A DNA stretch of 32,000 bases from Promethearchaeia archaeon (lineage in GTDB: Archaea; Asgardarchaeota; Lokiarchaeia; Sigyniarchaeales; SOKP01): positions 9,466 to 41,465 of the forward strand of contig JAWOFX010000174.1 in the NCBI GenBank assembly GCA_046497275.1, given 5' to 3'. Below are positions 1-32,000 of the stretch, piece after piece. The notes under the pieces are model-generated. The model was given only the letters and a program-made list of their open reading frames with translations, was not told the origin of the DNA and searched no databases. The position numbers were made by a program, and so were the translations under genes. How positions within the stretch are numbered: the first letter of the stretch is position 1; each line of letters begins with the position of its first letter.

Positions 1-433
1 AAGATGCATTGAGGTTTATATCCGTATTAATAATTCCAACACAATTAGGTCCCATTACACGAACTCCAGCTTTTTTGCATTTTAACGCGATTTGTTTTTC
101 CAATTCTTTTCCTTTTTCATCAATTTCACCAAAACCCGCGCTGACGATAATAATTCCCTTTACTTCTTTTTGTATGCATTCATCAACTACGTCTTCAACA
201 TATTTTGCAGGAACTAGAATGATTGCGAGATCAATTTCTTCAGTAATATCTAAAACAGATTTGTAGGTTGGGATATCACAGATTGTTTTACTGCCATGAG
301 TTACTAAAAAAATTTTACATCTTAAATCATCAATGTTGAGTAAATTCATCGTAACCGCATTCCCAAATTTTTTAGGATCAGATGTTGCTCCGATAACAGC
401 GATGTTTTGCGGATTAAAAAATTTTGGGATCAT
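1..433 (-). CDS. acdA: ADP-forming acetyl/acyl-CoA synthetase alpha-type subunit (CoA-binding N-terminus), truncated by the window edge; absent from the ORF track
   Basis: Manual translation from ATG at 433: MIPKFFNPQNIAVIGATSDPKKFGN...IDLAIILVPAK...KGIIIVSAGFGE...RVMGPNCVGIIN. The F-x-P-x-x-IAVIGA, SAGFGE and GPNCxG motifs are typical of ACD. The ATG lies 1 nt after the iorA TGA. Confidence 0.9.
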   Translation of the reverse strand, partial: MIPKFFNPQNIAVIGATSDPKKFGNAVTMNLLNIDDLRCKIFLVTHGSKTICDIPTYKSVLDITEEIDLAIILVPAKYVEDVVDECIQKEVKGIIIVSAGFGEIDEKGKELEKQIALKCKKAGVRVMGPNCVGIINTDINLNAS

Positions 434-434
434 T

Positions 435-2339
435 TCAGAGTTCCTCTTCATATATCGCCTCTTGTGGACAAACATAAGTACAAACTCCACATCCGCGGCA
501 TAAAGATTGATCTATTTTTGCTTTTTTTAATTCCTCATCAAAAGTTATTGCGGGACATCCAAATTGGTTAATACAGATTTGACAGCCTGTACATTTCTCA
601 GAATCTATTTTATAAGTCGGAGGAGAGATATTTTGAGCCTTAAACTCGCTCATTTCCAACAAAGAGCAAATATGTCTTGATATGAAAACGCGTACTCCAT
701 TTGCTTCTATTGCCTCTTGTAATTTTTCAATCATTTTATTGATATTATTAGAGTCTTCAACCCATATGTTTTTTTCAGGCACTCCACATCCTTTAACTAA
801 GTCTTCTAAAATTACTCTGGTGCCTGGTTCCTCACCTATTTTCATCCCAGTACCTGGATTATCTTGGAAACCTGTCATACTGGTGCTTCTATTATCTAAA
901 ATTATAATTAGCATATCATTTTGATTATATACAGCATTTATTAGTCCTGGTACCCCTGTATGGAAAAAAGTTGAATCTCCTAGTATTGCCAACAGGGGTT
1001 GTTCTTTACCATAAAGTTTAGAAAATCCGTTTGCCATTCCAATTGACCCACCCATACATATTTGAGTATCTATTGCTGCTAATGGTTTATATACTCCGAG
1101 AGTATAACATCCGATATCTGACGAGTTGATAAATTGCTTTTTTAATTTTTTCTCAACTTGATTTATAGCATAAAATGTTGCTCTATGACTACATCCGGGA
1201 CAAAGCATTGGAAGTCGAGGTGGTAAATTTAAATCATTTTCTGGAATCTCCATTTGTTCATATTCAATATTTAAGAATTCAGAAACTTTTTCAATTATTA
1301 GTTCGGCTGGGAATTCAAATTTTTGTGGCAAAATATCTTTTCCATGAATTTCTATTTTATCACCGAAACCTTCCTCAAACGCAATTTTTTTCACCATTGT
1401 TTCAAAAATTGGTTCGAGTTCTTCCACAATCAATAATTTATCAACAGAATGTAATAAATCTATAATTCTTTTTCTTGGTAAAGGGTATACAATCCCTAAT
1501 TTAAGAATTGAAACATTATCTTCAATTTCTAAGTAGCTTAGCGCATCTTTTAAGTGTGCATAAGGAATTCCCGCTGATAAAAACCCATATTTTGTACCAT
1601 TTATACTTTTTCTACTAATAATTAAGGAATTAAGTTCAGATTCGTTAACATCTTTAGAGATTCTCTCCATTCTATTTAATAACTTTTCACGATTAACACG
1701 AGAATGAGAGGGGACGCAAACCCAACGTTCTCTGTCCCAATCAAAACCAAATTCTTTTTGAGGTTCTTCAATCTCTCCCAAAAGAACATTCCCTCTTCCA
1801 TGGTTTAGCCTGGTTGTCGTTCGAAATAAAACAATTGTTTCATATTTTTCCGAAAACTTAAACGCATACTTAATCATATCTTTTGCTTCTTGAGGTGTAG
1901 AGGGTTCAAATACTGGTACAAGTCCATGTAATCCATAAAATCGGTTATCTTGTTCATTTTGAGAAGAGTATAAATTAGGATCATCTGCAGAAACTAAAAC
2001 TAATCCCCCCCTTGCACCCGCATACGCAATTGTCATAAATGCATCAGCCGCAACATTCACCCCCACATGCTTCATGCATGCAACAGACCGAACTTTCGAC
2101 ATTGATCCAGCAATCGCAATTTCTAAAGCAACTTTTTCATTAGTACTCCACTCAAGCTTAAGGTGTGGAAAATAGTTTTCCATTATTGCTAAAGTTTTTA
2201 ATATTTCTGAGGAAGGGGTTCCGGGGTATCCGGCTCCGATGATAGTTCCCGCTTCAAGAATACCTCTGGCTATGGCCTCATTTCCTAACATAATAACAGA
2301 TTTTCCAGGGTTATCTTGAGCGAAATATGGTACTTCCAT
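435..2339 (-). CDS. iorA: Indolepyruvate:ferredoxin oxidoreductase alpha subunit
   Basis: MLGNEAIARG, GYPGTPSSE, EWSTNEKVALE, KHVGVNVAAD, CPGCSHR, SDIGCYTLG, GDSTFFHTG, DNxxTxMTGFQ, and two C-terminal [4Fe-4S] motifs (CTGCQIC...CP, CRGCGVCTYVCP). Confidence 0.93.
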   Translation of the reverse strand: MEVPYFAQDNPGKSVIMLGNEAIARGILEAGTIIGAGYPGTPSSEILKTLAIMENYFPHLKLEWSTNEKVALEIAIAGSMSKVRSVACMKHVGVNVAADAFMTIAYAGARGGLVLVSADDPNLYSSQNEQDNRFYGLHGLVPVFEPSTPQEAKDMIKYAFKFSEKYETIVLFRTTTRLNHGRGNVLLGEIEEPQKEFGFDWDRERWVCVPSHSRVNREKLLNRMERISKDVNESELNSLIISRKSINGTKYGFLSAGIPYAHLKDALSYLEIEDNVSILKLGIVYPLPRKRIIDLLHSVDKLLIVEELEPIFETMVKKIAFEEGFGDKIEIHGKDILPQKFEFPAELIIEKVSEFLNIEYEQMEIPENDLNLPPRLPMLCPGCSHRATFYAINQVEKKLKKQFINSSDIGCYTLGVYKPLAAIDTQICMGGSIGMANGFSKLYGKEQPLLAILGDSTFFHTGVPGLINAVYNQNDMLIIILDNRSTSMTGFQDNPGTGMKIGEEPGTRVILEDLVKGCGVPEKNIWVEDSNNINKMIEKLQEAIEANGVRVFISRHICSLLEMSEFKAQNISPPTYKIDSEKCTGCQICINQFGCPAITFDEELKKAKIDQSLCRGCGVCTYVCPQEAIYEEEL

Positions 2340-2995
2340 TAAATCCCTCTGATTTGCCGTGCTTTGTCAATTCCTAGATGGAATGCAATTTTATTTACGT
2401 CTTTTGCTTTTTGTGGAACAAAATCTAATATATTTTCTTCCAATAATTTTCTATTAATAGGTAATATGTTTAATCCTGAGATGAAACCAAGCATTACTAC
2501 ATTAAGAGTTCTTGGATTTCCAGCTTCTTTAGCTAATTCAGTAGCGTTTATAACATATATTTCTGGAGTAATCTTTTGAAGATATTCTATAATATCTTCT
2601 AGATTCGGATAATTTGCTTTTCTTTTAACTCCAGAGGGATATACAAATCGATCATTTATGATTATATGAGTTTTATAACCTACATAGTCCGCATATCTTA
2701 AAGCTTCACTCGCTTCGAACGCTAGAAGAATATCAGTTAAGCCCTTAGGTATAAGTGGACCTTCTGCATGAGTTCCAAATCGAGTAAAAGAGGATACAGA
2801 TCCTCCTCTCTGAGCCATTCCGTGTGTTTCTGCTGTCCTCACTTTATATCCTTGTTTCATTGCAGCCCATGCTAAAATTTGAGTTGCAGAAATCACACCA
2901 TCTCCACCAACACCCACACTCAATATATTGAATGATTTATATTTTTTAGAAATCTCTCTGGGAATTTCTTCAGACTGGGTATACATCTTTTTCAA
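2339..2995 (-). CDS. iorB: Indolepyruvate:ferredoxin oxidoreductase beta subunit (TTG start at 2995, alternative ATG at 2986)
   Basis: GVGGDGVI, ETHGMAQRGGSV, DILLAFEASEALR, NVVMLG. Its stop overlaps the iorA start (TAATG). Confidence 0.9.
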   Translation of the reverse strand: MKKMYTQSEEIPREISKKYKSFNILSVGVGGDGVISATQILAWAAMKQGYKVRTAETHGMAQRGGSVSSFTRFGTHAEGPLIPKGLTDILLAFEASEALRYADYVGYKTHIIINDRFVYPSGVKRKANYPNLEDIIEYLQKITPEIYVINATELAKEAGNPRTLNVVMLGFISGLNILPINRKLLEENILDFVPQKAKDVNKIAFHLGIDKARQIRGI

Positions 2996-3062
2996 ATTTG
3001 ATTTGATAATTAATGTTCTACGTATTATATATGAATTTGACTCATAAAAGTTTATTATTTAA

Positions 3063-3099
3063 GGGGAAGTATCTCCCACTGTGTGGGATATTTATCCCA
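3063..3099. promoter_or_regulatory. Tandem palindromic sites (GGGA-N6-TCCC), candidate transcription-factor operator
   Basis: GGGGAAGTATCTCCCA (3063-3078) and TGGGATATTTATCCCA (3084-3099; perfect 7-bp arms) are spaced 21 bp start to start. They form a GC-rich patch in an otherwise very AT-rich divergent intergenic region. Confidence 0.55.
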
Positions 3100-3278
3100 T
3101 CATTAATTCAAACGAGTTAATACATTTGAGACATTGCTTTATAATAAATCATAAGTTAAAATAATATTCTCTAAAAAATTTAGACTGAAAAGGTTTTATT
3201 AGAAAATAATCAATTTATTAATAGAGAAAAATATATTTTCATTGAAAATCACATTTGTAAAATTGATTTCTTAATAAA

Positions 3279-3297
3279 TTTATAATAAATTATAATT
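3279..3297 (+). promoter_or_regulatory. Candidate TATA box for the glycyl radical enzyme gene
   Basis: TTTATAATA (3279-3287) and TTATAATT (3290-3297) lie about 23-40 nt upstream of ATG 3320. AT richness limits specificity. Confidence 0.3.
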
Positions 3298-3319
3298 AAA
3301 TGACTTTTAAGAAGAACTT

Positions 3320-5731
3320 ATGACCGTAATAGCTTCTGAAAAACCCTTGAAAAGGACTGAAGAATTAAAAAACAAATTACTTGGCTGTAAATATGAAATC
3401 TGTCTCGAAAGAATGAAATTCTTTACAGAAACATATAAAAAATATCCCAATGAGCCAGAGATTATCAAAAGAGCAAGATCCATCGCTTATGCCTTAAGAA
3501 ATATGACTATTTTCATCCGAGATGATGAATTACTTGTAGGAAACGAAACTAGTAAGGAATTAGGAGAAAAGATTAACCTTGACTTAATGCGATTTAATAT
3601 CGGACTCGATAATAAAAATAAATTAGAAAAATTAAGAAGAAGAAAAGTTCAGCCTTTTCATATCACAGATAAAGAAATCGATGAACTTTTAGAGTTAATC
3701 TCTTTTTGGAAAGGAAAGTCCCTTGTGGGAGATCACATAAACAAAAGATTGGTGGAGGAGGGTCTTGTACCAAAGGGAGGAAAACTTTCAACTTTAGCCC
3801 CAAATATTTCAATTCAAGTAGGAACCACAGAAGGGCATCTCTCTGCTAATTATGAGAAAATATTAAATTTAGGATATAAAGGGATTTTAGAGGAAGCAAT
3901 AAAATTACAAAAAAAGTTATCAAAAGAAGATCCAGAATATCAGCAGAAATTCAATTTTTATGAAGCCGTGAAAATATATTATGAAGCAGCTATAGATTTT
4001 CTTATAAGGTTTTCTAAACTTGCGTTAAGCAAAGCAGAAAATGAAAATAACGAAACTCGTAAAAAAGAATTGATGAATATTTCAGAAATGTTGGAAAGAT
4101 TCACTCATAGTGTACCTGAGACGTTTTATGAGGCGGTTCAATTAATTCATTTTACACAAAATATTGCTAATATTATATATCAGAGATCAGTTCTAGCGTT
4201 GGGCAGACTTGATCAAATTTTATGGCCTTATTACAAAAAAGATATAAAAGAAGGAAAAATTACCAAAGAATTTGCTTTAGAATTAATTGAAGAATTAAAT
4301 TTGAAACTCACTTGGAATCTTACGCTTCTTCCAACAGATTTTACGATGGTTGCAAATGCGTTTGGTCAGAACACACAAACAATAACAATTGGGGGTATAG
4401 ACCCAATAACTGGACAGGATGCCATAAACGATTTGTCTTATTTATTTTTAGACGCCTATAAGCATCTCAAAGTATTTACGACCGATTTATCAGTCAGAAT
4501 CCATGAAAATACTCCAGAAAAATTCATTCATGAAGCAGTTAAGCTATTTAAGAAAACTTCGGGAATAGCATTTTACAACGACAATATAATCATTCCTGCA
4601 TTAAATAATGCGGGATATGCCTTAGAAGATGCTCGTGATTACGTACTTATCGGTTGTGTAGAACCTACGGGACAGGGAAATAGTTTTGCTGCTACGGGAA
4701 GGATGTTTATGAATTTACCGGGTGTCTTAGAACTCACATTAAATAATGGATATAGTAATTTTTCAAAGCAAACAGATGGATTACAGACTGGGGATCCAAG
4801 TAGATTTAGAACATTTGATGATCTTTACGAAGCTTTCAAGGAGCAATTATCATATAATATTAAAAAATCTATTGATATTGCGAAAGTGGGAGACGAAGAA
4901 GCGATGAAATATTTCCAACACCCATTTACCTCCGCCATGATTGATGGATGTATGGAAAATGGAAAAGATTTTGTATGTGGAGGGGCAAAATATAATTATT
5001 CTTCAATCACAGCTTATGGATTTGCCACATTGGTTGATTCTTTTTATGCTATTAAAAAAGCTGTATATGAAGATAATTTAATATCACTTCCCGAATTAAT
5101 TGAAATTTTAAATTCTAATTTTAGTCAATATGAAGATTTAAGACTCAAACTAAAGAATAAATATCCTAAATGGGGAAATGATAATGATGAAATTGATGAA
5201 TTTGCAAACAAATTATGGGATTTATATTGCAATGAAGTTTCTAAATTTACTCCTTTAAGAGGAGGGAAATATAGCGCAGGAGCTTATTCTATGGGGATAC
5301 ATGTAATGGAAGGATTTTTTACCCAACCGACTGCTGATGGAAGAAAAGCGATGGAAGCTATTTCTAATAGTTTATCCCCCGTTAATGGTGTAGAAAAGAA
5401 TGGAATCACAGCCATTATGAATTCTCTTTCAAAATTAGATTATACTTTAGCTACTAATGGAGTGGCAGTTAATGTGAGGATTCACCCTCAAAATTTTGAA
5501 GCACAAGAGAATATCGAAAAATTTTCCCATTTGCTCAGAGGATACTTTGAATTAGGAGGAATGCAAATACAGCCTAATGTTGTTTCGAGTGAAACTTTAC
5601 GTGATGCGCAAAAAAATCCCGAAAATTATACCGACTTGATTGTGAAAGTTGGTGGTTATAATGCTACTTATATAGATCTTGGTACACCTATTCAAAACGA
5701 TATTATAAATAGAATAGAGAATAGTTTTTAA
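3320..5731 (+). CDS. Glycyl radical enzyme (PFL2/eliminase-like, substrate unknown)
   Basis: 803 aa. Active-site loop VLIGCVEP (single Cys446, Glu448), C-terminal glycyl loop LIVKVGGYNATY (Gly779), plus LGRLDQILWPYY, TITIGG, PKWGND and TADGRK motifs typical of the PFL-like fold. Confidence 0.9.
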   Translation: MTVIASEKPLKRTEELKNKLLGCKYEICLERMKFFTETYKKYPNEPEIIKRARSIAYALRNMTIFIRDDELLVGNETSKELGEKINLDLMRFNIGLDNKNKLEKLRRRKVQPFHITDKEIDELLELISFWKGKSLVGDHINKRLVEEGLVPKGGKLSTLAPNISIQVGTTEGHLSANYEKILNLGYKGILEEAIKLQKKLSKEDPEYQQKFNFYEAVKIYYEAAIDFLIRFSKLALSKAENENNETRKKELMNISEMLERFTHSVPETFYEAVQLIHFTQNIANIIYQRSVLALGRLDQILWPYYKKDIKEGKITKEFALELIEELNLKLTWNLTLLPTDFTMVANAFGQNTQTITIGGIDPITGQDAINDLSYLFLDAYKHLKVFTTDLSVRIHENTPEKFIHEAVKLFKKTSGIAFYNDNIIIPALNNAGYALEDARDYVLIGCVEPTGQGNSFAATGRMFMNLPGVLELTLNNGYSNFSKQTDGLQTGDPSRFRTFDDLYEAFKEQLSYNIKKSIDIAKVGDEEAMKYFQHPFTSAMIDGCMENGKDFVCGGAKYNYSSITAYGFATLVDSFYAIKKAVYEDNLISLPELIEILNSNFSQYEDLRLKLKNKYPKWGNDNDEIDEFANKLWDLYCNEVSKFTPLRGGKYSAGAYSMGIHVMEGFFTQPTADGRKAMEAISNSLSPVNGVEKNGITAIMNSLSKLDYTLATNGVAVNVRIHPQNFEAQENIEKFSHLLRGYFELGGMQIQPNVVSSETLRDAQKNPENYTDLIVKVGGYNATYIDLGTPIQNDIINRIENSF

Positions 5732-5760
5732 ATAATGAGTTAATTTTTTTTCATATTTCT

Positions 5761-6414
5761 TTAAATACTAATCATTACTTTCTTTTTTATTATTTTGCGC
5801 AAAATAACCGACAGAGTAGATTTTGATTTTCCAAGTTCATTGGCTAATTCCTCTAAGGAAATTTTTCGGGGAACATCAAAAAATCCTTCATCTATTGCTT
5901 TCTCTAAAATTTCAATCTCCTCTAAGCTCAATCGATGACCCTCATCTTCTAGATTAATTGAAGTGTTCCCGATTCTTAATAATTCAAAATCGATACCCAT
6001 CTCTTCAAACATAGTAAGCATTTTATCAATACGAGCCCTTGTAGAAATTAGATCCCAATAAGCAAATCCATCTTCAACATTAACCGGAAAATCCACCAAT
6101 ACCCCACATTTAATCACCCCATAAAGCAAATAGGGATCCATTGTCTTGACATTAAATTTAATCCGGTTTTCCTCTCGTTCGATCAATGAAAATTCCATCA
6201 CAGATGAATGATTCTTAATTTCCTCAATAATTAATTCTATATCATAATGCATGATCTCAACCACTGCATTTCCAATCGATTTTTCCAAGTCATAAGGTAG
6301 AAAATATAGGATTTCCATCTGAATGTCATAAAACTTTTCAAATAAATCGGAAATCCAGATCCCTTTAGGAAATTCAATCTTAATAGTGGCAATTGTGGAC
6401 TTTTCTGAATCCAT
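5761..6414 (-). CDS. Archaeal transcriptional regulator with C-terminal bacterio-opsin-activator-type (HTH_10) domain
   Basis: C-terminal LSxEExEILEKAIDEGFFDVPRKISLEELANELGKSKSTLSxILRK matches the HTH_10 pattern; N-terminal sensor-like domain. Confidence 0.8.
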   Translation of the reverse strand: MDSEKSTIATIKIEFPKGIWISDLFEKFYDIQMEILYFLPYDLEKSIGNAVVEIMHYDIELIIEEIKNHSSVMEFSLIEREENRIKFNVKTMDPYLLYGVIKCGVLVDFPVNVEDGFAYWDLISTRARIDKMLTMFEEMGIDFELLRIGNTSINLEDEGHRLSLEEIEILEKAIDEGFFDVPRKISLEELANELGKSKSTLSVILRKIIKKKVMISI

Positions 6415-6453
6415 ATATTATCACGAGAATGATATTATATTGAAGTTTCATCT

Positions 6454-6489
6454 AATTAGGATTAAAAATAAATAATACATATCCTAATT
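6454..6489. promoter_or_regulatory. 9-bp inverted repeat in the divergent promoter between the HTH regulator and the iron-sulfur flavoprotein
   Basis: AATTAGGAT (6454-6462), 18-nt spacer, ATCCTAATT (6481-6489). Confidence 0.3.
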
Positions 6490-6495
6490 CTTCTT

Positions 6496-7104
6496 ATGCC
6501 TTTAAATGAAAACTTCCTTTTAGGTATTTGTGGAAGCCCTCGAAATCAAGCTACCGAATTTGCAGTAAAATATGCACTTGAATATGCTACTGAAAAATTT
6601 GATTTCGAAACAGAGTTTTGGACGGTAAGGAATAAAGAAATTAAATTCTGTATTCATTGTGATTACTGCATTCGAGAAAAGAAGGGATGTATACATAAAG
6701 ATGATCTGCAAGATCTCTATCCAAAACTAGAACAAGCAAAATTTCTTCTATTTGGGACCCCAGTATTTCAAGGTAATTTATCAGCTCAGACAAAAGCTGT
6801 GATGGACAGATGTCGAGCAATTGTTGCTAAGAATCCCCAAGTGTTTAAAAATAAGATTGGGATGGCTCTTGCAGTAGGAGGAGACAGGAGTGGTGGACAA
6901 GAACTTGCAATAAGAAGCATTTTGGACTTCTATCAACAAAATCATGTTATCTCAGTTTCGGGAGGAGCATTTGGAGCGAATCTTGGGGCTGCGCTATGGA
7001 GTAATGACAAAGGAAAACTAGGAGTAAAAAATGACGATGAGGGTCTAAAAGCAATACGAATGGTTATAAAAAGGATAGGCGAATTTAAAGGACTTAATTT
7101 ATAA
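6496..7104 (+). CDS. Iron-sulfur flavoprotein (Isf) / NADPH-dependent FMN reductase family
   Basis: GSPR phosphate loop, compact CIHCDYC-x6-C cluster motif, GTPVFQG, MDR, GGQE. Confidence 0.85.
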   Translation: MPLNENFLLGICGSPRNQATEFAVKYALEYATEKFDFETEFWTVRNKEIKFCIHCDYCIREKKGCIHKDDLQDLYPKLEQAKFLLFGTPVFQGNLSAQTKAVMDRCRAIVAKNPQVFKNKIGMALAVGGDRSGGQELAIRSILDFYQQNHVISVSGGAFGANLGAALWSNDKGKLGVKNDDEGLKAIRMVIKRIGEFKGLNL

Positions 7105-7192
7105 CAGAATGTAATAATTGAGAGAGTAACTTGAAATTTTGTCATTCTTTTCAAAAATTATAATTTTAAAATAATTCAAATAGAGATTCAAT

Positions 7193-8155
7193 ATGCCTAG
7201 TTATCAAGATATTATAGATGCCTATGAGAGGATAAAGAATTTTATTAATAAAACACCAGTAATGACCTCAAGAACCTTAAATGAGAAGACTGAAGCAGAA
7301 ATCTTCTTAAAATGCGAGAATTTTCAGAAAGTTGGAGCTTTCAAGATGCGGGGAGCCATCAATGCTATTTCACACCTATCTGAAGAACAAAAAAATAAAG
7401 GAGTTATTACCCACTCAAGCGGAAACCATGCGCAAGCTGTTGCCTTGTCTGCGAAACTTTTAGATATACATGCAACGATCGTAATGCCAGAAACATCTCC
7501 AGAAGTGAAGATAAGAGCCACAAGAGATACATATAGTGCGAATGTCGTTCTATGTGAAAATACTATAGAAGCTCGTCAAAACACTACTGAAATCCTTATC
7601 AATAAACATGGATATACTTTAATCCATCCTTATGACAATGAGCATGTTATCGCAGGTGCAGGAACCGCTGCTTATGAATTATTACAAGAAATCGATGATT
7701 TAAATATGATATTTGCTCCAATTGGAGGAGGAGGCTTATTAAGTGGCACATCCATCGCAACGAAGGGATTCGATTCATATATTCAAGTCTTTGGGGTTGA
7801 ACCACAAAATGTAGATGATGCCTATCGATCTTTACAAACTGGAAAAATCCAAATGAATAGAACAATCAACTCGATTGCAGATGGGTTATTGACAAATTTA
7901 AGCCAAAGGACCTTTTCAATTATTCGAAAAAATGTCGATCGGATTATTACTATTTCCGAACAACAAATTCTAGATGCGATGAAGTTTCTATGGGAGAGGA
8001 TGAAGCTTGTGGTTGAACCTTCCGGTGCTTGTTCATTAGGAGGAGTGTTGTCTAATAAAGTTTCTGTTCAAAATAAAAGAATTGGTGTAATAGTAAGTGG
8101 AGGTAATGTTGATCTAAGTGAATTTTTTAAAGAGTATGAAAAAATCATCCAATAA
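7193..8155 (+). CDS. PLP-dependent serine/threonine dehydratase (fold type II; serine racemase / hydroxyaspartate ammonia-lyase-like), no regulatory domain
   Basis: KCENFQKVGAFKMRGA (PLP lysine), HSSGNHAQA, HPYD, PIGGGGLLSG, SIADGL, VEPSGA, SGGNVD. Confidence 0.88.
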   Translation: MPSYQDIIDAYERIKNFINKTPVMTSRTLNEKTEAEIFLKCENFQKVGAFKMRGAINAISHLSEEQKNKGVITHSSGNHAQAVALSAKLLDIHATIVMPETSPEVKIRATRDTYSANVVLCENTIEARQNTTEILINKHGYTLIHPYDNEHVIAGAGTAAYELLQEIDDLNMIFAPIGGGGLLSGTSIATKGFDSYIQVFGVEPQNVDDAYRSLQTGKIQMNRTINSIADGLLTNLSQRTFSIIRKNVDRIITISEQQILDAMKFLWERMKLVVEPSGACSLGGVLSNKVSVQNKRIGVIVSGGNVDLSEFFKEYEKIIQ

Positions 8156-8198
8156 GGACCTAAAACTATTAAATTCTCTTTTATCGATAAATGTTTAT

Positions 8199-9158
8199 TT
8201 ATTTAGTAATATCTATTTTTCCAGAACGATTTGAATTCCGAATAATAATAATGTTAGCAATTATAATCAAAATCCCTCCCAAAATAGTAAAAATTGAAAA
8301 TTTCTGTAAAAAAATCGCAGTATTTATAACTGCCACGAATGGTTCAAAGTAACCTAATATAATAATATTCCCACTTTCATCATTTTTAATCCCAATATTG
8401 TAAAGGATAAATGCTAATGCTGTAGGAATAAGACCTAATAATAAGCAAACAATTACATCGATTAGTGTTAATTTTAAAATATCAGCTGCTCCTAATGGAA
8501 GATAAAAAATTATTAGGGTTAAAGTTGCCCACCAAGCAAGAAAAGTATCAAAAGCACCCTCATCACTATTATTATATGATTTATAATTATAACGGTCATT
8601 ATACATCTTTTTCCGTACATAAATATTAAATGCAAGAATAAGAGCAGATGCCAGTCCGAATGTGAGGGAATTTATTAATATAGATCCTTTCCATACTTCC
8701 ATTATCACTAAAACTCCGATTACTGCCAAAATAAAACTAAATATATTTTCTTTTGGAATATTTTCTTCTTCCTTAGTTACGTATAAAATTCCCAATAAAA
8801 AGATCCCATTCATATATAATAGGAAGGCTGCAATGGCATACCCAGAAATCTGAATGTTTAAAAAATAGAAATAAATACCAAGGGGATAAATCAAAACTAG
8901 TAACATTATATTTTTCCAATGGAGTTTAAAATTTAACTTAAGGAAGTCTTTAGAGAAGGCCCCCGTTTTAATCATCCATATACTTAAAAAAAAAGTACCG
9001 AAAATTCCCCTAAACAAAACGATTGAATACGTTGGGTATGAGGAGAGAAGATCAACCATTAAACCAACAAAACCCATTGAAATAGCAGAAATTAACATTG
9101 AAATTTGAGAAATAAGTCTTCCAGCATTATCCCTATTATTATTCATCTTTTTTTCCAT
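8199..9158 (-). CDS. DMT/EamA family permease
   Basis: About 10 hydrophobic segments in two repeats; LGLIPTALAFILYNIGIK and GYFEPFVAVI are EamA-like. Confidence 0.8.
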   Translation of the reverse strand: MEKKMNNNRDNAGRLISQISMLISAISMGFVGLMVDLLSSYPTYSIVLFRGIFGTFFLSIWMIKTGAFSKDFLKLNFKLHWKNIMLLVLIYPLGIYFYFLNIQISGYAIAAFLLYMNGIFLLGILYVTKEEENIPKENIFSFILAVIGVLVIMEVWKGSILINSLTFGLASALILAFNIYVRKKMYNDRYNYKSYNNSDEGAFDTFLAWWATLTLIIFYLPLGAADILKLTLIDVIVCLLLGLIPTALAFILYNIGIKNDESGNIIILGYFEPFVAVINTAIFLQKFSIFTILGGILIIIANIIIIRNSNRSGKIDITK

Positions 9159-9284
9159 CAGTTGACTTAAAGTTCCATATAATAATTATATTATTATTTG
9201 AAAGGAGCTATTCTGGAATAGTCTACTCATGAATTAACTGGATTTCATAAAAAAATAATTTAATAAAAAAATAAAAGAAATATT

Positions 9285-9578
9285 TCAATCTAAAAACATT
9301 TCTTCTGCTTTTTTTTTCCTTAAACCTGTCTGGGAAAATAATTCCTTGAAATAATAATTGCCATCTTGGATTACGACGGGTGTGTTCACAATACATTCAT
9401 CCTCATCGCAGAAGGTCTTCAAAAAATTTTTGTCTTGAAGAAGTTGGTTCACAAATTTCTCTTCATTAATGTCTTCTTCTACATACTTCACATCATTTTC
9501 TTTAAGCCATTCTTTTAACTCTGCGCATCTATGGCAATCTTCTTTTGTTATTATTATAGGAAGCTTCATCTCAGTCAT
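9285..9578 (-). CDS. Glutaredoxin/NrdH-like protein
   Basis: CHRC active site, KEWLKENDVKYVEEDI, cis-Pro motif NTPVV. GAGGT SD-like sequence upstream. Confidence 0.8.
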   Translation of the reverse strand: MTEMKLPIIITKEDCHRCAELKEWLKENDVKYVEEDINEEKFVNQLLQDKNFLKTFCDEDECIVNTPVVIQDGNYYFKELFSQTGLRKKKAEEMFLD

Positions 9579-9806
9579 ATATAGGGACCTCTTTGATTTA
9601 TTTAAATTCTTTTTTCTGTTATATTTCTGAAATAGTAATGGAATAAAAAAAGTTCAGATTTTAAATTATAAAAAACTAAAGTGTCTTATCAAAAAATAAG
9701 AAATTTGGGGATGTCTGCTTGATTCGAATTAAGTTCTTTTGGTATCTTTCTTTTTTTAAAATAATATAATTCTATCAATTATGAATTAAAACTCTCGGGT
9801 GATCAA

Positions 9807-10277
9807 ATGATTAAATTAAAAAAATCTAAAATAATCAAAAGGGTAAAAACGGCTCAGTTTATAGGAAAGCAACTTTCGAGACTTAAATTAGGACAGTCGT
9901 ATTATAGTATTGCTGTATCTACCGTAAGCGCAATATCATTAATTTCTTTGGCATTCCGCATTGAATTTTGGATGATTGCTATTGCTTTTCCGATATTATT
10001 ATGCTTTGCCTATATTATCGGATATTTTCTTGATATTTATAATATTAATACGATGGATACATTGAAATCAAATGAAATAGCTCAACGATTTTTGACGACA
10101 AGTGATTTAAAAAACCAAGAATTTCAACTGCTTCAAACTGAGATATTGCTCGAAGCTGTAAAGGCCATAAATGACGGAAAGCAATTAGAACCAAGAAAAT
10201 TATTAGAGAAATATGAAGACTATTATGAGAAATGGAAATCCCCTGAACCTTTGATTGATAAACAAAAATTAAAATGA
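9807..10277 (+). CDS. Hypothetical membrane protein (about 2 TM helices)
   Basis: Hydrophobic stretch at aa ~31-75 and GGTGA SD upstream of the ATG; no recognised family. Confidence 0.6.
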   Translation: MIKLKKSKIIKRVKTAQFIGKQLSRLKLGQSYYSIAVSTVSAISLISLAFRIEFWMIAIAFPILLCFAYIIGYFLDIYNINTMDTLKSNEIAQRFLTTSDLKNQEFQLLQTEILLEAVKAINDGKQLEPRKLLEKYEDYYEKWKSPEPLIDKQKLK

Positions 10278-10294
10278 TGACTGTGTTAGATAAT

Positions 10295-11362
10295 TTAAAT
10301 GATTTTTCTTACAATCCATCCTAATGCTTTCATCATTTTTTCATGATTATTGGATAAGTTTACAGGAAAATATTCGATGGAGATATTGCATTTTTTAGTT
10401 TTTTCGAGATCAAATAATTTATCTAATTCTTCTTCAGAAACCTCTTCATGGTCGTTTTTTTTGTTCCCAATGATGAGTATTGGGGTTCTATTATCCAACT
10501 TAATATTGCATAATCGATTAGTAATAAATTTAAATTTCCCCCTTGCATCAAGAAAAGATTGTTTATGTGATGCATTAAAGATTAATATAAAACCTTGAGC
10601 CTTATTTATACATCTATTTTTTTTGTTGCATTGTTCACAGTTAAATTGTTTATCAATGCAATCTTCCATTACGATTTCCATGTTATCAATTACCACATTA
10701 AAAATTTTTGTTGGAAGATCGAGGTTATCTTGTTTTTGAATTTGAATTGATTTAAGATTATTGATAAATGCACTTTTACCAGCATTTTCAGCACCAAAAA
10801 TAAAAATCTTCTTAGTTTCTTCAATATTTTCCGTTTTAAAGGAAGCTTCTTTTGTACTTAATCTGCTAAAATAAGAATCATACAGATCAAAAAATTCCTT
10901 TTGAAACTCATTGCTTTCTAATGATATCTTATTTTGTAATGGGTATTTATTATTATTTTTATTTAAAACATCCGAAAAATCTCTTAATTCCTTCAATTTA
11001 ACAGCATATTCTTCTAAAATAGGAGTTTTTGTCTCTAAATATTTAAACACATCTGTTATTTCATTTTTAAAATATTCTGCTCTAATCATATAGGTAATCA
11101 TCAGCAATAATCTTCCCCCTCGCGCATTTTCATTTTCTATATAGAAAATATGGTTGACAGTTTGATAATTTCTAAAAGCAAAAATAAAAGTACCTTCTTC
11201 ATCAGTGATATCTAAAATCCTTCCTAAATCGGGATGATCAAATTCTTTTGATAATTCCTCATTACAATAAAATATAGTTGGTCCTATGATTGTATCAAAA
11301 TATGAAATGCAGAGAAATTCCTCTTGTGCCATAATTATTATATAATTGGAAGGATAAAGCAA
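10295..11362 (-). CDS. Fusion of an N-terminal uDENN/longin-like (folliculin/SMCR8-like) domain and a degenerate small GTPase domain; probable start is ATG at 11332
   Basis: N-terminus: LCISYFDTIIGPTIFYC and HIFYIENENARGG. C-terminus: G1 GAENAGKS, G2 PT, AQGFILIFNAS..SF, PILIIGNKKND; no DxxG. Confidence 0.75.
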   Translation of the reverse strand: MLYPSNYIIIMAQEEFLCISYFDTIIGPTIFYCNEELSKEFDHPDLGRILDITDEEGTFIFAFRNYQTVNHIFYIENENARGGRLLLMITYMIRAEYFKNEITDVFKYLETKTPILEEYAVKLKELRDFSDVLNKNNNKYPLQNKISLESNEFQKEFFDLYDSYFSRLSTKEASFKTENIEETKKIFIFGAENAGKSAFINNLKSIQIQKQDNLDLPTKIFNVVIDNMEIVMEDCIDKQFNCEQCNKKNRCINKAQGFILIFNASHKQSFLDARGKFKFITNRLCNIKLDNRTPILIIGNKKNDHEEVSEEELDKLFDLEKTKKCNISIEYFPVNLSNNHEKMMKALGWIVRKII

Positions 11363-11470
11363 ATAATCTTCATTTTATATTTTAAAAGATTTTATTGACT
11401 TGGTTATTCATTTAAAATAATAATAAATTGCGGTATGAATATTTTATAAAGATTAAAATAATAAAATTGG

Positions 11471-11494
11471 GAAATCTTTTGATATCAAGATTTC
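11471..11494. promoter_or_regulatory. Near-perfect palindrome upstream of the glutaredoxin-FTR genes
   Basis: GAAATCTT-TT-GATATCAAGATTTC: 11-bp arms (GAAATCTTGAT / ATCAAGATTTC) interrupted by a 2-nt TT insertion. Confidence 0.4.
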
Positions 11495-11536
11495 TATATT
11501 TCATTAAAAAAATGATTTAATCGGTGAATAAAAAAT

Positions 11537-11854
11537 ATGGAGAAAATGGAAATTCCCGAGTATATTGAAAAAATAGCTAATAAAGTAGAAGGGAAAAATG
11601 ATTCGAAAGATATGATGGCTTTTACACTCTCTACATGTCAATGGTGTAAAAAATTTAAAAGATATATGAAGGATCGAGATGTTTCCTTTAAATATGTAGA
11701 TGTGGACCAAATAGATCCAAGTGAAAAAGCACAAATATTAACTTTCTTACGTAATAATTTTGATGAACGAGTTTCCTACCCATACTTAATTTGTGATGGA
11801 AATGTGGTGGTGGGATATAATCCGAATAAATATGATGAATTATTAAAGGACTAA
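11537..11854 (+). CDS. Glutaredoxin-like protein (probable FTR partner)
   Basis: LSTCQWCKK active site, VSYPYLIC (cis-Pro), VVVGYNP. GGTGA SD upstream. Confidence 0.85.
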   Translation: MEKMEIPEYIEKIANKVEGKNDSKDMMAFTLSTCQWCKKFKRYMKDRDVSFKYVDVDQIDPSEKAQILTFLRNNFDERVSYPYLICDGNVVVGYNPNKYDELLKD

Positions 11855-11866
11855 TGGTGGTTTAAT

Positions 11867-12247
11867 TTGAGTTTTAATTTAGAGAGTAAGGAAGGAATGA
11901 GAGAATATTGTGATAAGATTTGTGAAATGAATGATTGGATTTTACAAAAAGATAAAGAAACTTTAGATGATTTAATTGATGGACTAGTTGAAAATAAGAA
12001 AAAATATGGATACCAATCGTGCCCTTGCCGTTTTGCATGTGGGAAAAGAGAGTTAGACAGAGATTTAATTTGTCCCTGTGTTTATGCTAAACCAGATATA
12101 GAAGAATATGGGACATGTTACTGTAATCTCTATCTTAGTCCGGATTTTTACGAAACTCATGAAGAGGATTTCCTACAGATTCCAGAGCGTCGACCTGTAG
12201 AAAAGGAAAATGCTGTTTTAGAATACATGAATGAACAAATCCAATGA
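11867..12247 (+). CDS. ftrC: Ferredoxin:thioredoxin reductase catalytic subunit-like protein (TTG start)
   Basis: CPCR, ICPC and GTCYCNLY motifs in FTR-catalytic spacing; IPERR near the C-terminus; GGTGG SD upstream. Confidence 0.88.
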   Translation: MSFNLESKEGMREYCDKICEMNDWILQKDKETLDDLIDGLVENKKKYGYQSCPCRFACGKRELDRDLICPCVYAKPDIEEYGTCYCNLYLSPDFYETHEEDFLQIPERRPVEKENAVLEYMNEQIQ

Positions 12248-12281
12248 TTTTTAATTTTAAAATTTTTTCTTACTTTTTTTA
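12248..12281 (+). terminator. Candidate archaeal oligo-T terminator
   Basis: Several T5-T7 runs immediately after the FTR stop codon. Confidence 0.35.
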
Positions 12282-12388
12282 GATTATAAAAAAGAATCTC
12301 TTAATTTTAAAAATAATTAAGCTCTTTGTTCAAAAATCAATAATTTATAAAAATAATTTATATATATTATAGATCCTCACTAGTTAAT

Positions 12389-12547
12389 ATGTCAAGAGAA
12401 GATTTAACGGACGAAGAAATAGAGGAAATGCTTGAGAAAGATTTAAAAGCAAATGAAGCGAAACGTGATAACTGTGGAGTTGCAATCCCCCCTAATCGAG
12501 AAATTGGAATTCAAAGAGATCAAGTAAAACTCAAGAAAAAAGATTAA
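12389..12547 (+). CDS. Small 52-aa protein (below the ORF-track cutoff)
   Basis: ATG 12389 to TAA 12547: MSREDLTDEEIEEMLEKDLKANEAKRDNCGVAIPPNREIGIQRDQVKLKKKD. Purine-rich coding-like composition, TATA-like TTTATATA about 25-30 nt upstream, T-rich tract downstream. Confidence 0.65.
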   Translation: MSREDLTDEEIEEMLEKDLKANEAKRDNCGVAIPPNREIGIQRDQVKLKKKD

Positions 12548-12712
12548 GATAAACTTAGATTTTTCTATTTTTTTCCTTTATTCTATTTTTAATTATGCTT
12601 ATTTAGAATTGATTAAATAAAATAACTCAAAAAACAATATTATAAATTCTAAAAGATATTTTTATTAAGGAATCCCATTTCATTATATTACATTAGTTAG
12701 AGGTATATCTCC

Positions 12713-13696
12713 ATGGATGAGAGAATTGAAGGAAGAAAAAATTATCCCACTAAGGAAGTGGATCCAAAAAATTTCATTGATGATGATGAAATCCGTGAAA
12801 TGGTAAAACAATTAGATTCAATAGAATTTTCTGAAGATGATTATTATAAAGTTTATAACTGTGTAGATTGTGGAGAGTGTGATACCGAGGAGGATCGTAT
12901 CCGATTAAAGCAGAAATATGTTGAGCAAGGACATATCATTGAAGATTTAAAGAATATGAGACAATGCTTTGAAAAATATAGAACCCCGTATCCTATGAAT
13001 GAAATGCGAATGAAAATCCCGGAAGGGATCCCTGAAGAATCTGATACACTTTTTTTCATGGGATGTCTTTCTACGATGAAAATCCCTCGATATACTCAAC
13101 ATGCGCTTGAATATTTATTACATCGAGATATTGATTTTACAATATTAGATGAGGAAATCTGTTGCGGATGGCCATGGTATGTTTCTGGTTCAAATGAAGA
13201 ACTTGAAGTATGTATGAAAGAGAATATTGAAATTTTTAAAAATTATCAAAAAATAATTTGCCTATGTCCCGCGTGCTATTATTTATTCCAGAACAACTAT
13301 TGCAAGGAAATGGATAAAGATGTCAAAATTAGCTATATCGTTGATTATTTGAGACCTGCTAAAGAAAAAAAATCTGGAAATGTAGCGTTCCAACATCTAT
13401 GCCAGCTCAAGTTCAGAGGGGAAGACAATATAGATAAATTTGTGGAAAATATTTTTAGGAAGAGTGGATATAATATTATCGATATTCCCCATTGGTGCTG
13501 TGGACATGGGATTGGCAGAATGCATAGACTGGATGTAATTGATGCTATAGGAGAAAAGCGTATTAAGGATTTTGACCAGAAAGATATTGATTTCGTTTCC
13601 ACGTACTGTGTTTCCTGCTGGTGGTGGCTGTATCGTTTCTCTAAAAAATTCAGAATACATCCTCAAGCTAGGGATATTTTTGAATTACTTATGTAG
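12713..13696 (+). CDS. CCG-domain Fe-S oxidoreductase (HdrB/HdrD/GlpC-like), paralogue 1
   Basis: FFMGC...EICCGWP...CLCPACY and QHLC...HWCCGHG...TYCVSC form two CCG domains; single CxxCxxC at aa 50-56; GAGGT SD. Confidence 0.85.
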   Translation: MDERIEGRKNYPTKEVDPKNFIDDDEIREMVKQLDSIEFSEDDYYKVYNCVDCGECDTEEDRIRLKQKYVEQGHIIEDLKNMRQCFEKYRTPYPMNEMRMKIPEGIPEESDTLFFMGCLSTMKIPRYTQHALEYLLHRDIDFTILDEEICCGWPWYVSGSNEELEVCMKENIEIFKNYQKIICLCPACYYLFQNNYCKEMDKDVKISYIVDYLRPAKEKKSGNVAFQHLCQLKFRGEDNIDKFVENIFRKSGYNIIDIPHWCCGHGIGRMHRLDVIDAIGEKRIKDFDQKDIDFVSTYCVSCWWWLYRFSKKFRIHPQARDIFELLM

Positions 13697-13726
13697 ATTT
13701 ATATTTATTATTCAAAAGGTTATAAT

Positions 13727-14698
13727 ATGGGTAATAATGATAAAAAGGAAAGAAAATACCCTGCTCAAGAGGTAGAACCAGAAAGTTTTATCACTAATGA
13801 AGAAGTAGAAGAACTTCTTAGAACAAAACATGAGTACCGTTTTCAACAAGAGGATTATAAAAGATTATATAGCTGCATCCATTGCAGAGAATGCGGGACA
13901 TCTGACGAAAGAATCCTCCTCAAGCAAAAGTTTCTTAAAGATGGAAACAAAATTGAAGGATTAGAAGAGACCAAAAGAGTATTTCAAAAATATGGAAGTC
14001 CCTATAAAGATACAAAAAGACGAATCAAACTGCCAAAAAATATACCAAAAGAAAGTGACACTTTACTTTATTTTGGGTGTTTTGTTAATGTAAAAGTACC
14101 TAAATATGGAGAACATGCGGCACAGTATCTTTTAGATAAAGGGGTTGAATTCACAATTTTAGAAAAGGAGATTTGTTGTGGATATCCAGTACTTGTAACA
14201 GGTGATACAGAAACTTATGATTATCTCATCGAGAAAAATAGAAAAATATTTACTGACAAAGGGTTCAAAAAAATAATTACTATATGTCCAAGTTGCTATA
14301 TGACCTTCAATAAACACTATGCTGACTTAGATATAGAGATAGAATATTATACGAAATATTTAAAGCCCGCCGAAACGCAAAAATCTGGAAATGTAAGTAT
14401 TCAACATGCGTGTCCTTTAATATATGATTGTATGCCTGAAATGAAAGATAGGATTGAAGATCTTTTGAAAGAATCTGGTTATAATGTTATGGATATTCCT
14501 TTGTTCTGTTGTGGGGGTGGTGTTGGTCATCAGTTAAGAACAGATATAGCAGAAAAGATTGCTAAGCTTCGAGTGCAAGACTATAAAGGAAATTTTGTGA
14601 CTTATTATTGCCCTGATTGTTATTGGTTTATTAATGTATTTGGAAAGAGAGCTCGAATCAAACCGAAATTGAAGGATTTAGTGGAATTATTATCTTAA
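13727..14698 (+). CDS. CCG-domain Fe-S oxidoreductase (HdrB/HdrD/GlpC-like), paralogue 2
   Basis: YFGC...EICCGYP...TICPSCY and QHAC...FCCGGG...YYCPDC; single CxxCxxC at aa 50-56; collinear with paralogue 1. Confidence 0.85.
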   Translation: MGNNDKKERKYPAQEVEPESFITNEEVEELLRTKHEYRFQQEDYKRLYSCIHCRECGTSDERILLKQKFLKDGNKIEGLEETKRVFQKYGSPYKDTKRRIKLPKNIPKESDTLLYFGCFVNVKVPKYGEHAAQYLLDKGVEFTILEKEICCGYPVLVTGDTETYDYLIEKNRKIFTDKGFKKIITICPSCYMTFNKHYADLDIEIEYYTKYLKPAETQKSGNVSIQHACPLIYDCMPEMKDRIEDLLKESGYNVMDIPLFCCGGGVGHQLRTDIAEKIAKLRVQDYKGNFVTYYCPDCYWFINVFGKRARIKPKLKDLVELLS

Positions 14699-15688
14699 TA
14701 ATTGTTTGATCTCCGAGAATAATTTATTAAGATCTCTTGAAGATATCTGCCCAGGAGCCCATTTAATTTGACAATTAGTTGCATATATGAATGGAATATT
14801 TTTCGTATCTTTAATCAGTTGCTTAAGGTCTTTTAGAGTTTTTTCTTTTGGTTGGATTTGAATACTGACGGGGTCTATTCCTCCACAGAGAATTAAATTA
14901 TATTTTTTAGCTAATTGTATATTCTCAATTACATTAGGAATATTCAATCCTATAATTCCAGCATCTTTCATGGGACCTATAATATCATCATTCAATACAT
15001 GGCTAATCTTTTTTGCGCAAAAATGGATTAGTGTCGGTTTATTAAGTTCTGAAACGCAATATTTTATAAGTTTATTCATTGAATCTTGAATAATATCAAT
15101 ATAGGAGCGCTTCATTATTGTACATTCACTTGGAGCCAAAATAAATAGTGTATCAACAAACTCACTTATCATTTTAGCATAAAAGTTAATTATTGATTGA
15201 GAGAACTCTATTAGAGATTTTAAAAATTCAGGGTTATATATTACTAATTCTGAAGCAACTTGCAAATCGAGAATAAGTGAAACTAAAGTATAAGGTGCTG
15301 GAATATATCCTCCTTTATATCGAAAAATACCATCTGAAGATTCATACAAATTTTTAAGTACTTGATAAGTCGAGGATTGGGATATTCGTGCCAATGTGGG
15401 AGAACGGATTATTTCTTTTGGTTCAAATTGAGCCCAATCTTGACTTTTTGAGATATTAATTTTCTTTTTTTTTACATTAGAAACAATTTCGACATACTCA
15501 TCTAAGTCCATACGAGGAAAGGTGATATCAAAATTGTACGTTTTTTGAAATTCCTTTAATGCCTTAATTTGATTTAGAGGATTTTGTTCAATATCATGAG
15601 ATTCCATATATGCTTCGATAGCAAATAAAGAAAACCAGGGATCCCCTTTTTGAAGGGATTTATAAATATTTGTAATATAATTCACCAA
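14690..15688 (-). CDS. UroD/MtaA-CmuA family protein, probable methylcobamide:thiol (MT2-type) methyltransferase; start uncertain (TTG/GTG)
   Basis: GYIPAPYTLVSLI (GPFT-like), IHFCA (His222-x-Cys224), LCGGIDPV, YATNCQI (Cys306); co-oriented downstream of the MttB and corrinoid genes. Confidence 0.7.
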   Translation of the reverse strand: MVNYITNIYKSLQKGDPWFSLFAIEAYMESHDIEQNPLNQIKALKEFQKTYNFDITFPRMDLDEYVEIVSNVKKKKINISKSQDWAQFEPKEIIRSPTLARISQSSTYQVLKNLYESSDGIFRYKGGYIPAPYTLVSLILDLQVASELVIYNPEFLKSLIEFSQSIINFYAKMISEFVDTLFILAPSECTIMKRSYIDIIQDSMNKLIKYCVSELNKPTLIHFCAKKISHVLNDDIIGPMKDAGIIGLNIPNVIENIQLAKKYNLILCGGIDPVSIQIQPKEKTLKDLKQLIKDTKNIPFIYATNCQIKWAPGQISSRDLNKLFSEIKQLLR

Positions 15689-15703
15689 AAGTGTTTATGT
15701 TTT

Positions 15704-17215
15704 TTAAATATTAGAGCCAGGTACAGGTGCAGATGCGGAATCTAACCCTTCTGCTTCCATATAATCTTTTAAAGTCCGTGATTCTACTTTTTCAATATAT
15801 TTTTCCAGTTCTGCTTTAATCCTCTCTGGAACTTCTGGGCTTTTATGGTCTTTAAGAATCACCTCAACTTTTTCCCTGGCACGCTCTATAATATCTTTAG
15901 CACCTTTCTTCCACCAAGTATTCCTTCGATTTCTATCCACCAATTCTGGCATATATAAAGATTTTTTCATATTTTTGAGGGTATGCATTTCACCTAAAAA
16001 GGTGGAACCTTTCTTCTCACTCGTAGCAACTTTTTCAATAATCTCCAAGGCAATTGTATCCTCATTCACTTCTATCCCATTTAATGCTCTTTTAACCATA
16101 CCAACTAACTCATCATCAATCAATAGTAGTTCCAATGATTCTACTAAGGTTGCTTCATACGTTCCAGCACAGGTGATATAATTTATCCCCGCTTGAGCTG
16201 CTAATAATAAAGTTTGGAATCTTTCAAATCCATTTTGAAGATCTAAGATTTTTGAATCAGTCACTCCTCCAGGTCCTCTAGAGGGATAGCCATAAAAATC
16301 TGCTAATTGCGCAACGGCAGCAGTGATTAGACCTGTTTCGATTGAACCCATAGCCGAGTTTCCAGTTTTCATATCAGTTATATGCGAAACGGTCCCATAG
16401 AAGAGAGGAGCTCCAGGATTATATATCTGAGCTAAAACAGCACCCCCGAGGTTTTCTGCATTTGTTTGAGTTAATAAGCCTGCTAATGTTACTGGTGCGG
16501 AAGAGCCCGCAAGAGCTTCTGGTGCAACTATGGTTGGTTGTTTATATTTGGCAAACACTTCAAAACCATTCGTCATAATTTTGGGAAAGTGGAGTGGACT
16601 TGTCGTACTAAAAAAACCTACTAATCTTGGATTTTTTATCAATTCTTCATCTCCTCCACATGCTATAGATGCAATATTCATCATATCTTGGCTAGGAAGT
16701 CCCCCATAACAACCTAAACCGTAAGGTTTACGTGTATTCATTATCCATTGATACATTGCATGAGCATGAAGGGCGGTATATTTTACATCATTTGGCCACA
16801 CATCCACATGTGAACAATTAATATGTTTCAATGTATCAACTATCCTAATTTGTTCAATAGTGTCCGCTAATAACGTTTTTCTTACCCCTTTCTTCTTGTT
16901 TGGGTCATAAATTTTCACGGGTGTTCCAATTGTAGCGAATTGGGTTGATGATGTATTCACTTCAAAGCTAAAGGAGCCGTCTGGTCCGTTTAAGGTGAAA
17001 GACTTTGGAACTTTTTTGACCATTTCCATTACAAGTTCTTCTGGAATCCTTACAAAATCAGACTTTTTGTCTACTTTACAACCATATTCTTCTAATTTTT
17101 TTTGAGTATTTTTACAATCAATTTTAATCCCTACCTTTGAAAGAAGTTGAAGCGTTGCTGAATGAATTTGTTCAATTTCATCTTGTCCTAATACTTCAAG
17201 TTTACTCATTTTCAT
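15704..17215 (-). CDS. mttB: Trimethylamine methyltransferase (MttB) superfamily protein, non-pyrrolysine, paralogue 1
   Basis: L..DEIEQIHSATLQLL..VG, AGSSAPVTLAG, PGAPLFYG, A.FYGYPSRG, DSKILDLQNGFE, LLLIDDE; no in-frame TAG. Confidence 0.85.
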   Translation of the reverse strand: MKMSKLEVLGQDEIEQIHSATLQLLSKVGIKIDCKNTQKKLEEYGCKVDKKSDFVRIPEELVMEMVKKVPKSFTLNGPDGSFSFEVNTSSTQFATIGTPVKIYDPNKKKGVRKTLLADTIEQIRIVDTLKHINCSHVDVWPNDVKYTALHAHAMYQWIMNTRKPYGLGCYGGLPSQDMMNIASIACGGDEELIKNPRLVGFFSTTSPLHFPKIMTNGFEVFAKYKQPTIVAPEALAGSSAPVTLAGLLTQTNAENLGGAVLAQIYNPGAPLFYGTVSHITDMKTGNSAMGSIETGLITAAVAQLADFYGYPSRGPGGVTDSKILDLQNGFERFQTLLLAAQAGINYITCAGTYEATLVESLELLLIDDELVGMVKRALNGIEVNEDTIALEIIEKVATSEKKGSTFLGEMHTLKNMKKSLYMPELVDRNRRNTWWKKGAKDIIERAREKVEVILKDHKSPEVPERIKAELEKYIEKVESRTLKDYMEAEGLDSASAPVPGSNI

Positions 17216-17238
17216 TTGATATTCCCTCCCCTGCTAAA

Positions 17239-17883
17239 TTAGTTTTTTGCTAATAATTGATTAATTTTATTTACTGCATCTAAAGAATCATCTGCCCATG
17301 CATCCGCATCAATTTTTTTTGCCCAATCTGCTGATGTGGGTGCCCCTCCAACAATTACTTTATATTTATCCCTTATTCCTTCCTTTTTCATTTCTTCTAT
17401 AACTTGTCTCTGAAAATCCATGGATAAGGTTACTAAAGATGAGAGTCCAATAACGTCCGCATTTACTTCTTCAGCTTTTTTAATGAAATCATGCGCCTTC
17501 ACATCCACTCCTAAATTGTATACTTCATACCCATTAGAAAAAAGAAAAGAAGCTACAAGATCCTTTCCAATACTATGAACATCACCCTCAACAGTTCCAA
17601 TCACTATTTTTCCTTTAGATTCTCTAACCTCTCCTCTCTCCCTGATGGCAGGATCTATTATTTCATCAATTACAGATTTTACAATATTGGCCGCAACAAT
17701 AAGTTCTGGTAGCATTAATTCTTCTTTTTCGAACTTTTCTCCTAGAATTTTCATTGCATCTCCAATGAAATTCACAAGGTTAATAGGATTTATATCATCT
17801 TTGATCGCATTCTTACAAATATCTCTTAATTTTTCTTCTTCCCAGTTAAATATTGCATCCTTAATTGTGTCTTCTAAAGCCAT
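17239..17883 (-). CDS. Cobalamin-binding corrinoid protein (MttC/MtbC-like)
   Basis: Cap domain (IGDAMKILGEKFE...LPELI), GTVEGDVHSIGKDLV (DxHxxG), LGVDV, GLSSL, VIVGGAP. Confidence 0.9.
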   Translation of the reverse strand: MALEDTIKDAIFNWEEEKLRDICKNAIKDDINPINLVNFIGDAMKILGEKFEKEELMLPELIVAANIVKSVIDEIIDPAIRERGEVRESKGKIVIGTVEGDVHSIGKDLVASFLFSNGYEVYNLGVDVKAHDFIKKAEEVNADVIGLSSLVTLSMDFQRQVIEEMKKEGIRDKYKVIVGGAPTSADWAKKIDADAWADDSLDAVNKINQLLAKN

Positions 17884-18007
17884 TTTTTTCTCATTTAATA
17901 GTTGTAATTAAAACATTATTAATAAGAATTAATTCTAAGAATAAATAAATTAATTATCAATAATACTAAAACATAATTTAACAGTTTTTTATGAGAAGAT
18001 TTTAAGT

Positions 18008-19522
18008 ATGAAACTTAGTAATTTAAAAGTACTCACTCAAGATGAGATTCTACAAATTCATCAAAAAACTTTAAAATTATTGTATGACGTCGGAGTTAAA
18101 GTAGAAACTGAAGAGGCTAGAAATCTCTTAATAGAGAATGGAGCTATTTTAGATTCTGAGAAGAGTGATTATATCAGATTTCCGGAGGAATTAGTTTTAG
18201 AACAGTTAAAGAAGGTTCCCAATTCCTTTACCTTATGGGGTGCCGATGGGAGTTATAAAGTTGATATTACTACAGATACTGTGAATTTTGCCACAGTAGG
18301 TACACCTGTGAAAATGTATGATCCGAATAAAAGAAAACTTGTGAGAAAGTCCCTTCTTGAAGATACGATAAAACAAATCCGCATTGTTGATAGTTTAAAA
18401 AATATTGTTGCTTCACATGTAGATGTATGGCCGAATGATGTCCCCTATACCGAATTACATTGGCATTCAATGTATGCGTGGGGCAAAAGCAGCACAAAAC
18501 CTTATGGATTGGGTTGTTATGGAAGGACTGCTTCCCATGATATGATGGAAATAGCTTCTATAATTGTTGGGGGGAAAGAAGAATTGAAAAAACGACCTAG
18601 ATTAATTGCCTTTTTTAATCCTACAAGTCCATTAACATTAACCCCTATTATGTTGAATGGTCTTTTTGAATTTGCAAACTATAATCAACCAATCATTATT
18701 GCCCCTGCCGCGAGTGCGGGATCCACAGCACCTGTAACTTTGGCAGGCTTACTTATCCAATCAAATATAGAGATTTTATCCTCTATTGTATTAACTCAAT
18801 TAATTAAGCCGGGATGCCCTATCTTTTATTCTACAATGAATAGCATAATGGATCCTCCGACAGGTAATGTGGCGTGGGGTAGTATAGAAACAGGGTTAAT
18901 TTCAACGGCACACGCGCAATTATCTAAATTTTATAATATCCCTTCAAGAGGTCCGGGATGTGTGACGGAATCTAAATGTTTTGATATCCAAAATGGTTTG
19001 GAGCGATTTATGACACTCTTTTTTTCCGCAAATGCAGGAATTAATTATATCACCTGTGCGGGAACCTATGAATCTTCTTTATCTGAGGCTTTAGAATTAT
19101 TAGTAATAGATGATGAAATTTGTGAGATGGTAAAAAGAGGGATGAGGGGGATTGATTTTAATGATGAAACATTAGCAATTGAACCAATTAAAAAAGTGGC
19201 AGAATCTGGAAAACCTTATTTAATGCTTCGCCATACAGCGAAAAATACACGAAAGGAGATATTCGTCCCTAAATTAATGGATAGAGAGAGACGGGGCAAA
19301 TGGTTAAAATCAGGCGCTAAAGATATTATGGAACGAGCAAGAGAGAAAGTAGATGAAGTTTTACACACGCAAGAAGGACCAGGTTATAGTCCCGAGGTAG
19401 ATAAAAAATTAAAAGAATATTTGAAAGTAATTTCTACTCGAACTATGGAAGATTATAGAAAATTGGAAGGAATGGAAGATGAAGATGGTTCTGTGGATCT
19501 TCCCGGAAGAAATTTGGATTAA
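18008..19522 (+). CDS. mttB: Trimethylamine methyltransferase (MttB) superfamily protein, non-pyrrolysine, paralogue 2
   Basis: Collinear with paralogue 1 (ATVGTPVKMYDPNK, SHVDVWPNDV, APVTLAG, AGINYITCAGTYE, LLVIDDE); no in-frame TAG. Confidence 0.85.
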   Translation: MKLSNLKVLTQDEILQIHQKTLKLLYDVGVKVETEEARNLLIENGAILDSEKSDYIRFPEELVLEQLKKVPNSFTLWGADGSYKVDITTDTVNFATVGTPVKMYDPNKRKLVRKSLLEDTIKQIRIVDSLKNIVASHVDVWPNDVPYTELHWHSMYAWGKSSTKPYGLGCYGRTASHDMMEIASIIVGGKEELKKRPRLIAFFNPTSPLTLTPIMLNGLFEFANYNQPIIIAPAASAGSTAPVTLAGLLIQSNIEILSSIVLTQLIKPGCPIFYSTMNSIMDPPTGNVAWGSIETGLISTAHAQLSKFYNIPSRGPGCVTESKCFDIQNGLERFMTLFFSANAGINYITCAGTYESSLSEALELLVIDDEICEMVKRGMRGIDFNDETLAIEPIKKVAESGKPYLMLRHTAKNTRKEIFVPKLMDRERRGKWLKSGAKDIMERAREKVDEVLHTQEGPGYSPEVDKKLKEYLKVISTRTMEDYRKLEGMEDEDGSVDLPGRNLD

Positions 19523-19547
19523 AATGTATTATCATTAAAATAAAAAG

Positions 19548-20840
19548 GTGTATATTATGGAAAATGAAAAAAACATAAAAACAAAGGGACAAATTGAAGA
19601 GGAACAGAGAGAAAAGTGGGATGAAATGGAATTTGCTACACAATTAATGCGAGCGGGAGAGGATCCATATCCCGAAACCTCACATTCATTACGAACTCCT
19701 CTATACGCAACGAAATCTTACGTATACAAATCACTCTCTGAACTTGTCGAAAATCATTATTATTATTCAAGAACGGAAAATCCTACTTTATATGCGTTGG
19801 ATCAGAAATTAGCCACTCTACATGAAGGAGAAGCAGGTCTCTCTGTTGCATCTGGTATGGCAGCAGTCCATTTATCATGTATGAGTGTACTCCAAGAAAG
19901 AATTGAGCGGATAAGACCAAAAAGGATTAAAAAACTTTATCCTCAAACCCATCCCGGTAAAATTCCTAACATAATAATTCATAAAAATCTATATACTGGC
20001 TCTTTTCGATTATTTACGAAAATTTATCCTCAGATGGGTATTGAAACCCGACGTGTTGATCTCACGAATCTAAATGAGATTAAATCAGCGATTGATGATC
20101 AAACTAAGTTACTTTTTATTGAGACACCCGCAAATCCAACTGTAGATATTATAGATATAAAATCTTGTGCTGATTTAATTCATGATAATGGAGGTCAATG
20201 CATAGTAGATAATACTTGGGCATCACCAGCTTTACAAAAACCATTAAATTTGGGAGCAGATCTTGTTGTAGAAAGTTTAACTAAATACATAAATGGTCAT
20301 GGCGATTGCCTTGGAGGGGCTATTATTGGTCCCAAAAATCAATTAAGAGATTTACGATATTATTGGCTGGAAACTCAAGGAGCAGTCCTGAGTCCTTTTA
20401 ATGCATGGTTAATTTTAAGGGGGGTGCGTACACTTGGATTAAGAATGGATAAGCATAGTGTAAATGCAATGGAAATTGCGAGATTTTTAGAGAGCCATGA
20501 AAAGGTTAAGGAAGTAGTTTACCCAGGGTTAAAAACTCATCCTCATCATCAGGTTGCGAAAAAACAGATGCAAAATTTCGGTGGGATGATTGGATTCGAG
20601 TTATATTCTGTTAAGGAGAGTAATATATTTATAGAATTACTTAAACAAATAAAAGTAGGTGTTTCTCTAGGAGATACAACTTCGTTAATTGAATACACTT
20701 CCCTAATGACTGGTATAGACCTTGCATCATGGGAAAAAAGATCCATGAATATTTCCGATACTCATTTTCGCTTATCCGTAGGATTAGAGGACTCAAAAGA
20801 TCTTATAAAAGATTTAGATCAAGGACTTAAGCAACTCTAA
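19548..20840 (+). CDS. Cys/Met metabolism PLP enzyme (methionine gamma-lyase / cystathionine gamma-synthase / sulfhydrylase family); probable start is ATG at 19557
   Basis: YSRTENPT, ASGMAA, ETPANP, VDNTWASP, ESLTKYINGHGD (PLP Lys), VSLG, RLSVGLED. Confidence 0.88.
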   Translation: MYIMENEKNIKTKGQIEEEQREKWDEMEFATQLMRAGEDPYPETSHSLRTPLYATKSYVYKSLSELVENHYYYSRTENPTLYALDQKLATLHEGEAGLSVASGMAAVHLSCMSVLQERIERIRPKRIKKLYPQTHPGKIPNIIIHKNLYTGSFRLFTKIYPQMGIETRRVDLTNLNEIKSAIDDQTKLLFIETPANPTVDIIDIKSCADLIHDNGGQCIVDNTWASPALQKPLNLGADLVVESLTKYINGHGDCLGGAIIGPKNQLRDLRYYWLETQGAVLSPFNAWLILRGVRTLGLRMDKHSVNAMEIARFLESHEKVKEVVYPGLKTHPHHQVAKKQMQNFGGMIGFELYSVKESNIFIELLKQIKVGVSLGDTTSLIEYTSLMTGIDLASWEKRSMNISDTHFRLSVGLEDSKDLIKDLDQGLKQL

Positions 20841-20893
20841 ACTTACTTATTCATCGTTTATAATCTTAAAAAAGAGAAAAAAATAGAATTTAT

Positions 20894-22306
20894 TCATCTA
20901 TTAGTTCTAACTTTGTCCAACTTCTTTCTGTGGAGTTCTTCGAGTTTAATTTTCATTTCACTGACTTTTTCTTTTGTAAACGGATAATAATATAAGCATA
21001 TCATGGTGAATCCTAATGCAATTCCAGGAAAGACGATAAATAAAACTAATAATCCTAATGTAGGGTCTATGGTTGGATCATATGTTTCCCATTCTGTCAT
21101 ATTGAACACTAAACCGACAGTTACTATGGACAGAATCATACTTAAACGCATAAAAAAGTTGGTGACGCCAAAAAATGCTCCTTCTCTACGTAATCCGGTA
21201 TTTAATTCATCTTCATCGATAATGTCAGCGATAATAAGATAAATAAAATACAGCATGCCTCCAAAACCTATTCCTACAAAGAGAGAAAAAACTATAGCAA
21301 ATTCATATACTTGAAAAAACATAATTGGTAACGTCGAGATAAAATAAACGACAATCGAAATAGCATATCCTTTTCTGCTTCCAATAGTCAAATCTAATTT
21401 TCTCCATAGAATAACTGAAATGGCTCCAATGATATACATAATTCCCAGAATAATCATAGTTGGAAATTCTCCAATATCCCAAACGTATTTTCCAAATAAG
21501 GGCATAATTAGACCTAAGAGTAGCAATGTATATTCATATAAGAAAAACATTATCGAATATAATTGGAATCCTTTATTACTTAAAGTATATTTAAGATTTT
21601 CCAAGAGTTTAAACTCTTGCCGATTATCCAACTTAAATTCTTCACGTTCTTTCACCCCCCATTTCAAAGAAATGATCAGAGAAATTCCAACGATTATAGA
21701 TGTAACAATCCCATTTATAAGGTAGCCAAATGTTTCTGTTGAACCCCCAAATAAATCAATGAACAATCCGGGAACAAGTGCCGCAAAAATTAAACCCACC
21801 ACGGATAATAATTGTTTTATAGTGTTAACTTCTGATCTTTCCTCAACACTGGTATATAGTTCTGGAAATAAGGAATCAAATGGTAATGCTATCATTGTGT
21901 AAAATGTATCATAACAAAACAACATAATCAATAGATACAAGAAGTTCATCCAAGTATTTCCGGGATTTGGCAGCCATACGATTATTTCAAGGATTAATAT
22001 TGGGATAGTCCCAATCATAATGAATGGTTTTCTTCTTCCATATTTTGTGTTTGTTCTGTCGGAAAGATATCCAATTAAGGGATCATTAATCGCGTTCCAC
22101 AAAGACCATATCACATAAGCCAGAATGATAAAATACGTACTTAATCCAATTGCCGTAAAATAAAATGTGAAAATCCATATATTGAATGCAGAATTAATAA
22201 ACCACTGAGCAAAAGAACCCATTCCGAAGCTCCATTTCTGTTTTTTACTAAATCTTGTTTCTTCACTCATAAGTTGATTTTTTTTGCTAGACATATCCTT
22301 GATCAA
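20894..22306 (-). CDS. MFS transporter, glycoside-pentoside-hexuronide (MelB-like) family
   Basis: WNAINDPLIGYLSDRTNTKYGRRKPF and ADIIDEDELNTGLRREGAFFG; about 12 TM segments. Confidence 0.88.
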   Translation of the reverse strand: MIKDMSSKKNQLMSEETRFSKKQKWSFGMGSFAQWFINSAFNIWIFTFYFTAIGLSTYFIILAYVIWSLWNAINDPLIGYLSDRTNTKYGRRKPFIMIGTIPILILEIIVWLPNPGNTWMNFLYLLIMLFCYDTFYTMIALPFDSLFPELYTSVEERSEVNTIKQLLSVVGLIFAALVPGLFIDLFGGSTETFGYLINGIVTSIIVGISLIISLKWGVKEREEFKLDNRQEFKLLENLKYTLSNKGFQLYSIMFFLYEYTLLLLGLIMPLFGKYVWDIGEFPTMIILGIMYIIGAISVILWRKLDLTIGSRKGYAISIVVYFISTLPIMFFQVYEFAIVFSLFVGIGFGGMLYFIYLIIADIIDEDELNTGLRREGAFFGVTNFFMRLSMILSIVTVGLVFNMTEWETYDPTIDPTLGLLVLFIVFPGIALGFTMICLYYYPFTKEKVSEMKIKLEELHRKKLDKVRTNR

Positions 22307-22534
22307 TTTAATAATTTAAGATCTTGAAAGTAGGATCCTATTAAAACTTCCCAAATTCTAAAGTATTAATTCATAATAGTAGAATTATAATTCGGATTAC
22401 AAAATTATAAAGTAGTTCAAGGTTTAAATTACATTTTTTAGCAGAAATTAAATTCAATTTTATGTTTTATTAAAAAAAGAAATATTAATCTCCACCGTAT
22501 TTTAATCTTAGAAAAATGAGAAGATAGAAAAATT

Positions 22535-23227
22535 ATGTCGTTTACAGATAGAGAACAGAAAATTATTACAAATGAAATGTCGAAGTTAAAACAGAAGGTT
22601 AAATTAAGAGTATTTACGGATTATGAAACCACTAATGAGAGAAAAAAGCATAGAAGTTGTCTTTCTTGTAATAGCATGATGCGTATTTTGAATGAGATTC
22701 AAGAAGCTTCAGAGGGAAAATTAGAAATCGAAGAGAAATCTATAAGAGAAGACGAGGATCTTGCGAAAGAATTTAAAATTAAAAGAATTCCAACTATATT
22801 ATTTTTAGAAAAAAATGATAAAGAATTAATTAGATACACAGCAACACCAGATGGCAACCAACTTGTGCCTTTTATTAAAACACTTCAATACTATTCTGGA
22901 GTAAGCCCGTTTTATAAAGATCAAATAAAAACCAACCTTAAAAATATTCCTAAATCAAAAATAATGATGTTTGTGACTCATACGTGTAATTATTGTCCCC
23001 AAGTTATACCCGTAGCAAATCTTTTCGCACTGGTCGGGGATGGCAAAATCAATGTGGAGATAATTGATATTAATGCTAATTCAGATATCGCCCAAAAATA
23101 TAATATCTCAAGTGTTCCTTATACGATGATTAATGAAAAAGAGCATTTAATTGGAATGTTTACCCCTCAAGATCTATTAGATAAATTAACTAAAGGAAAA
23201 CGAGATTTTGGTGGTATGTATGCGTAA
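22535..23227 (+). CDS. Protein disulfide oxidoreductase (two thioredoxin folds; PDO / AhpF N-terminal-like), paralogue 1
   Basis: CLSC and CNYC sites, RIPT and SVPY cis-Pro motifs. Confidence 0.82.
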   Translation: MSFTDREQKIITNEMSKLKQKVKLRVFTDYETTNERKKHRSCLSCNSMMRILNEIQEASEGKLEIEEKSIREDEDLAKEFKIKRIPTILFLEKNDKELIRYTATPDGNQLVPFIKTLQYYSGVSPFYKDQIKTNLKNIPKSKIMMFVTHTCNYCPQVIPVANLFALVGDGKINVEIIDINANSDIAQKYNISSVPYTMINEKEHLIGMFTPQDLLDKLTKGKRDFGGMYA

Positions 23228-23256
23228 TATTTATTTTTCAAGTTATAACAATTGAG

Positions 23257-23952
23257 GTGATAAATATGGCTTCAAATGAAACATATAAAAGAATTATTCA
23301 AAATGAGTTAAAAAAACTCAGAAGACCCGTACATATTAAAGTATTTACTTCATTAAAAACAAATCCCGATGGAACTAAAGAACATGTATGCATAGATTGC
23401 CAAAATACGATGCAGATGTTAAAGATTTACGAAGAAAATTCAAATAATTTATTAAAAATTGAAGAACTGTCCATATATGATAACCCAGAATTCGCTGATA
23501 ACTTTGATATTCAAAGAGTTCCCACAATCTTACTTATGGACGAGAGGGAAAAAGAAGTTATAAGATATCTTGCAAATCCTCAAGGGCAGGAAATTCAGCC
23601 TTTTATTTCAGCAATTTTCGCTCTTGGAGGAGGTCCTAATTATTTTGAAAATGCAATTAACCAGAATATAGGAAGAATTGATTCAACAACAATTAAAATT
23701 ATGATGACAATGCAGTGTCCCTATTGTCCAGAGTTAATAAAAAATGCGAATTTGTTTGCTGTGGCTTCTGATGGGAAAATTAGGACAGTAATTGTAGACA
23801 TTATTGCAAATCCTGATATTGGACAATATTATAAAGCTTCGGGAGTTCCATATACTATATTGAATGAAAGACCGGCAATCCAAGGAATGATTCCTCCGCA
23901 AGAATTATTGCGGGAATTAATCGGTTCAAATATTAATATCGAATATAGATAA
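23257..23952 (+). CDS. Protein disulfide oxidoreductase, paralogue 2; probable start is ATG at 23266
   Basis: CIDC and CPYC sites, RVPT and GVPY motifs. GAGGTGA SD precedes ATG 23266. Confidence 0.82.
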   Translation: MINMASNETYKRIIQNELKKLRRPVHIKVFTSLKTNPDGTKEHVCIDCQNTMQMLKIYEENSNNLLKIEELSIYDNPEFADNFDIQRVPTILLMDEREKEVIRYLANPQGQEIQPFISAIFALGGGPNYFENAINQNIGRIDSTTIKIMMTMQCPYCPELIKNANLFAVASDGKIRTVIVDIIANPDIGQYYKASGVPYTILNERPAIQGMIPPQELLRELIGSNINIEYR

Positions 23953-24060
23953 TTACAATTCTGAATAATTTTCATTTACAAAGTAAACAATATATAAAAT
24001 AATTGTTTAGAAAATACAATCAAAAAGTTATTTTCAATTATATATCAATTTAAACTAAAA

Positions 24061-25512
24061 ATGAAAAAGATCACAAATTTTTTGAGGAAACCAACTGTTA
24101 ATGAGAAATTTAAAATTCCACTCTCAACAAAAATAAAATTTTCAATCGGTGGGATTGGATTTAATTTATCTGCTGGATTATTTGCTGCCTGGCTTTCGAA
24201 TTTTTATATTAAAATTGTTAAAATCGACTTTTTTCTTTGGGGATTAGCGTGGATTTTATATATTGTTTGGAATGCGATCAATGATCCATTAATGGGTTAT
24301 TTTGGAGATCAAACTCGAACGAGATTTGGTCGGCGAATGCCCTGGTTAATGATCGCCACACCGTTTATATCTATTTCATTTATATTTCTATTTTTCCCAC
24401 CACTTTCTAATTCTACTAATCCAATAATGCAATGGATTTATTTTATATGGTTATTTTTATGGTTATTACTATATGATACCTTTTATACAATTATAGGAAT
24501 TACACAAAAATCTTTAGTAGCTGAATTATCTATTTTACCTGAAGAACGAGCTAATACAACTTTTTTCTGGTCATTAGGAACTTTAGTCGGACAAGTTATT
24601 ACATTTATTGTCCCATTTCTCTTTATTATCAATGAAGATCCATATTCACAAAATCTTTCTACTATTCAGACAATTGTAATTATTTCAGGTATAATTGGAA
24701 CGATTTTATTGACTTTTATGTCTTTTGGGATAAAAGAAAGGAAAGAATTCATATTCGCCGAGAAAAAAAAGATGGGCTTTATAGAGTCTATTAAACTTAC
24801 GCTAAAAAACAAATCATTTATAATTTATACCATGTTTTCATTTACTCTTGTATATATAAATTTCGCTATATATTCACAAGTTAGTTTATTCGTACAGGAT
24901 GTGCTCCGAATTTCTCTAAATAATTTTCTCTCCTCACTTCCTATAATTATATTCGTTGGTGCTAGTCTATTAGGTTATCCCTTAGGAATGGTTTTTAACA
25001 GAAAATATGGTGGGAAAAAAGCAATTATATATCTCTCTACCTTGGTGATAAGTGGATTGGTTTTATTAACATTTGCTCCCGAGGTGGTAACCTCTAATAT
25101 AGCATTGTTAATTGTAGGATTGAGTTACGCTGGAATGATGTTAATAGCGCCCATATTAATGGCAGATATCATTGATAAAGATGAATTAAAAACAGGATAT
25201 AGACGAGAAGGTGCATATTATGGATCTACTAATTTATTTACAAAACCCGCTCAATCAGTTGCGGCCGCTTTAACTGCTTTAATCCTTTTTTTAACCGGTT
25301 ATGACCAGAGCACTGTAATTCAAACGGAATTAGCAAAATTTGGGATTAAATTGAATATTGGATTAATTCCTGCGATATTTATTACAATTGGAATTATAAT
25401 TCTACTTAAATTTCCAATTGATGCTTCAACTGAAAAATATAAAAATTGGAAAAAAAGAATCGAGGAGCTTCACAATAAAAAGATTAAAGAATACAAAGCA
25501 TCATTAGGATAA
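24061..25512 (+). CDS. MFS transporter, GPH (MelB-like) family
   Basis: WNAINDPLMGYFGDQTRTRFGRRMPW and ADIIDKDELKTGYRREGAYYG. Confidence 0.88.
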   Translation: MKKITNFLRKPTVNEKFKIPLSTKIKFSIGGIGFNLSAGLFAAWLSNFYIKIVKIDFFLWGLAWILYIVWNAINDPLMGYFGDQTRTRFGRRMPWLMIATPFISISFIFLFFPPLSNSTNPIMQWIYFIWLFLWLLLYDTFYTIIGITQKSLVAELSILPEERANTTFFWSLGTLVGQVITFIVPFLFIINEDPYSQNLSTIQTIVIISGIIGTILLTFMSFGIKERKEFIFAEKKKMGFIESIKLTLKNKSFIIYTMFSFTLVYINFAIYSQVSLFVQDVLRISLNNFLSSLPIIIFVGASLLGYPLGMVFNRKYGGKKAIIYLSTLVISGLVLLTFAPEVVTSNIALLIVGLSYAGMMLIAPILMADIIDKDELKTGYRREGAYYGSTNLFTKPAQSVAAALTALILFLTGYDQSTVIQTELAKFGIKLNIGLIPAIFITIGIIILLKFPIDASTEKYKNWKKRIEELHNKKIKEYKASLG

Positions 25513-25552
25513 AAAAGATTTAATAAAAATTCTAAAAAGAGAGAAAAAAATT

Positions 25553-26491
25553 ATGTATAATATTGATGAGATTGAGGAAAATAAAGTTTGGGATTTAATT
25601 ATTATAGGACTTGGACCTGCTGGGTTGGGTTGTGCTATATATGCCACAAGGTTTGATATCGATGTTTTAGTTATTGGAACGTCCTATGGAGGTCTAATTA
25701 CAACCACGCATATTGTCGAAAATTATCCAGGTATAACAACTGTCTCAGGGTCTGAATTAATGGAAATGTTCCGAGATCATATTAATTCTTTAAATATTCC
25801 ATATATTACTGATGAAATAAGGGAAATTGAGAAAGAAAATGATATTTTCATTTTAAAATCGTTTTTTCAAAAGTTTAAAACAAAATCTCTTTGTTTCGCA
25901 ACGGGCTCAGAACGGAGGAAGTTAAATATTCCGGGGGAGGAGAAATATTCTGGAAATGGTGTGAGTTATTGTGCAACTTGTGATGGTCCTTTTTTCAAGG
26001 ATAAGAAAGTAGGGGTGATCGGTGGAAGTGATTCAGCGGCTAAGGAAGCATTATTTTTAGCAAATCATGCTTCAATGGTATATATTATCTATAGGAGAGA
26101 TGAAATCAGAGCAGAACCTATAAACAAAGAAAGAGTATTACAAACTGAAAATATAGAACTCATTTATAATACGAATATAGTTGAAATTAAAGGAAATGAA
26201 AAAGTAAAATCTGTTATATTCGATAGTGGAGAAGAATTTGAAATAGATGGGGTTTTCATTGAAATTGGGTCGGTTCCCAATTCAGAGTTAGCTAAACAAA
26301 TAGGTGTTGAAACAAATGAGAAACAGGAAATCATAATCAACAGAAAATCTGAAACTAATGTTGCTGGAGTTTTTGCCGCTGGGGATGTGGCCGATGCTCC
26401 CTTCAAACAAGCAGTCACAGGGGTTTCAGAGGGAGTTGTTGCTGCTTATTCTGCGTTTGATCATTTAAGAAATAAGGAAATTGAATATTAG
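25553..26491 (+). CDS. trxB: Thioredoxin reductase (low-Mr, FAD-dependent)
   Basis: GLGPAG, ENYPG, GVSYCATCDG, GGSDSA, YRRDEIRA, GVFAAGDV, QAV. Confidence 0.92.
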   Translation: MYNIDEIEENKVWDLIIIGLGPAGLGCAIYATRFDIDVLVIGTSYGGLITTTHIVENYPGITTVSGSELMEMFRDHINSLNIPYITDEIREIEKENDIFILKSFFQKFKTKSLCFATGSERRKLNIPGEEKYSGNGVSYCATCDGPFFKDKKVGVIGGSDSAAKEALFLANHASMVYIIYRRDEIRAEPINKERVLQTENIELIYNTNIVEIKGNEKVKSVIFDSGEEFEIDGVFIEIGSVPNSELAKQIGVETNEKQEIIINRKSETNVAGVFAAGDVADAPFKQAVTGVSEGVVAAYSAFDHLRNKEIEY

Positions 26492-26533
26492 TTCTTTTAA
26501 TAATTTATTTTTATTCAACTTTTTTAATTTAGG

Positions 26534-27934
26534 TTAACTGTACTGAATTTCAACATTAGATAATTTTTTGAATGCAGGTGTTTTCTTTTTCCATAATTTT
26601 TCCGCTTCACTAACCCAAGAATCAAATTTATCAGGGGATTTCGGATAATTTTCATAGTGTTCCTTTATATTATTTGCTAAACTATTTGCTTTCAATAATT
26701 TCTTGATATTTTTAAGAGAAAGTTTCCTTGTTAATAGCCCTCCTAAGACCTTAAATATAAATTTGATCATCTCACCTAAACTCATATCTTCTTCATATTC
26801 TTTGTTTGGTTCTGGTAATTCATCAACATCACCTGTTTTGTATATTAACCCATGAGTCAGGAAATAGGACCATTCTTTTTTGGTAAAGTTTAATATACCA
26901 GACAACTGAGTAAGTAAGCCAGCAAATTTAGCACCTTGATCTCTAAAATACTTAACATTGATATCCCATAATCTTCCTTGGGTTAAATAACCTCCTCGGT
27001 TAAGCTCTTTATCAATCACATCACAAGCAATCATGCACAACATCCATGTTGCTGTCACCCCATGACCAGAAAATGGATAGGTAATTGCAGCGGCATCTCC
27101 TATGCATAGGAATCCGTCTGCTACTAAAGTATATGGTGGTCTCCTATATGGAGTGAACCCTCTTTCCTCTTTAATAATCTCATAAGGAGGAAGATCTATT
27201 TGATTAAGAAAATCTTCTCTTGCAAGGCGTGCATTTTCATAGGAGCCAGGTTGTCCAACTCCGAGAATTGCTTGATCCTTGCCTAAAGAAGGTCCAAACC
27301 ATAAAAGCCAAAAATTATACCCCGAATCGGTCTCTGGATGAGGTTCTTCAGGTTGAGTCCATTTTATGTATTGCAATAATACATACATCACATCATTTGG
27401 ACCTAATGAAAAAGTTTCGATTCCATAATTTTTCGGCAATGAAGTTCTAACCACAGCACTTGTTCCTGAAGCATCCAAAATTAAACTGGCATAATATTCC
27501 TTAACATCTCCATTTTTCAATACCTTAACCCCAACAATTCTATTCTCCTCAAAAATAAGTTCTTTAAATTTAGTAGTAAACTCCAAATTGACTCCATCAG
27601 ATTCGAGTATGTTATACATTTTATTTAGAAATGGTGTTAATAGTACAATAGTCTGGAAAACCCTTGTTTTTATCTCTGTCTCGAAATCAGGAGTTATGAT
27701 TGTGGAAGTATCTCGTATCTCAAGACAATCAGGATCCTCTGGATTAAAAGGGGGTAAACTTGCCTTTTTCACTCTATCAGACTCGAAATGGATCACATCT
27801 AATCGTTTCCCGACATTTTCCCTGCTATCTTTTTCAATAATTCTAACAGAATGACCTTCTTTAGCCAATATCCAACCAAGATATGTACCAGCGGTTCCGG
27901 CGCCCACAATCAACACTTCTGTTCTCTCACTCAT
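26534..27934 (-). CDS. FAD-dependent oxidoreductase, geranylgeranyl reductase-like family
   Basis: LIVGAGTAG, ILDASG, IGDAAAITYPFSGHGV; the YxWxFP motif appears only as the divergent YNFWLLWFGP. Confidence 0.72.
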   Translation of the reverse strand: MSERTEVLIVGAGTAGTYLGWILAKEGHSVRIIEKDSRENVGKRLDVIHFESDRVKKASLPPFNPEDPDCLEIRDTSTIITPDFETEIKTRVFQTIVLLTPFLNKMYNILESDGVNLEFTTKFKELIFEENRIVGVKVLKNGDVKEYYASLILDASGTSAVVRTSLPKNYGIETFSLGPNDVMYVLLQYIKWTQPEEPHPETDSGYNFWLLWFGPSLGKDQAILGVGQPGSYENARLAREDFLNQIDLPPYEIIKEERGFTPYRRPPYTLVADGFLCIGDAAAITYPFSGHGVTATWMLCMIACDVIDKELNRGGYLTQGRLWDINVKYFRDQGAKFAGLLTQLSGILNFTKKEWSYFLTHGLIYKTGDVDELPEPNKEYEEDMSLGEMIKFIFKVLGGLLTRKLSLKNIKKLLKANSLANNIKEHYENYPKSPDKFDSWVSEAEKLWKKKTPAFKKLSNVEIQYS

Positions 27935-27999
27935 GTATTTTCTCCCTTATATTTTTTTATATAATTAAATTTTAATTAAATAATCCTTAATCATTTTAG

Positions 28000-28073
28000 A
28001 AATCTTCTTTTCACCAAATTTCATAAATTATAAATAGAAGATTTACAAATTAATATTAAAATTTAGAAGATTT
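28000..28073. repeat. Short direct and inverted repeats in the divergent promoter between the GGR-like gene and the MFS gene
   Basis: TAGAAGATTT at 28035-28044 and 28064-28073; inverted AAATCTTCT at 28000-28008. Confidence 0.4.
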
Positions 28074-28153
28074 TGTGTGTGATCTTTAAAATAAAATTAC
28101 GTAAATAAAATAAAATCTCTAAATATATTAAAATAAAGATTTTGAGATGAAAT

Positions 28154-29614
28154 ATGGAGAATAAAGAAAAAGAAACGTATGAAAATTCTAAAGCAATAAT
28201 GGCAAGCTACGGATCACGAGAAATGTTCGGTCAATTTATTACGGCAGCTTTTGGATTCAATGTGTTATTCTATTATGAAGGAGTAATCGGATTAGAGTCT
28301 CTATATATCCTTATCGGATTTACTATTTATAGTGTCTGGAACGCTGTTAATGATCCCCTTATTGGATATATTATGGAAAGGATAAAAATGCCTTGGGAGA
28401 AAACAAAAGGTTATCGGAGAGTCCCGTGGATGATCATTGGAGCTGTACCGTGGTTATTTTCTTATCTGCTTATTTTTATGGTTCCCGCTCAATGGGATCC
28501 AAATGCAAACCCTGATTATAACCTTCCCGTGTTTTTTTGGTATATGACCAGTATGCTGATATATGACACATTACTAACGATATATGATGTAAATGCTATT
28601 TCGATTTATCCTGTTAAATTTAGAGGATTAAACGAGCGTAGAACAACTCAAGGATTTGGAACAATGTTAGGAATTCTAGGATTAGTCCTTGCTGTGCTTA
28701 TTCCATCCTTTTTTATCGAACAAGAAGTAAGGGCAAGCTATATCCCCGCTGCATGGGCAAGTGTTGGTTTCGGATTTCTATTTTTAGTGTTATTATTACC
28801 AGGTGTATGGGAGAATAAAAAATTGAGAGAAGAAAATATTCAAAGAATCATGGAACCAGAGAGAGCGGAAGTTGATTCTTTTATTAAGGAAACATTTAAA
28901 GCGGTAAAAGAAAAACCTTTTGTTGCGAAGGTGATCTTATTTTATGGTTATCAAGTTGCTGCTGTTATGATTCAACAATCAGCAAGGTATCTTATCGCAT
29001 ATATTTTAATACAAGAGGGTGATGCTGCCAACACTTCATTTATTCTTTTATTAGGAGGTATGTTGCTGGGTGCATTAATATCTGTACCATTATGGACGAT
29101 TATATCAAATAGAGTAAAAAATAATAAAAAAATGAGTATAATGGGAGGTTTAATAATGTTTGTTACTTTTTTACCAATGATCTTTATACAGGATCTTTGG
29201 GGATGGATGATAAGTTTAATTTTATTCGGAATTGGGTTAGGAGGTCAATGGTTTATGGATCCTCCCACTATGGGCGATGTACTTGATGATATTGCAGTGA
29301 GAAAAGGAAAAAGACAGCAATCCATATACTATGGTTTTCAAGCATTATTTATCCGGTTAGGATATGCTACTATAGTAATCACTATTACTTTAGTTCATAT
29401 TCTTACAGGATTTCCACCTGGGAATCCTACATATGCAGAATTAATTTCTCAGAGCCCCACGCCTGCTTTAGCTATTTTTGGAATTCGAATTCATTCAGCT
29501 ATCGTTCCTGCCATTATCGTAATCATAACAGTAATTATTTTCTGGAAATATTATAAGCTAACTCCAGAAAGAATAGCTGAAAATAAGAAAAAACTGAAGG
29601 AAATGAATTTATAA
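28154..29614 (+). CDS. MFS transporter, GPH (MelB-like) family
   Basis: WNAVNDPLIGYIMER...GYRRVPW and GDVLDDIAVRKGKRQQSIYYG. Confidence 0.85.
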   Translation: MENKEKETYENSKAIMASYGSREMFGQFITAAFGFNVLFYYEGVIGLESLYILIGFTIYSVWNAVNDPLIGYIMERIKMPWEKTKGYRRVPWMIIGAVPWLFSYLLIFMVPAQWDPNANPDYNLPVFFWYMTSMLIYDTLLTIYDVNAISIYPVKFRGLNERRTTQGFGTMLGILGLVLAVLIPSFFIEQEVRASYIPAAWASVGFGFLFLVLLLPGVWENKKLREENIQRIMEPERAEVDSFIKETFKAVKEKPFVAKVILFYGYQVAAVMIQQSARYLIAYILIQEGDAANTSFILLLGGMLLGALISVPLWTIISNRVKNNKKMSIMGGLIMFVTFLPMIFIQDLWGWMISLILFGIGLGGQWFMDPPTMGDVLDDIAVRKGKRQQSIYYGFQALFIRLGYATIVITITLVHILTGFPPGNPTYAELISQSPTPALAIFGIRIHSAIVPAIIVIITVIIFWKYYKLTPERIAENKKKLKEMNL

Positions 29615-29631
29615 CCGAAAATCTAGAATAA

Positions 29632-29675
29632 TTTTCTCTTTTTTTATTTAATCTTTTCATTTTTATATTTATGAT
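29632..29675 (+). terminator. Candidate oligo-T terminator
   Basis: Dense T-run tract shortly after the MFS stop codon. Confidence 0.3.
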
Positions 29676-29764
29676 TTATAATGAAAAACTATTTCATATC
29701 TTAGATGCTCCAATTCCATTAACAAATAAGATTTAACTAGGATTATTAAGTTGTGATTTAAAAT

Positions 29765-30550
29765 ATGAAGGAAAAATTAAAATGTATGAAATGTGGAGAA
29801 AAGGCTGAAACAGGCCTGCTTTCAAGCCAATGCATGGATTGTATTCTGGGATTAAATTTTCAAGCGGAAGAAATTGACCCAAAAATCCTAAATAAAAACC
29901 TCCAAGGAATACTTGACTTTTTTATTTCTGATGTAAATGCCGCACTCGAAAAAGATCCCGCAGCAAAATCTTTGGTTGAAGTCTTAACCAGTTATCCGGG
30001 AATTAAAGCCGTTTTATTATATAGAATTGCACATTTCTTTTGGGAATTGAAGATGCCGTTCATTCCTCGCTATCTCTCTGATGTTGCCAGAAACGAGACG
30101 GGGATAGAAATTCATCCGGGAGCTGTGATAGGGAGCGAATTCTTTATCGATCATGGAAGTGGAGTGGTAATTGGTGAAACTGCAGAAATTGGAGATAATG
30201 TGACGATATATGCGGAGGTTGTATTAGGAGGGACCTCAGATGAGCCAGTTAAAAGACATCCTACAATCGGAAATAATGTAGTCATTGGAACAGGAGCTAA
30301 ACTGCTCGGACCGATAAAGATTGGGAATAATGTCAAGATTGGAGCAAATTCCGTAGTCATCAATGATATTCCAGATAATTCTGTTGTAGTAGGCGTTCCT
30401 GGTAGAGTAATTTCTCGTGAGGGTGAACGGATAAAAAGAATTGATCTTGAACATGCAGATCTGCCTGATCCATTAAATCTCGCACTTAAAACATTGGATG
30501 AACGATTGGCTCAAGTTGAAGAGCAACTTTCTAAAATAAGTCAAAAATAA
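29765..30550 (+). CDS. cysE: Serine O-acetyltransferase with an N-terminal Cys4 extension
   Basis: [39 protein letters not shown]...[16 protein letters not shown]-terminal LEHADLPDP. Confidence 0.92.
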
Positions 30551-30595
30551 TTCACATAAGTACTTAATAAAAAATTCTTTGGTTACATTAGAAGA

Positions 30596-31537
30596 GTGGT
30601 AATTATGAACAAATTATATTATAACAATATTATTGAAACTATTGGAAATACTCCATTGGTAAAACTTAACAAGGTAACTCGAGATATTAAACCAAATATC
30701 TTTGCGAAAGTAGAATCATTTAACCCGGGGGGAAGTGTAAAAGACAGAGTTGCTTTAGCAATGATCGAAGAGGTAGAGAAGAAAGGAATTATCAATGATG
30801 AAACGATAATAGTTGAAGCTACCTCCGGGAATACGGGTATCGGGTTAGCGATGGTATGCGCTGTGAAAGGATATAAATTGAAGATTATGATGCCAGAAAC
30901 TGTCTCTGTCGAGCGTCAGAAAATTCTTTCTGCCTATGGAGCAGAAGTAGTTTTAACCTCTTCAGAAGGTGGAATGAAAGGAGCAATTTCTAAAGCAGAA
31001 TCTTTTGCTGAGGAAAACGAAAATGTCTATATGCCATACCAATTTAAGAATCCAGCCAATCCAGAAATTCATCGCCAAACTACTGCGAAAGAAATATTCA
31101 ATGATCTTGCTGGCAGATTGGATGGTTTTGTAGCAGCCGTGGGTACTGGAGGAACTCTTACAGGAGTTGGAGAAATATTGAAAGATAGAGTTGGTCCACG
31201 ATTAAGAGTATATGCCGTCGAGCCGAAAGCCTCACCGCTTCTTTCTGGGGGAAAGCCTGGGCCTCATAAAATCGAAGGGATGGGAGCAGGATTCATTCCA
31301 GATGTTCTTAATACGAGAATTTATGATAAAGTGATATCCGTCTCCTATGAAGATGCTGTCAATATGGCAAGACAACTAGCGAAATTAGAAGGGATTTTCG
31401 CAGGGACTTCATCAGGAGCGGCTGCGTGGGCTGCAATCCATCAAGCCTCGAAATATTTTGTAAAAGGAGAAAATTTGGTAGTTCTATTAGCAGACACAGG
31501 AGAACGTTATCTTTCTACTGAATTATATGAAATTTAG
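30596..31537 (+). CDS. cysK: Cysteine synthase A (O-acetylserine sulfhydrylase); probable start is ATG at 30605
   Basis: IGNTPLV, NPGGSVKDR (PLP Lys), EATSGNTGIGLA, QFKNPAN, GTGGT, GPHKIEGMGAGF, DTGERYLST. Confidence 0.93.
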   Translation: MVIMNKLYYNNIIETIGNTPLVKLNKVTRDIKPNIFAKVESFNPGGSVKDRVALAMIEEVEKKGIINDETIIVEATSGNTGIGLAMVCAVKGYKLKIMMPETVSVERQKILSAYGAEVVLTSSEGGMKGAISKAESFAEENENVYMPYQFKNPANPEIHRQTTAKEIFNDLAGRLDGFVAAVGTGGTLTGVGEILKDRVGPRLRVYAVEPKASPLLSGGKPGPHKIEGMGAGFIPDVLNTRIYDKVISVSYEDAVNMARQLAKLEGIFAGTSSGAAAWAAIHQASKYFVKGENLVVLLADTGERYLSTELYEI

Positions 31538-31562
31538 AATATTCTCAGAATTTTTCTTCTTT

Positions 31563-32000
31563 TTATTCTTTCACTATTTTCTCTAATAATTCATCCGTCA
31601 TTTTCGCTGGAATGCCACATAAAAGTTCACATTCGTCGTAACCCGCGAATTCTCGTGCCCCAGAACATAGGAAAGAAAAATTAACATCCTGGCGCTTAGC
31701 CACGTACGCGGTTATTTCACTACACACCCCTGATCTTATTCCACAATTCAGTTTCAATGGTTTATTGAATAATTCAACGTACGCTTCAATTATTTTCATC
31801 GCCTTTTTAGGATTCAAAACTAGAATTAGACCATCAAAATCTTCCTCCTCGTAAAGATCCTTTGGAAATAAAAGAAAATATTTAAGTCCTCTAAAATCTA
31901 GCTGTATATTTAATTCTAATTTAGTTGGTGAAGGAATAGTTGATTTCCTATTCATCATTAAACACGACGAGTTTGTTTCCTTTAACCGCAATGCTTTCCC
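31563..32000 (-). CDS. DUF169-like protein, C-terminal part; the frame stays open to the window edge
   Basis: GVCSE...NFSFLCSGAREFAGYDECELLCGIP resembles the DUF169 C-terminal pattern. Codons upstream of 31991 (GGG AAA GCA) contain no stop. Confidence 0.6.
   Translation of the reverse strand, partial: GKALRLKETNSSCLMMNRKSTIPSPTKLELNIQLDFRGLKYFLLFPKDLYEEEDFDGLILVLNPKKAMKIIEAYVELFNKPLKLNCGIRSGVCSEITAYVAKRQDVNFSFLCSGAREFAGYDECELLCGIPAKMTDELLEKIVKE

Follow-up and report, generated by a model that had tools for sequence, protein, structure and literature searches.

The minus-strand gene at positions 10295..11332 of the 32,000-nucleotide stretch of lokiarchaeial DNA analysed here (the window) encodes a protein of 345 residues, designated P0001, in which a longin domain carrying a candidate arginine finger is followed by a degenerate Arf/Sar-like G domain. 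Structural models and comparisons support the assignment of the longin domain to the class found in the GTPase-activating proteins (GAPs) FLCN, NPRL2 and SMCR8, and we propose that the gene product is a two-domain signalling protein belonging to one Asgard (Promethearchaeota/Lokiarchaeia) family. Our preferred reading, held tentatively and at slightly below even confidence, is that of a putative GAP module of longin type tethered to a pseudo-GTPase, the finger most likely being offered in trans. Longin-domain GAPs (FLCN-FNIP, GATOR1 and C9orf72-SMCR8) govern mTORC1 as well as signalling at the lysosome and count among disease genes, and their origin and minimal mechanism are of interest.

The coding sequence comprises 345 codons and a stop, starts with the ATG at 11332 and lies within an open reading frame spanning 10295..11362 (minus strand), whose 5' third is the region with the longin motifs. 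This region had been singled out in an earlier reading of the nucleotide sequence (hereafter the original prediction) as a folliculin/SMCR8-like longin domain with an arginine finger, fused in cis to a small GTPase, and both motif peptides quoted there are present in the frame. A start at the in-frame TTG (11362) is improbable; homologues align from the methionine equivalent to the ATG, and for this reason residues are numbered from the ATG throughout. The finger, called Arg81 in the original prediction, had therefore been assigned to the right codon (CGA, 11122-11120 on the minus strand) but is residue 71 of the protein, the number 81 holding only for a translation that begins at the TTG. The GTPase was recovered where it had been placed, C-terminal to the longin domain, as a match to the Pfam Arf profile over residues 170-343 (32.8 bits versus a cut-off of 22.3, E 6e-8). 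Both domains are joined by a flexible linker (residues 161-172, 10817..10852, minus strand; pLDDT <50), and the full-length AF2 model (pTM 0.49) gives no confident arrangement of the two and no position of R71 relative to the nucleotide pocket of its own chain. Complex prediction for the full-length homodimer with GTP and Mg, run without controls, returned an ipSAE of 0.00, a value that counts neither in favour of dimerisation or docking nor against them.

The longin domain and its conserved motifs

Residues 4-160 (10853..11323, minus strand) adopt the bb-a-bbb-aa order of a longin domain, as had been predicted, in an AF2 model of the N-domain built with a 53-sequence alignment (pLDDT 88, pTM 0.86). 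Its elements are b1 (residues 5-13), b2 (17-23), a1 (36-40), b3 (47-53), b4 (56-66), b5 (74-84) and the helices of residues 95-159. When this model was compared with the PDB by Foldseek, NPRL2 of GATOR1 came out on top (E 1.4e-5) and FLCN next (E 2.8e-5; entries 8DHB, 6ULG and 6NZD), followed by yeast Npr2/3, the Lokiarchaeota longin 8YQG, Lst4 and FNIP2. An exhaustive VIA-align run yielded Z 12.1 for 8YQG, Z 12.0 for FLCN (rmsd 3.0 A over 137 residues, 18% identity) and Z 10.6 for NPRL, the longins of TRAPP, Sec22, VAMP7, Ykt6, DENND1 and Mon1-Ccz1 scoring Z 8-9.3, and in the ESM-Atlas the structural neighbours that do not belong to archaeal clusters are NPRL2, C9orf72, FLCN and SMCR8. The three procedures agree on longin GAP subunits, FLCN and NPRL2, as the nearest solved structures, in keeping with the kinship that the original prediction had claimed.

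These comparisons bear on a first alternative, according to which the longin domain would be a non-catalytic platform, serving for dimerisation, as a scaffold or as a GTPase binder of GEF or effector type like TRAPP, Mon1-Ccz1, SRX with SR-beta or MglB, and the whole protein would be an adaptor, the conserved GP and ARG motifs being structural or binding a non-GTPase ligand. The majority of longin and roadblock domains act as GEFs or platforms (PMC10933270), and the N-domain model is matched at Z 6-9 by generic longins, by SRX and by roadblock domains as well; the FLCN and NPRL subunits, however, lie about 3 Z above the generic and GEF-type longins. The platform reading can also draw on the weakness of the sequence-profile links to FLCN: hmmsearch of all PDB sequences with an N-domain profile built from 53 sequences returned noise only, FLCN not being found, phmmer with residues 44-100 found nothing relevant, and the Pfam Folliculin profile (PF11704) did not match P0001 at E up to 10 and matched 2 of the 53 family N-domains weakly (E ~0.03). 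The relationship to FLCN therefore rests on structure and on short collinear motif alignments. P0001 has neither the C-terminal DENN domain of FLCN and SMCR8 nor the NPRL2-specific domain, and since its C-terminal half is an Arf-like G domain instead, it is not an orthologue of FLCN, SMCR8 or NPRL2, the longin module alone being common to all of them.

The first of the two motifs occupies the b1-b2 loop (YFDTIIGP, residues 11-18, 11279..11302, minus strand), and the second, which contains the candidate arginine finger Arg71, extends from strand b4 into the b4-b5 loop (NHIFYIENENARGG, residues 60-73, 11114..11155, minus strand). For comparison with FLCN, its fragments 148-183 (with L-A-R164-G) and 4-26 (with F10-C-E-L-H-G15-P16) were confirmed against the PDB chains before alignment. 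BLASTP aligned FLCN 153-182 with residues 60-88 of P0001 (11/30 identical, one gap, E 0.003), R164 pairing with R71, and hhalign against the family profile gave the identical register; FLCN 5-25 aligned with residues 7-27, F10 pairing with F12 and G15-P16 with G17-P18. The E-values of these short-fragment alignments (~0.002-0.003) are those of single comparisons; both alignments are collinear and consistent with the secondary structure, R71 falling in the b4-b5 loop (67-73). At the level of sequence, they support the equivalence of R71, G17-P18 and F12 to R164, G15-P16 and F10 of FLCN. The FLCN motifs cited in the original prediction, F10-x4-G15-P16 and H154-x-F-x3-D-x2-A-R164-G, are found in FLCN, and the SMCR8 finger named there, R147, agrees with the literature (PMC12290439). 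The H-x-F-x3-D part carries over less well from FLCN to the archaeal protein, its Asp being Asn67 in P0001 and Ser in the family consensus.

Both motifs are kept across the family. In 120 full-length homologues, ~40-73% identical to P0001, Y11, F12, D13, G17, P18, F63, R71 and G72 are present without exception and A70 in 119, and an alignment of 53 N-domains, some of them from very distant proteins (mean column identity 29%), shows no exception to G17-P18 and retains R71 in more than 90% of the sequences. The arginine is thus conserved across Asgard homologues, as anticipated, and, judging from these alignments, the GP and ARG motifs are far beyond chance. In FLCN, R164 is the catalytic finger, the F10D substitution abolishes GAP activity and the loop 10-16 sets the specificity for RagC (PMC9473554). 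R147 is the finger of SMCR8, and the GP motif has been reported to be confined to GAP longins, those of TRAPP, adaptins and DENND lacking it (PMC12290439); a 2026 preprint regards an Arg between b4 and b5 as the diagnostic feature of DENN/longin GAPs. The invariant residues of the archaeal family are exactly the three elements that FLCN requires for its GAP activity on RagC, which argues, as does the reported specificity of the GP motif, against a non-catalytic platform. Invariant Arg and GP residues could instead be structural or bind another ligand, and the many unrelated output domains to which this longin type is fused (PAS, GAF, histidine kinase and TPR) would suit a general sensor or adaptor; weighing these observations, we consider the platform reading unlikely.

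The divergent G domain

Residues 173-345 (10298..10816, minus strand) form a divergent Arf/Sar-like G domain, whose nearest structures in Foldseek are Sar1, Asgard ArfR and Arl proteins and which ranks 47th of the 49 Arf-profile matches in the host genome. As regards the Rag/Gtr family, the Gtr1_RagA profile (PF04670) does not match P0001, and the protein ends with the G domain, without a roadblock. The N-terminal amphipathic helix typical of Arf proteins is absent as well, the G domain being preceded by the longin domain and the flexible linker.

Several elements of the nucleotide-binding site have been retained. The P-loop GAENAGKS (residues 180-187, 10772..10795, minus strand) keeps G180 and K186 in 120/120 family members and Ser or Thr at position 187 in 109/120, the acidic Walker-B position is maintained in the family (D224 in P0001), the Arf b4 signature AQGF (xQG[FL]I) is preserved in 104-118/120, and in the G4 variant NKKND (residues 290-294, 10451..10465, minus strand) N290 is found in 119/120 and K291 in 111/120. 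With the P-loop and the N-K pair in place, nucleotide binding is predicted to persist. Other elements have been lost: neither DxxG nor the catalytic Gln of DxxGQ was found in any of the 120 members (0/120), and a Cys-rich segment of about equal length replaces switch II (residues 223-241, 10610..10666, minus strand), D224 being followed by Cys225, Cys232, Cys235 and Cys241. The spacing of these residues is C-x6-C-x2-C-x5-C, and C241 is present in 120/120 members, the other cysteines in 49-96/120. The family version of the G4 motif is NKFxD, its Asp being displaced by one residue from the NKxD register, the Thr/Ser of switch I is missing in 21/120 members (replaced by Asn) and the SAK of G5 has given way to [SP]-I-N-[VI]-L. 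The loss of switch II in the entire set together with part of G2, G4 and G5 means that the domain is not a normal self-hydrolysing switch, and the degeneracy suspected in the original prediction is evident from the missing DxxGQ, the shifted NKxD and the vanished SAK. To judge from these motifs, it is probably a nucleotide binder without a canonical spring-loaded switch or a catalytic Gln. The longin core is the slower-evolving part of the protein, with an all-pairs identity among the 120 members of 66.8% for residues 4-90 versus 50.8% for the G domain.

Read in the simplest way, this architecture joins an enzyme to its substrate, and on that basis Arg71 might complete the active site of its own G domain, in cis or across a homodimer, so that the protein would work as a single-chain GAP plus GTPase timer; the arginine would then offset the missing Gln of switch II, by analogy with the built-in arginine of G-alpha. 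The conservation of the P-loop Gly, Lys and Ser/Thr indicates that nucleotide binding is under selection, the gene is kept as a single copy in most genomes of its taxonomic family (see below), the 12-residue flexible linker would permit docking, and canonical Arf/Rag G domains are also found fused to longins of the GP/ARG type. On the other hand, all members lack the catalytic Gln and the Gly of DxxG and 21/120 also lack the Thr/Ser of switch I, so that catalysis by an arginine alone would probably be inefficient, and AF2 provides no confident docking of both domains. Considering also the behaviour of the motifs in relatives whose own G domain is damaged or absent, which is dealt with in the next section, we regard action of the arginine on its own G domain as doubtful, albeit as the main rival of the preferred reading and somewhat more probable than the non-catalytic platform.

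Family distribution and the proposed mode of action

A word-index search retrieved 282 relatives of P0001, nearly all of 340-360 aa and with full-length coverage, which derive from metagenome bins of the Promethearchaeota/Lokiarchaeia type, some of them labelled by their depositors as Heimdall-, Hod- or Hermodarchaeota. Among GTDB species genomes, 58/68 from the taxonomic family of the window contain a full-length member, almost always as a single copy; in another 232 genomes of the phylum, for each of which no more than 7 candidates were scored, no member emerged at E <= 1e-30. Within the phylum, 132/301 genomes yield matches to the longin-domain profile, mostly several per genome, and this longin type has been fused repeatedly to canonical Arf/Rag G domains. 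In P0168, P0171, P0203 and P0205 a longin of GP/ARG type is fused to a canonical G domain (GLDxAGKT, DVGGQ, NKxD and SAK), and some of the distant fusions with canonical G domains continue into a PAS-GAF-histidine kinase, others carrying PAS or TPR only. P0205, P0206, P0198 and P0180 have the GP/ARG longin fused to two-component domains, and GP and ARG are both retained in the fusions to PAS, TPR and histidine kinase.

The host genome, with its 49 Arf-profile G domains, ~10 of them Rag-like, encodes a 470-aa paralogue, P0209, that consists of a GP/ARG longin, a canonical Rag-like G domain (Gtr1_RagA 1.1e-24; DLGGQ and NKYD) and a further C-terminal part, and that reaches 23.1 bits with Pfam Folliculin, the cut-off being 23.3. 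Two further proteins of the host have a GP/ARG longin but no G domain. Within the 345-aa family itself, there is a subgroup in which the Ser/Thr of the P-loop and the NK have been lost and GP and ARG are invariant. Hence, the two motifs are invariant irrespective of the accompanying G domain, which may be canonical, degenerate, dead or missing; this indicates that the constraint on the arginine is independent of the G domain in cis. This pattern speaks against an arginine devoted to its own G domain and favours action in trans, a possibility raised in the original prediction. The selection that preserves the P-loop is a point against the trans reading, since it would likewise be expected if the true substrate were the G domain in cis.

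The repeated fusion to Arf/Rag G domains, together with the retention of the residues that FLCN needs for its GAP activity on RagC, suggests that longins of this type act on GTPases of the Arf/Rag family. In the mechanism that we infer for P0001, the longin domain would be the active part of the protein; it would probably be dimeric, like other longins, and would dock on Arf/Rag-like small GTPases at their nucleotide pocket, where Arg71 would be inserted as an arginine finger and thereby stimulate GTP hydrolysis. The C-terminal G domain would still bind nucleotide and this tethered pseudo-GTPase could serve as a sensor, as a targeting module or as a pseudosubstrate keeping the finger occupied, with other G domains, reached in trans, as the true substrates. 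It can further be speculated that P0001 is a single-chain relic of a FLCN-Rag or SMCR8-Arf system, in which the permanently tethered G domain, derived from an Arf/Rag GTPase, would be a GTP-binding pseudosubstrate that autoinhibits the finger until a signal frees it for Rag/Arf-like GTPases; we deem this particular elaboration improbable. The releasing signal could come from the Cys-rich stretch at the former switch II, through its redox state or its metal occupancy. If the relic reading were true, the protein would provide a prokaryotic and experimentally tractable minimal model for longin-GAP nutrient signalling.

The same cysteines, four in the C-x6-C-x2-C-x5-C arrangement at 10610-10666, might be given a larger part. 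They could bind Zn or an Fe-S cluster or form disulfides, the thiol state gating the longin GAP under the control of a neighbouring cluster for glutaredoxin, ferredoxin-thioredoxin reductase and CCG proteins. A divergent Grx-FTRB-52aa-CCG-CCG cluster adjoins the gene in 5 genera of the taxonomic family, but its genes are divergent from the longin gene and do not make one operon with it, and as neighbour genes are 60-80% identical between the compared genomes, the conserved order may be plain inheritance. Moreover, C241 is the only invariant cysteine, and the number of cysteines does not track synteny, one genus with two cysteines retaining it. We attach a very small probability to such a redox-controlled module. 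The neighbouring cluster of related genomes also includes a longin of Fuz/Mon1 type, which was considered as an FNIP-like partner and set aside, no close counterpart being found near the window; elsewhere in the host genome it has weak matches only.

Relation to known systems

The eukaryotic NPRL2/NPRL3 and SMCR8/C9orf72 pairs are obligate heterodimers that operate within large complexes. P0001 shares with NPRL2/NPRL3 (GATOR1 and SEACIT) and with SMCR8/C9orf72 the fold, the GP motif and the class of arginine finger, but has neither an NPRL2-specific nor a DENN C-terminal part. With the longin domain of human FLCN, a GAP for RagC/D (6NZD, 6ULG and 8DHB), it has in common the longin fold, F-x4-GP and an A-R-G in the b4-b5 loop, whereas the DENN domain, the long insert in the longin domain and a known FNIP-like partner are all missing; the identity is ~18%, the archaeal protein is missed by PF11704, and a G domain is fused to it instead. 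More remote analogues, related in mechanism only, are G-alpha and the GTPases activated by dimerisation, in which the arginine comes from the same chain or from the dimer partner. The domains that supply it are unrelated to the longin domain, and a comparable reach in cis would be hypothetical in P0001.

Within the Asgard archaea the closest precedents are already in print. The GP motif and the arginine finger have been described in 15 Asgard longins of FLCN/SMCR8 type (Traffic 2025, PMC12290439), which coincide with P0001 in domain class, motifs and phylum, and abundant NPRL2-like Asgard longins, with fusions to two-component domains, FLCN-like architectures and longin-Rag GTPase fusions, had been reported by Liu et al. 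(preprint 2020, 10.1101/2020.10.19.343400), the promiscuous fusion to two-component domains being common to those longins and to ours. Longin-GTPase and longin-GTPase-roadblock proteins were catalogued in Prometheoarchaeum MK-D1 by Tran et al. (2024, Commun Biol, PMC10933270). The idea that such proteins are evolutionary antecedents of the eukaryotic systems is therefore a published one (PMC12290439; 10.1101/2020.10.19.343400), and because the domain class, the motifs and the longin-GTPase fusions have been published too, the gain of the present analysis is incremental. New are the explicit mapping of residues to FLCN, including the equivalent of F10, the recognition that the longin found in fusions with Arf/Rag G domains is the type that bears the finger, and the pattern of G-domain degeneration in a lineage-restricted family of 345-aa proteins.

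The first of these studies asked which Asgard GTPases partner the archaeal longins with GP motif and arginine finger (PMC12290439) and left the partner GTPase open; in P0001, by contrast, the longin is covalently tethered to a G domain of the Arf family, and the 345-aa proteins, whose G domain is degenerate, are confined, among the genomes searched, to one GTDB family. The fusions point to Arf/Rag-family G domains as partners, canonical in some lineages and in the paralogue of the host and degenerate in the 345-aa family. Compared with the Rag-like longin-GTPase(-roadblock) proteins of MK-D1, with which LokiRagM and LokiRagO (9M28 and 8YL2) can be grouped as related systems, P0001 has the same longin-GTPase architecture and shares a G domain that stands between Arf and Rag in similarity, but its G domain lacks DxxGQ, and the protein has no roadblock; an arginine finger or a GP motif is not described for the fused longins in that paper (PMC10933270). 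Being small, soluble and single-chain, proteins of this kind (345-470 aa) lend themselves to direct tests of the hypotheses on the arginine finger and the GP loop. The solved structure that best matches the P0001 longin domain is likewise that of an Asgard protein, the Loki Roadblock-Longin 8YQG, which is a dimer.

A folliculin-type longin domain joined to a Rag-like GTPase

Besides the longin-GTPase gene of the window, the same genome encodes a paralogue of 470 aa, P0209 (locus L005:493-1902, reverse strand; approximately positions 40180-41589 of contig C172), whose N-terminal part is a longin domain carrying both the GP motif of the b1-b2 loop and the candidate arginine-finger motif ARG, and scoring 23.1 bits with the Pfam Folliculin profile against a cut-off of 23.3. 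This is followed by a Rag-like G domain of canonical type (Gtr1_RagA, 1.1e-24; motifs GLDKVGKT, DLGGQ and NKYD), and the protein has an additional C-terminal domain beyond these two. P0209 is an FLCN-like longin and a Rag-like GTPase in one chain. About 10 kb away lies a tandem pair of Rag-like genes of 318 aa each (C172:51810-53713).

In the 3.85-Mb genome the Arf profile matches 49 times and Gtr1_RagA 17 times. The genome holds at least one further longin-GTPase (330 aa, contig C51), in which the longin domain has neither GP nor ARG. The GP and ARG longin motifs recur in two more of its proteins, which lack a G domain, one of 441 aa (L002:616-1938, reverse strand, contig C69) and one of 293 aa (L003:1504-2385, forward strand, contig C46), the C-terminal parts of which have no Pfam match.

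A cysteine segment in place of switch II

In the longin-GTPase gene the place of switch II is taken by a Cys-x6-Cys-x2-Cys-x5-Cys segment (window 10610-10666, reverse strand), of which the last Cys alone is invariant in the family. A different, distant subgroup (P0173, P0182, P0185 and P0192), devoid of a P-loop, carries a C...C-P-x-C cluster of its own at this site, which suggests that a metal or redox element was recruited repeatedly into the former switch II.

Redox genes and other neighbours

The longin-GTPase gene is transcribed divergently from a redox cluster (window 11537-14698, forward strand) comprising a glutaredoxin, the ferredoxin-thioredoxin reductase catalytic chain, a 52-aa ORF and two CCG-domain proteins; on the other flank of the longin-GTPase gene, which includes window 9285-9578 (reverse strand), there are an FMN reductase, an HTH_10 regulator and another glutaredoxin. 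This arrangement, retained in five genera of the taxonomic family and lost in one, may be merely inherited gene order.

In related genomes the neighbouring redox cluster includes a gene for a protein of 367-371 aa whose first longin domain is of the Fuz/Mon1/HPS1 type (PF19036, 28.3 bits; L006:1401-2516 and L007:1018-2121, both forward strand) and an unknown of 349-357 aa. Both are absent from that position in the window, and elsewhere in the window's own genome they find only weak matches.

At its 3' end the longin-GTPase gene converges with a gene for a predicted membrane protein of 156 aa (window 9807-10277, forward strand) that has no Pfam match. This protein is retained at that position, with 72-73% identity, in two genomes from a different genus (L049 and L052).

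Follow-up and report, generated by a model that had tools for sequence, protein, structure and literature searches.

Genes and features of the locus

The window, i.e., the whole stretch of 32,000 nucleotides of archaeal DNA that was analysed, carries a minus-strand gene (P0001) that lies among genes for thiol-redox proteins (Table 1). By its sequence and predicted structure, the product of P0001 is a folliculin-like longin domain joined to a degenerate Arf-like GTPase domain. The open reading frame spans 10295–11362 and offers a TTG codon at 11362 upstream of the ATG at 11332; the ATG is the likelier start because the closest full-length homologues begin with MAQEEF, and residues are numbered from it below.

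Table 1. Position, strand and support of the features described in the text; positions are those of the window.
Feature	Position	Strand	Support
Second glutaredoxin-like gene (CHRC), downstream in island	9285–9578	minus	present at most Grx-FTR-linked loci
Longin + Arf-like G-domain gene (P0001)	10295–11332	minus	345 aa; Pfam Arf; >280 homologues of ~345 aa
Arf-like G domain, residues 171–345	10298–10822	minus	AF2; Foldseek
Degenerate G4, N290-K291-K-N-D294 for NKxD	10451–10465	minus	N290 96–100%, K291 79–100%
Cys4 segment at switch II, C225-x6-C232-x2-C235-x5-C241	10610–10660	minus	spacing, tree, AF2
Walker-B Asp224, D of DxxG	10661–10663	minus	aligns with Asp of YDxxGQ; Asp/Glu in 87–100%
Switch-I Thr208 (G2), in DLPTK	10709–10711	minus	Thr in 49/53 Cys4 members
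G1/P-loop GAENAGKS, G180–S187	10772–10795	minus	G180 100%, K186 98–100%, S/T187 75–100%
N-terminal longin domain, residues 1–125, FLCN/SMCR8/NPRL2 type	10958–11332	minus	AF2 secondary structure, Foldseek
Arg71, candidate arginine finger (ARG motif)	11120–11122	minus	invariant in A1; 96–100% per clade
GP motif of longin domain, G17-P18	11279–11284	minus	98–100% in all three clades
Divergent intergenic region, two conserved TATA-like elements	11333–11536		recurrence in L005–L007
Glutaredoxin-like protein (CQWC), divergent neighbour	11537–11854	plus	orthologues called PF00462
Ferredoxin:thioredoxin reductase catalytic-subunit-like protein (CPC...CPC...CYC)	11867–12247	plus	orthologues PF02943 FeThRed_B
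Conserved 52-aa acidic ORF, single Cys, downstream of FTR gene	12389–12547	plus	recurs at four other loci

The Pfam Arf model matches residues 170–343 of P0001 (6e-8; 32.8 bits against a cutoff of 22.3) and was matched in all 45 of the 45 family members scanned, while the PDB sequences recovered with P0001 were Rap, Ral, Ras and Sar1. The full-length AF2 model consists of an N-terminal beta-beta-alpha-beta-beta-beta-alpha domain, followed by helical linkers and then the G domain. When the G domain was modelled alone, from an alignment of Cys4 members only, the mean pLDDT was 87.7 and the pTM 0.86, and the top Foldseek matches were Asgard ArfR, Sar1 and Arl (TM 0.5–0.63, probability 1.0).

Foldseek matches of the N-terminal domain include FLCN (6ulg_L) and chains of GATOR1. 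A GP motif and an arginine finger have been described for GAP longins and for Asgard longins (PMC12290439), and the AF2 model and residue conservation point to the same combination in P0001, i.e., a longin fold, a GP motif in the beta1–beta2 loop and a putative arginine finger. G17-P18 and R71-G72 are nearly invariant among homologues.

P0001 is transcribed away from the glutaredoxin (Grx) and ferredoxin:thioredoxin reductase (FTR) genes. The region between them (204 bp) contains the TATA-like elements CTTTATAAAATAT and CTTTTAAAATATAAAAT, which recur in L005, L006 and L007; a search of this region for a shared operator gave just these two TATA-like boxes. A gene for a protein of 51–52 aa is called at the place matching that of the small acidic ORF in four other loci (L001, L002, L004 and L097).

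A cysteine-rich loop in place of switch II

The translated segment MEDCIDKQFNCEQCNKKNRCINKAQG holds Cys225, Cys232, Cys235 and Cys241 (C1 to C4), the codons of which lie at 10658–10660, 10637–10639, 10628–10630 and 10610–10612, respectively. An earlier, sequence-only reading of the window had picked out the same segment, and both the C-x6-C-x2-C-x5-C spacing and the codon span (10610–10660) are exactly as it gave them; the residues that it called Cys235, Cys242, Cys245 and Cys251 are the same four, numbered with an offset of +10 from the TTG start. At the background Cys frequency of this protein, the chance of finding four Cys in a given stretch of 17 residues is P ~5e-5, and over the whole of P0001 it is ~0.015.

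Alignments to Rap2A and to canonical longin-Arf-like relatives agree in placing the Cys-rich segment at switch II of the Arf-like G domain, as had been proposed, with D224 on the Asp of DxxG. In the alignment to the canonical relatives, C225 takes the position of the first x of this motif, D227 that of its Gly and K228 that of the catalytic Gln. Replacement of DxxG by the Cys4 segment, as first described, therefore holds for the Gly and the Gln but not for the Asp, which is kept as D224. From this Asp to the Gly preceding beta4 there are 22 residues in P0001 versus 19 in canonical relatives. Since the segment is only about three residues longer than a normal switch II, it replaces switch II and is not an insertion; a large insertion is ruled out by the same measure. 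Across the Cys loop, the AF2 model of the G domain alone (Cys4-only alignment) has pLDDT values of 77–86.

Conservation and history of the four cysteines

The Cys pattern was examined in 135 homologues, of which 125 could be classified. Fifty-three carry all four residues (CCCC), 49 retain C1 and C4 with an acidic loop between them (C..C), and 23 retain C2 and C4 with Phe at C3 (.C.C); in a few paralogues, the whole segment is deleted. The 6-2-5 spacing is found in 52 of the 53 Cys4 members, at a mean pairwise identity of 49%, and in A2 and A3 none of the four Cys varies. Each of the derived clades keeps exactly two Cys, C4 always among them. The CCCC and C..C groups also retain two further residues, C23 and C315, both of which.C.C has lost.

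After the loop columns had been taken out, a careful maximum likelihood tree of 92 rows was built and rooted on the deletion-type paralogues. The CCCC paralogue P0125 branches first, then L043 (also CCCC), after which the tree splits into a CCCC clade of 15 rows that includes the gene of the window (support 96/89) and a derived clade of 70 rows (100/94). The latter divides into a C..C and a.C.C clade, each with a support of 100/99. Because P0125, L043 and the 15-row CCCC clade all branch outside the 70-row clade, the Cys4 state is ancestral by parsimony; by the same reasoning, a single loss of C3 was followed by loss of C2 in the C..C clade and of C1 in the.C.C clade, while C4 was kept. The four Cys are selectively conserved across homologues and ancestral on a tree that takes no information from the loop, and conservation and tree together rule out pure chance as the origin of the motif.

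Two of the four Cys have been lost in 70 of the 85 main-type rows of the tree, and the rest of the protein stays conserved; among species-level orthologues in the genome collection, about 80% have only two of the four. Judged from these alignments and the tree, Cys4 is selected where present and dispensable for the family. In six of six genomes checked there is one strong orthologue per genome, so that C..C and.C.C are lineage variants, and their being paralogues within one genome is ruled out. Some islands do contain extra paralogues, which are of the deletion type or of the P0125 type. At E <= 1e-30, the family was found in 20 of 25 genomes of the window's GTDB family versus none of 126 elsewhere in the phylum.

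A distant group of proteins has a destroyed P-loop and a different Cys4 motif, C-x7-C-x4-C-P-x-C, at the switch II site. The P0200 query gave no match at E <= 1e-15 across 151 genomes, and the A4 profile for the distant group mainly recovered the main family and canonical relatives from Asgard genomes. In a MAG labelled Hodarchaeota, the gene for one member of the group is 1.7 kb away from another Grx-FTRB pair. Genes for rubrerythrin, VIT1 and a flavodiiron protein are found beside this member.

Nucleotide-site motifs

The P-loop GAENAGKS and the G2 Thr (T208 in DLPTK) are both present, as first noted. At position 208, C..C members carry Ser or Asn, and.C.C members Ser or Thr. The Gly of G3 is missing family-wide (0/125 classified members), and the catalytic Gln that follows it occurs in only 0–9% of these members. 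The Asp of G4 occupies its canonical position in 0–27% of the 125 classified members and is found one residue later in 34–94%. The G5 motif SA[KL] is not present; PVNLS or PINIL stands where the canonical relatives have TSA[KL]. Some members have degenerate P-loops, e.g., GNPSSVKNT.

The description of the protein as a pseudo-GTPase is putative at most. It is without a G5 motif, without the Gly and Gln of G3 and without the Asp of G4, whereas the P-loop, Thr208, D224, N290-K291 and the longin Arg are kept. Nucleotide binding is predicted to be retained because the P-loop, Thr208, Asp224 and N290-K291 are, and the G domain probably still binds nucleotide; the remaining nucleotide-site residues look selected. 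Textbook switch behaviour is not expected, since the Gly that senses the gamma-phosphate, the catalytic Gln and a normal NKxD are gone.

A conserved thiol-redox island

The divergent Grx-FTR pair that had been noticed next to the gene is a conserved neighbour. Eighty genome loci were scored by tblastn with the window's own neighbour genes, and the pair (Grx-FTRB) was found divergently upstream at 13 of 14 CCCC loci, at the single SCCC locus (1/1) and at 24 of 25 C..C loci with enough flanking sequence, the exception (L049) having the Grx gene at a contig end. None of the 38.C.C loci has it. Adjacency is therefore seen at 38 of 40 adequately flanked loci that bear C1, versus 0/38 loci of the clade that lacks C1; the genomes of the.C.C clade retain FTRB elsewhere. 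Further island genes occur at variable distances, namely a CCG pair, the second Grx, an FMN reductase, HTH_10, a 150-aa HEAT protein and the 52-aa ORF, and Fe-S proteins (FTRc, CCG and Fer4 proteins) are abundant. As many as three paralogues of the family, Cys-less ones included, occur together in some islands.

That adjacency tracks the Cys4 motif is ruled out, as the C..C clade also keeps Grx-FTR and Cys-less paralogues share the island. On the gene order and tree, the link of the family to the redox island is robust, and its correlation with C1 is one evolutionary event. As its members occur in a single GTDB family only, inheritance and not selection could account for the gene order.

Function of the Cys4 loop

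The explanation that we favour, with roughly an even chance of being correct, is that switch II has given way to a Cys4 metal site, anchored at the Walker-B Asp, in a non-canonical G domain that binds nucleotide and operates within a thiol-redox island. The loop would bind a metal, as Zn2+ or as an Fe-S cluster. As C1 comes directly after D224 and C4 six residues before beta4, the loop is predicted to be pinned at both ends and joined to the Mg/gamma-phosphate site. Hydrolysis, if any, would require the Arg that is invariant in the fused longin domain, which is of folliculin type. P0001 would act as a single-copy part of the conserved island (Grx, FTR catalytic subunit, CCG proteins, FMN reductase), within which its role is probably to report redox or metal state or to respond to it. 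We infer metal binding, coupling of the metal to the nucleotide site and a redox role for the protein; control of P0001 by the glutaredoxin, as suggested in the sequence-only reading, may likewise apply.

Several observations count against a metal site. The loop has one CxxC pair (C232-x2-C235) and two single Cys, which is unusual for Zn knuckles. Cys4 is dispensable, the synteny amounts to about one evolutionary event, and Cys-less paralogues are found in the island. A more far-reaching version, in which a Ras/Arf-fold G domain is gated by redox or metal through an Fe-S or redox Cys4 bonded to the Walker-B Asp, with or instead of GTP hydrolysis, and its cis-fused longin module is partnered with Grx-FTR, seems doubtful.

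If the metal were specifically a [4Fe-4S] cubane wired to the Walker-B Asp, the G domain would be sensitive to oxygen or redox, and the state of the cluster would be read via the longin/G module, in a manner similar to NifH or to EndoIII and MutY. The Cys spacing of the P0001 loop is exactly that of the EndoIII/MutY [4Fe-4S] motif, Cys-X6-Cys-X2-Cys-X5-Cys (PMC11138216), and when a 35-column profile of the loop was compared with all PDB sequences, the cluster loop of E. coli MutY was the sole in-register match with four Cys, although at E = 2.6 this likeness is not significant. A Pfam scan of the loop alone returned no family at E up to 10, the EndoIII Fe-S model PF10576 included. An anaerobe-type Asgard host and an island rich in FTRc, CCG and Fer4 Fe-S proteins are favourable surroundings for a cluster, but spacing alone does not tell Zn from Fe-S, and the different spacing and CPxC knuckle of the distant Cys4 group are more Zn-like. 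We consider a [4Fe-4S] site possible but unlikely.

A metal-free thiol/disulfide switch is improbable. Here, reversible disulfides between C1 and C4 (and between C2 and C3) would hold the switch II loop fixed or set it free, with the ferredoxin-dependent Grx-FTR pair re-reducing them. C1 and C4 are retained in every clade linked to Grx-FTR, C1, C3, C23 and C315 disappeared together from the clade that is no longer in the island, exactly two Cys persist in each derived clade, and the divergent layout with Grx-FTR is conserved, all of which fit such a switch. However, the losses of Cys and of adjacency are a single event on the tree, Cys-less paralogues remain in the island, and four Cys at a fixed 6-2-5 spacing resemble a metal site more than two disulfides. 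Because Grx-FTR systems reduce disulfides in general, a neighbouring gene need not encode a specific substrate.

Just as little probability is given to a structural Zn knuckle in a true pseudo-GTPase that neither binds nor hydrolyses nucleotide, with a loop that stabilises the scaffold and redox neighbours that reflect inherited gene order: the loss of the G3 Gly, Gln, G4 Asp and G5, the degenerate P-loops of some members, the distant group that combines Cys4 at the switch II site with no P-loop, the loss of Cys4 from most lineages that keep the gene, and the narrow taxonomic range all agree with it, but the ~80–100% conservation of the P-loop Gly/Lys, Thr208, Asp224, N290-K291 and the longin Arg at 40–50% identity is hard to explain without nucleotide, and the residual Cys pairs are still conserved in derived clades.

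Asgard longin-fused small GTPases are studied as forerunners of eukaryotic Rag/Arf regulation, and we know of no biochemically characterised example of such degenerate form. P0001 would be the first known protein of Ras-superfamily fold with a metal or redox switch II if its Cys4 loop does bind a metal or cluster by the nucleotide site; in that case, the closest prokaryotic relatives of eukaryotes would have a folliculin-type longin/GTPase module tied to thiol-redox sensing. Should the loop be no more than a structural Zn knuckle in a decaying paralogue, it would amount to a modest curiosity limited to one archaeal family.

Comparison with known systems

Fusions of longin and Arf-like domains are known in Lokiarchaeum (Klinger et al. 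2016, as cited in PMC4917890), and such architectures, including those of MK-D1, have been described since (PMC10933270). These Asgard-confined, longin-fused ArfL-type GTPases have the same longin and Arf-like G layout as P0001. The canonical longin-Arf-like relatives share 24–30% identity with P0001 over the full length and carry GLDxAGKT, PT, YDxxGQ...RxxW, NKxD and SA, whereas in the P0001 family G5, the Asp of G4 and both Gly and Gln of G3 are missing and the Cys4 loop sits at switch II. In the literature, nothing relevant was found on a Cys or metal switch II in Asgard GTPases, and no description was found of a Grx-FTR partnership with a longin/G-domain protein; the longin-Arf-like architecture is known, and the replacement of switch II by Cys4 and the redox-island context appear undescribed.

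The GAP longins of Folliculin, SMCR8 and NPRL2 and their Asgard look-alikes share the GP motif and Arg finger with P0001 (PMC12290439). Unlike FLCN-type longins, that of P0001 has a degenerate G domain as its cis fusion partner and comes without DENN, and a GAP role for it is putative. The neighbouring genes fit a system of Grx and FTR catalytic subunit, with CPC...CPC...C[HY]C (PF02943) and a CxxC Grx in one operon. The cluster loop of EndoIII and MutY has an identical Cys spacing but, unlike these enzymes, P0001 has no HhH-GPD domain and no basic DNA-binding residues between C1 and C2.

In NifH, Cys132 and Asp125 lie in switch II, downstream of the Walker-B Asp, and the NifH-related P-loop NTPases Nbp35/ApbC, HypB and Get3 have Fe-S or metal beside the nucleotide switch. 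The nucleotide site of NifH is of the Walker A type and its cluster is ligated by Cys97 and Cys132 (PMC9571451); for a part of Asp125 in nucleotide-cluster signalling, the same review cites Wolle et al. 1992. As a P-loop NTPase that couples a nucleotide site to an Fe-S cluster, NifH offers the closest functional analogy, though only in how P0001 might work. Proteins of the NifH type are SIMIBI dimers with a deviant Walker A and two Cys per subunit that bridge the dimer, whereas P0001 is TRAFAC/Arf-like, carries four Cys in one 17-residue loop and is not a member of that class.

Cysteines outside the switch II loop and related proteins

Two further cysteines of the main protein, C23 and C315, lie outside the Cys4 loop and are retained at 72–100% in the clades linked to the glutaredoxin (Grx) and ferredoxin-thioredoxin reductase (FTR) genes, versus 0–17% in the clade that keeps only the second and fourth loop cysteines. 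As C23 and C315 are also gone in this last clade, four cysteines have been lost there along with Grx-FTR adjacency.

Some lokiarchaeial redox islands carry 2–3 paralogues of the longin/Arf-like G-domain family; in one type the entire Cys loop is deleted and the P-loop is intact, and another type (represented by P0125) is Cys4. The complete Asgard redox island, including a typical member of the family, also occurs on a contig labelled Candidatus Nanopelagicaceae bacterium (L016, DATKTW010000151.1), which is probably mis-binned or mislabelled. A distant longin/G-domain group lacks the P-loop, retains the GP and Arg motifs and, where switch II would lie, reads C-x7-C-x4-C-P-x-C. One of its members, in a MAG labelled Hodarchaeota, is adjoined by genes for rubrerythrin, VIT1, a Grx-FTRB pair and a flavodiiron protein.

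Locations of features in the window and in related loci (L)
Feature	Location	Strand	Remarks
C315 codon	window 10388–10390		main gene
Predicted helix	window 10685–10717		main gene
C23 codon	window 11264–11266		main gene
TATA-like elements CTTTATAAAATAT and CTTTTAAAATATAAAAT	window 11333–11536		divergent intergenic region; conserved among closest relatives
52-aa acidic ORF	window 12389–12547	+	directly downstream of FTR gene; single conserved Cys in D-x-C-G
HEAT-repeat gene (~150 aa)	L002:5356–5805; L004:5375–5833; L097:8614–9060
Family paralogues in redox islands	L095:5001–6011; L097:5986–6990; L097:4266–5306
Distant group (P0186, P0199, P0200, P0206, P0217, P0239)	L100:769–1659

Gene neighbourhood and start site

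In most relatives a HEAT-repeat gene separates the Grx gene from the G-domain gene. The window and the loci most closely related to it lack this gene, and their Grx and G-domain genes are just ~200–290 bp apart. The second TATA-like element lies ~40–55 nt upstream of ATG 11332, which favours this codon over TTG 11362 as the start of the main gene. The small ORF shows clear homology with its L004 counterpart, and genes of 51–52 aa are called at the equivalent position in L001, L002, L004 and L097.

Predicted structure near the switch region

Both AlphaFold2 models predict a helix at residues 206–216 (pLDDT ~85–90 in the domain model). The helix may represent either real remodelling or a prediction artefact; in Ras-like GTPases the corresponding segment should form the antiparallel beta2 (interswitch) strand.
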